From: Guillardia theta CCMP2712
Lineage: Eukaryota > Protista > Cryptophyta
DNA length: 64,000 nucleotides
Assembly (NCBI RefSeq): GCF_000315625.1
Contig: NW_005434652.1
Location: 426,384-490,383 of the forward strand
Direction of reading: 5' to 3'
The notes beneath the pieces are model-generated. The model saw only the letters and a program-made list of their open reading frames with translations, did not search any database and had not been told where the DNA came from. The position numbers and the translations under genes are program-made. This document shows, in pieces, positions 1-64,000 of this stretch. Position 1 is the stretch's first letter. Every line of letters begins with the position of its first letter.

Positions 1-3000
1 CTGCAGGATTTCAGCTCGCCTCCAGCTCGGATGTGAGCGGTGTCGAAGAAAAAAGTAGCTGGGGAAGTTGCTGGGCAATGGTTTTCAAGGGCCTGCGAAA
101 TCAGGATTAGGCTCAATCAAGGGAAGGGAAACCAAGGAAGGCAGCAGGAAGAGCTTCCAGGAAGCGAAGGGGAAGAGGATAGGAGTAGAGAAAGTGACGC
201 AGACCCTGACCAAAGGGAGAGGCGAAGGGGAGTGGGGGCGCAGGCGGTACAGGGTGATGATGACCTGAGGCAGGTTGGCGGACTAACATCATCCACAAGC
301 CCATGCTGCGTCATGTAGAGAACGAAGGTCCTGCAGAGTTTTGGATAACTTGACTGCAGCGAATCTGCCCGCTGTGGCGATGATGAGGACGAGAAGGACA
401 AGCTGCCTGCCAGAGAAGAGAAGCATGTAGCGAGGGAGGGGAGGAGCGCTCCGAGAATCTGAAGAGCATCGCTCTTCAAATTGGGCTGTTTCCTCCCGGT
501 GAAATTCCCTTGCAGTGAGAGACCTGGGCTGAACTTCAGGTCTCTGCTGCTTCGAGTGAGTGAGTAAGAGCATACCGAGTTTTGCAATCAAGACAAGCAG
601 CTCCTGCTGGAGATGTCTTAGGGCCTCCTGTTTCGCAGCTTGTCAAACTTGGGTCTGAGAGCAAACACCTTCACTCACATCGGTTGTCAACCCAGACGCC
701 AACCGCTCGAAGCACCTGAAGCACAGAATTGTCAGCATCAACCTGCCCTTTGTCCCAGCACATTCCCAGCACAGCACCTTGGAATCTCCCTGCGCATTAC
801 GATTGCAGAAGGTTCAAGGATGGAATCGAATGGCCGACTGTAACGTCCCACCATATAATCGATAACCTGAAAGCTTGCGGCTCAGCCAAACCAGCACAAA
901 GAACAAACGGATCGAAAAATTAGGAGGAAATGGGAAGATAGTGAAATGTAGGAAAGGACAGCATACCGAGCTGAGGTACTTGTGAGGAGGTACAAGCGCT
1001 ATCCCTGTGAGGTGGAGAAGGAGATTCTCGTGCAGAGTTGAAGGCAGACTTTGGAGCCCCTCCATGAAGAGACGATGAATGATATCCATGACCTGAATGT
1101 GCATCAGCAGTTTGTGAGGAGTAGGGAGGAGGAGGGAGAGCTGATCGAAGCAGCAGCGCCGGAGCACATGAGGACAGGAGCAGAGGGGGGTGAGAAGGGA
1201 TCAAATATCCTACCTCAGAGTTGTGGATGCGACTGCTGAGGGCCCCAAGGACGAGGACGCCTCCGCGCTGGGAGCGGGAGCTGGAAGTTTGCGGGGACTT
1301 GGCACTTTCATCGGAATCGGTGAAAACGACAGAGGCAATGGAGTGGACGAGCTCGATAATCTCCTGGTGGTAGTTGGAGGAAGCTGAAGGCGAGCCTTTA
1401 CCTTGATTGATGAGGCTGCAAAGACAAGAGATGCTCTGCTCGATGACGCGGTTGCGGGCTGCCAGGGGTAGGAGCGAGAGGAGGCTCTCGTCCATGCAGA
1501 GGTCGACAAACAGATCCCTTGCCACTTGCTCACAAACCTCGGGATGGGAGGAAGCAAAGTTTCTCATGGCTTCAAGGGCACAACTCAACAGAGTCTCGGC
1601 ACACTTGTCACTCATCAAGTCTCCTGCTCGTATCTTGTTGATGATCTTGCGATTGCTGCCCGTTGTCCTGACAAGACGATCTGTTGCAATCAAACTTTTC
1701 GACACGACCGAGTTGTCCAGCCTCGTGCAAGCGTTGAATATTCTGCTCTCGAGCGTCAAATCTTGCTTGAAAAAATGTACAAGACTAAGACCTAAACGAG
1801 TTGAGGAGAAGATCCTCGTTGATTTGATGGTCAGTCTCAGGATTCATGAAAGATTGTAACACCAAATGGGAGTGCTCATAGATGACTTTGTAAGACCTTG
1901 CAAACTGTATCCTTCCAAGGCTTTCCTGGAAAGATTTCGCAGCTCTGCCAACCTGGTGCCCACTGGAGCTCCTTGAACTGAACTGTATGGAATGCTGCTG
2001 ATCTTTGGACTTTGGTTGTTCTAGCGTGAAAGGGATCAGAAAAAGTCAACTGAATGAAAACAAATCTTCACACTTTCGACTGTCTGAACATTTTGTTTCT
2101 GCATGACAAGACTGTTAGAAAATGTTTCCAAGATTGCAACAATCATAGGCGATGCATCACCCTACCTCGAGAACGAGGATAACAAACCGCATTGTTGCCT
2201 TGAGCATATTTTCGTCATGAACTGGAGGAACATTCATTGAAAATGAAGTGCGTGTGTCTTCTTACAAAAAAATCTGTGTTGTTCCTGATTCTAGAATATA
2301 AAATCAGACTCACTGATTCGGGTATGTGATGACATGACCTGTCTAATAAAGTCGATTGCACTTACGAAGACGCTTTCCCCCTGTGCAGTAGATGAGTATC
2401 ATATCCGTCGAAAGAGGAAAAGTTGTGTCAGAATCAATTACCAAGCTCGTAGTCAACATCTTGTTCCACATCGACTCGCTCGAGTTTTCGCAAATGATAT
2501 CCAGCAACCACACTGCTAAGTTACACGATCTGGCTTTCTCATGCAGAACTTTGTCGTCGAAAAAGTCTTGGAGTTCCTCACAGAATGCTTCGATCACCGG
2601 AAGGGAGTATTCATCGCGTTCTTGTTTCGTCCATTCGAACAGATCGCTGAAGAACTTTCGGACAACTTCGGCTGAATTGAATGAGAGTTGTTCACAAGGT
2701 CACACTTCAAATATTGATAGGAATCGTACCTTCTTCCCAATTTTCCTGTTCAGGAATATCAGACTTTTCATAACTCAAAGAAATCAAGTCTCACGTGAAT
2801 GTTGGTCCTGCAGCATTGATGAAAGAGGTCGACAAACTCGCTGACGGAATTCTGCCACACACATTGACCAGTGGTGCTCACTAGCGATATTGAAAACCTC
2901 AAGATTCTTTTGCGGACATTCAAGCTGTCATCACTCAGTCAGAAGAATCACAGCCTTGCGTGCTGTTGCAACGCACCATCCATCGAAGCACATTGCTGGC

Positions 3001-3133
3001 AAATGCACTTGAGCGAAACAGCTCGATAGTATCCGAGACTTGGGACGCATCATCGTCGGCTTGTTCCTCCATGACAGAAGAAGAAGAAGTTGTCTCTTGC
3101 TCTTCTTATGCTGATATCATCTTTCTCGTTCAT
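1..3133 (-). CDS. Multi-exon hypothetical protein, probably helical; 3' end likely runs off the window
   Basis: Minus-strand ORF pieces (117-587, 920-1759, 2343-2597) separated by short intron-like gaps; candidate start MNEKDDISIRREQET at ~3133 just downstream of a CCGG-rich island. No recognised motif. Confidence 0.5.
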
Positions 3134-3861
3134 TCCCCCATCCTTGTCTATGCGCACTGCTCTCACGCTCCCTCCATCCCTCGCATCGCTCTTACATACT
3201 GGGCAGCATCAACATCTTTGCGATGGCCTACCACCCCTACCCTCTTAGAGCCTAGTCCTGTGCTAAGAACCGGTGTGACTGCAGTCTCACTCGCCGGGCC
3301 GGGGCCGGGCCTCACCCCGGGCCCGGCCCGGCGGCGGTCCGACGACTAGGCTGACAGTCAGCGGAGTCCGGCGGAGTGGCAACTTTCTCAGTGCATAGCC
3401 TAGTAGCAAGGCGATGCTCAGCGACGTAAGGTACTGCTTCAGGAGCAAAGAGAAAAACGGGTGAAACTTAGAAAGGAGGCAGGAGGTTACAAGGGGCCCG
3501 TACTACGGTAGCCTGTATAGCCGTATGCGGCAACCGGGAGATCAGAAGTGACCAAGTTCACTGCCGATCTGCCAGGGGTCGACGAAGTGGGATGGATCGG
3601 ACTCGGAGCTCGTCGCGCTTCTCAGCCTGTGTGTTGCTGCGCATCAACTTGAGACATTTCGGCGTTGCTACTCCAGTCTGTCCGATCTCGTAACGGTTGT
3701 CGGAATGCTCAGTGCGGCCCCGCCGGGACCCGGGCCCGGGGGGAAACTTTCAAACGTTGAAAGGGGAATATTGAACTATTTCTTTACTCAAAGTTAAGTG
3801 AACTATTTAGTACTCATGTAAAACAACACACCGTCAACCATTCCTGTAGTGAAACCCTGCT

Positions 3862-5448
3862 TCAGCATTCACTGTAGTGCGCGTCAGCAACTTCTTCTGT
3901 CACCATCCTTTGCATGGCGGTACGCAATGCTAGGCGGAAGGTGTGGTGCTGATTGAAGAAGGATGTCACGTGCCCGCCACACACCCAACGAGTCTCAACT
4001 CCATAATCCTCGCTGCTCAAGTATTCATACGTTGGCGGAAAAGCCTTCCAGTAATCCCTCCATGACGATCGAATCACTTCTTCGGACCGTCTGTCAATGT
4101 ATGCGTCTTCCTTCGCCTGCTTCAAAATCAGCTATGCAAACTTGTGATAGCGCCCCATATACCTGAATCAAAATGGTTGCCCACGGGCACGGAGGTGGAG
4201 GCAGCCGAGTTACATCTGTGATTCTCAAAATTCGTCCTAGTCGATGTTTGACATCTTCATCTTCACAATTCCATTCATTCCAATTGATCGAGCTCGAGTG
4301 CCGAGACAAAGCATCCCAGTCACAAGATGCCGAGAGAGCGCCCTGGCAGAAAACCGGAGCAGCACACTGAGGAGCCAAGAAAGTGACCAACGCTACTGGA
4401 AGGTTGCAGACTCCTGCTGTCATGATGGCGTGCACTCCACCCATACTGAATCCACAGATTCCCAGAGGTCTGCAAACATCATCAGGGGGATGGCAGGAGA
4501 ATCTCATAACAATACCCATGTCCGTGAGCATTGAAATAACGCAAAATCGATATGGTCTCCTCAATTGTGGCATTTCCCAAGGAGAGGAGATCCGAGACAC
4601 ACTGAGGCCAATCAGAGGCATGCATGCATTCTTTGAAGATCTTACCTGCAACTTCGGTCCTCTCTGTCTCCTTGGCTTGCGATGACCATAATATGGTGAT
4701 TCAAGAATCACTGAACCGATTCCTGTGTTAGGGAGCGGTCAACCGAGCGTACTGCAGTATGAACTCCCCACTGACCTTGCTTAGCCAGCTTACAGGAGAG
4801 CGTCTTTCTCATCCAGAAATACTTGCAAAACAAGTCAGGCTCAAAGCAACGTTCTCTTGGAAATACAGACTTGATCGCCTGTTCCTGCAAGATGTACCCA
4901 CAGGGGAATTCCAGCAGAAACACTATCAGAGGGATGTCTGCGATTGCAAGTGAGTGACGATGCCATATTCTCAAGAGCTTGTCACCCGAAGCTGGTGGGA
5001 ACCACTAGCTGGCAGCGTGCAGACATAGACTCAGGAGGTAGAGTTCCATCTTGAACGGGACTCTCGAAATCACCTATTGGCGGATCCAATTACAACAACA
5101 ATAGCTTGCAACGAAATGAGTACCTGCCCAAACATTCACACCGTCAAAGGACTTCAAAGGAGATTTCTGCCAAGATATATCCATGTATTTCTCGTCTGAC
5201 ATGTACAAACTTCCGCATCTCTTAGACGAGGATCGCTTTTCGTGTTGGGAAGAAAGATAGTTCAGGATTGCAGGATCACCCCATCCCCTGGACCACAATT
5301 TCCCATTTCCGCCAAGAGCCTGTACGAGCCTACTGCTATGACATGATGCAAATATTCTGGAAGCATTTTCCTTCGTGAGTGCCTTTGTACAAATGATAGC
5401 AGTATCTTACCTATCGACCGCGTTCTTTCCCAGCTTAACGTTGTCCAT
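3862..5448 (-). CDS. ABHD18: ABHD18/DUF2048-family alpha/beta hydrolase (multi-exon)
   Basis: Spliced MDNVKLGKNAVDR|IFAS...KLWSRGWGDP; LESPYYGHRKP; nucleophile elbow GFSMGG; AKEDAYI; C-terminal GGHVTSF; stop at 3862. Confidence 0.85.
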
Positions 5449-6296
5449 CTCAATACTCCTATCAGTCCCCAACTGGGCATTGAAGAAATAACCCCTAGTG
5501 GCAAGATTTCGCGCAAAAAACTTCATTCTACAAAGATGCACCGCTCCATTTCCAGATTTTGGAAACCACGACATCACTTTTGTTTGAAAAACGGTTCGTT
5601 CAGACAGCTGTTCAAATTAAGAAATCAACAAGGACATCCAACGATTATCTCGACATCATAAGCCATTATTTGATGCCGCTATCTCACACAAAACATTTCC
5701 TGTTCAGGAACCTTCGCGACCTGCAGTAAAAGATGAGTTTGTCAAAATGAAAGGCGCCATCCAGTGTCATGTCCGAAAAAATGACGCTAATCCCTCCCCT
5801 TGACCAGATCGAATGAGATTCAAACCCTACAAGACATCTGATGCGATCTAGACTGTTCACAATGCTGCCTTCTACATCAGGCAAGCCCTAACACCATTGA
5901 GCACAACACTTCAATTCTATCTTCTCTGCATCTGCACATCTTGCTTCTTTTCTCACTTATTACAACCTACCAACCAATTGGGACCCCCAGGACCCCTACC
6001 CCCCGAATTACTCCATCTTGATTTTTACCGGTACAGAAAGTACCATCACCCCTTAGAACTCCCAGACAAGACCCGGTAAGAAAGCTGATAAATTACTATA
6101 CCCACCCCCTAAATCCATCTGACACCACCCTCACCCCTAAACAAATGTTGCTGACTGAATTCTAGCAATTCTAATTGAAATGCGATCTGTACGTGAATGC
6201 TCCACCCTACCCCCTTCAATTACCAGACTCTAAAAGATGAACAGACCCGTACTCCCATGCCCACTTGTAGACCCTTTGAGCTGACGTGACTCGACG

Positions 6297-6341
6297 AGGC
6301 CGCCGGCTGCCGGCCGGGCCCGGCCCGGCCCGGCCGGGCGG
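6297..6341. promoter_or_regulatory. CCGG/GGCC-dense island upstream of a gene start; one of about ten in the window
   Basis: ggccgccggctgccggccgggcccggcccggcccggccgggcgg about 250 nt before the RCC1 ATG; function inferred from position only. Confidence 0.4.
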
Positions 6342-6590
6342 CTTTCAGCAAGGACCCCCACCCCCATCTTGTTCTTCAAATCGTACCCACCCTGGAGGAG
6401 ATAAGCCAACCCATGTCGTGAAAGAAACAGGGCATGGGGCATGGTAGTTTGATGGCGGAGGGCGAACGCCTGAGACGCGAGCTCGAAGATGGTGGGAAGA
6501 GAACTTCCCTGCAGTAAGTGTGGGTTGGAGATGAGCAGCGAGCTTCTGCACGCAACATAGACGTGGAGCAAGGCATTGAAACCTGTCAAT

Positions 6591-9500
6591 ATGGAGGATA
6601 ATGGCGCTCGGGCTTGCCTCTGGACTTGGTAGCCGCTGATGAAGTTGCCTTTCTCTCTCTCATTGCGATGTAGGGGCTGGGGAGAATTCGGAAGACTGGG
6701 ACATGGAGATACCTTGTCGCAGTTAGAGCCAAAACGTCTCCGCTTTGACAAACGCTTCCCTGTCTCACTATCCTTTACAGCATTGGCGCATGAATCATTG
6801 AATGGCGCCATCTACGTTGCATGTGGCGGGCACCACACAGTAGCTGTAACAGAAGACGGAGAGGTGAAATACGTTCCTTGAATGCTATCATCCCCTGCTT
6901 GTGCTTGAGCTCAGGGTTGACGGATCTTTCCCTGAAGGTGGTCTCGTGGGGTTGGGGTAACGAAGGGCAGTTGGGGAGTGGAAACGCCTTCGATCAAACG
7001 TGACACTCCCATCACATCGCTTCATCAACTGAACACGTTCATCAGAGTGCCGGCCGTGGTGAAAGCCTTGTCAAACCACCGGGTGTGCGGGGTCGCGTGC
7101 GGATACTATCACACTGCCGTCGTCACAGGTGCTTCTTGCTGGTGAGGTGGAAGATGCTGATCTCTTCCTGTGCAGATGTCGGTCTGGTGATGTGCTGGGG
7201 GAAGGGAAACTCCGGTCAACTGGGACAGGTGCAGACATCAATCCCAAAGCACCAGGACCTGCAAAGCAGTGTGCTGAGTTGAACCCCAGGGGGACTGGAC
7301 CAGCTCCTTGCTACCAAGAACGGTATCAACCCTCTACAACGAGAAGATTAGACAGGTCTGTTGGAGAAGGGAAGGAGATCTTTCATCCTGATGCTCTCTT
7401 CCTTCAGATCGCATGTGGCATGGCGCACACGCTTGCGCTGTCTGTGAACGGGGAGATATACAGCTGGGGAGCTGGAGCTGATGGGCAGCTGGGTATTTCA
7501 TTGTTCACGTGGCCTGCCAGTTTTGGGTTGAGAAGTCTCCCAAGGTGTAGGCAAACATCAGGAGGAGACGGCGGATGTGGCCACTCCGCAGAAGGTGCGT
7601 AGGATCAGAGGCATCCTTCTCGGATGATGCTGGGGTCACAGATGAAAGGGTATGACGGGTTTGAGCAGGTCAGGGTTGACGAGGAGGAGAAGTTTGAGTT
7701 CATAGCCTGTGGGAGTAGACACTGCATGTTAGAGCTGAAGTTCCAGTGGAAGGAGATGATACCACATTCCAGGGCTATCACGGACGACTGCCGACTGTTT
7801 TCATGGGGTCTCGGAGCAGATGGGTGAGATTTCTTCTTGTCTCCTTCCTCTCTGTCCCCTCTACTCCAACAGGATAATCTCCTCGTAATTTCGTTCTGTC
7901 GTGATGGTGCTGAGTTTGATTTCAGGCGTTTGGGTCTCGGGGATTCTGAGAGCCGATTCAGCCCCACTGTTGGTAGGTTGGGGAAGGAAAAGGATGTGGA
8001 AGAGAAAGGAACGGAGTTTGAGAGGAGGCAAGGTTCCAGGAAGGAGGAGGTGGGGGATGTTCCAGAAGCAGGAGAGGAGCCACAGCAAGCTGACGCTCTC
8101 TCGTCGCAGTCCGGCGGAGTATAGAGAACCTTCGGATCTGTTACGTGGCGGCAGGGGGCCATCACACGGCGGTGACTTGCTGATCAGCAGCCGCCAGCCA
8201 GTTCCAGTCTGATGGTGCCGTCCCATAGGTTCTCTCTGACAATGGCGAGATCTTCACCTGTGGTAGAGGGAGGTAAGGGGACGCGTTGCTCCTGCGCTCT
8301 ATCCCCACTGACCTTGCGGCCTCCTCCTCCTCCAGCTATGGACAGCTCGGGCATGGAGACGCTGATCCGCAGCTGACTCTGAAGAAGGCAAGAGCGTTGC
8401 GCCATGGTTGCCTCCTGCTCCATGTGCGTGACACAGAAGTTCAGATTGTCCAGCTGAGAGACAAGAAGATCATCAAAGCTGCTTGTGGCGACACGCACAC
8501 GTTGGTCATATCGACTGCTGGTATAGAGCGAGAACCTCCTCCTGTAGTCTCCATGCGATTCCTCCTCCTCCTCCTCCTCCTCCTCCTCCCCCTCCTCCTC
8601 CACTGCCACCTCCACTACCTCCTCCTCCTCCTCCTCCTCCTCCTCCTCCTCCTGATCATCGTCATCATCGTCATCATCGTCATCATCGTCATCGTCATCA
8701 TCCTGTAGATCTCCTGCGTCTGCTCTTCGTTTTTTCATCTCCTCTCTTCCAGTTTTCTGATCCTCACTCTGCCTCTTCACTTTTGCAGGCGAAGTTTTCG
8801 CATGGGGAGCAGCAGAAGACGGGCAGGTGCCATGAATTTCAATCTGATTCTTCAGCCCAAGTTTACCTTTCTTTCTGTTCGGCCACAGCTGGGGACGGGA
8901 GGGACAGAGGGAGCAAACTCTCCCGTCGAGCTCACAAGCCTTCGGGTGAACTTGATGTCGATCTCATCTCAGCACCCTACTCCCTCCTCCTCCTCCTCCT
9001 CCTCCTCCTTTCTTCGCTCCTTCCTTTCCTCTCCTCCTTTCCATTCCCCCTCCCCCTCGCCTCATCTCCTCTTCCTGCCCTCCCTGTGCGAGCACTTCTT
9101 GTAACTCCGTGTGGCCTAGTTGTTGTTCTCGTCCTCTCCTGACTTGTTGCTGGGCTCCCGCAGGGACTTGTCGGGGACGTGTCCTGTGGGCTCGTTCACT
9201 CTGCTGCTGTGCCGATGCAAATCTTTGCCGTCAGTTCCAAGGTGTGTAGTGCAAGGAGCAGAGAAGGGGGATGGGGAAGGGGATGGGGAGGAGGTTGGCT
9301 GGGGGGAGTGAGACAAGGAGGAGAGGGGAGGAAGATCAGGGCTGAGAGACGCGAAGATCGCAGAGCTGGAAGATGTGATTCAACGTCTCTCCACCAGCCT
9401 TCGAACGGCTGAAATGCAGGTGAGATCTCCTCGGGCTCAAAGTTCAATCCTCTTCCTCCTCGTCCTCCTCCTTGTCTTGTCCTTCTTCCGCATATTCGTT

Positions 9501-11618
9501 TTCCTCGCTCTCGCCCCTCCCCTACACTTTCTCATCCTCGTCTTCCTTGCATGTATTCTGCATCCTCTTCCTCCTTAGCCTCGTCTGTCTTCCTGCACAT
9601 CCGTGAGTAATGAGCTGTTCAGGTGCAAGCAGAGAGAAGGTCTCGGCTGGTTGCGGAGCACAAGTGAGCGAATCTGAGAATCGACGTGATTTGTTTGCTG
9701 ATCCTCGTCCTCCTCGTCCTTCTCCTTCTCCTTCACATTCTCCTTCGCCTTCTCCTTCCACTTCTACTTCTCCTTCTCCTTCTGCTCCCGTTTCTGCTCC
9801 TGCTCTTCCACCCCACTTCTTGTCGGCAGGTTGCAAGAGGCCATGCACCTCTTGTCAAAGAGGGGAGCTGTGCATAAGGTGGTACATGGGAGCGAAGCAA
9901 CAGGAAATGGAGAGGAGGAGCATCGCAATCATGCTGTGAGGCACGAGGCCCCTCCTATGGTGGATGTGAGTTGATCGAGGAGGAGGAGGAGGAGGAGGAG
10001 GAGGAGGAGGAGGAGGAGGAAGTGTGTGAGTGTGTGAGTTGTAAGGAGGGGCGTTGGAGACAACGAGTATTTTGCTGTTTGCTGATGTCATCAGTAATTC
10101 CCTGCTGGTAGGCGTGCGTACAGACTGAGGGTTACTTGCTCTATCCCCGCAAGAGTTACGCCAAGAGCTCGGTAGCAACAGCAGAACCTGTGGCCCCTCC
10201 AGCAGGCAACCAGGATGACAGGGCCTCCTCGCGCCAGGGGGAAGGAGAGAGGAAGAAGGAGAGAGAGAGCGAGAAGGAAGGAGAGAGGAAGAAGACGGGT
10301 GAAGGTCCTACAGAGACTGAGAGCTTCAAAAGGGACGGGCTGCTCCGACGAGCTCAGCAGATCCAGCAGGTGAGGAGGAGGAAGCAGGGGGGATCCCCCC
10401 TGATTGGACGAGGAGGAGGAGGGAGACAACAGGAGGAGGAGGAGGAGGAGGAGGAGGAGGAGGAGGAGGAGGAGGAGGAGGAGGATGGAAACCTAACTCA
10501 TGAGAAGGAGACGATGGGGAAGAATTCAACGCACAACGCTAGCGAGATGCGAGAGCTTCAACTATCCTTCCTCGAGGACGTTCGATGTACATCCCTTCCT
10601 TCGAGCCCCATGCCCTCCTCCTCTCGCCCTCCTCCTTACCTCTTGCTCGCTGACGGGGTCGCAGGCGGAGGAAGCATCACGACTTCGTCCATGGGGAGCG
10701 AATCAGACTCCATCCTCGAGCTGGTTGTCCTCTTCCTTCCTCTCCCTGCTCTCCTCTCCTCCGCAGCCTCTTTCATCTCCCCGTGAATCTTCCGTTCTTG
10801 CAGTTCACTCCATCCCTCTCTCCTCCCCTCCTCTCCCTCCCTTCCTCCCCTCCACCGTCCTCCTCTACCTCTACCTCTCCCTCTCTCCCCTCGCCTCCCC
10901 CCTCCTCGTCCTCGGCGTTGCTGACAGTGGCATGCAGGAGCTCGAGTGTGACGAGAGCTTGAAGGACACCTACCAGCTGCAGCACGACGTCCTGCCGGAG
11001 TATTACCTTCCCCAGTCAGGTGGAGGGCCAGGTGGAGACCGACTTTGTGCCTCCCCACGTTCGCAGCCTGACGAGGGGAAGCAGCAGGGGTGTTAGCTGG
11101 GAAAGGAGAAAGGCACGTGCTTGAGGATGGGTGGGCTCCTGCTCCTGCTGTCGCTCCTCTGACGAGGCTGAGCAGGAAGACGAAGCATGTAGGGAAGCAA
11201 GATTTGATGGAGGCGAACAGCCATGCGCAAGCTGCTGGTAAGATTTCTCCTCGTCCTCCTCGTCATCGTCTCCTCGTCCTCGTCCTCGTCCTCCTCTTAT
11301 TCCTCCTCCGCTCTCAGATGCTTCTCCTCTGATCGCCTCAACAGGAACCAGCCGACTTAACAGCAAGACGAGGCAGATGTTCAAGATCTCCAGCAAAGTC
11401 AAGCGCGGGGTACGAGTCGAAGAGGAAACGAAGGCGGAGGGAGGGAGAGGCATGGGACTGGGGAAGGGGAAGGAGAGAGGGAGGAGGAGGAAAGGCAAGG
11501 AAGGAGGATGGGAAACGGAAGCGAGAGGAGATACGGCAAGATGACTTGCTGGCAGGTGACAGGGTTTCTGAAGGAGCTGAAGGAGGAGCTCATTTCTGAT
11601 CGCCCGCATGACGGATAA
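6591..11618 (+). CDS. RCC1-repeat beta-propeller protein with long low-complexity C-terminal tail (many introns)
   Basis: Repeated WGWGEFGRLGHG, VACGGHHTVAV, WGWGNEGQLG, WGKGNSGQLG, IACGMAHTLAL, WGAGADGQLG, ACGDTHT, VSCGLVHSAA over 6.6-9.2 kb. Plausible later exons end ...KELKEELISDRPHDG* at ~11618; the tail is less certain. Confidence 0.8.
8560..8702. repeat. Compound (CCT)n/(ATC,GTC)n microsatellite in an RCC1 gene intron
   Basis: Direct array. Similar (GAG/CCT)n tracts at ~9978-10020, 10430-10482, 11650-11705, 34895-34950 and 37505-37545. Confidence 0.9.
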
Positions 11619-11780
11619 GAACATTATTCAGTAAGATTAAACAAGTCTATCCTCCTCCTCCTCCTCCTCCTCCTCCTCCTCCTCCTCCTCCTTCTCCTCC
11701 TCCTCGTCCACATGCTCCTGCCATTCTGTCCCACCTATTCTTTCAAGCTTCTCTTCTTCGCCTTTCCTCCACTTGCGAGG

Positions 11781-14700
11781 CTAGCCCAGCCGCAGCTCCC
11801 TCAAGGCCCGAGCAGACAGCTCCTCTCTCCTGACCTCCTCCCTGTACGTCTTGCTCGGGTTTTCTCGCAGCAGCCACGTCCTTAGCGTGTGTGGCTCTCC
11901 CCTGGCATCCGCGACTTGCATGCTGACTGCCGTCACCACTTCCCACCCCCGGCAGACCCGCCCGTTGATGCAGCCATAAGGCCCGGTCCCCTTCCTCCAC
12001 TCCTCCTCCATCTCTCCTCCCAGCCCCAGCCGCTGCCGGAGAGCCTCGGGGACGCGACGAAGATCGCGCATGGCGGAGATTCTCAGGTCCTCGAACTCTC
12101 GGATGGCGGCAGGAAGTGACTCTGCAAGCTGCCACCTCCTCTCCTTGCGCAGCCAAGCAGAGCAGGCACCTGCATGCTCGTCAGAGGGTGGAGGAGGAGG
12201 ACGGAGAGGAGGAGGAGCAGGAGACCTGAGTGCACGTCAGTGCGATTGGCGAAGATTGAGTCCCAGCAGAGCAGCGGGTTCTTCCAGTAGATCTCTCCCT
12301 CCCTGTGGACGAGGCTGTCACAGACGTGCCTCACATAGACAAGCAAGGGGGTGAAAGGAAAGGAGGAGACGTGGAAGGGAAGGAGGAGGGAGGAGATATG
12401 TAGATGGAGCTTTTTGAAGGCTTGGAGGTTTGGAGAAGTGGTAGCAGCAGCAGAAGAGAGAGCAAAAAGAGCTGACGGAAGGGGGTAGCAGGAGCCATTT
12501 AGGAGAAGGAGCAGAAGATGGAAAAGAAGCAGGTGGAGGAGGGGAGAAAGAGAGGAGGAAGAGGAGGAAGAGGAGGAAGAGGATGGGTGGAGGAAGAGGT
12601 TGGCACCTGGCGATGCACTCATTCCACTGCTCCGTGGTGACACATGCTGATGATCTGCTCGTCACGTCAGTCGTCCGACCGATAGCAGCAGCATGAGACC
12701 GTGCGAAGAACCGAGAGTCTGTGTAGACGATGGCGGCAGAGCCCGGGGGGCAGCGGCCTGACCAACCGTCCCCCTCCGCCTGAGGGACGTCGGAGCACAC
12801 GGGGATAGGAACTTCAGCGAGGAGGACGGGGAGTGAATGGGACAGGTTGTAGCATCCTTGGCTCATCAGGGGCGGGGCAGACTCGTCGAAGGTTGCATTG
12901 CAGGTGAGGGATACCATGTCGCTGCCGCCCGAGTGACGCGCGAGTTTGCTGCTCTCGATGGCGCTCCCTTCCTCCTTCCCGCCCGCGCTGCGGGTCCTTC
13001 GCCTGCAGCCCTCCGCCTCCTCTCTGCACGTGCCCAGTGAGCTCTTGAGCTCTGCTAGCTCCAGCTGAAGCCTCCGCCCGTCGTCCTTGCACTTCTCAGC
13101 CAGCTGGTCTGCGTGCTTCTTCTTCCCTTCAAGTTCTGTCATCTCCCTCCTGGACGCGTCCTGTGACTCTCTGTACGCCTGGCTGCTGTTGTGAGCAACC
13201 TCCTCGAGCATCTCCTTGTCTCGCTCGCAAGCTGCAAGTTTCTGTTGCTCGACGAGGATTACATCGCGTCCTTCCCCTTGCAGCCTCACCAGCTCCTTCT
13301 GGCAGCTTGCGGCCTCCTGCACTGCCTCCTCCTGCTTCTTCTCCAGCTCCACCAGCTTGCTGACTTCTCTGCTCTCTCTCTCCTGTGACGAGATCAACTC
13401 GTCTCGGCAGCTCACCAACTCCTCCTCTGCTTTCCTCTTCACCCTCCCCAGCTCTTCCATCTCGATCTTCCATGCCCCTCGCAAGTCTTGGCAGGTCTTG
13501 TTGGCGTTCCGTGCTGCCTCCTCCAGCACGTCCTTGTCCTTCATGCAGCCCGCTAGCCTCTCTTGCTCGGCCAGGTAGCGGCCGTTCAGTGCCGTCTGTG
13601 AGGACTTGACTGCCGTCAGCTCTGCATTCCTTGACGCCAACTCGGCCTCGAGCTCTTGGAGCTTCTCAACCGCTACTGACGGAACGATCGTCAGGTTGTT
13701 CCTCCCTTTGGCATGCGTAGCGCACGTAGCAACATCGTTATGACAGCAGGTCGAAGCCATGCAAGTATCAACAGGTCCAATCGGTGAGAATGCAGAGCCA
13801 GACACGAAATGCTGGGATACGTTGGCGTCCTCCAACATGGGCACCGGTGAGAGGAGGACGAGGGAAACCAAGACCGTTGCAATTCCAGATAGGATCAGCA
13901 TCATGAACTTCCATGGGGAGAACCGAGTAGCTAGCTCTCTTTTCTTTTCCTGCAGATCTCGTTTCGTCTCCTGCAAATGTCTTCAGCCCACCTGTTGGCA
14001 ACGACAGGATGCATAGTACCTCATACTGCTCTTCCTTCCTCCTCAGCCGCTCCAGCGCCTCCTGCATCCCGTTTTCCTTCGATCGCAACTGTGCCTGTAC
14101 CTCTCTGACGTCTTCATCCTTCCTCTTCAACTGCTCCTCTACCTCCCCGATCTCTACATCCTTCCTCCTCAGCCGCTCCTCTACCTCCTGTATCCTGGCT
14201 TCCTTCGATCGTAGCTGTGCCCGTACCTCCTCCACCACTTCGTCCTTCGATCGTAGCTGTGCCCGTACCTCCTCCACCACTTCGTCCTTCGATCGTAGCT
14301 GTGCCCGTACCTCTGTAAGCTCTTCATCCCTCCTCCTCAGCCGCTCCTCTACATCTTGCATCCCGTCCTCCTTCGATCGTAGCTGTGCCCGTACCTCCTC
14401 CACCTCTTGATCCTTCTCCAGCAGCAGCTTCTGCAGATCTAGAATCTTTATTCTCGATGCTTCGTCTTCATACGGCTCCGTCTGAAGGTTTTTATCCGCA
14501 GATTGTTTCAGCGATCCCACAGACAAGTCAAAGACAGCAGACTGGAGTGACGACGTCAAATCTTCAATTTCACTGCAAGTGCCGTGCAGCTTCCCGAGCA
14601 TGGCACCGATTTCACTGTCCCCCGGGTACGCATCGGGCTCAGTTTGAACAGGGGAGCGAGGGGTACAAGGCTCCGAGTTGGTCGACTCAGAGTCATTGTC

Positions 14701-16030
14701 GCCGTCAGCCACAACGTCTCCTATCAGAAATCCGCTGGCCTTCAGGCGGTTCTTGAGGTCTGCGGCCTTCAAATTCAGCTCCTGGTGTCTCTTCTTTCGC
14801 ACCTCGTAGAATTGGGTGATAGAGCTGCCAAGCCGCGATGGCTTCTTCTTAGCAGCAGATACCGCCAGTGCACTGTCGCTGCACTTGTTGCTCTGGCGGG
14901 TGGTGAGGGGCGTCCGGACGGGAGAGCTTCCATGGCCCTGCCTTCCATACTCTTCGCTCCTGCTCCTCTCAACCGAAGAGGTGTAGGAGTCCGAGGACAT
15001 ACCTCGGTAGTAGTGTATGGTACGAATCATCGGCCTTTGAGGGTTGAGATCGATCTCCGATGAGGAGGGGTCTATCAAACTTTGATCCTCACTGCTGTGC
15101 CTCGCAAATCTGAGGGTCACGATCGATCCTGGCACACCCATGAGCAGGGGAACTACGGAGTCCTGCGGGTAAATCGACATGAGATCAGGTCGCTCACAGT
15201 GAAGGAACTTACGAAATCTTTTCCTTTGACTTGGATGTCATTGACGGATATCAGATGATAGCCGGAAATGTTCTCAAAGGAATCTCCTATCATGTCATCC
15301 ACCACGCAATCGTCAGAAACCTTCTGTAGGTGTATTCCCACGACGTAGTGATTTGATCTGTCAACACTGTTCCTCCTCTGCAGAAACAAGACAGCACTCC
15401 TCCTACCAGCATTGCAGTACAACAGTTCAAACATTATCCGAAGCTTGGAATTAGAGTTCTCCTTATCAAAGAGGTCGATCTTCCGCGGTTGTCCCAACAG
15501 AGACTCAGCCGTCCTGGAACTTGGGGAGTCATCGCAATGAGAATAGTACATCGCTGCTTGCTGATAGTTGCAAGGCGGAGGGCAAGGAGCCTTCGGGCAA
15601 GACGCTTCTTCATTCTCCCTTGCCTCTTGCATCGGCAATGGATTGAGGGCCTCGCAACTTTGCACTTGCCGTATGCTCGACGTGACTGAGTAATTCCTGG
15701 TAGCAATGGTTGAGCTCGTGTAGGGCTTGAGTCACCAACGCACCTGCCATGTCCGTCCAGGAGCGAGATCATCAGAGATGTCTTAGCGTGGTCGTTCAGC
15801 TCCTGCCAGACCTCCAGCAAGGTCTTGTTGGCCGTCGAAATCCCATTGATTTCCAGGATCGTGGATGGAACCGAAATTCTGCACTCCAAGTCAGTGATGG
15901 GACTCACAACGTCGCGCAAAGATCACAGCAAGGACCTCGCTCCCTCCTCTTGGGACGACCTAACAACTTGGGGGACATCGTGATCCATCTCGATGCCAAA
16001 GGACGAGCCATCGAAAGTGAATGACAACAT
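11781..16030 (-). CDS. Single-pass membrane protein: two PDZ-like domains, coiled coil, TM helix, second coiled coil, Cys-containing C-terminal domain
   Basis: MLSFTFDGSSFGIEM...ILEINGISTANKTL and VGIHLQK...LISVNDIQVKG...LLMGVPGSIVTLRFAR are PDZ-like; heptad repeats in ORFs 13768-15180 and 12318-13976; hydrophobic FMMLILSGIATVLVSLVLL at ~13850-13910. Confidence 0.6.
14030..14410 (-). repeat. Coding 42-nt tandem repeat (14 aa, EEVRAQLRSKDEVV-like) within a coiled coil
   Basis: cttcgatcgtagctgtgcccgtacctc recurs at ~14202, 14245, 14287 and 14371, with diverged units (EERLRRKD) interleaved. Confidence 0.9.
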
Positions 16031-16983
16031 GCCTCAACCCGACTCGGACTGAGGCTCAGCGGCTCCCCGGCCGGACTCGGAGTCACCTCAGCCTGCCCTG
16101 TTGCTCGTTGCTCCTGCTCCGAAGCCTGTTCTAGAGCCTTGGTCTCCTCTCCTTCAGAACTTTCCTCCTCTCGCCCTCGCTCTCCTTCACTTGATCTCGG
16201 GGACGGAAGTTCAATGGTCCTCACCCTGTAACGCCATCCGAAATCAAATCGTACCACCCCACCCCACCCCGAAATCAAGCTTTTGCAATAGAGGTACCCC
16301 ACATTTTACCAATTTTACACCACACCGGGTGACTACCCCCACCCCGGGTGGTGAGCGACCCCATCCGCCTGGGAACCATATCAGTGACCCCCGGTGCAAT
16401 CACGCCGAACCTTGAAATTTCAAAATTGACCAGTGAATTCGAAATATTCAATCTATCTTGAAATATCAAGAAAAAGGTGAGCTAAAAGAGTTTCTGGGAT
16501 AAGTTCAGAGGTAACCAGGGTTTTCACCTCCTTTGATCCAGGGGGTGGGTGATTTCAGGTTTATAGGTAGGGTGGGAGAAAATCACTTCCCGCCAAAACA
16601 TGCAGAGAGGAAGGAAGTGAGAAGCGATATGTAAAGGGAAAGGAAATGGTGGCAGAGGACGAGAGATGGGAAGAAAGTAATGAGAACAAGTTGCTGATTG
16701 TGAGTTCATGGTGAATACGGGATTTCAACTGTATCCAGTAGAAATCGAATGAGACCGATAGTGCAGGTGAAGAGTTGTTCGAGATCAGAGATAATAGAGT
16801 TGGACAAAGCAATTGCTGAGCACACAGAATGAAGTATATATATCTGTTCTAAACTTGGGAGAGAATCAAAATCTCAGGAAATCATCTTCTTTAAACTTGA
16901 AAAAGAATCAAATCTTGACATACTTTCATTTACAGATTTCGTTCATTTTAAAGCAGGTGGGCTTACTCGCGCAGACTCTCGCC

Positions 16984-18702
16984 ATGTCAAAGAGGAAACT
17001 TGAGACAAGTGAAGACGCTAATCAGCCAAGCATTGCCCAATTTTTCAATGTGAAAGGGGAAAAAGCAGATGCAGAAGAATCTGACAACAATGAAACTCTT
17101 CGAATCACTTACTTTGCGGAGAAAGAGGAGGAGGATGACAAGGGAGAGAGAAAGAAAAAACAACAGAAGCGCAGTAGCAAGGGTGATGTGCCTTCAGCGG
17201 CGAAGAATGCTGCGAAGTCGTCTGGAGTTCAACAGAGCAAGAAAGCTCAACTCAACAAGACGAACAGGTCAATCAACGACCCTGTTACCAAGATTGAGGG
17301 AGGGGAAAAGGTCACCTCAATGTCTCCGTCAAAATCACCCAGGCAGGAGCAATCCAGCAAGCGGCAGAGCAAACCGAACTCCAAGAACGCCGGCCGCAAG
17401 AATAGAAAATCGGAATCTTCAAAGGTTACTCTAGAATCGATTGCACTGCAGTATGGTGAAGGAGTTCAGACCCCAAGGCACAAGCCCAAATTCCACGAAG
17501 GAGATCGAATTTTGGGTGTGAGTCACATCAGTCATGGTGAACTTTATGAGGCAAAGATATTGAAAATTCGGCCAGAATTGAAGCAGGGACAGCCAATTTG
17601 GCAGTATATGCTCCATTACCAAGGTTGGGCGAAGAAATGGGATGAGTGGGTTAATGAAGATGGATTATATGAAGACAATGCAGAAAGTAGAAAACTAAAG
17701 CAAGAGATTTTGGATAGAAACAAAGCGCGGCGAGAAGAGTTGAAAGCCAAGGGCAAAAAGCAAGTTAATGCAAAAGCAAGTTCCAACAATGAATCTCAAA
17801 GTAATATAGACCACGAGAGCTATGAACCAAAAGAGAAAAACTATAGGGTGTGTTGAAATCTAGTCTTTATATTTGCTGATTTTTTGTTACAGATTACTCT
17901 CCCAAATACATTGCAACGCAGACTTCTTGATGACCTGGACATGATTGAGGACAACAAGCTTTTGCCTATTCCCAGTATGCCCACAGTTTTTTGGGAACTC
18001 GTATTGATGAATTTTCCAGGAAATCCCTGTGTGAAACAATTTCTGCAAAATTTCCTTGATTTCAAGAAATCGGCTGGTCCGTCGCCCCAGGAATTTTCAA
18101 AGATGGAAGACATGATCAAGGTGAATGGTACATTGGGGCTATTGCTGAAGGAATTGACATGGAATTGCAGGGTCTGGAGGTGTTTTTCAACAACACATTT
18201 GCTAAAATGCTGCTCTATCGATTCGAGAGTGTACAATTTCGTAGGTAGTCTTTGAACAGTCAGCATTCCGCAAAAGCAAGTCTTCTCACTTTGCCAAAAC
18301 CAGATTCTGTTCAGCAAATCCAGGGATGAGGCCAAGCGAGGTATCAGTTTGATGCAAAGACATCCTCGCTAACATCGCTAGGTCTATGGCGGAGAACATT
18401 TCTTGCGGCTGATGGTAAAGCTTCCATCTCTCATGCAAGAAGCAAAACTACCGCTTGATCTGGCTCAGGCAAACGGAACATTTGTGTATGGTAACTCTCT
18501 GATATTTTTTTGTTAGAATGTGCAACCTATTTTGACTGATTTGGTCAAATACCTCGAGAAGAACGAGAATATGTACATGACAACAGAATGGCAGCCTGTC
18601 GATACAGATTACATTGAGGTGATTACAGCATTTCCTTTTTTTGCAACGTGTCTTTCTGATGCGAAAAATGATCAGATGATCGACCAGCAGGCGATTAATT
18701 GA
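16984..18702 (+). CDS. MRG15: MRG15/Eaf3 chromatin protein (chromo-barrel + MRG domain)
   Basis: YEAKILK...YMLHYQGWAKKWDEWV (chromo barrel); ITLPNTLQRRLLDD...YGGEHFLRLMVKLP (MRG domain) across short introns. Confidence 0.92.
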
Positions 18703-20295
18703 TATTTTAATTGATCTAGAGCTTTGAATTAGCTATCAACGAATCTCTCGTGTTGGAGCAAGAGATAAAAAGAGATAACAAAAAAGGATCTTCTTTCATC
18801 GTCCTAGCATAACCACGAGGTGCGTGATCGAGAAAAGTCGACGTCGAACAAATCGGATGCTTCAGTCAACTGAGAGTTGCAGCTCTTTGCGCACCTCAAT
18901 CAAGTTGTCATCTCATTTCCAATTGCGATGCTAGACAGATATGCACAAGGGTTTCATACAATGGCGATAGAGATGCCAAAAGCATGCGCTTCATCATCAG
19001 CAAACTGTCGTCAGGACTGCGAGGACGTGGATGCGAGTCGATCCAGCCCGCACACTCTGTGTGCTTGGTAAACAAGGAACGTGTAACATCCTACATGCGC
19101 GAAAGATGCTATTTGATGCTAGCGACCACTCATCAATGCACCCCACCCGCCTGATTGGAATCTAGGAGTGGTCTCAAGGAGGGGTAGTGCATCCGCCTTG
19201 GAGGCAGAGAACAACAAATAGAGTTGAGACTACCGTACGGTCTGCACGACAGCCCGCCACGTTGACTTTTTCGAAAACATTTCTTTTCGCACTTCAAAGT
19301 GTACCAGTGTCACCCGTGCTGACAGTTTGGTCGTAGGAAAGTAATCCCCATCTAGGACAATGCGAGTTTTAAAATCTCCTGTACCCCCCCCCCCGTCGAG
19401 CTAGACCTGGCAATTAAAATCATCATACCCTCTCTACGACTTCTCCATGTGTGGGTTGTGACCTCAACGTGAGGGGTACCTGTGATAGTCTTTGACTAGG
19501 AATAATATGACCATGAGTAAACCCCCTCCGATAGATTCCCTGCACCCCGTTTTGTACTTGAACCAGGGTACCGATGAAGTCGGGGGGATGGTGGAGGTAG
19601 GTAGGGTGATGAATATTAAAAACGCTTACGTAAAACTGCTCCCACAACTAGGGGGTAGGTGCTACTTGGGTTGCAAGGAGCTTTGCTCATAGCATGGGGT
19701 TATTAAACTTGAAGTCAGGGGTAGTGGTAGGGATTCGATGCGACCGCTGATTAAAGGGGACAGGGGTGGTATTAAAACCGAAGGGAAAGTATGGGTACTT
19801 TCTCAATAATTTTGAGGGTAGGGGTAGTTTATTGGGTTCGATCCTGGTACTTATGCACCCCCTTTGGCATTATAGACAAGGAACCCTCACCCCCTTTTTC
19901 CTCACCCCCTCTGACCTACAACCCCTTTTCAATGCCTTCTCGAGACACCCCTCTACATGAAGATTCGGTACTTTCATCCAAATATATAGGTAGGGGTAAT
20001 GACCATCATTATGCTGTGTCTACACCGGTGGTCAACAAATCATCACCCCTACCCCAACTCTGGCGCTCTACAGCCGTACCGCCTCCTCTACACCCCCTGC
20101 GCCTCTCCTCTCCGCCTTGCCCATCCCCTTTCCTTCCCTCTTCCCTCTCTTGTATTCCTCTATCCTTTTCTGCAGCCTCTCCTCCTTCTCGGAAGGTAGG
20201 CAATCGACTTTTGATTGCTGGCTTTCCTGTTGAGGCTCAGGCTCTATCGACGGTAGGAGTTGTTGCTTCCGAGCCGACTCCGTGCCCCAGCCGCC

Positions 20296-23200
20296 ATGGC
20301 CATTGGGATTGGCTTCCTCAATGGCGTTCGCCTCGCCAGTCGTGGATGCACTAAGCTATGCTCGGGTGCATTTTCAAAATCCGTGTCGCAAACACATTTC
20401 CGCTCCTTCTCAGAGTCTGTGAGGGGTCGGACAACGCCTTTTGGCCCGTACGGTGGATTGATCAACAAGGAAGAAAGTGCCGACATGAACGCTGAGCGCC
20501 TTGAGAACTTGGGAGCTACTGGTGAAGGAACTCCTTTGTATGAAAAGTTCATCATGGAACGAATGGCAAGACGCGCTCAGTTTCTTGCTGAGAACAAAAC
20601 TTTGGTCAATCAGAGTCATGACATTGAGATGATCAAGAACACAACCTGGTCTTGTATTGATGGAAATCAGGCAGCAGCGCATATTGCATATGCTTTGAGT
20701 GAGGTTTCCTTCATTTATCCCATAACTCCATCATCACCCATGGGTGAGATGGTGGATGAGTGGGCAGCAAACGGATTGAAGAACATCTTCGGCCAAACTT
20801 TGAGCGTCACTGAAATGCAGAGTGAAGCCGGCGCAGCTGGTGCTCTACATGGCAGCTTGAAGGCTGGTACGTTTGCCTCTACATATACGGCTTCTCAAGG
20901 GTTGCTCCTTATGATACCGAATATGTATAAGATTGCTGGCGAGCTCCTCCCGTGTGTTATGCATGTATCTGCTAGGACTTTGTGTGCTCACGCATTGAAC
21001 ATCTTTGGTGACCACAGCGATGTTATGGCCGCACGAACAACGGGATGGGTCATGCTCGCATCCGAAAATCCTCAGATGGTTATGGACCAGGCACTTGTGT
21101 CACACCTTGCGACCATGGACATGCGTGTCCCGGTTCTACACTTCTTTGATGGTTTCCGTACTTCACACGAAGTTAACAAGGTGCGAGTCATCAACTACGA
21201 CGATATTAAGAAAATTTTTCCATGGGATTCTGTAAAAACTCACCATGACTCAGCTCTTTCACCTATGAATCCTCACATCCAAGGCACAAACCAGGGTCCA
21301 GATGTGTTCTTTCAGGCTGCTGAGGCTGCAAATGCAATTCACAATACCATTCCAGCATATATGCAAAAGTGGTCCGAGAAAGTGGCAGAGATTACTGGAA
21401 GACGATATGGATTCTTTTCCTATGAAGGTCATCCTGAAGCAGAGAACGTTATTGTAATTATGGGCAGTGGAGCAGTAACAGTTCACGAAACTGTGAAGTA
21501 CCTTAATTCACACCAGAACCAGAAAGTGGGTGTCCTGAAGGTGCGACTGTTCCGTCCATGGATCACAGAAAGATTTATGGCAGCTCTTCCAGCATCGGTT
21601 AAGAGAATTGCTGTGTTGGATAGGGTTAAAGAAGTGGGCGCTATTGGAGAGCCCTTGTTCTGTGATGTATGTACCACTTTGCATCTGTCAGGAATGGACC
21701 ACATCAAGGTTTACGGAGGAAGGTACGGTCTTGGAGGAAAGGATTTTACCCCAGGAATGGTCCTTTCCGTGTTCAAAAATTTGGAAGCTGCACACCCCAA
21801 GACCAAGTTCACGGTCGGCATTGTTGATGATGTAACGAACCTTTCCTTGAACGTTGAACAAGAAGTCGACATGCTACCTTCAGGGACGATTCAGTGCTTG
21901 ATCTATGGATTGGGCTCGGACGGTACCGTTGGTGCAAACAAGTCGGCCATCAAAACAATTGCGCAGAACACTGACAACTTTGCACAAGGCTACTTCGAAT
22001 ATGACTCGAAGAAGTCTGGAGGGTTGACAGTGTCCCATCTTCGTTTCGGACCCCATCCGATCAATGCTCCATACCTTGTGAAAAACGCTGATTACATTGG
22101 AATCCACAAGGAAAGCTATCTTTCAAGGCTCGACATGCTCCGAAACCTGAAGGAAAATGGAACGGTTGTGATCAATTGCACCTTCGGTCCAGAGAAAGTA
22201 GAGAATATGCTTCCACCTCGTATGAAATACCAGCTTGCCTCGAAGAAGGCTTCTTTGTACTTGATCAATGCTGTCAAGGTTGGCAGGGAAACGGGAATGG
22301 GAAAACGAATCAACATGGTCATGCAATCCGTTTTCTTCAAGCTCAGTCGTGTGCTGCCGTTTGAGAAAGCTATCGAGTTATTGAAGAAGGATGTTCAAAA
22401 AATGTATGGAAAGAAGGGTGAAGAAGTCGTCAAGCGCAATTGGGATGCCATCGATCGTTCTATTGAAAATTTGGTTGAAGTTCCAGTGCCTGCTCAATGG
22501 GCCCAGATTCCGGTTACTACGAACAGTGCGGGCAAAATCACCAGTGCAGCTGGTATGCGTTCTTATTCGACTTACAATGGCAATGGTAAGACTGCTCCAT
22601 TCAGTCCAGCCCTTCGGTCTCGTTCTATTTGGCGTACTTCGAATTCGCCATCACGGCGCTACTTTTCGACGAGAAACCTCTCCTCTCCTGCTGTGTCAGC
22701 GTGTGGTTCGAAGCCAGGCTGCGGCGGATGCTCAAAAACACCAGAAGAAATCAGAAAATCTACCCTTGAATTCGTTGATGAAATTGTTGAACCTGTCAAC
22801 AAATTTGAGGGCAACGACTTGCCTGTAAGTGCGTTTGTCCCAGGTGGTCGTGTACCCACTGGAACATCAGCATTCGAGAAGAGAGGAATTGCTCTCCAAG
22901 TGCCTCGTGTAGATATGGACAAATGCACTCAGTGCAATTACTGCTCCCTTATCTGCCCTCACGCTGCCGTGAGACCATTCCTGTTCACAAAGGCCGAGCT
23001 CGAAGGCGCCCCTGAAGGCATCAAGAAAGGGTCCAGAAAGGCTATTGGCGGTGGAGTTCTAGACAACTACAACTTTCGCGTTCAGGTATGTTAACTGTTT
23101 TCAATCATTTGAAGTGTCACTCATTTTCGTAGGTGTCTCCACTTGACTGCACAGGATGCGAATTATGTGTCCGCATTTGTCCTGCTGATGCTTTGTTCTT

Positions 23201-26200
23201 CGAGGAAACCGATAAGGCTGTTGAGTTGGAAGCTGAGAACTGGAACTATGCCATTTCAGTGCCAAACAAGGGAGAGGAAATTGACAAGACCACCGTTAAG
23301 GGTTCACAGTTTCAGCAGCCTTTGTTGGAATTCAGCGGAGCTTGTGAAGGATGCGGTGAAACTCCTTATGTGAAGCTGTTGACTCAGCTTTTGGGAGACC
23401 GTTTGGTCGTTGCAAATGCAACGGGATGCTCTTCAATTTGGGGTGCCTCTGCTCCATCATTCCCTTACACTGTCAATGCACGTGGTGAAGGACCTGCCTG
23501 GGCGAATTCTCTCTTTGAGGATAATGCTGAGTTTGGACTTGGAATGCGTCGTGCATTTAAGCAAAGGAGAAATCAGCTCATGTTCTTGGTAAGCACGTGT
23601 TTAAGCAAATTGTCTGTCTAAACGTTGTAATAGGTTGACGATGCTTTGGAGGATAAAACTGTGCCGCTCAGTGACAAACTTCGCAAACTTCTCTCCCAAT
23701 ATTCCGTTATGCGACATGAAGATAAGCTTGACATGCTTTTGCCCAAAGGAAGATCGTTTTACAATCAGGTATGTACTGATATTTTTCTGAGTATAAGGTG
23801 ACTTTGATCTCAGCTGCGGGAGAAGATTATTCCACTTCTGAGAGAGGAAGCTAAAAACCATGAAAAGATTCAGGAATTGTGGGATCAGGCGGATATATTT
23901 GGAAGGCACAGTCACTGGATTATTGGTGGTGATGGATGGGCGTACGATATTGGATTTGGAGGTTTAGATCATGTCTTGGCTAGGTTTGAAGATCAAACTT
24001 TCTTATTGTTATCTTTTGACTCTGCTGGACAGTGAGGAGCATATCAATGTTCTGGTCTTGGATACCGAAATGTATTCCAACACTGGAGGTCAAGCTTCGA
24101 AGTATGCGCACATGTGTCCTGTAAGCATCCTAATTTGTTATTTCAGGTCTACTCCACGTGGTGCTCAAGCCAAGTTTGCAGAAACTGGAAAATTGACAGC
24201 CAAGAAGGACCTTGGGCAGTACGCTATGACTTACAAGAACGTCTATGTTGCATCTATTTGTATCCATGTCAACCATCAACAAGCCATCCGAGCACTTCTG
24301 GAGGCTGAAGCATATCCCGGACCTTCGCTTGTGATTTGCTATTCCCCATGTATTTCACAGGTGTACATGCAGAACGTCCTCTCTTGCAACTAATTCGTTT
24401 TTCAGGGCTTCCCAATGGCTGAGGCCATTCAACAATGTCGCGATGCAGTCGAGAGTGGATATTGGCCTTTGTATCGTTACAATCCTCTTCTCGCAGAGGG
24501 TGGAAACAATCCCTTCCAGTTGGATAGCAAGAAAATCTCTGGCGACTTGTTCACTTTCTTGGCTCACGAAAATCGCTTTGCATCAGTTATGAGGAGAAAT
24601 CCTTCCTATGCCCAAGCGCATCAAGACCGCTTACAACGACAGATTGCAGACAGAGCGAAGGCTCTGAATGTTTTGAGTCTTGATGAACTTCCGGCATCTC
24701 TCAAGGCTGCTGGTCCATCCGAGAGTGTGACTGTGCTTTACGGCTCTGAGACTGGAAATGCCGAGGAGCAAGCCAAATCACTTTTTGCCGATTTGAAAGC
24801 AAGAGGCACCTCAGCAACCCTATCTAGCTTGGATGACTTTGATTTTGAGGAACTTCCAAATCAAAGCACGGTTTTGGTTGTCATTTCAACGTGTGGTCAA
24901 GGCGAATTTCCGGCAAATTCTCACAAATTCTGGATGAAGCTCTCTGATCCCACACTGCCAATGTCATTTTTGGAAGGAATCAAGTTTAGCGTGTTTGGTC
25001 TTGGTGATTCCACGTACTCCTTGTTTTGTGTCGCTGCCGAAAGAATTGATGTGAGGCTGGCTGAGCTGGGTGCCACTAGAATTTTGAATCGTGGAATTGG
25101 TGATGACAGAGACGAGGACAGGTATTACACGGGCTGGGATAACTGGACACCGCAACTTTGGAATGCTTTGCACGTCCCACAGAAACCATTGGAGCGAAAG
25201 ATACCCAAACCTGCGTACAAGGTCACTCGTACCCAGGGAGAAGCTACCCCATCAGTTTCGAATGATAAGCTTGTTCCTCCGGGATCAAATCCATTGAAGC
25301 TGATGGAAAACACGTTGCTCACGCCGGAGGGTTATGACCGTGACATCCGACACTATGTGTTTAAAATCAAGGATACGAATGTTGAATACAAGGTTGGTGA
25401 TGTACTTGCAATCTATCCAAGAAACCACGTGGATCAAGTTGAGGAGTTCTGCAAGATGTATGGTTTGGATCCCAACGAAGAGCTCAATGTCGTTTCTACT
25501 CCCGAGGCAAGAAATCAGATTCCTGAAGAGCTCAATGTTCGTCAGCTTCTTCAGTGCGTGCTTGATATCTTCGGCAAGCCCAACAGGCGCTTCTACGATA
25601 CTTTGTCTCTCTTCGCCACAGACCCGGCTGAGAAGCAGAAGCTTGAGCTTATCACTTCTGAAGACCCAGACGGCAAGGCCTTGTACAGAGAACTTTCACA
25701 TGACATGGCAAATCATGCTGATGTCTTGAAGCGTTTCCCTTCAGCAAGGCCTCCTCTGGAGCAGCTTATGGACATGATTCCGGTGATCAAACCGCGTTCC
25801 TACTCCATCGCTTCAGCTCCAAGTATGCACCCTGATGAGATTGAGCTTTGCATCGTTGCTGTCGACTGGGAGGTGCCTTCAACGGGCGAGAAGAGATTCG
25901 GGCAATGCACAAGCTACCTGCGAACCACCAAGCCTGGAGACACCATCATGTGCTCTGTGAAACCAAGTTCCATCGTCCTCCCTGAGGACAACAAGGCTCC
26001 TCTCCTTATGGCAGGCATGGGCACCGGTCTGGCGCCATGGCGTGCCTTGACCCAGCATCGCATCGCCCTCAAGCAGCAAGGCATCGATGTTGGACCCTGC
26101 ACCATCTACTACGGCGCACGCAAGGGTGCAACCGAGTACCTCTACCGCGAGGAGTTCGAGAAGTACGAGAAGATGGGAGTCCTAAGAATGGTCACAGCCT

Positions 26201-26454
26201 TCTCGCGCGACCAGCCGCAAAAGATTTATGTGCAACATCGCATCAGAGAAGACTACGAGAATGTGTTCCGACAGCTGATGAAGGAGCAGGGCAGTTTCTA
26301 TGTGTGCGGATCTTCTCGAAACGTTCCCGAAGATATCTACAACGCAATGAAGGAGGTCATGATGCTTGGTGGAGGGATGCAGGAGGCTGATGCTGAAGCC
26401 GCTCTTGCTTCTCTCAAGATGGACGGACGTTACACAGTCGAGGCTTGGTCGTAG
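20296..26454 (+). CDS. PNO: Pyruvate:NADP+ oxidoreductase (PFOR fused to an NADPH-cytochrome P450 reductase-type diflavin module), probably mitochondrial
   Basis: YPITPSSPMGE, EMQSEAGAAG, GLGSDGTVGANK, CTQCNYCSLICP, CTGCELCVRICP, FSGACEGCGE, ATGCSSIWG, GGDGWAYDIG, then LYGSETGNAE, FGLGDSTY, PRSYSIAS, GTGLAPW, AFSRD and terminal EAWS. Six introns at about 23086-23132, 23589-23633, 23769-23813, 23984-24032, 24102-24146 and 24361-24405. Confidence 0.97.
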
Positions 26455-26497
26455 ATTGCTTCGCAAGAGAAACGTTTTGATTTGAATGAACGAAGTT

Positions 26498-28651
26498 TCA
26501 CATCCACATCATTCTTATCCCTCCTGACCTATCTCCGATGTAGAGGCGATTCAAGTATTGGTCCCCCTGGCCAACGTCAGCCTCGCTCTCATGAATGCGA
26601 AGCTACCGCAATGCAGCAGATCCTTGCGGAGACGTGGAGCAAAAGCTCTCCCTTGACCTGCAACCTCCTCACTCCCAACCCCTGCCCCTCCTCCTTCACC
26701 TCCTCCTCCCTTGCTGCTTTGAGACTCCAAACCATGACGTTGCCCTCGGCCCCCCCCGACAGCAGCCGCGACCTGCCGAGCATGATTGCCAGCCATCCGT
26801 GCAAGCCTGTTCACCTGGTCTCGTCCACGACCAGCGACCTGACAGGCTCCGCATGCCCTCTAAGTACTCTAAGGAGGGCAAGATCCTCCGAGTCCCCCAC
26901 GTCCCAGACCTGCAGGAGACTGAAGGAACGGTCTGAGGACAAGTAGCTTTTACTTTGATCGTCGTGTCGTCTCCTGCCGAGCACAGGAGCTTCAGGTAGA
27001 GATCCAGAACGAGCCCGTTCACGCTCTGCTCGTGCCCTTGTATCCGCTTCGTCCTCTGAAACTTCAGCCCTCCCTCCTCCACCGTCACTTGGAACAGAAC
27101 GATGGACCCGTCGAAACCCCCAGCAAAGAGCACCCTCCTGGCAGAGTACAGCGCGAGGCACTCGATGCTCGCCCTCAGCGGCTCGCTACTGCCTACTTCA
27201 TGCAGATCATCAGCCTTCCATGCCCTGACGGCTCCTTCGGCTCCCCCTGTGAGATACACATGCTGCTCCTTATCAAGCACGATGCAGTGAAGGGAGGAGC
27301 GATGCGCTTGTCGAGCAGCGAGTGGGCTCGGGGTCCCCGCGCTCCACTTGCGCACGTAGCCATCATATGACACGGAGAAGATCTGGTCGAGCTGGTCGTC
27401 ATACACAGCAGACGCAACGGAGTGGTGATGTCCTGGGGGGGAGGCATCAGTGCGGCTGGGGAGGAGGGGAAGGGTGTGGGAGGGGAGAGGATGCTGAGCA
27501 AACGGTCACCGTGGAACTGAAAGTCCTCCTTCATCCCTTCGAGGGAGATGCTCCAGAGCTTCATGACACAATCCGCACCGCAGGATATGATGAAGGAGCC
27601 GTTGACCTGCACAGTCAGTGCCAGGACGTCCCGTTGGTGCGCCCGTATCCACTGAGTGACTCTGAGGGCAGACCATGCTACCTTCCTGTCTGCTGCTGAC
27701 GTCAGCACACTCATCAACTCGCTCTGCAGCACCTATCAGCGTCCCAGGGCCTGACTTTGCCGTGATGTACTTGTTTATGGTGGAATCCATCTAAATCCAC
27801 TGAGGCACGTAGTGGTGTCGGGGGTGCTACACACCTGGTGGATCAGGCTCAGCACCTGTCGGCTGCTCCTCAGCTCTTCCGAGTCAGGCATCTCGGACGC
27901 GTCGTCTCTCTTCGACGACACCTTCACCTGCAACCCGCATGTCAACTGCCCTATCAACCATTCTCGTCGCCAGCTACCAACTCCGCAAGAGAGTCCACCA
28001 CATCAATGTGGTTGAGGAGATCTTTCATGATGCTGATGCAAGACATCCTGGAACCACTTCAGCAGAGCCAGTGGCGATCGTCTCTACCTCCTCTCTATCG
28101 GGTTGCGGCGCTTCAGGTAGTGGGTGATAGTGAGGCGGATGATGGTGAGGCGTCGGACGTCGTCGAAAGACTTGAGAATCCTGAGGGATTTCTCTGCGAG
28201 GAAGGGTCGTGAGGATGGATCTAGGAGCTTCTACTGCTCTGAGTGGAGCAACCTGCATGAGGCAACGCCTCGGTGAAGAGCTGTGTCGTCCGGTCGCTGA
28301 CAACACTGGCGATTGAGTAGAGTCCTGAAACCCACCATCATCATGAGATCAAGGCACGAATGTGGGAGTCACTCCACCATTGCCAAAGAGAAGCACGGCT
28401 CTGTCCCAGTCTTCAAAGTCTGGCCTGCCCCTCTCAGTGCGCCTGAATGTCTTGGAGAGCTGCTTCTACAACCACGGCATCGTTTGTCAGCGGGCACGGA
28501 GGAGGAGAGAGCCAGGAAGGAGAGAAACCTGGAGCACGTCGTTGATCAGGTTCAGGTGGACCTTGTCAGATGCCTTGACATGATCCAAGCTTCGCTCCCC
28601 CACCATCTCCAGGAAGAAACGCATGCTGTCGTTCACCGCCACATCCACCAT
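26498..28651 (-). CDS. WD40-repeat protein (multi-exon)
   Basis: AHQRDVLAL...SCGADCVMKLWS, SVSYDGYVRKWS, TGGAEGAVRAWK, GHEQSVNGL...SAGDDTTIKVWD, GHAEPVRSL; ends LYIGDRSGGIRMMWM* at ~26498; candidate start MVDVAVNDSMRF at 28651. Confidence 0.8.
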
Positions 28652-29204
28652 GTCGCATCTCCGACAAAAACTCGCCGAGATGAAGTGCGGTCCGATCATC
28701 GCCCGGCCGCCCGGCCCAGCCCGGCGGCCCGGGCAGTCCCGGCCCGGGGTGGGCCAGTGAGGTGTACGCCCCAAAGTTGACCAAAGTCAAATCACCCTAC
28801 CCCTCTTTTGGCCCTGCGTGGCAACGATTTTCCTGAGAGCACCCAGGTCCTTCCTTGCCAATTTTTCCTATTAGCACCTGATGAGGCCGGAAAAGCAACT
28901 TCTCAGAAAGTGCGCCATGCGTCAGAGCACGGGCCGGGGGCCAGGGGGCGCGGGGGGCCGCCCCAGGCCGGTACTGGGAAGACACAGTTGTTATAGTGAA
29001 CCCGGCCGGGCACTGGCAGGCCGCGGGGCTCGCGGACTGAGAAAAATCTTCTTTACTCAAAACTTACTGGCAGTACGGAAGTTTGAGAAACTGTGCCTTG
29101 TTTACTGTACTGAGAAAGAAGTTCAAGGTCATCTAGATTACGTTCAACATTGAGACTAGAGAGCAGCGAGGACTTGAATGAGGAGAGGAGAAACTGAGGA
29201 ACGT

Positions 29205-32200
29205 CTACGAGCAGGCTCGCAGGAACACTCGCGTCCTCTGATGGGTCGAGACGTAGCCATCTCCTCTCGCAATCAGGCGAAGAACGCAACTCCAGTGGCT
29301 GCTCCTAGCAAAGCAGCTGCTGGCTTCCTCAGCAAAGAGCATGAAGTTCTGCTGCCCGGGGACGATCGTGCCAAGAAAGACGTCCAGTGTCCCGTCCTCC
29401 TCGTCGGAGTACACAAGGATGCTGTGAGCAAGCGACATCTCCTGCTCGAGCTCGAGCGGCTCGGCGAAGAAGATATAGCGAACACTAGCAGTGCTCCAAC
29501 CGCTCGCTGAGGGCTGGCAGCCAGCAGGAGGCTGCCCTGAACGAGCGACGCTGGCAGCAGCAGAAGGAGAGAGCAGGAGGCCCTCCTGCCTGAGCTCTAC
29601 TTCCCGGAAGACCCGGGCTGCATCGAATCCTCCGCAGGGAGGCTGTAGAGGGGCATGGAGGGAGGAGCCCGCGTTCTTCTTCACGTTGGACCTCCAGAAC
29701 CTGTCCTGCACAAAGATGGGGGGGAGGGAGATGTAAGCTTCCAGGAGGCGAGTCTGGATGAGGAACTGATACATCCTGTCGATGACGTCAAAGACGGGCA
29801 TGCAGAGCTGGGAGATCTTCTTGGCCCCTTTGACGCTGTAGAAGATGGCAGCGGAGCAGGAGGGAGCGAATGCTCGGGCAAGGAGAGGGTGAGCATGCGA
29901 GTAGGTGACGTTGGCGCAGGTCTCGTAGCAGAACTCCAGGTAGATCATGTCGGAAGACGGAGGAGACTGGGACAGAACCTCCGCGAGCCTGACGCTGACC
30001 TGCCGCAAGTCTTGGGCAATCGGGAGAACATCGTCCTCGAAGATGAGGAGAGGGTATTCTCCCTCCGCAGCGTCCTTGATGATACGGACTTGCTCATGTG
30101 CGTTTGCCAGGTACTTCATCTTAGCTTCTTGATCACCATCCTTGTACCAGTCCAGCCGCAGGAGCAGGTTGGCGGATACTTTGCCGCTTCCTACCAGCGA
30201 TTCGAGATTCACCTCCTTCCAACTGATAGTGGGGGGTATCGAGAGGTTCTTGAAGCCGATGCGCCGGAGGGTCTGCTGGACGTGCTGGAGGCGGAGACTG
30301 TCGTGCCTCTGGTTCATGACGACGACCGGTATCGAACCGAGGTCGATGGACTCTTCCTCTCCCCCTCCTTGCGCACTGGCGGCGGAAACCTCCCGCAGCG
30401 ATGGGAAGTTCAGTCTCATCATGGAGGCTGCTGAGTTGTTGAGAGTCTCGTGCAACCATGTACGCCATCGATCCGGTTCAAGTCTCCAGCCCTCGTCCTC
30501 ACCGTCCAAGACCAGAGGCAGACGAGACCTGGGCAGGAAGTCCTTCGAGACCGTCCAGAAGAGATCGTTCCTCTCCAGAGAGAAAGGGGAATGCGATGGC
30601 ATTTTAATCTCGTCGATCACGATTCGAGGGACTCCACTGACATGGCTTGTCCATGCAAACATCACCTGCACATCATCCACGCTGTTGAAGAGATGTCGAA
30701 CAGTCGTCAACTTGAAAATCAGGTCACGGTAGCAGACGCTGGTGTGAAACCCGGTGGTCCCGATCCTCAACAAATCTACTTCATCGCGATCTATAGCTCT
30801 CCTGCGGCCGTGGAGAGGCTGATTCAAACTCAGGCCCTCCAGCCCGATCATTGCGCGCTTGTCAAATTTGTCAATCAACGACTTCATCCTCCCAACGTAA
30901 CCGGCAGGGTACGACAGGCGATCATCCATCATGATTACATACCCCGTCCAGAAGTCGAACACACTTTGCAATCTGACCACGTTGACGCTTGACATGTTCT
31001 GCACGCTTCGAGAACAATCGTGGAAGTCCTCCTCCCTGACTTGCTGTGGAATTACCCAGTCGATCCGCGTCACACCCTCCAGGTGAGGGAACAAGCGCAT
31101 GAATCCCTCTCTGCACTCCTCACCTTGCAAGCAAGAAGAGAAGACGACTACATTTGTGTTCTCCTCCATCGAACCCCCTTTGTCGTCCTCATCAATCACT
31201 AGAAGTTTCCTTGACAAGACCAGCTTCTGCTCCCGCTTCATCCCCACTGTCCCAAAGATCAGGAGCTCGACGTCATGGCTGATTAGATGATCATGCAGAG
31301 TGACCACCATGTCGACCACACACCCTTGCCAACGTTGACTGTTGACAAGGAACGAACATCCTTCTCCAGATTCCTTGTTCTTCGTCTCACCCCGGACGAG
31401 ATCCGCACGCGTCAGCTCTCTTGGTCCCCCAAATGCTCGAATCGTCAGCCGGCTGGAATCATCTCCTGTCAGCCATGGCTCGACAGCGAACCGAACATCA
31501 CACTTCCAGGTCCTCCCGGGGCCCGACAAGATGCATTCGATCTCGGAGAACTCCACAAGATGGTTGCTGGCAACTGTTGTTTGATGATCCGCGAAGATCC
31601 AATCGCTCTTGAAGTCTCTCATGACATGCTTGTCAAGTCCAAACATGTAAACCACTCGCTTCGCTAGTTGCGACAAGTCGAGATGGTCGGCAAAGAGTGC
31701 CAGCGGGCCATAGGCAAGATGGAGCTCCTCCGCGTGTTCAATCAGGAGAGCCATGTCCAAGATCGAAACCAACGAGGACAGGAAGGGCGTCACGTCAAGG
31801 CAGCGAGCGTTCCCTAGAGTCAGATTTCCCTCCCGGCAAGGGGAGAATCTCGAGGATGACGAGGACACTATGTAACGTTCACCTGGCCGGATCCCAAACA
31901 AGTCCCGCACGCTCCGCTCATCCTCCTCTCGCCGATTGAAGTGCCATCTTGACCAGCGCTCGCTGGGGTCCCTCCCCAGCTCGAGGTAGAGTGCGTCTGT
32001 GCAGCTCATGCTGAGGGCTCGCGACGTCCCTGGGCCGAGGAGTTTGAGAGAGGAGCCATCAAACCGGATGCTGGGAACGACCAACTCCTGCTCGAGAGAC
32101 TGCGAAGATGCTGCAGGAAGATCTTGAGGGAGCAACGGTCGGACGTTGTGCAGATCTCCGAAGAGACGATCGAAGGATGGCATCTCCTCTTCGGTCATCT

Positions 32201-32423
32201 CCAGCAAGACCTTGCCATGGCTGGACGACAAGTCCCTGACGATTGCCGCGCAGAGCAACAGCTCCCATGAGCAACCGCCATCAGTTTCCGTTCCCTGATG
32301 CCTGTGGAACGTAACGAGAACATCGCCAGGAGATGCCCAGGACAAGTGCAGCAGGATGGATAGGACAAGTGCTACAATCGCCCATCCCCACGAGGGCAGG
32401 TGCATGCCTGCCACTTTGCGCAT
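29205..32423 (-). CDS. Intronless secreted/lumenal multi-module glycosyltransferase-like protein with a C-terminal GT25-like domain
   Basis: 1072-aa ORF; signal peptide WGWAIVALVLSILLHLSWA; GT25-like VVVMNQRHDSLRLQ...LIFEDDV...IYLEFC...AAIFYSVKGAKKI...VIDRMY; upstream GT-A-like IMMDDRLSYPAGYV. Confidence 0.75.
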   Translation of the reverse strand: MRKVAGMHLPSWGWAIVALVLSILLHLSWASPGDVLVTFHRHQGTETDGGCSWELLLCAAIVRDLSSSHGKVLLEMTEEEMPSFDRLFGDLHNVRPLLPQDLPAASSQSLEQELVVPSIRFDGSSLKLLGPGTSRALSMSCTDALYLELGRDPSERWSRWHFNRREEDERSVRDLFGIRPGERYIVSSSSSRFSPCREGNLTLGNARCLDVTPFLSSLVSILDMALLIEHAEELHLAYGPLALFADHLDLSQLAKRVVYMFGLDKHVMRDFKSDWIFADHQTTVASNHLVEFSEIECILSGPGRTWKCDVRFAVEPWLTGDDSSRLTIRAFGGPRELTRADLVRGETKNKESGEGCSFLVNSQRWQGCVVDMVVTLHDHLISHDVELLIFGTVGMKREQKLVLSRKLLVIDEDDKGGSMEENTNVVVFSSCLQGEECREGFMRLFPHLEGVTRIDWVIPQQVREEDFHDCSRSVQNMSSVNVVRLQSVFDFWTGYVIMMDDRLSYPAGYVGRMKSLIDKFDKRAMIGLEGLSLNQPLHGRRRAIDRDEVDLLRIGTTGFHTSVCYRDLIFKLTTVRHLFNSVDDVQVMFAWTSHVSGVPRIVIDEIKMPSHSPFSLERNDLFWTVSKDFLPRSRLPLVLDGEDEGWRLEPDRWRTWLHETLNNSAASMMRLNFPSLREVSAASAQGGGEEESIDLGSIPVVVMNQRHDSLRLQHVQQTLRRIGFKNLSIPPTISWKEVNLESLVGSGKVSANLLLRLDWYKDGDQEAKMKYLANAHEQVRIIKDAAEGEYPLLIFEDDVLPIAQDLRQVSVRLAEVLSQSPPSSDMIYLEFCYETCANVTYSHAHPLLARAFAPSCSAAIFYSVKGAKKISQLCMPVFDVIDRMYQFLIQTRLLEAYISLPPIFVQDRFWRSNVKKNAGSSLHAPLQPPCGGFDAARVFREVELRQEGLLLSPSAAASVARSGQPPAGCQPSASGWSTASVRYIFFAEPLELEQEMSLAHSILVYSDEEDGTLDVFLGTIVPGQQNFMLFAEEASSCFARSSHWSCVLRLIARGDGYVSTHQRTRVFLRACS

Positions 32424-32873
32424 CGGTTAAGCCATGGACTGTGGAGGTCGTGTGATGCAGTCCCGAACAAGGGGTAAATGTGGGAGGTTCCAAAGTGATC
32501 GAACAAGAGATGTAGAGAGCAGGGAAGGGAACAAGAGGAATGAGGCCGTTGGGTGTTGGGGGATAGAAGAGGAAAGGAGAGGAGGAGGATGGAACGTCCA
32601 GGAGAGGAGAAGAGAGGAGGAAGAGAGGGAGGAGGGTCAGACTACAGATCTTCACGTGTCCTCCTCGCCTCCTCCCGCCATGGATCCTTTCAAGCAGTAG
32701 CAGCCATAGATCGCAATTCCCTCCTAGAGTCGCAAGGTGCAGGGGTGATATTGATAGACAGCATAAGAGAAGGGGTGTGAAATAGGGATTATTCAAGGGA
32801 AAAATGGTGGTGGGGTGGGACGGAAAATTTGCCTAGGGGTGGGGTGTGGGCTGGAGGAGGAGCAAGGTTTACC

Positions 32874-35800
32874 ATGGCGGCAGAGATGGTAGAGGGGCGG
32901 CTGGTGATGGCGAAGATCAAGGGATTTTCATGGTGGCCAGCGCAGGTATGTGATGAACGCAGAGGAAAGAAGCGATGGTGTTGGATGTTCGATGGTGGGC
33001 TGGGTTGGAGCGTACTGCGCGCCTGAACCTTGAATGCAGATCGTCAATCCAGCAAGCAAGGGCATGCAGGAGAAGAATAACGGGAGCCGCTTTGTGTATT
33101 TCTTCGGGACGAAGAGATACGGTTGGGCAAGGAGAGAGTGTATCCTCCTCTTCACCACCAGCCTCCACTTGGTCGATCGACCGTGCTCATTGCCCGACAA
33201 CTAACAGGACCCCGCCCCAGGTTTCCACTGCGAACGAGCGCAAGTTGAAGGCAGCGTTGCAAGAAGCGCAGAGGGCTGTTGTCGACTCTAGAGATGTCGC
33301 AGACTTCGAATCCAGTGTCAAGCGGCAAGGCCTCGGTGTCTACCTGGAGTCCAACTCCGCAGGGTCAGCTGCGAGCGCAACCGATGGCGCAGACGAAATC
33401 CGCAGCATGAAACGGAAAGCAGCCGAAGACAACGCGTCAGACTCGGCCAGCGAGAAGGATTTCAAGGCAAAGAAATCCGGTGCGCGGCTCTGCCCCTCCA
33501 GAAGTAGGATAGAACGGGTCGATGCATAGATCTCTCAGATTGAATTCCAGAATAGATATGGCGGAGTCCGATCATTGTGTAGATTCATTCTTTATTGCAA
33601 CCTAAAGTGCGTCACTTTCTGACAGATGCAGCTGCAGGAGCAGGTACCAAGGAGAAATCGAGATCTGCAAAGGACGCATTGAAGTTTCATGAGAGCAACG
33701 ACGAGGGCATGGATTTCGCGTGGATCGGCAACCCCACGCATGTAAGAGTTTGTTGTTTGTCTAAGGGAGGATGCTGAGATTTTCCAATGCAGATCAAGGA
33801 TGGAAGGAAGTACTATCACACCTTCATGAAGAATGATCAAACTTTCCGATGCTACGACTGTGCTTACCTGTACGAAACGCGGCCTTACCATGCTGGGGCA
33901 AGTGAGATTCCTGCAGGAAACCGAACAAAGAAGATGAAGAGATGTACATCGTCCTCATCAAGGAGATGTGGGAAAGCGACGATGGCAAGAAGGAAATCCA
34001 GGGGCACTGGATCTATCGGTCATCGGACATGCCCAAGAGTGTTGAGATGCTGCACAAATCGGAGGTGTTCTTGTCCGACTGGGTGGACTGCAACCCTATC
34101 GAGAGCGTTGTCCAGGTGGGCTGCCGCTGGAGCAACGAACGTTTGCTGATGGCTGTCCTTCAGAGAGCTCCCGTCATCTTCTCCCGCAGCGATCCGAAGC
34201 AGATGAACGGGAAGTTGCTTGCAAAGTCCAAAGACCTCCACATCTGCCTCAGGAAACTTGAGCCCAAGAGTGGGAAACTTCGCTTTCTCAAGGATGTAGA
34301 TGAAGACATCGTGCGGCGGATCCTGCCAATGGACACATCTGAGGTCTTCTCTGCCCTCCTTGGCCGAACCCTGTGACCTTGACGACCAGGACGACTCGGG
34401 CGACTTCCACCGGCAGCCCCCCAGGGACTACGATCCTCAGGTCCTCGAGAGGGCGGAGAAGTGGATCCCCCTGGAGCTGAGGCTCAAGACGTGGACGGGG
34501 ATCAAGTCTATCAACCAAAGGTCAGCAGGGAACTTGCTGGAGGGAGAGGAGGACTAAGTGTTGTCCGTTGCAGCAACAAGCTGCCGCAGGCTCCCAACCC
34601 TCTGCGGCACGACACGAGGGTCACTGATATCGCACTCTCCCCTTCCGGCGTCCATGCGCTGACTTGCAGCATCGGGGGGACACTCCGGCTGTGGGATGTG
34701 GAGTCCGGGTCGATGAAGATGCAGTGGAAGGACTTGGAGGAGACGAACAGCCTGGACGAGCTGCACACGGTGGCCTTCACACATGGGGGATCGAGGAAAG
34801 TTTGTTGTGCAGGTCGACAAGGGTCTTCTGACTTGGGTGGTTCAGGTGTGTGATGGGGGGGTGTAAACGAGACCGATCCAAGTGGGACGATGGTAGGAGG
34901 AGGAGGAGGAGGAGGAGGAGGAGGAGGAGGAGGAGGAGGAGGAGGAGGAGGAAGGCGGGGGTGGGAGGGGGAGGATCGCTCGAAGTGATTAGAGCGGAAG
35001 GCGAGGAAGTCAACAGCCTGATCTGCGGGTTCATCAAAACCCTCTGCGTTGAGACTCAGGCTGTCCTACAACGACTTTGCCTCCACAAAGCTCCAGTGCT
35101 GAGGTCAGCGAGCTTGACCCTTGCTGCTGCGATCAAGCTGAACCGTGCATCAGAGTTGAGGTCGGGTGGAGTGAGGAAGGAGGGGTTTGCCTGTCGGAAA
35201 GTGCTGATGGAGCCGTGGTGAAATGGGTGTTTGATGGAGAGAAAGAACTCTTTGAGAAGGTGAGAAGTTTTGCTGCGCCCTCCTCCTCTGATCTCTTTGC
35301 CCTTCAACATCGACAGGCTGGTGATGTCTTCTGCGAGAAAGCCGGTGGGATAAACCTGCTGTACCCCCCGCGAGGTAGATCGTTGATGCTCGTTCCTCCT
35401 CCTCCCCCTCCCCCTCCCCTGACCGATTCGACCAGGCATCGAGGCAAGCTGCATCGCCGTTGCTCACGACCGGGGACTGAGGTGACTGCCAAGACTTTCT
35501 CCCATCTCTCATCCTCATCCTCCCGTCTCCAGCCTCTACGACCTCAAGACGATGGAACGGTGTGATCGCTTCGACGATCTCTTCTCGTTCGACTGCAAGG
35601 AGATCACAGTTGTGAGCAGACGTGCCGAGTCATCAGTCAGCCGCAAGATTGACATCCTTCCAGGTCCCACCCTACGACGACAACGCCGTCTCCACCGCCT
35701 GCTGGCAGACCCTCCTGCTGTGCGGCAGAGAGTCGAAGGTGAAGGAGCGATCCTCATCCTCCTGCTTCTGACCCTCTCGCGTTCCTCAAGGACGGTCACC

Positions 35801-36300
35801 CGCTTGTGAAGTTGTTCCAGATCTCAGGGGCAGGCAAGGAGAAGCATACCTGCCCGAGCAGGAAGGTACTTGAGACCGCGAGCATGGCGCCTACAAGCCT
35901 CCTGATCCCCTTCAGATCACGAAGCTCAGAGAATTTCTGCCTCCTGTCGCCGATGTGGACAAGAAGATTCTCTTCGGACGCAGCTGCCTAGCAAGCAACG
36001 GCCGGTACGCCATCCTGGCCCAGGTCGAGCAGCAGCCTCGCCTTCCTCCCTCCTTCTGAGCGGAGCACCGCAGGGCTTCCGCGTGTACATCTGGCAGCTG
36101 AAAACGGGATCGGCCGTCGCCATGATCGAGGTAGGAACCTTGGCTGAATGCTGGATGTGAGCCCAGGAGATCTCTGCTGACTCCCTGCTGCTCAGCACGG
36201 GCCGAAGTCTGAGTTCCTTTCCCTCCTCCTTCATCCCCAGAAGAAGATACTGTGGCTGGGAACGGCGGCAGGGATGGTCGAGCACTTCCGGCAGGAGTGA
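32874..36300 (+). CDS. PWWP + BAH + WD40 chromatin-associated protein (multi-exon)
   Basis: LVMAKIKGFSWWPAQ (PWWP); TFRCYDCAYL...MYIVLIKEMWE...GHWIYRSSD...EVFLSDWVDCNPIESV (BAH); HDTRVTDIALSPSGVHALTCSIGGTLRLWD (WD40); last exon KKILWLGTAAGMVEHFRQE* at ~36300. Confidence 0.72.
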
Positions 36301-36370
36301 AGGGGGGAAGGGGGTGGGGGGGGAGGAGGAGGAGGAAGAGAAGGAGGAGAAGTTGGCAGGGCCATGTGTA

Positions 36371-39300
36371 TTACTTGCTAGGTTTAACGATAACATGAAA
36401 TTCTTTCCCGTTGCCCGCCAGGTGGCTGTCCCAGGAGAGCTCAAGAGAAACGTCGAGGTGCCTGACCCAGAGGTTGGTGTCGAAGAGCGGAGAAACCTGT
36501 CTTGCAAGTTCCGTCTGCCCTCTCAGCCTCTCCAATCTCTCACTCCTCCTGCTCTCCTGCCCCACCAGCGCTGACGCCACCTGCTCGTACTCCTCTAGAT
36601 TGATGGCGACCATCTCAGGCCTTCCCGCTGCTCGCATAGTCAGGAGGAGGAGCAGGAGGAGCAGGAGGAGAGTGAGAGTGGAGGGGGAAAGGAGTTTGAA
36701 AGGGGTGCATGAGAGATTGAGGAGGAAGGAAGAGCAGCAGAGGGGAAGAAGGACGAGGACGAGGAGAGGAGGGGCAGACCAGCGAGGCAGAGGGAGGCGG
36801 CGACGCGGGAGATCATGCTTTCTCGTGACAACGTGAGCATCGGAACGCCAGCCCACAGGATGTCCGTCGCAGATGTGTGCGCGTTGACTAGAGGCGTATC
36901 CTGCTCTCCGTCACAAGAGCAGCAGAAGAAGGGGAGGGGGCAGGGCGGTGGCACGAAGAGAGAGAAGGTGAAGCAAGGGGGGGGGGGAGGCTGGAAACGT
37001 GGAAGGGTGGGGGGGACGAGAAGGCAGAGATTGAGGATGAGCAGGATGAGCAGGAGCAGGAGCAAGAGCAGGAGCAGGAGTTGGAGACGGGGGAGGAGGA
37101 TTGGTACCAGGAAAAGGTCAGCAAGCGCTCCTCGCTCAAGATATTCTCTCTTAGGAAGGGTCTTTCCGAAAACGAGACGATCGCTGCTGACCTGCACAAC
37201 TTATCAGCCCTCCTGCTCCATCCCTTTTCCATCCCCTTCCCGCCCTCTCTGCTGTCTGTCATAATCTCTCAATTTCCCCCTCCTCATCATCATCTCCCCT
37301 CCTTCATTCTCAGTGTCCTCCTCCTCCTCCTCCCCTTCCTCCTCCTCCTCCTCGCAGACTGACCCCGCGGGCAATGGCCTCTTTGCGGATATTCTCCACA
37401 GCAACCGGAGGAAACTCGAGGAGCCAGAGCAAGGCATGAGGATGTTGCTTGAGGATTTTCATCCAAGTCTGAAAGACGAGAGGATCGATCTGAAACAAGT
37501 CAGCTCCTCCTCCTCCTCCTCCTCCTCCTCCTCCTCCTCCTCCTCATCTCGCATCATCACCTTGTACAGCTGGTTGAAGCAGGCCAGCAGGATCCCATGG
37601 GCCGGAAGCTCCGCAAAGTTCTTCCTGCTCACCCTGGAGCTGGGGATATCTGCCCAGCTGGGCTGCTGCCGGTGGTCATTGCAGAAGTAGCTGTGCGGGA
37701 GCAGGAGAAGTTTCTCGCTGAAGTGAGACTGAAAGTCCGGAGGAGCAACGACTCGGTCGGCGATCATGTGCTGCATGTACGGCGCCCCGGTGCTCGCGCA
37801 GAACCCTGAAGAGAGGATGAGAAGAGGAGGAGCAGGAAGAGGCAAGGAGGCAGAAGAAGGAGAAGAAAAGGAGGGAGAGGAGGAGGCAGGGATGCAGAAA
37901 GAGGAGGAGCAGTATACTGTTATAGTGGCGGAGGTGGGAGAGAGAAGGTGATGGTGGTGGTGGTGGTGGACCATGAGGGTTAGGAAAGGATGGAAAGGGT
38001 GGAAAAGAGGGGAGGAGGGGGAAGGAGAAAGGTATACCCATGTAGGACGTTTGCAATTCACTCGGCTGGAAGGAAAGCGAACGAGTAAAAGGAGAAATCG
38101 ATTTTACAATCGACATGAAGTGATCATACAAAGCCAAACAGAAGAAAACAAAGTACAGGAAAAGAGCTGAACCAAGCAAAAGGGAGGGAAGGGAGAGGAG
38201 AGGAGAGGAGAGGAGAGGAGAGGAGGGGAGAGGAGAGGAGGGGAGAGGAGAGGAGAGGAGAGGAGAGGAGGGGAGGGGAGAGGAGAGGAGAGGAGAGGAG
38301 AGGAGAGGAGAGGAGAGGGTTCAAGACAACACATTTCTAAAAGCAGGCATTCATCTCCAACCTTGGACGCAAAGACCTCGTTGGCCCGTTCCCCCCCTCC
38401 AGTGTAGCCGACCAGATCGATCAGCACGTGGATTTTCTTCTTGTTGACCACCTTCGCTCCTTGTACTCCTGACTGCATCTTTCAACGCTCGACCTCCAAG
38501 GAGGAGAAAAATCGCCTGAGACAGACGAGATGTCGATGAAGTGCGACTTGCCCATGGCGCCTCGAATCTCCCGAGCAGATGTCAAAAGGGGGGGGGGGGG
38601 GGGCGGGAGAGAGGAGATGATGACGGAGATGATGACGATGACGATGACGATGATGAAGTAGAAGAAAGAACGAGTGAAGAGAAATGAAGCAAGACATCAG
38701 GGCTAACGAGGGGACAGGAGAGAGACGGAGTTGAGTAGCAGAAAGGGGGACGAGGAACAGGAAAACCCAGGGAGGAGGGGAAGGACTCAACAGCTCCTGA
38801 CCTTGTTCCGCCATATTGGATCTCCCGGGTCATTATCCCCATTGAGAGCGAAGACAAATGCTTCGATCTGATGCAGGCAAGCTCAGACCCTCGTTTGCAA
38901 CCACCAGGACACGCTCCTCTCCTCTTCCTCCCCTCCTCCCTCTGCTCCTCTTCCTGACTCTCATGGTCATCTCCCTCCTCCTCCTCCCTTTCCTTGTCCA
39001 TCAATTCCTCCTCGACCAACAAGAAACTTGCAGACCTTCTGGCCGTGGCTGCTGAAGACGCTGCTCATGAGGTGGGAAAGGGAGTGGTCGCCGATGTTCG
39101 AGGACACCCACCCGACCTGGGACGAGCTCAGCTCCTGTGGAGTAGCAGCAGCAGCACCCACCCGCAGCTTCTTCTTGCTCGTCAGCGCTATCGTCGTTTT
39201 CATCGGCTTCGGCAGAAGGCTTCTTGTCAACCTGATCGCCCTTGCCGCATATGACCTGCTCCATCTCAGCCTTCTCCTTCGTCGCTCTCCCTGCTCCTCC

Positions 39301-41197
39301 TCCCCCCTCTCTCCTCCCTCCTCTCTCCTCCCTCCTCCCTCCTCCCTCCTCCCTCTACCTAGCCACCAGTAACATCTGGTCGACGCTGAGGGGATAGACA
39401 AGAGCATGGAACGGCTTCACGAAGAGCGGCTGACCCCCCGACTCCAGCTCACGTGCTAGCTGCTTCTGCAGCTTGGCGAACTGGGTGGACCACTCGTCCC
39501 ACTTGCATGTGTGTCTGCAGAGACCCAAGTGAGGAGGGAGGGCGTAGAAGAAAGATCTTACTGTAGAGCATGGACCAGGTCGTTCAGCGCTTCCCAGTAC
39601 GTCGGGCGGATGGACTGCCAGCACAGTGTGAGACGCTCATGGCCTGGGGGAGGGCGGTTTCTCACCAGAGCCTTCTTGTACATCTTGATCGCTTCATCCC
39701 ACCGGTTCAGATGCTTGTAAGTGTCCCCGAGGCACCTGGCCGACGGCCGTCACTCCCCAGCTGACAACTAGCCACCTCCTCAGCATCACTTTGGCGCTTC
39801 GGCCAGCAGCGGGTTCAGCTTCATGGACTCCTTGAAGGCGACGACGGCAGCCTTGTAGTCTCCAAGGTCGGACAGAACGATCCCAAGGTTTGCCTGCCCT
39901 TCCGAGAACGATCGCTCCTGACGTCGGCACCCGTCAGCGGTCCTGCCCTCCTCTCCCTCCCCCTCCTACTTTGAGGCCAGCTGAGAGAAGGTTGCGAGCG
40001 CGCACTAGCTGCCCCTGCCCCCAGAAGATCATCCCAAGGCTCATGTAAGCCTCCGCCATCCTGCCAGCGCACGATCAGAGCACCAGCGATCCATCATGAT
40101 AGCGCGTGCCTTCGATCTAGCCGAATCGCCTTGGCAAGATGGACCATAGCACCGGGAATGTCTTTTTCCTCCGAGTAAACCGTTCCCGCAAGCAGCTCGC
40201 CGAGGAAGTAGTGGAAGGATGCCTGGTGAGGAGCGAGCCTGATCCCCGTCTGAGTAGCAGGCAGAGTCACTCATGACGCTCCTTCAGCCTGTCAAGGAGT
40301 ACCCGAATCGCCCTCTGAGCCATCTTGATATTCCCTGAGTTCTTGTAGGCGTTTGCAAGCTCATGGTAGAGCGACGGGTTCTGCACGGGGCTGGAGGAGA
40401 TTGCTTTCTGTATGGCCTTGACCCCTGACGACGTGTCTCCTCTGCACCCACCGACAGTCAAGAGAAGACAGGAAATACTCCGACGTCTCTACCTCGCTTG
40501 CAGCATTCGAGCCAAGTTAGCATGCCCTTCAGGGGCAGATGGACTCAACTTCACCACCATCTACACGATCATCTCAGCACAGCAGAACGCATGACACTCT
40601 CCTCACCTTGTATGCATCTTCTGCCTTGTTGATCTTTTGCAATCCGGAGTATGCGTTCCCCAACTTACATGCAGTCAATTCAAGCAGGGGGGTGATGTCT
40701 CATCAGCAGACCTGGTTGTAGGCAGCGACGAAAGTAGGATTGAGCTTGACGGAAATTTGCAGCTCTTGTACAGCGTCTGCCAGAACTTTCTTGTTCCCCT
40801 TTGCTGAGTCGTACAGAGTGCTTCCAACGCCAAAGTAAGCTTCAGAATATGTCGGAACAAGCTTGATGGCGTCTTTGAAGAAGCGAAGGGCTTCATCATG
40901 CCGATGTTGGTTCATCTGAGTGAGCCCATAGTTGTACAAGGCAAGTGATGAATCGGGGTACAACTCTATCGCTCTCATGTAGCAGCTCTCGGACACTTGA
41001 TAATCGTTCCCAAAGTACTTGTTCCCGGCAACCATCAGCTCTTCGAGCGATGGCTTCTTCCCTACTGGGCAAGGCGAAGACGACTGTCCTCTTGCCATCT
41101 TCTTCTTCTCCCCTGGCGGCTTCTTCCCTCTGCGCTTCTCCCCCATCGCCATCGCCATCGTCCACACCGCCACCATGATCCACCATTTCCCTCGCAT
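36371..41197 (-). CDS. OGT: TPR-containing O-GlcNAc transferase (GT41, OGT/SECRET AGENT type)
   Basis: TPRs at 41050-39550; VKPFHALVYP; VGWVSSNIGDHSLSHLM; IHVLIDLVGYT; TGAPYMQHMIADRVV...SEKLLLLPHSYFCNDH; FNQLYKIDP; DTPLVNAHTSATDILWAGVPMLTL; SPLFDT. Confidence 0.92.
38190..38318. repeat. (GAGAG)n microsatellite in an OGT intron
   Basis: Direct pentamer array. Confidence 0.95.
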
Positions 41198-41550
41198 CCC
41201 CACCAGTCCTCCGCTGAGGCGGGTTGCTCTCTTGCAAGGCGTGCAAGGCGTGTGGAACAGTGGGCAATTCAAACGTGAACCATCTGAACTTGACTCAGCA
41301 TAGCAGGGCCTAGCCTGTAGGCTGCAGCCCCGGAGGTTGCCAGGCCCCGGGCCTGGGCTGCCATTTGGCCCGTGTCTTGTGACTAGACTTCAACGGGGAC
41401 AAGTCCGCGCCTGACTTCCCAGCGCCGGGGCAGACCGGACTCCGAGACTCTGGGATTTCAATCATTCACGAATCAGGAATGGTTGCAATCCAATCTAGCA
41501 GTGAAGTTGCTTTTATACACTTGTCGTCGCTAGACGGGTAGAAGATTGAT

Positions 41551-43460
41551 TTACAGCTCTTGCTTCACAGGTTCTGCTCCTGCAGGCTGCTGCAAGCTTT
41601 TGGATGCTACATTTCTAGAGAGCAGAGTTCCATTGTACCTGGCAGACAGGCTCATTCCCCCCCTCACTTGCATACACCAACACGCTGGTACCCGTCAAAG
41701 TCAAGCCTGACAAGCACTTGGGTGACATTGAATCCTCTGTCTCCTCCCCAGTCCTTGGCCACATGGAGCTCTGCATACTGACTGCGGAAGTCTACCCAGC
41801 TGGCAACAACGCCTGGAAAGCTGCGAGCAGCTTAGGAGGAGGGAGTACGACCGTCCGCGTGTGCTTCACCTGTCGATCACACCCTTGACGTGGGTTTGAC
41901 AAGCTTCGCATCCCATGCCCTCAACCTTGAGCGCGATGATCTCCAGGTTCTCCCCTGGCGGGGCGAGTGGGGGCCCACCGGAGAGGACTAGGAGCTCCGG
42001 GAGGAACGTGAGGACTGCGAGGGAGGGCGTTACAAGGGGAGGAGGACAGCCATCTCACAGCACATACCGACAAACACCAACGTGAAGAGCATCAGGCGCG
42101 AGCGGTTCCAGCCCCGTCTCAGCGCCAGGACCCACTGCAAGGATAGCCAGGTGATGGTCAGGAACCTGATCTGTGTCCTGTAAGGGCCGAGGATCTTGTT
42201 CATCCCCGTGCATCCGATGTGAGCGATGTTCAACGTTGCCAGGAGGTTCGCGCCGAGCTGGAGGAGGCAGCAGCTGCTGCCCAGCAGTCCGGCAGAGAGG
42301 CACTGCAGCCAGTCGAGCAAGGAGGCAGCTGCGTGAAGGTAAGAACAGAGGAGTCTACATGACGGGAGACGCACTTGCTTTCGGTGTAGAAGCCTTGTCC
42401 TGCTCCTTCGCACTCTCGCCGTTGACATGCTTGTCCTCGGCAGGAGCGTTGTCGTTTTCGAATGAAATGATCTCTGTGGGAAATCCGGCTGCTGTGACTT
42501 TCTGAGCCGCTTCTGTCACAAGTTTGACGCCCTCGAACTTGTCTTTGACATACAGGGTAGCCGTGGCTTTCTCAACTGAGACATCGTCCGTCACGATGCC
42601 TTCTATGCTATCAAACACTCCACGGACGGTGTTGGCGCAACTGATACATCCCATAGCCTTCGGCTTGAAATGCACGACGACCGTGGCACCTGTCCCGTCG
42701 CGCTCCCCGCGCTCCTTTACCTCTCCATCCTTCTGCTGAGAGCGAGTCATCTTGGCTCCTAGGTACAAGATTTCTGGGCTCATAGTGACGACGATCGAGA
42801 TCAGGGAGGCAACCATGGTCGTGAATCTCTGATGAGGGATCGGAAAGTTGATGTACCAGGCGAAGGACTGGGCGATGACCGTGGAAGCGAGCAGGTGGGG
42901 CCGGAGAGGTCCAAGGGCACTGAAGGGTTGTCAGGGCAAGGCAGGAGAATCTGGATGATGGCTCACGTGTTGAATCCAGCACACCCCAGCGACATCGCAT
43001 TCAACAGCACCTGCCATCCCAGTCTCATACGCGACCTTATCTCACTTCTCCCACCTGTATCAGACAGCAGGACGAACTCAGCAGCCCCAGGACGCTCCAC
43101 CTGCGCCATAACGCATGAGCAGGTGACGATGATACAAGGAGAGAAAGCTCAGGGCCATACCATGCGTATCTATGTGCGGTCCTAAGGACCTGAAGCTTCA
43201 GCCATTCAAAGGCATCCTGAACTCTCCGCCGTCAGCAGCATGCCTCCTCCCACCACCACGGATCACCTCGTAGACCTCCCGGACTGCATGTATGTGATAT
43301 CCCACGGCGATCTGCAGTACAAACTTCAACAAGAACTCAAGTGCCAGAGGTTTCTCACGATGCAAACTTGGACCAACAAACTAGCACATGCCCTGAGGAG
43401 AAAGATCATTTACGAAGCAACGATCCAACAGACAACACATTCGCATGAAGCCTTCATCCG
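41551..43460 (-). CDS. Heavy-metal transport/binding membrane protein, [Cys-Cys membrane domain + HMA] x2; 5' end uncertain
   Basis: GLLSSSCCLIQ|VLLNAMSLGCAGFNT..LGPLRP, HMA AMGCISCANTV, second GLLGSSCCLLQLGANLL..GCTGMNKILGP, second HMA KVEGMGCEACQTHV; last exon ...AEPVKQEL*. Confidence 0.8.
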
Positions 43461-44687
43461 TGACTAGGTGCAACCTCTGCATCCCTGTAACAAGAGGGCT
43501 GTTAGAGCGTTCATCATCCTCGTTGTAAACTTCCAATTCCGTCTAACAAGGACGTGCCACAAACTTCTGCCCCTGAGAGAACCTCGAGTTTGTTCTTCTG
43601 GCCGTCTCTTCAATGGATTGGCAAGTTCGTCTTATCTCATCTTGTGCTTCATTGCTTCGAATATCACTTTGCCCTTTGCTTCTCCTCCTCCATACTTATT
43701 GTCAAAGTCCTCCTGTCCAGATCCCACTGACGACCTGGTTCTTCCCTCGCTTCTCCCGTCTCTTCCTTTCCACCACATCACTCCTCTCATCTCTTCGAAC
43801 ATCAGTTCCATCCTTTCCTCTTCTCCCTCCTCTATCGCACCTTCCCTTCTCCCTTCCCTTCCCTTCCGTTCCCTTCACTTCCTGTCCATCTCCGAATTTC
43901 CTGGTGGACCACCGTGTCGCTTTCACTTATGAGTCTGGACGCACCACCCCTACCCCCAAATTTCAAATCTCCCTACCCAGCGAAATCCGTCCGGTCATGC
44001 TGGACCCTGCCCCCCTGCCCAGCGCGCAACACCTGACGATGCTCCCATGGCTCCTCCTCCTCTCCTCTGACCTCTCCTCTCCTTGATAACTTCATCTCTG
44101 TCGTACCTCTGCTCCTTCTCCTCTCGCTCCTTCTGCCCCTTCTCTCGAAAATCTCACCACTTCCCGTTGCGTCTACCCTTCCGCTCTTACTCCCTTAAAG
44201 TGATCTCCCCCTCCCCTACGTGTTCTTCCCTCCTCTGCACGTTCTTCCCTGTTCTATCTCCCTCGTCCCTGCTTTTCCCTACATCTTTACATTCTTCTTT
44301 GAATCTCGACCACCTCCATTCATGTTTATGAACCTTTCCCCTTTCCCAAATCTTTCATCGAATACCTTCAGATTTCAACCCTCTTGCTCAAATCCTCTAT
44401 CATGTGCCTCCTTCCCGCTTGAAGTGTTTCTTCTGAAGCGTTTCTTCCAATTATTGTTCTGGTTGTCTCGGGCGGTGATTACAATTGAATCTTGTAACTG
44501 AACTTGGAGCAGATGAAATATTCAGCAAACCAAGAACTCACTGCTGATCAAGACCGCCATCGTCGTGTCTCACTACCACGATAGATACAGAATGCTGCTG
44601 CAAGGAGATAAAATGCTCTTGACGAAGTTTATCATACTAAGCTTACATCTTTTGCTGATCTTGCAAGTATCAGAAGAGAATGCCGTG

Positions 44688-47370
44688 ATGAAATCTGATT
44701 CCGACTACAAATCCCTTATGTTCCCAACAAAAACGCTCGAGAACTCTCAACCTTCATTTGGGATAAGAGAAAAATCAACCACGGCCGCGGACCAGTCTTT
44801 GAAACGGCAAAGGCCTGAGTATTCAGACAGCCATGATCAACATAGGGGGAAAAGATTGGGCCAGGGGACGCCAGTCCGCGTTGTCAAGAAGAGGCTTGGT
44901 ACATAACTCTTCCCCCTTGTCGCCCGATGATCCCTTGGCGAATTTCTTGCAGAGCGAGGATTTCGATCGAATAGGAGAAGTGACCTGAGAAATCGAAAAG
45001 TTCCAGCTGGTTGGGATATGTGCCGGTATACATCACCGATATGTTCTCAAGAGACTGATGTGCATCGCTGCTAGCAAATTTGGAGAGCCGGTTGGAGGTA
45101 GCAAGATGTTTTCAATGAAGGTAATTCGTTGTGATCCATTGCGGGATGGCCCCATACAGACTGCACGTGCGACAGGTCCCCCTTTGTGCAGACTACAGGA
45201 TGAATCCTGCGGACAAGTGCGACCGCAGCTGTTCTTTTTGTAGCGCTCGTGAGTTCGATGACGGCAGGTTCACCCCCGCGGATTGCCTTGAGATGCTGAG
45301 GGCTCAGAATCGGGATCTGGGACTAGTCGTGGATCTTACATTCAGTGATAGATATTATGACGGGTAAGTGGACATATGTCCAAGAACGAAGGATATTTCT
45401 GGCTGCTCTTCGCCTGCTTCCTTGAGCTGAAGTTTGACTTGTTGCAGGAGAGAGTTCTCTATGAGGGGGGTGGAGGTGATCAAAATCAGAGAGTGCGGCC
45501 ATGGGGTTATCCCAAATAGAAAGAATGTGGTTGCCTTCATGAATCTGGTGAAGGTATGAAAGAAAACTCCCGTGCAAGCGTATCTCAAACGTGTTTCCTA
45601 GGCATTCACAGCAAGAAAGCCGGACAAGTACATCGCCGTCCACTGCACTCATGGCCTGAATCGCTCAGGCTACTACATCGTGAGTTTCCTGATCGAGGTA
45701 AACGCCGTGAGCGACGAGTCTCTTGGTGAACTCAATCGAAGGTTTTGCACTTCACCCTCGAACAAGCCATGGCAGCATTCACGCAGGCATCACCGCCCGG
45801 GTTGTGGGACAATGAGTATATCCTTGCCCTGTACAAGCAGCACAACGCTGGAGTTCCCGTGAGTCTACCAGGGAATCCACCATGGCGAGCAAACAAGACC
45901 CATGCGCGGTCCAACTTTGGGGGGAAGATTCAAACACGCAAACAAGAATTTCTTGCTTCAAGCTCGGTGAAAAGAAGTCCTGTGCAAGTTGGTCAGCTTG
46001 CCAATATGACAAACGGTTTCTTCACGGGTAAATTGTAGATTGAAGAGTCAGACTGTTCCGTTTGACCTATTTCTCCAACAGCAAGAGAAAAAGCATTTCC
46101 ACCAAGAAGCGTGGTGATCCTAAGAGGACTGCCGGGGAGCGGCAAAAGTACTATGGCATCGAAACTTGCAGTCAGGAGGGCCCCGAACAGGACATCTACC
46201 AAGGGAGGCGCTTCAATGCAGAGGGAAGGGAGCGATTCGAAGGTGGTGTGTTCCTCAGATCATTTCTTCTACGTCGATGGAAATTACTCCTTCGACTTGG
46301 CCCGCATCGGGGAAGCGCATCAGGTGCGTTTGCCCGACGTAACTTCTCCCACCTGATGTCAAACGTGTCCCACCCCAACAGAAGTGCATGCAAGCCTTCA
46401 TCCTGGCTGTTCAGAGCGAGGTGGACCTGATCGTCGTAGACAACACGCACAGGTACCTAACGTGCTGCACCGTCGATTGTGGCTCAGCGCGGAGGTTTCC
46501 AGTTGCCTCTGGGAGTATGAGAATTACAAGCTGCTGGCTCAAGGGTACGGGTACCAAGTGGAGGTTGACCGGCCTCGTGATGTGCCACGTCACTTTCTTG
46601 TTCTGAACGCTGCCCAAGGTGATTGAGCTCGTCTGCCCTGACCTAGACTCCGCGAGGATGTTCTGCTCCCGTAGCAGGCACGATGTCCCTTGGACCGTCG
46701 CACACAGGCAGGAGCTCTTGCAGCCTGCTTGAGAGCATGCTGTTGACTTGCTCCCGGACAGGATGTGGCAGAGATGGGAGCCTGACCCAGCGGCCAAGTA
46801 CATCTACCCAGAAGCGACAGAACAGCAGACGCAGAAAGAGCGCGTCCCTCACGAGGGAAGGGAAAGGAGAGAGTGTCCGAGTGGAGTCAACCCAGCTGGG
46901 AAGCAGGTGGGAGGTGACGTTGGGACGAATAATTCGAAGGAGGAAAGGGTGTGGCCCCGAAGGGGGTCGGGCGGGCCCGATGAAAGCATATTGCGTGCCT
47001 TCCCTTCTTTATTCCAGCCCTCCAATCGGTCGCGCATTCTCGCGCCCGGATGTCGACGCCTCCCCTCCAACAGCAGCAGCGACAGGCAGGGGAAGAGCAA
47101 CATCACCCTGGTCTTGAAGCAGGCTCATGTTCTACGATGGGTCACCGGCCTGGTCGCCAAACGGCATGTAAGAGCCGCAGCTTCTTTACGTTGTTGCCCT
47201 CCAGTTTGATCATCTCTACAGGAGGGCTCCAAGCGCTTCAGGCAGGTCATCCAGAATGGCCTCAGGACCTCTCGCTCGGTCAACGCGGGGGTTCAACTTA
47301 CTCAATCGTCGGGCGGGGAAGTGCAGACGAAATAGTTGAAGTGGCTCAGCAGGCTTTTCAAGTACTATAA
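44688..47370 (+). CDS. Fusion of a cysteine-dependent RNA 5'-triphosphatase (DUSP11/capping-TPase family) and an N4BP2/AAA_33-type P-loop polynucleotide kinase; exact start and stop uncertain
   Basis: VPAGWDMC..FGEPV..MKVPL, LGLVVDLTFSDRYYD, HCTHGLNRSGY (45641-45673); intron 46028-46081 joins in frame to VVILRGLPGSGKST, CSSDHFF, GEAHQ, IVVDNTH, WEYENY, SRHDVP. Confidence 0.85.
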
Positions 47371-48743
47371 ATGATGTTTTAATGTTCCGTTCAACATCAA
47401 CCTGACAGCCATAAAGGTAAACGGCGTAGCAAAAAAATGCCAGGATTGAGGTGTACCGTGTCATGCCCAACCGTTGAACTGCCGGGCGCCCCGGGTCGAT
47501 TCGAGTCTCCTCATCATCAGTGTCCTCGTACTGATTTTTAACCTAACTTTGAGGAAAGCCTGACTCGCCTATGCAACAGTGTCACCTGCAGTGTCACCTC
47601 GTCCTGAATTTCCTGCTGCCCGGCGGGCCCCGGGCAGCCGGCGGGCCTCTGCCACCCGGCCGGGCGGCCGGGCCGGGCGCCAGTTTTGCCGGCGGTTACA
47701 GAGCAGAGGACTCGGTCAGTTTCGGTATAACTGCTGCATCGGAATTTTTAGATGTTTTTTTTTTCCGAACTTGACCCCGCCCCCAGTTTCACACCCCCTC
47801 TTTTTACAGTGTCTGGAGGGGTCTGGGCGTGGGTACTAGAAAGATACCAGGATGAACTTTACAAGAGGGGTGGGTCCAAGAAAGGGAGAAATGGGGGTGG
47901 GGTGATAACAGGGTCCATTTTTTTCAAAGTCTGTCAAGTCTCTGGATATGGGAAGGGTGGGGGTGTGTGAAGTCCTGGAATTTGAGGGGTACTCTCAGGT
48001 CAGAGGGGTGGGTGAGCAAAACGTTCATTTTGACACGGGGTGGGGTAACAGATCGGATTGAGGGCGGAATTGGACTTTGTGACACGGGTCTTAATACGTT
48101 ACATGGGGGTGGGGGTGACTTTGGTCAGTCAACAGGAGGGGTACTAAATGGGTAATAGCCGGGTACTTGTCAACATATTGCAGTTGATGCGCAGTAAATG
48201 AATGTTGGGGGTAGGGTCACTCGCGGTACAGGGGGTGGGGTGAGAGCTACACCTTTGACTACTTGAACTTTCATGCTAGCTTGTCTCTGCTGCGTATGCA
48301 GTTGCGGGATATGACGCTTTTCAGAAGCCTGTAGCGTGCCCATACCCCTCTCCTTCTTACACTTTCATCTCCACTTCCATTGCTCTCCCTTCCACTGAGT
48401 CCTCCCTGGCTCCTCCACCCGTTACATCATGACTAGTGTCTGCCAAAGCGCTCCCGGTACCGTTGTTGAACGGTCCTTTCCTTCCATGCTAGAATTTGTA
48501 GCATCGCATAGATCACGCTGCAATAAGTCAATAGAATATCAACACTGAGCACTGAGCAAGCCGAATGAAGGAACAGTACTGCGATACAGTCCCTGCCTCA
48601 TACCTTTGAAATGCTTTCGAGTTCAAAGACAACTCATGCCCTGTTTTTGTGCGAATGCTGACTTGCTGACTGGACGTTCTAAAACGCACTGATTGTAAAG
48701 CGCAGCAAGGTGCTGGTTAGCTGATGAGGACTTGATCGGGGTC

Positions 48744-51700
48744 ATGGAGCATGATGATGGGAATTCAAACAATCAAGTGGCGAGACAGCTTCTGTCGAAG
48801 AAGAAAGGGAATCGTAGATGGAAGAGTGAGGAGCTCGTGTACGACAATGACGAAGGGCGCTATGTGCAAGCGGCAAAAGCTATTTCCAAGACTGAAAAGG
48901 TAACAGTTGATTTTAAGAGGGCTCAACGACTGAGAAATTGACAGTTCCGAAAATTTTGTATAAGGAAGGTTCATCGCTTGCAGTACAACTTGCAGGTGTC
49001 TCATCTGCTGATGATGGCAAGTGCTGATTTGGCATGATCTGATTTCAAACTTGCTAGATATGGGTTTCTGTTGTCGCGTCCGCCAGCATTTTCTGCTCTT
49101 GTCTGGTAGCCGAAATGTGCGGAATATCCGCAATCGGCCCGGTGAAGTCTTTGAGTTGCAACCTTGCCCTGCTGATTTATGCCAATCATCTTCTGCAGGA
49201 GGACCAACGATGTGATTCGAGTGTAAATCCCCTCAAGTACGTCTGCACGTTCTTCTCAGTGATACTGTCAGTGCAAGTCCTCAAGTTTTATTCATGGTAC
49301 GGCTCTATTTTCTCGTGCAGCTGAGTTTTGTTTCTCAATCGTGATCCAGGCAAAGTGAAATCCATCACTTGCACAGCAATGAATGGAATCAGCCATTCCA
49401 GGGTTTTCTCAAAAATTTGAAGTACTATTGGAAGGGAGTTCTGACGGAATTGTTAATTTGTGGTGTTCATACCTTCCCTGGAGTTTCATTCGTCATGAAA
49501 GTTTCTGCTTATACGTTTGGAATTGGTCCTAGCAACGTGGAATTTCGATTTGAAAGTTTCATGGCAATCTTCTCGTTTCTGAAAATCTATCTTCTTTGGA
49601 GAATGTTCCGCATGTGGTGGTAAGGTTTCTTGTTGGGAGCGAGGGAAGGGAATGAAACTTTTGTTCAGTTTCTCTCATTACCTGTCCGAGTCGTTCTTAA
49701 ACTACATGGAAAACCCAGCGATCGACATGCGCGCCACTGATTTGCCAATGAATGCGAGAATGGCGTTGAAGGTTCACGTCATTTCTCTCTTCCTTTCCTG
49801 ACAGGAATGTCGTTCAGTTGGCGTTGCACCAATTTCCCCTCGTGACCATGTTCAGGTAGGATGGTCGTCTTGGAACGACCGAAGTTGTGATTCCTTGAAC
49901 AGCTTTATCACCGTGTTCCTCTTCGTTTCCAGCTACCTGATGCGATTGTCGGAAGGTGCTGAACAAGTTTCGGAAAAGATTCCATGAGTTACAGGTCGCA
50001 GGTCCCTTCAACAAGGATCAAGCTTTTTCTTTCCTCAACCCAATGTGGCTGGTCACGGTCACCATATCAACAACTGGTATACTGAGACGAGACTCAGCAA
50101 ATCCGCTCATCGTCTGTCGTCAGGGTATGGCGATATCGCTCCTGTGAGCTATCTTGGGCGTGCTATCGTCGTAGGAGTGATGATCATCGGAACCTTGTAC
50201 ATATCAGCTGTTACAGCAACTTTTGGGGAACATCTTTCCTTCACAAACATCGAGCAAGAGCTCATGCACAAGGTGGACACGAGGGGGAAGCTGTAGCGTA
50301 CGTTCACTGTGTCGTTGGCAGGTTGAGAACGAGCAGTGGCAGTATCGGCTCGCCGAGGCTGCTGCTAGCGTTCTTCAGGTAGTCGTGCAGGCATGCAGCC
50401 CGACCTTGCTCATGAGTCTTCTGGCAGGCAGCATTTCGGAGGAGAAAAGATGACAAGAAGTTAGCGAGCCAGCGCTTCAAGAAGGTACTTGACCCCTCCA
50501 CGTCTTTCTGCCCCTGACATGTCCAAGATGAGAGACGAGTACGCAGCGTGGTGCAAAGACAACCCGGACGTGGAGAAGCTTGACAAGCCGTTGTTCATCG
50601 CCGAGAAGATCGAGACACCCAAGAAGGAGGTAGCAGCCTCTGCCGTCTCCTCTGTCTACGGGAGCTGAAACCAGTTTCGTCTTGTCTGTCCCAGTTGTTA
50701 AGAGTGAACTCTGGGGATTTGAAATCTGTGAGGAAAATTTCTTGCCTCCCGTGCTGGTCCTGACAGGGGCTCTGCAGCTCCAAGATGGGCTAAAAGACAT
50801 GGAGAGAGTTTTTCTGACAGAAATCCACAAGGTGAGCAGGTCAGCCTGTTTGCAAGGCATCTTACAAGAGCACAGATCGTCAATATCGTCTCTGAGAATC
50901 GAGTATCCCAGGGCTCAGTTGAGAACTTTGCGATGAGGCACTCCCAGTCCTCTACCGAGTTCGTGGCACGCAACGCCAGGGCGTACCTCTCCGACTCGAA
51001 CACAGAGTTTAACAGGTCCGAGATGCTCTCGGACAACGAAGAGCCCTTGTTCGATGACAGTATCTTCTTCACCAAGATGGAGACGGTACTTGATGTTTGC
51101 AACGACGTGAATCGTTCGTGTCTCATTGCTTTCATGCCGTACTTCCCTTGAGCCAGCTTGTCGCCACTCCACTCTCCTTCTCTTCTCTATACCGTCCTCT
51201 GACTGCAACGATAGAAAATCAGCAAGATCCTGGCCTACACCAGCGACGTCGCCAACAACCGAAACCTGAGGAAATTCATCGATGCCTTGAAGCGGCATGG
51301 AAAACAAGACGTTCAGGTTGGCGATCTTCTTGGCCCTCATTTCCCTCTGACGAGGCTGCTCAGAGCAAGCGAGACATCCTGGTCAACAGCCTGGCGATGC
51401 TCGACCTCGTCAGCGTGCTCGTGCGACGGGCAGACGCGCAGAAGTAGGAGGAGGCGCGTGAGGGCAACCCTGACGTTGCTGGTCATGTGCAGGAGGAAGC
51501 TGAAGGAGCAAACGCTCATCATCGAGGCCCTCCGCGATGACTTTGAGTCCTTCGCTTCTCCCCGAGGGTCATCGAACAAGCCAGTGGAGGACAAGAGATC
51601 GAAGAGCCTCACGCTGGAAGTTCCTCACAAGCAGGCAACTCGCTTCTTTGCTCGCTGTGATGGTGTGATAACCCGACTGGACAGAAAATGGAGGAGTTCA

Positions 51701-52463
51701 AACAGAACAGTCTCTACACCACATGGTCGGAGGCCATAGCTGAGAAGGACAAAGCGGACAGGCTCGCGAAAGATCTTTCGCAGTCAAGAGTGACGAGGTT
51801 GTTCTTCAGCTGCTTCTACAACACCCTCTCATCGTACTATGGCAGGGCGAGGCGGAGTGAAGACCTATCGATGTACCAGAATTCTGGCAGGCTCAAGGAT
51901 ATGATGACAAGACCCGACAGCTACAAGAAGAAGCAGCCTGTCAGCGTCAACGCCGAACTTTGCATGGCCAGGTCCGTCCCTGAGAAGCTTTCGCCCCTGA
52001 TCCTGCCTCCACAGCGAGTTCAAGAAGACTACTTCCTCTGAAAGTCGCCGCTCGACCTCCCGCGAGAGTGGCAAGGAAGGGATTCAAGTTTGAACGGAAG
52101 CCACTCCCTCACTTGCGAGTCCCGAACAGCCCGAGGCCCGCCAGAGCTCCGCACAGAGCGTTGTCAACCTGCAGCAGGTGTGAGAGGGGTAGGTCCGATC
52201 CTCCTACCATCACCAGGCCGGGGACAGCGAGAGGGTTCCCGAGGAAGGCGGTGGCATCCCAGACGGCAGTGCAGAGGATCACTCCTGTAGCAGCCTTGGC
52301 GCTCGTCCTGCCGCATCCTCGTCATCGTCGCCGTCCTAGGGACACCCTCCGAGTCAACCTGGCGAATTCTGCGAACCTCTTGTGCTTGTGCTCTTGGATC
52401 ACCCAGTCTCCCGCTTCTTCGCCTATTAGCCCCTCATCACCCTACTTAACAAGCAAACTGTAA
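48744..52463 (+). CDS. Small-conductance Ca2+-activated K+ channel-like (SK/KCNN) protein with long C-terminal tail
   Basis: LTELLICGVHTFPG; MWLVTVTISTT|GYGDIAP filter; S6 then LSFTNIEQEL...RLAEAAASVLQ (calmodulin-binding-like). Downstream exons appear to continue in frame to ~52.0-52.5 kb; end uncertain. Confidence 0.8.
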
Positions 52464-52536
52464 ACTTGCCTTGAATCTCCTCCTCCCCTTGCTCGCTGGC
52501 AGCACATGCTGCTTCCCGCACATCCCCCGCCTGCAG

Positions 52537-53302
52537 CTACAAGTCATCGCCAGTCAGGGGCAGGACGCTATCCTGTACATTGTCACTCCTCTCTTTCAAG
52601 GTTGAAGACCTCTCGAGCAGATCGACGAGCTCTGACTTCTCCACGATCCCGTAGGTGCTGATTCCTTGGAGGTGAAGGATCCGCAAGATCTCACTTGTCT
52701 TCATCGTCCTCCCCTCCCACTTGCCATCCCTGGCCTCAACAGCATCCGGCACCTCCTGCAGTAGTTGAGATCAGCAAACGTGACTTTAGCCTTCCTTGCC
52801 CAACCTTGAAGGGCAACCTGTTGGCCTCCTCCCTAACGGCCTGACCGACGGCGAGCTTGACTGGTGCGTCCTCCACCGCCCCTGCTGAGCTCAAAACTCA
52901 TCCCCTTGGGAGCGCGTAGGAGGACTAAGGGATACCTTGCCGCTGCGTCTGATGCATCCTTTGAAACGCTTCCTTCTCCCTCTCGAACTCCTCCCTCTCC
53001 ATCCTCAAGACCTCTGCATGCTCCGACAGCGAGGCATTCAGCTCGTCCAGCCTTCTCAGCGCCGCCTTGTACTTCTCCTCCAGGGCCGAATGGATCGCAA
53101 CGCACCTCTGGTCTTCACTGGGCATAATGAGGAAGAGCACGTTTGTGAAGAGAGACGTGAAGGCAAGGGACACCAGCAGCCGCTGCCATGTCCACTTGCT
53201 GAGAAGCATCCGCCCGCTCCTGCTCGACCCGCTCCCCCGGTTGGATTGCATCGTCACTTCTCCTCCTCCCCTCCTCCTTGCTGCCTCCTTCGCCTCTGAC
53301 AC
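52537..53302 (-). CDS. Small type II membrane protein: TM + coiled coil + SAP-like motif
   Basis: LLVSLAFTSLFTNVLFLI (TM), coiled coil, then MKTSEILRILHLQGISTYGIVEKSELVDLL. Confidence 0.6.
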
Positions 53303-53696
53303 CGCAGTGTCCTCTCGCCTGTCACCTCATATCCATTCTCTCTCCTCTCCTCTCCTCTCCTCTCCTCTCCTCTCCTCTCCTCTCCCCCCGCTCTTCGACT
53401 TCAGAGTTTGCCTTGCTGCTTTCGGGAGATTTTCCCCTGATTTCGTCTTTCTTTTTTTGTTTTCTTTCTTTTTCTTTGTTTCTTTTTTTTTAAATCCCAA
53501 ATTGTGTCCCTCAACCCGCCTTATCTCGCAGTGCTGCCCTCGTACCTTTGCTATTGGATGACTAATTAATTTGGTTATAATTATTTGTGCCTTTTCGTAT
53601 CCTCCTTTGCGTACACTGAGGCGGACTTGTGCCAGACGCCAAATGCAGTGACACAATCGGGGCGCGCGGCCATGGTAGCTCACCTTCGCGATATAT

Positions 53697-53787
53697 CCTG
53701 CTCCTGCTCCTCCTGCTCCTCCTGCTCCACCTGCTCCTCCTGCTCCTCCTGCTCCTCCTGCTCCTCCTGCTCCTCCTGCTGCTCCTC
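53697..53787. repeat. (CCTGCTCCT)n 9-mer array between divergent genes
   Basis: Direct array upstream of WDR17. Confidence 0.9.
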
Positions 53788-53884
53788 CCCCTCTCACGAC
53801 TCCTTGCTTCCCGTCTTCTTGCAGACACCACCACGTGTCTTGTCTCAGCATTTCTCGATTCCACAAACCCCCACGTCGCACTAT

Positions 53885-56800
53885 ATGGACCTGAATCGCA
53901 ATGTTCTCATCTCCTGCCCGTTACCACTGACATTGACTCCATGATTCTCATCAACCTTGCAATCAGTACTCTACTTCTACTTGTCACGCCTTGTCTCATC
54001 TATCCATCTGCAGACTTCCGAGTTGTTTTTCGCATTGAGTCTTTCGTTTTTCAGAGACAATGCATGCTCATACCGGCAGGAAACCACAAGAACTACACAG
54101 GAGCAGCAACCAATGGAACCAAGGTTCGTGTCCTCTCCCTCTCTACCGTGCTGCCATCGAGTGACTATTCACCTCACTCAGTGGATAGCGTGGTGTTCCA
54201 ACCTTGCGATCTACGTAGCCGCGATCGATTCATGGCAGATCAAGCACATCATTGCGCATTACTTGAATGCGATCACCTCCTTCGAGTTCAGTCCCAACGC
54301 CGAGGACCTGCTCGTTTGTACCTCCCTTGACAACGTAGTGACGATCTGGAACGTGTCTACGGAGGAGGGCCTGTATTCATTGAAGCTCGACAGCGCTCCG
54401 CTGCAAGCCCAGTGGTGCAAGACTGAGCCTGACAAGATCTCCATCTACACAGAAAACGGGATCCTCAGGATATGGAACTTCATGGACGATGTTGTACATG
54501 TGTACAAAGATGTGAACCACAGCTCTGTAAACGTGCTTCGGTGGAGCAGCAATGTGCTAGGGGCGGCTCTGGTGTTGGCGGCAGGGCATGCAGACTCGAG
54601 CATCTCCTTTGTGGATGTGACGCAGAAGCGAGTGAAAAGGTTGAAGTGCCAGGACAAGAGCAACGGGGGCCACGAAGGGGGAGTAAACGACTTCAAGTGG
54701 GATCCACTGTCAACCTCCTATGGCATCGCCGCGTTTGGGTCAGGAACGCTGTCCCTCATCGACTATGAGAAGATGGAGCAGATCAAGACCTTTGAGAAGT
54801 CGCCAGGAGGTATCAAGTGCGTCGAATGGAACAAAAGCTCCCCGGGAACGTTCTTCACAGTCTCTGGTACACATGCTTCAATGCGCATGTGGAACGTCTC
54901 GCAGCACGTTCCCCTGCAGATCTTCAAGCTCGGGTACTACGGCTTCAGAAGCATCAGCATGCTCCCCAACGGTTCTCAGCTGCTTGTGGGAGGAGCAGAG
55001 GGGGACGTGGGGGTTTTCGACGTGAGCAAGAAGAAATGGGTTCATCAATTTGAAGTCGGTCACTCGGAGACGATTTTCGCCTGTGAGTTTGCACCCAATA
55101 ACAAGAATATCCTCGCGACAGGATCGTTCGACGGAGTGATCAAGCTCTGGGATGTCACGACGTTCCGCTGCATAGCGACGATGAAGCCGCAGGGGGGGGG
55201 AACGCTGGGGATCATCTACTCCCTGGCCTGGTCGTCCCTTCCGGACGATCATCGGATCGCCTGCTCAACCTCTCAAGGATATGTCCACATCTTCGAGACC
55301 GAGGGGAAGAGCAAGGGCGCGCTGGTCCTGCAGAGGAAGAATCACAAGGGGCTAGTGTACTGCGTGGGATGGAGCCCCCACCGGGACCTCTTAGCCTCGG
55401 GAGGAGAAGATGGATACTGCGTGCTATACCACCCCCAGCCTGACGAGTCTGCGTCGCCGAGCTGGATGGGGAAGGGACTGAAGGAACCAGTTGTCAAGAT
55501 CCATCACCCCGGCGCCATCTTCGGCTGCGACTTCAGCACGCTCCATCCCCACTGCTATCCACCACATGCCTGGACTGGGGGGTTCGGCTCTTCGACGTCC
55601 AAGACCCCGCGAACTACCAGAAGCTCAAGGAGTTCCGCCACCACTCAGCCAAGGCCTTCAGCGTCAAGTTCAGCCCCCTCGTCCCCGGCCTGCTCGCCTC
55701 AAGCTCGGACGACTGCAGAGTTGCGGTGTGGAGAGTGGAGGAGGAGAAGAAGGTGGTTGTTCTCGAGGGCCACACGAACAAGACCCGCGCCCTCTCCTGG
55801 CACTATGAGATCCCCTTCATCCTCCTCTCCGGCAGCTGGGACGGATGCATCCGCGTGTGGGACATCCGAGGGTCGGGCTCGTGCCTGCTCGTGGTCATGG
55901 ACCACCATGCTGACGTGTACGGGTTGAGCTCGCACCCTGAGCGGCCCTTCCTCTTCGCGTCCTCCTCCCGGGACACTACCCTCCGCTTCTGGTCAGCAGA
56001 GCAGCTCACACCCAGCATCCACCTCCGCGCCGTCGTCTCCAACGACTGGCGGGGGGATGGGATCGCCGGCCCGTTGCCGGCCAATCTTGAAGAGCAGGAC
56101 GCTACGTGTCTGTGTGGGTCAGGAGCCGCAAAGCTGGCGGAGCAGCTGGGGGCGTGCAAGTCTGACCTGGAGCGGTGGGCGTTGAAGTGCTCCTTTCTCC
56201 TCTTCCCCGACGGCGTCCAAGAGCTCTTCTGCATCATGGACAACAGCGAGTCGAGAGTTCCCCTCCTCGTCGACAACAGAGTCATGCATGCCAAGAGCAT
56301 CTTGCCGTGGCTGCTGAGGAAGGCGCAGGAGCTGGAGCAGGCGCGCGGAGGGTTCGCAGGCATAGGAAGGATGACACGTAACGAAGCAATGGTGAAGGCA
56401 GCGAACATTTACGCGAGGATCGGGTACATGCGGCAGTACTGCGACCTGATGGTGGAAGCTGGTGAGATCGAAAAGGCGCTGCTGGTTGCTCCTGCCGTCT
56501 CCCTCTCCTACTGGCAGGACCTTGCCAGGAAGTATGCCGGGATGATGGCGGAGCGTCAGGAGGCTGACTGTGTTCCCCTCCTTGTCGCCAGCGGACAACA
56601 CGGGAAGGCTGCGGAGTTTCTCGTTTCACACGCTGAGGATCTGGACTCCGCGCTGGCCATCGCACAGGCAAACTGCGAGCACGGGTACGAGCGGATAGCA
56701 AGAGCGATCCATGCAAGCTCGGGTCAGGAGGAGCAGGAGACTGGCAAGGCCCTTCCCACGCAGGAATCTGCAGAGGAGAGGCTTGAGATGCGGAGAGAGA

Positions 56801-58032
56801 CTGTGAAGAGCATGAAGATGAGGTGGGTTTGAAGAGCCTTCCTGTGCTGTATGGTGTTGACACGCGCCGTCCCCTCTAGGTACAAGTCCCAGGGTCAACC
56901 CGTCCTTGCAGCATGCGTGCATCTAGCGGTGACAACTCTTGTGCTCCTTGCTTGCATCCTGTTGACCCCTCCCTGCAGATCGGAGAGGACGAGGAGGCGC
57001 TGAAAGTTCTGGTGGACGCGCACGAGCTCGAGCTTGCCATCGCTCTGTGTACGCTGGTGAGGACCACGACCGAACTTCTTTACCTCCTCCATGACTACCA
57101 CCACCTAGAATCCATCGCTGCAACAAACGGATCTCGTTTTCGTTCTTGCTGCGCATCGGTTGGATCCGCTGGCCGTGCCTTGGAGGGTTGACTGGCCCTG
57201 CTGCAGGTTCGAGCAAGTGAAGGACTACGACATGGCGTTTCAGTGCCTGCAGCGATGCAAGGGCAACGAGGTAAGCCTCCCCCTTCCCTCTCCTCCCTGC
57301 CAGCTCCCTCGGGTAGGAGGAGGGGACTTGACTACTTACCATCGCGTTGATCAGAAGGAGGAGGTGGAGAGGATGATTGTGCGGTCGAGCTGTGACGATA
57401 TCGAGAAAGTATCTCCTCCCTTTCTTCTCTGTGCTTTACTCCTCCCCATCCTACTCCTATCGTCCTTTCCCTCCTCCTCTCCCCCTCCACTTCTCCGTCT
57501 CCTGCTCCCGCCCCTTCTCTCCCACCGAGGGAGCTGGAGGGGAGGAGAGAGAAGGGGGAGGCTTACTTGGTTGAGGTTGCGTCGCGGCAGGCACTGGAAC
57601 GCCATGTGGTAGTACTTGACGTGGGCGAAGCTGCAGCTGGGCGAGTCGACCCTCGAAGGCGCGGGGTGCGGATCCAGCCGATGCGCNNNNNNNNNNNNNN
57701 NNNNNNNNNNNNNNNNNNNNNNNNNNNNNNNNNNNNNNNNNNNNNNNNNNNNNNNNNNNNNNNNNNNNNNNNNNNNNNNNNNNNNNCTTCCTTCCCCTCC
57801 CTCCCTCCCCCTCCTCCCTACCCCCCTCCCTCCCATCTTGCTTCCTTCAAGCCTCGTTCACTGGTTGAGGGCAGGACGCAGCAAAGTGGGGAGAAGGTGG
57901 CGATTTCAAGGTCAGACGCCATCATGTGGCACAGGTAACTACCACTAGTTCCTCTTGTTGCGATCGTGACGCCATGGCAGGTGTTGTGTCTTCTCCCCAC
58001 TGGGGGACGGCAGTTTGTTCTGTCCGATGTAA
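53885..58032 (+). CDS. WDR17: WD repeat-containing protein 17 homologue; apparent 1-nt frameshift at ~55551 and an assembly gap; start uncertain
   Basis: LIPAG..WCSNLAIY; GHSETIFACEF..ILATGSFDGVIKLWD; HPGAIFGCDF; GHTNKTRALSWHYEIPFILLSGSWD; DHHADVYGLSSHPERPFLFASSSRDTTLRFW; APAVSLSYW; C-terminus AISRSDAIMWHR|CCVFSPLGDG. Confidence 0.9.
57687..57786. other. Assembly gap (100 N)
   Basis: Run of n characters. Confidence 1.
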
Positions 58033-58123
58033 TGAAATAGGATCTCCGTCCCTGTGTGGAGGGACGAGGGTACACAGGGGTAGATGGGGAAGGATTCATT
58101 CAGCTACCATCGTCGTTCTCCTC

Positions 58124-59125
58124 TTAGTCAAACTTGACGGCTCCGTCGTCTCTTGCCTTCAGGAGCAGCTTTGTGTGGAAGGGTGTCAGGTCCTCTGCTC
58201 CCTTCCCTTGCCGGGCCCTGGTGATGTCCAGCCAGAACTTGTTTCGCCACGAGAACTCCTTGAGTGCAGTGGGAAAGTGAGCGACAGAACGAGCGTAGGC
58301 GCACAGGCGCTCCGGCACTCCATCCTTGAACTTGATCCCTCGCTCTACCTCCAGGCACTTCTTCATCTCCTCGACCATCTTGAACACGTCCTCCTTGTGC
58401 TTGCTCTCCACCTCTCCCACCGTGATCCCGCCATGGTGTACTCCAAGGAGCATGAACGTGCAGATCCACATGTGCTTCTCGAACATGCATGCCCTGAACT
58501 CGTCCTCGTTGAGCACATTGCACGTCAGTCCTGATCCCCGGAGCCTCGCTGCAACCTGCTCCGCCCACTTGCCTGTCGCTGCCGTCAACCCCTCAGGGTT
58601 CAGGTCGGTGATCCCGTCGGTGGGCTTGTCGCCCAACTTGGCGACTGCCATGTACACAAGCACCTTGGTCGAGTCGTCGAAGACCTTCTCTTCCTTCAAG
58701 AAATCCTCGATGTAACCATTCTGACCATAGAACACCAAGTCGCCCTTTCTGCTGGGCGGGCAGGCCGAAATTACACCTTTCAAATCATCATTCCTGGTCG
58801 TCACGTAGATTGGGCCGCTGCCTTCAGCAGGGATCTTCTCTCCTCGTCTGACCACAACGTCGTCAAACCCCGATGCCTTCCCCATCTCCTTCAAAGCCGT
58901 TCCAATCCTCCCTGCCCCGATGATGGTGCAAGCACAGTCTCCGCTGGACGCCATTCTGAGAGATTGGGATCCTCCAAGAACCTCACAGCTTGTCCTCCTG
59001 AGGGGTGACAGACCAGCTGCGAGCATGCTAGAAGATCTTGCGGCCTTTGCCATGAAACTTCCAGGCATGGAGGGCGCGAATGCCATCGAGGCGCTCAACG
59101 ATCCGAGCAAGAGCAGTGCCTGCAT
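58124..59125 (-). CDS. Intronless plastid-targeted Rossmann-fold protein (ketopantoate-reductase-like, conserved in plants and algae, At1g16080-like)
   Basis: Signal peptide + ASMAFAP + Ser/Arg-rich transit peptide; IIGAGRIG; TRNDDL; EKHMWIC; ERLCAYARSVAHFPTALKEFSWRN. Confidence 0.85.
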   Translation of the reverse strand: MQALLLLGSLSASMAFAPSMPGSFMAKAARSSSMLAAGLSPLRRTSCEVLGGSQSLRMASSGDCACTIIGAGRIGTALKEMGKASGFDDVVVRRGEKIPAEGSGPIYVTTRNDDLKGVISACPPSRKGDLVFYGQNGYIEDFLKEEKVFDDSTKVLVYMAVAKLGDKPTDGITDLNPEGLTAATGKWAEQVAARLRGSGLTCNVLNEDEFRACMFEKHMWICTFMLLGVHHGGITVGEVESKHKEDVFKMVEEMKKCLEVERGIKFKDGVPERLCAYARSVAHFPTALKEFSWRNKFWLDITRARQGKGAEDLTPFHTKLLLKARDDGAVKFD

Positions 59126-59486
59126 GGCTAGGTTCGTGCCTTGATCTTTTCGGCAGGGTTACTGGACATGCATTGATTTGTATATAAAGCTGTAAAAGCA
59201 TGAAATATGTGAGGCAGAATTGCCAAATTTCCGAGAGGAAGTCACAAAATAGTTCTAAAGAATTGAACTTGAGGAAAATTACTTCCAAGGATTCTGGAAG
59301 GATCTAACTTGCGAATCCCCCTCAGATTTTTAGAAGACAGTGATAATATATATAGAAGACTTTTTTCTGTCTTTTATTCCGAGGCGGACATGTTTCACAC
59401 CTTGTTTAAGTGGGTGATGAGGGGATGAGGGTCTAAGAGTTGGTGGGATGCATGGCGGGAGCGTAGTGCCGCTTGAGGACGACTCG

Positions 59487-61471
59487 ATGATGGCGAGGTG
59501 AGCGAACATGGCGGATGCTGCATGCGGAGAGAGAAGACAGTAGGAGCAGGAGACAGCGCCTTCCTCTTTATGACGAGGTCACGAGAGAGGTGGGGGCAAA
59601 CCAGGCAGAAAGTCGCAGATTGGATCTGGAGGAAACAGGTTCTTGACACTAGGGATATGCAGGTATTACAGATCTCCTCTGGTGACCAGAGCAGTGTGTA
59701 CCCTTACAGTGTGGCTGTGGCTGGTAGATGTCATTCTCCTTCCGGTGAGTGCAATGGATTCTACACAAAGAGTGCGACTGACAGGGGTGACGAACCAAGG
59801 GTCTGTCATTGAAGCTCGCCACTTGTCCTGGAGCAATCCTCTACCTACAGGTAGCTTTGCTGCAATTTCGCTCTTCTCACCCTCGTGCTTAGCTCTGGCG
59901 ATGGTTCACCTCTCCATTTGTTGAGCAAGGCATTTTCGGGGTGCTGATTGGGTGCCTAGTGTTTGGGGGTATCGGAAGCCAATTCGAGGTGAGGAGTGTT
60001 TTCTGTTCCGATGGGGCTGCTTGACATGTGTTCATGTACAGCGAATGTTTGGAACTCTTGCGTTTGGGTACTTGTTCATGGTTATCAATGTTTCAGCGAA
60101 TATTTTGTTCACCTTCGCTGCACTCTTCTTTGCACCAATCCTGCCTGAAATGCATCTTTTATCACCTCTGAACTGTGCCAACGGTAAGCTCTTCACGAAT
60201 CATCTGCATGCTGAACATGTGTGATATGTGCAGGTCTATGGGTATCGGTATTGGCGTTTCTTGTGATTCATACACAGAGGTCTCCACACCCTTTCATGTC
60301 ATTTTGGGGTCTTTGCAACATTCCAACGAAATTTTATCCTTGGTTCCTTCTTATTTTGTTCGCTCTGCTTGGAGCAAGCGTACTGGTGTGTCACAGGATG
60401 ATATGGAAAATTCCACTTGATAACCCTCTACAGGAAAATTTGTGCGGGATCCTGGTCGGATACGCCTTCCAATTTGGCTACCTGGAGCGTGTCATGCCCT
60501 CAGAACAGAAATTCTCATCGTGGGAAACTTCGAGGTACTTCACATGGATTACAAGTTCACCGTGAGTGCTGCTAGCTCTGAGTTGATGAGATGCTTACTT
60601 CACACTTTGATATTATCAGGGGGCATTTGACTTGGACAGGGGCTCTCGTTTCCTACCCCACCGACGGCGGGGGGGGGCTTGGCAATTGGATGTCGTCATC
60701 TACTGGACAGTCTCAATCCTCGACCGGTGGGTCACTCCCTTTACATCATGTCACTCAAGTTGCACTCAAGGGAATGTGATGAGCGGAGGGGTCATCCGTC
60801 AAGGCCAACAAGATCAGCATCGCGCAGCCGCGTCGAACGTGCTGTATCCTCCGTGGTTTCGCAAAGGACTCAATGCCTTTCGCAGCCCGGAACTTCTTCC
60901 TTCTCAGCCTTCCAGGGCTCTGGCCATTCGCTAGGTGAGGGGAACATCTGCAGTCGGCCGAAGTTTGATGGGACTGAAGGGTCTACCGCACCGCAACCTG
61001 GCGGGTGGTTTGGGGGAGCGACCAGCAGCTCAGAGCCAACCTCAGGTGTAGCATCTCTCAGTCTGCGTTGAAAGCTGTTGATGCGTGGTTGACAGCATCA
61101 GGAAGGCCCCTTGGCAGACTCCTGCAGAGTTTGGGGGCGGGCGGCGACGGAAGGGGAGGATACTCTCAAGTACCCAGGGAAGAGGGCCTCGCCCCGAGTG
61201 AAGCGCCGAGCAGCATGCCGCCGGTGCTGCAGCGTCTGTTTGATGGTTCTGTTGTCTGGCTAACGTCGATGACAGAGAGTGGACCCGGAGACGATGGAGG
61301 ATAACTTGATCAGGTTGTGTGAGATGGGATTTGACCGGGCAAAGGTGAGTGCGAGAGCCATCGGGACGACAGTGGAGCGACTGAGTGCGGACTTGGCTTC
61401 TGCAGGCTCAGAGGGCGCTGGAAGAGCACCACGGAAACCTTGAGGCAGCAGCGGCATCACTCACACAGTGA
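59487..61471 (+). CDS. Rhomboid-superfamily membrane protein with SHP-like box and C-terminal UBA, probably a pseudoprotease; start uncertain
   Basis: PLVTR; RMFGTLAF; NIPTKFYPWFLLIL; ENLCGILVG; AFQGSGHSLG; LCEMGFDRAK|AQRALEEHHGNLEAAAASL. Confidence 0.78.
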
Positions 61472-62523
61472 GTCTATGGCTAATAAAGCCAATAGTATGC
61501 CCCGGAACACCGCGGCAACTTGCCTTTTATGTAAGCTAGAATTATCAAATCCTCAAGTAAATATCAGCATGCAATTCTTCTGAGTCTCCGGTGACTTCCT
61601 GACGGATCACATGGTTCATATATTAGAGCCCAGACCTCCATTACGACTATTCGCAATCAGATCACCGATGGCCGCGACCAGAGGAAGCATCCTCGGGGTG
61701 GGAAATACCCCTGGTTATCTGTATATTTGCATGGGCCTCTCTCTCTCCTCTCTCTTCCCTTCTCTCCTCTCTCTTTCACTTTCTTCTCTTTCTCTCTTAC
61801 TTTCTCTTTCTTCTGCTTTACTAAAAAGTTACTCTTCTCACTCTCCTCTCTTACTCATGACCCCTTACTCTACTTCATAAATACTCTTATCTCAGAAGTC
61901 AATCACCTACCTGCTCTTACTTCGCTACAGCATACGGTTCATCGGTTATGAGCCCACCACAACGGCGTTTCCCGGGCCCCTCTCAGTGCCGGAGGCCTGG
62001 CCGGAGGCTCTCTCAGTGCGCTCAGTGCGGCCCGTGTGGTGAGCGGGGATGAGGTCCATGGCTTTTGGAGCCGTCGGGCGAGCGATGGAAGTTGTAGAGA
62101 GGCGATGAGGAGGATGAAGATGGCGAGAGAGATGATAGATGATGATGGATATGGTCGCTAACTGTGTTGTTGCATGTGTGGGACACCGTGCTTTCTAGGA
62201 TTCAGACTGTATGTTGCGGTCTATGCCATTCACAAGCTGTGAAAAGTGCTGTTAGGTGCAAGGTGATGAAGGCAGTGCGATGTGCGACTCAACCGGTCAT
62301 GCCGCATTATGAGAGATACGAGGGCAGAGACTGGGTAGTGCAAGGATGTTGAATGGAGGAGCAGTGAGGACGAGAAACTAATACGGCGGCACTGCAAACT
62401 TTGGATAGTTTTCCTCTTCACAAACTAAGAGGAGCCTGAATGATGGTTTGCAGGACGGTCGGCCTTCGAGCGACAACCAACAAGAGATGAGAGCAGCTCC
62501 TTGAACCTCGAGGAAGGGAACCA

Positions 62524-64000
62524 ATGAAGTCCCTCCTCCAGAAATTCCGAAAGGAGGAGAAGGAGCAGCCGCTGGGCGAGTGCGGAGTGGGGATCGTGTT
62601 TGCCCCAGGGCCAGACAAGGGGTTGTATGTCCGTGAGATCGCAGAGGGAGGCCCAGCCTGGAGGGCAAACGAGGGGTACAGCGGCCCGATCAATGGCAGG
62701 GAGAGCGTCGTCAGGGTCGGCGATTGCCTTCTTGATGTACAGGTGAAGCTCGTTTGTGAAGACTTTGGGTTGTCCTAACAGTGTTGGATCAGGACGTCTT
62801 GGAGCCCTACAACCCCTACTCAGACAAGCCGGCAAAGAAGGGCAAGAAGCACGATGTGTTCGGCAAGAACCTGAGCCACGTCATCCGTGTCCTAAGAGGG
62901 CCGCCGGATAGCTACGTCGAGCTCACCTTCCGGCGCGTCACCAACCGCGGGCTTGCTGTGCCTGTGACTGTCTGCATCCAGCGCGGAGAACCGGCAACCA
63001 CACGAGACGTCGACAACTATCGTGTGAAGCGACTGAGCGCTGAGCTGCAAGAGAGGTTCAAGGACATCGACGAGGACAACAGCGGCGAGATCTCGTTGGA
63101 TGAAGTTGTTTCCTACCTCCTTCGAAACCCGTTGCCTGGCCAAGGTGACGTGTGGAAGACCGCCAACTTCCTCTTCAAGAGGGCGGACAAGGATGAGAGT
63201 GGGTCCATCAGCGCCGCTGAGTTTGAGAAGGAGTTCAACAAGCTCTATGAGCAGATGGCGTCACAAACAGCTCCTACCGATCTGGAGGAGCAGGCGGAAG
63301 TTTCCATCGAAGAAGCTTTCAGCAACTCTCTAGCCTCCATGCGCGAGGATCTGATTCGAGCGATTCATGTGATCAAACGCCCGTACATGATGCAGCTGTG
63401 GCAACACATTCGAGACCCGGAGGACGCGTTTCTGATCTCCAGCATGTACCGGTTGGAGGGCTACGACTCCCAGAAGCCAGGCTCTGGCAAGTACATCCTG
63501 CACTCGAAGATCTATGATGCCAGTAGCCAGTTCTTCTGGAAATGCTTCTTGCGCATTCATGCTGCGCTGCACACTGCGCAAGCGATCTTGAAGAAGGAGA
63601 TGGAGCAGGAGTTCATCGACGAGGAGGAAGAGGAAGGAGCCATCATTGAAGTCAGCAAGCTGCTTGTCCTGCCAAGGGTCATCTCCCTCGATGAGCTTTC
63701 AAGAGAGCACGAATCGCGCTCCACCATCATGGTGAACGTGAGCCGTTGCCCTGGTCGAGGATACCCGCCGCGGTTGTGGCAGCCGAAAGAGAAAGTTATT
63801 GATCTGTTTGCGAGCCAGAAGTTCATCGAGATGCCTTCGCCGTTCATAGGCCGAACAGAGTCAGTCTATCACGTGATCGAGTCTCTAACTCTCAAGAGGC
63901 TCAACACCATCATCGGTGAGACCGGGTTCGGCAAGAGCTACACCCTCCGTGCCGTCTTGCACACCCTGCAGGTGCGAGCAGAGGAGTCTCCGACGGGAAG
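62524..64000 (+). CDS. PDZ + paired EF-hand + P-loop NTPase (STAND/NB-ARC-like) protein, truncated at the window end; missing from the ORF track after 62778
   Basis: CGVGIVF..LYVREIAEGGPA..VGDCLLDV|..VLRGPPDSYVELTF; DEDNSGEISLDE; DKDESGSISAAE; FIGRTE..LNTIIGETGFGKS. Confidence 0.78.

What the first reader, a model, noticed from the sequence alone, without database searches (positions are those of the whole stretch)
44990..46810. RNA 5'-triphosphatase fused to a polynucleotide kinase: candidate 5'-end-remodelling enzyme
Seen: a complete cysteine-phosphatase domain with HCTHGLNRSGY. It joins in frame through a canonical 54-nt intron (46028-46081, ...FFT-A-REKAFPPRSVVILRGLPGSGKST) to a P-loop kinase with SxDxFF, AHQ, VDNT and HxVP motifs. 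Established: this phosphatase normally stands alone (DUSP11/PIR1, baculovirus PTP; 5'-ppp to 5'-p) or is fused to guanylyltransferase in capping enzymes. No KxDG guanylyltransferase motif follows here. N4BP2-type P-loops are 5'-OH polynucleotide kinases. Inference: both domains would converge on a 5'-monophosphate, from 5'-ppp and from 5'-OH, preparing RNA for XRN decay, ligation/repair or Argonaute loading, possibly in antiviral defence. I do not know this architecture from any described protein.
Basis: partly seen in the sequence, partly recalled or inferred. Interest (0 to 1): 0.85.

Follow-up and report, generated by a model that had tools for sequence, protein, structure and literature searches.

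The report
Capping-type RNA triphosphatase–kinase fusion, cryptophyte
An algal gene joins the phosphate-trimming half of the animal/plant mRNA-capping enzyme to an RNA 5'-hydroxyl kinase behind an import-signal-like leader, a pairing not found described, which may work on RNA ends inside the alga's relict endosymbiont nucleus.

Summary
The fusion is real. Two other organisms carry the same fusion, one in a single unbroken ORF (P0291). The kinase is an N4BP2/CNPase-type P-loop with the polynucleotide-kinase general-base Asp. No Piwi domain was found in the genome, and the host has its own tunnel-type capping enzyme. Best guess (0.35): an imported two-job enzyme giving the nucleomorph its capping triphosphatase and a 5'-OH kinase for decay. 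Rivals: convergence on 5'-monophosphate, 3'-end healing, a weakened trap. Cysteine phosphatase plus kinase is known from Swiss-army-knife repair proteins, but with another phosphatase class. Activity and location are untested. The scan's notes had no earlier report of it.

The parts
44592..47335 (+). Whole gene, 14 exons, 677 aa; exons 44592-44898, 44953-45025, 45075-45120, 45176-45216, 45268-45363, 45448-45553, 45602-45697, 45742-46027, 46082-46323, 46382-46452, 46503-46563, 46619-46707, 46762-47167, 47222-47335
   Evidence: all 13 joints in RNA-type contigs; open frame and spliced length 2049 nt match contig X2/5; transcribed from 44511 or earlier
44592..44687 (+). Signal-peptide-like leader (aa 1-32; hydrophobic core aa 13-24 at 44628-44663); residue after the likely cut is non-aromatic
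   Evidence: hydropathy 2.9 over 11 aa; open and this hydrophobic in 0.035% of dinucleotide shuffles; orthologue P0291 has a similar leader (2.35), unfused paralogue L083 has none. No signal-peptide predictor was available.
44688..44999 (+). Ser/Thr/Lys/Arg-rich spacer ending in a basic, NLS-like stretch (includes intron 44899-44952)
   Evidence: sequence; P0291 has a KGKRCRKKR stretch at the same place; NLS role is inference
45000..45890 (+). Cysteine RNA 5'-phosphatase domain, capping-enzyme type; catalytic Cys238 at 45644; Ser272 (mouse Arg160 position) at 45790; Asp278 (mouse Lys166 / DUSP11 Arg192 position) at 45808
46028..46081 (+). GT-AG intron joining the phosphatase/linker exon to the kinase exon; holds an in-frame stop
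   Evidence: skipped in X1, X2, X3
46105..46790 (+). AAA_33 P-loop kinase of the N4BP2/CNPase N-terminal type; Walker A 46126-46152, general-base Asp410 at 46258
46791..47335 (+). Low-complexity C-terminal tail, no family match
45217..45267 (+). 51-nt in-frame intron without stop, spliced in X2 and X3, retained in X1 (adds 17 Cys-rich residues inside the phosphatase domain)

Best explanation
A nucleus-encoded, two-activity RNA 5'-end enzyme that is imported into the periplastid compartment and nucleomorph of a cryptophyte. Shown: one spliced 677-aa protein; phosphatase of the capping-enzyme branch with intact Cys, His+2, Asn+5 and Arg+6; polynucleotide-kinase fold with Walker A and general-base Asp; conserved in two other organisms; hydrophobic leader in two of two full N-termini. 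Inferred: the leader is a bipartite signal for the periplastid compartment; the phosphatase removes only the gamma phosphate (ppp to pp) through a cysteinyl-phosphate and so feeds the nucleomorph's own guanylyltransferase; the kinase separately turns 5'-OH ends of cleavage fragments into 5'-phosphate for 5'-to-3' decay. The two domains then serve two different substrates in a gene-poor compartment and do not converge on one product.
For: Splicing and length. Orthologues P0291/P0294 (one ORF, DSPc + AAA_33) and L077. Capping type: 96 vs 66 vs 55 bits, exon 8 hits only capping enzymes, Atlas TM 0.84-0.86 to capping enzymes vs 0.75-0.77 to PIR1, PPG clade SH-aLRT 95. Capping domains remove gamma only, PIR1 family gamma and beta (10.1101/2020.08.03.235143). 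Host capping is covered by a separate leaderless tunnel triphosphatase-guanylyltransferase gene on C29, and no second tunnel enzyme was seen. Leader statistics; non-aromatic start after a signal peptide means periplastid retention (PMC4494062); nucleomorph RNAs are capped (PMC3388326; PMC6461891). Precedent in this genome: one of two RtcB genes has a signal peptide. Kinase: profile and fold match T4 Pnk, Clostridium Pnkp, Mucorales kinases; Asp base (PMC11571804); N4BP2 kinase proposed to prime Xrn1 decay (PMC6598757).
Against: No signal-peptide predictor or localisation; the cut site is not a clean small-X-small pattern, and Met33 could be the real start. Whether the nucleomorph lacks its own triphosphatase could not be checked (its genome is not in G000; papers did not list it); that it encodes a lone guanylyltransferase is from memory. 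Two conserved residues are changed in all fusions (Arg160 to Ser, Lys166 to Asp); from memory the first is essential in BVP, so triphosphatase activity may be low or altered. Red algae cap with a tunnel enzyme (PMC5172449), so this would be a replacement. Fusion of two unrelated jobs is less tidy than a shared pathway. Structural Z-scores for 1i9t (26.0) and BVP (25.4) are tied.
Confidence: 0.35

Rival explanations
1. One reading: the phosphatase removes gamma and beta phosphates like DUSP11/BVP, the kinase phosphorylates 5'-OH, and both give 5'-monophosphate RNA for XRN-type decay or ligation, in whichever compartment.
For: Gives the fusion one logic. P-loop reads GLNR as in DUSP11, with His+2 and Asn+5 kept; NRSG occurs in baculovirus phosphatases. 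The role of Arg192 is only 'suggested' (PMC12058148).
Against: Capping-type by sequence, tree and Atlas fold match; Asp at the Arg192 position where 15 of 16 named or near DUSP11 rows inspected have Arg and the other Lys; no Piwi domain.
Confidence: 0.22
2. A new end-healing polynucleotide kinase-phosphatase: the capping-type domain has been retuned to remove 2' or 3' phosphomonoesters, with Asp278 as the general acid that RNA triphosphatases lack, while the kinase heals the 5'-OH for an ATP-dependent ligase.
For: The kinase's nearest solved relatives are end-healing enzymes, mostly fused to phosphatases. Swiss-army-knife proteins pair a cysteine phosphatase with this kind of kinase and a ligase (L041). 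The basic-to-Asp change sits at the residue said to touch the leaving phosphate and is conserved.
Against: His+2 and Asn+5 of 5'-polyphosphate enzymes are kept. The Asp is also in unfused paralogues L082/L083. No ligase domain; the leader-bearing ligase found is RtcB, which needs no healing (established knowledge). Lack of a general acid in triphosphatases is from memory; distances could not be measured on the model.
Confidence: 0.2
3. The phosphatase is weak and acts mainly as a ppp-RNA-binding module that brings the kinase to primary transcripts or their fragments.
For: The Arg of the helix-end AR motif, present in 45 of 50 aligned relatives, is Ser in all fusions; from memory its Ala mutant kills BVP. 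Catalytically dead PIR-1 binds ppp-RNA.
Against: Cys, His, Asn, Arg of the P-loop and the W6, K25, D60, Y67, Y68 equivalents are all kept in the window gene and P0291.
Confidence: 0.1
4. Same chemistry as the best explanation but in the host nucleus or cytosol: translation starts at Met33, the hydrophobic extension is incidental, and the enzyme trims Pol III or RdRP products and primes 5'-OH fragments.
For: Basic NLS-like stretch; unfused paralogues elsewhere start with an NLS-like MPRKKK and no leader; an upstream short ORF starts at 44513.
Against: Two in-frame upstream Met codons on the transcript, shuffle probability 0.00035, an independent leader in P0291; host capping is already supplied.
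Confidence: 0.11
5. Two separate genes or an annotation artefact.
For: Intron retention would stop translation at 46038; contigs hide rare forms.
Against: Junction spliced in three studies; P0291 has both domains in one intron-free ORF.
Confidence: 0.02

Closest known systems
Metazoan/plant capping enzyme RNGTT/Mce1, triphosphatase domain (PDB 1i9s, 2c46)
   Same: Best sequence and fold match; HCTHGxNR loop, PPG signature and proline-rich extension.
   Different: No guanylyltransferase; kinase instead; Arg160 to Ser and Lys166 to Asp; N-terminal leader; host already has a tunnel-type capping enzyme.
DUSP11/PIR1 and baculovirus phosphatase BVP
   Same: Same fold and P-loop; no guanylyltransferase.
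   Different: Lacks the RGHxxER signature and Arg192; separate clade; none of 120 DUSP11-like hits carried a kinase.
Swiss-army-knife RNA repair proteins (Pfam 2H-SAK, PTP-SAK, AAA_33, RNA_ligase)
   Same: Cysteine phosphatase directly followed by an AAA_33 kinase; one such gene is in this genome (C16).
   Different: Phosphatase there is PTP-SAK (HCGGGKGR; E 1e-62 for L041, no PTP-SAK hit for P0291); carries 2H and ligase domains, absent here.
N4BP2 / N4BP2L / CNPase N-terminal kinases; T4 Pnkp, bacterial Pnkp, Mucorales tRNA-splicing kinases
   Same: P-loop fold, Walker A, general-base Asp, SxDxFF / AH / VDNT / HxVP motifs.
   Different: Known partners are Smr, 2H, HAD or metallophosphoesterase domains, or none; nearest relatives here are stand-alone 140-240 aa proteins of unnamed origin.
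Trypanosoma TbCe1 (kinase + guanylyltransferase; from memory, not tested)
   Same: A capping-pathway domain fused to a P-loop kinase.
   Different: Adenylate-kinase-like domain turning pRNA into ppRNA, fused to the transferase, not the triphosphatase.

Membership tests
RNA 5'-phosphatases of the cysteine phosphatase superfamily | HCTHGxNR(T/S) loop with His+2 and Asn+5 | tested here: met
   45641-45670
RNA 5'-phosphatases of the cysteine phosphatase superfamily | Fold of Mce1/BVP/PIR1 | tested here: met
   Model of orthologue P0291 domain, pLDDT 89; Z 26.0, rmsd 2.1, 187 aligned to 1i9t; next family (PRL) Z 19.5. Window protein itself not folded.
RNA 5'-phosphatases of the cysteine phosphatase superfamily | Conserved Arg of the AR motif (mouse Arg160, BVP Arg153) | tested here: not met
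   Ser in window gene, P0291/P0281, L077
DUSP11/PIR1/BVP | Arg at Cys+40 (DUSP11 Arg192) in an RGHxxER signature | tested here: not met
   Asp278 in a PPGLWD signature
DUSP11/PIR1/BVP | Groups with DUSP11/BVP in a tree | tested here: not met
   PPG clade SH-aLRT 95, quick tree without bootstrap, no capping-enzyme rows available
DUSP11/PIR1/BVP | Removes gamma and beta phosphate | not testable with these tools
   needs assay
RNGTT/Mce1 capping enzymes | Triphosphatase domain with PPG signature | tested here: met
RNGTT/Mce1 capping enzymes | C-terminal guanylyltransferase with KxDG | tested here: not met
   no KxDG in 677 aa; no Pfam hit in later exons
Swiss-army-knife RNA repair proteins | PTP-SAK phosphatase | tested here: not met
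   P0291 has no PF22784 hit at E 0.001; L041 has 1e-62
Swiss-army-knife RNA repair proteins | RNA ligase and 2H domains | tested here: not met
5'-OH polynucleotide kinases (N4BP2/T4 type) | Walker A and general-base Asp after strand 2 | tested here: met
   Lys372, Asp410; aligns to T4 Pnk NRDD motif through profile A3
5'-OH polynucleotide kinases (N4BP2/T4 type) | Fold closest to polynucleotide kinases | tested here: inconclusive
   Homologue P0035 model: Z 16.6 to Clostridium Pnkp, tied with seryl-tRNA(Sec) kinase 16.3; T4 15.1
5'-OH polynucleotide kinases (N4BP2/T4 type) | Phosphorylates 5'-OH RNA or DNA | not testable with these tools
   needs assay
Periplastid-targeted cryptophyte proteins | Signal peptide followed by transit-like peptide with non-aromatic first residue | tested here: inconclusive
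   hydropathy and shuffle test only, in two orthologues; no predictor

The most novel reading that the evidence does not exclude
The nucleomorph, a red-algal relict nucleus whose ancestors capped mRNA with a tunnel-type enzyme, now caps with an imported animal/plant-type cysteine triphosphatase fused to a 5'-OH kinase; or, equally new, a single basic-to-Asp change has turned the capping triphosphatase scaffold into an RNA 3'-end-healing phosphatase.
Probability: 0.35. Interest if true: 0.78.

Novelty: new variant of a known kind. Interest (0 to 1): 0.6.

Why it matters
It adds a third fate for the cysteine RNA triphosphatase domain besides capping enzyme and DUSP11, in an organism that caps host mRNA with the other enzyme class. 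It is a natural variant at the very residue proposed to separate gamma-only from gamma-plus-beta phosphatases, so one purified protein tests that idea. If imported, it names a candidate for how nucleomorph RNA 5' ends are processed, which the papers read here do not explain.

Tried and rejected
A joined model was built inside scripts from window coordinates and compared locally with sequences already fetched; later comparisons were exon by exon. Homologue searches from P0010 and avipox DUSP11 gave no fusion. Viral contigs: 23 and 17 loci, all stand-alone phosphatases, no kinase in frame. ESM Atlas feature searches gave nothing usable. 'This is the host capping triphosphatase' was rejected (C29 gene). 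'Swiss-army-knife member' was rejected. tRNA-ligation role is unlikely: RtcB present twice, no Trl1 ligase hit, though that search rang nowhere. Burroughs and Aravind 2016, Changela 2001 and Sankhala 2014 were not held, so their supplementary architectures were not checked. Organisms of P0291 and L077 could not be named.

Full report
Setting. The window lies on contig C22 of an 87,145,349-base, 669-contig assembly. From memory these figures match the cryptophyte Guillardia theta; the short introns fit. This identification is not a tool result.

Observation. Contigs of three RNA-type runs from three studies skip 46028-46081, and together show 13 joints. The resulting 14-exon model is one open frame of 677 codons from 44592 to the stop at 47333-47335, and its spliced length from 44591 to 47349 is 2049 nt, the exact length of contig 5 of run X2. 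One intron is GC-AG, and the in-frame intron 45217-45267 is retained in run X1. There is no KxDG motif. The gene is the only HCxHGxNR phosphatase found in the genome, with the caveat that introns can split a motif.

Conservation. A scan of metagenome contigs for the catalytic motif returned a distinct group with NRSG in the loop and PG(I/L)WD after the last helix. L077 has the phosphatase exons, a PPW linker and a Walker A stretch that join in frame through a GT-AG intron. The L092 cluster led to P0291 and P0294, where phosphatase, PPW linker and AAA_33 kinase lie in one ORF without an intron; exon-by-exon identity to the window gene is 29-75%. So three lineages carry the fusion. P0291's neighbour is DNA polymerase delta subunit 2, whose match in G000 is on the same contig C22, 258 kb away, a weak hint of kinship. 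L080-L084, L082, L086 and L087 are paralogues with a zinc-finger-like N-terminus and no kinase seen in up to 2.7 kb downstream.

The phosphatase. The catalytic exon hits capping enzymes first, then BVP, then PIR1; the next exon hits only capping enzymes. The P0291 domain scores 96, 66 and 55 bits against the three. Its model matches 1i9t at Z 26.0, BVP 25.4, PIR1 24.6 (near ties) and Atlas capping-enzyme clusters at TM 0.84-0.86 against 0.75-0.77 for PIR1 clusters. A quick tree puts the PPG group apart from DUSP11 and BVP (no capping-enzyme rows were available). Capping domains remove the gamma phosphate, PIR1-family enzymes gamma and beta (10.1101/2020.08.03.235143), and DUSP11 Arg192 is the residue suggested for the second step (PMC12058148). 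That position, 40 residues after the Cys, is Lys166 in mouse and Asp in all three fusions and in the unfused paralogues. The Arg six residues before it is Ser in the fusions only.

The kinase. It belongs with stand-alone 140-240 aa AAA_33 proteins and CNPase/N4BP2-like domains. A profile of them finds T4 Pnk, mammalian PNKP, Clostridium Pnkp, Mucorales tRNA-splicing kinases and seryl-tRNA(Sec) kinase; the fold search agrees. The Asp of SSDHFF aligns with the general base shown essential in MciKIN-type enzymes (PMC11571804). A 5'-OH polynucleotide acceptor is the likely but unshown activity.

The leader. Upstream of Met33 the transcript carries 32 in-frame codons with a 12-residue hydrophobic core; shuffles give this 0.035% of the time, P0291 has its own hydrophobic leader, and the unfused paralogue has none. 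Both leaders are followed by a spacer and a basic stretch next to the phosphatase. In cryptophytes a signal peptide followed by a non-aromatic residue sends proteins to the periplastid compartment (PMC4494062), where capped nucleomorph RNAs are made (PMC3388326, PMC6461891). The genome shows the same pattern for RtcB: one copy without and one with a signal peptide.

Genomic context. Host capping is supplied by a tunnel triphosphatase with guanylyltransferase motifs on C29, without a leader. No Piwi domain was found. A Swiss-army-knife repair gene on C16 shows that cysteine phosphatase plus AAA_33 kinase is a known pairing, but with PTP-SAK and a ligase. Neighbours in the window (TPR, heavy-metal domain, ion channel) say nothing about function.

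Verdict. A real, expressed, conserved fusion of two known RNA-end domains in an arrangement I could not find described, though InterPro and the main RNA-repair survey could not be consulted. I favour an imported enzyme with two separate 5'-end jobs (0.35), ahead of convergence on 5'-monophosphate (0.22), end healing (0.20), a host-located version (0.11) and a weakened trap (0.10). Novelty: new variant of a known kind. Interest 0.6.

Noticed in passing
window 47501-47563: A 60-bp element just downstream of the gene has at least 47 copies in the genome (498 candidates), often in close opposite-facing pairs, like ends of a small transposon; a GC-rich stretch with GGGGTGGG motifs follows to about 48240.
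   Followed up: partly
L041:2-2667 (G000:C16, about 9240-11900); partial copy on C628: Swiss-army-knife RNA repair gene: 2H-SAK, PTP-SAK, AAA_33 kinase and RNA ligase, almost intron-free.
   Followed up: partly
L035:1450-3600 (G000:C29, about 285950-288100): Host capping enzyme appears to be a tunnel-type triphosphatase fused to a guanylyltransferase (EIEAK, EVELE, KTDG, LDGEV motifs on one strand); splicing not checked.
   Followed up: partly
L036, L038 (G000:C267, 22700-34000): AT-rich, intron-free contig with giant-virus-like genes, including a 956-aa capping-enzyme-like ORF and a kinase-phosphatase; observed only.
   Followed up: no
L192 (G000:C98, about 120300-121700, minus strand): Second RtcB gene with a signal peptide and two LRGG motifs in its leader, probably for the periplastid compartment.
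   Followed up: partly
L080-L084, L082, L086, L087: Paralogous phosphatases with a RanBP2-like Cys motif in front and a Gly/Arg-rich region behind, no kinase seen; not found in G000.
   Followed up: partly
P0276, P0218, P0277, P0128: Other fusions in metagenome proteins: RNA ligase domain plus DUSP11-type phosphatase; DUSP11 plus dsRNA-binding domains; DUSP11 plus SRI domain; 2H-like domain plus this kinase type.
   Followed up: no
L103, L116, L118, L125: Stand-alone PPG-type phosphatases with His at the conserved Arg position, beside packaging-ATPase-like P-loop genes of giant-virus-like contigs.
   Followed up: no
window 44513-44584: A 23-codon upstream ORF on the transcript, ending 8 bases before the first in-frame Met.
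   Followed up: no
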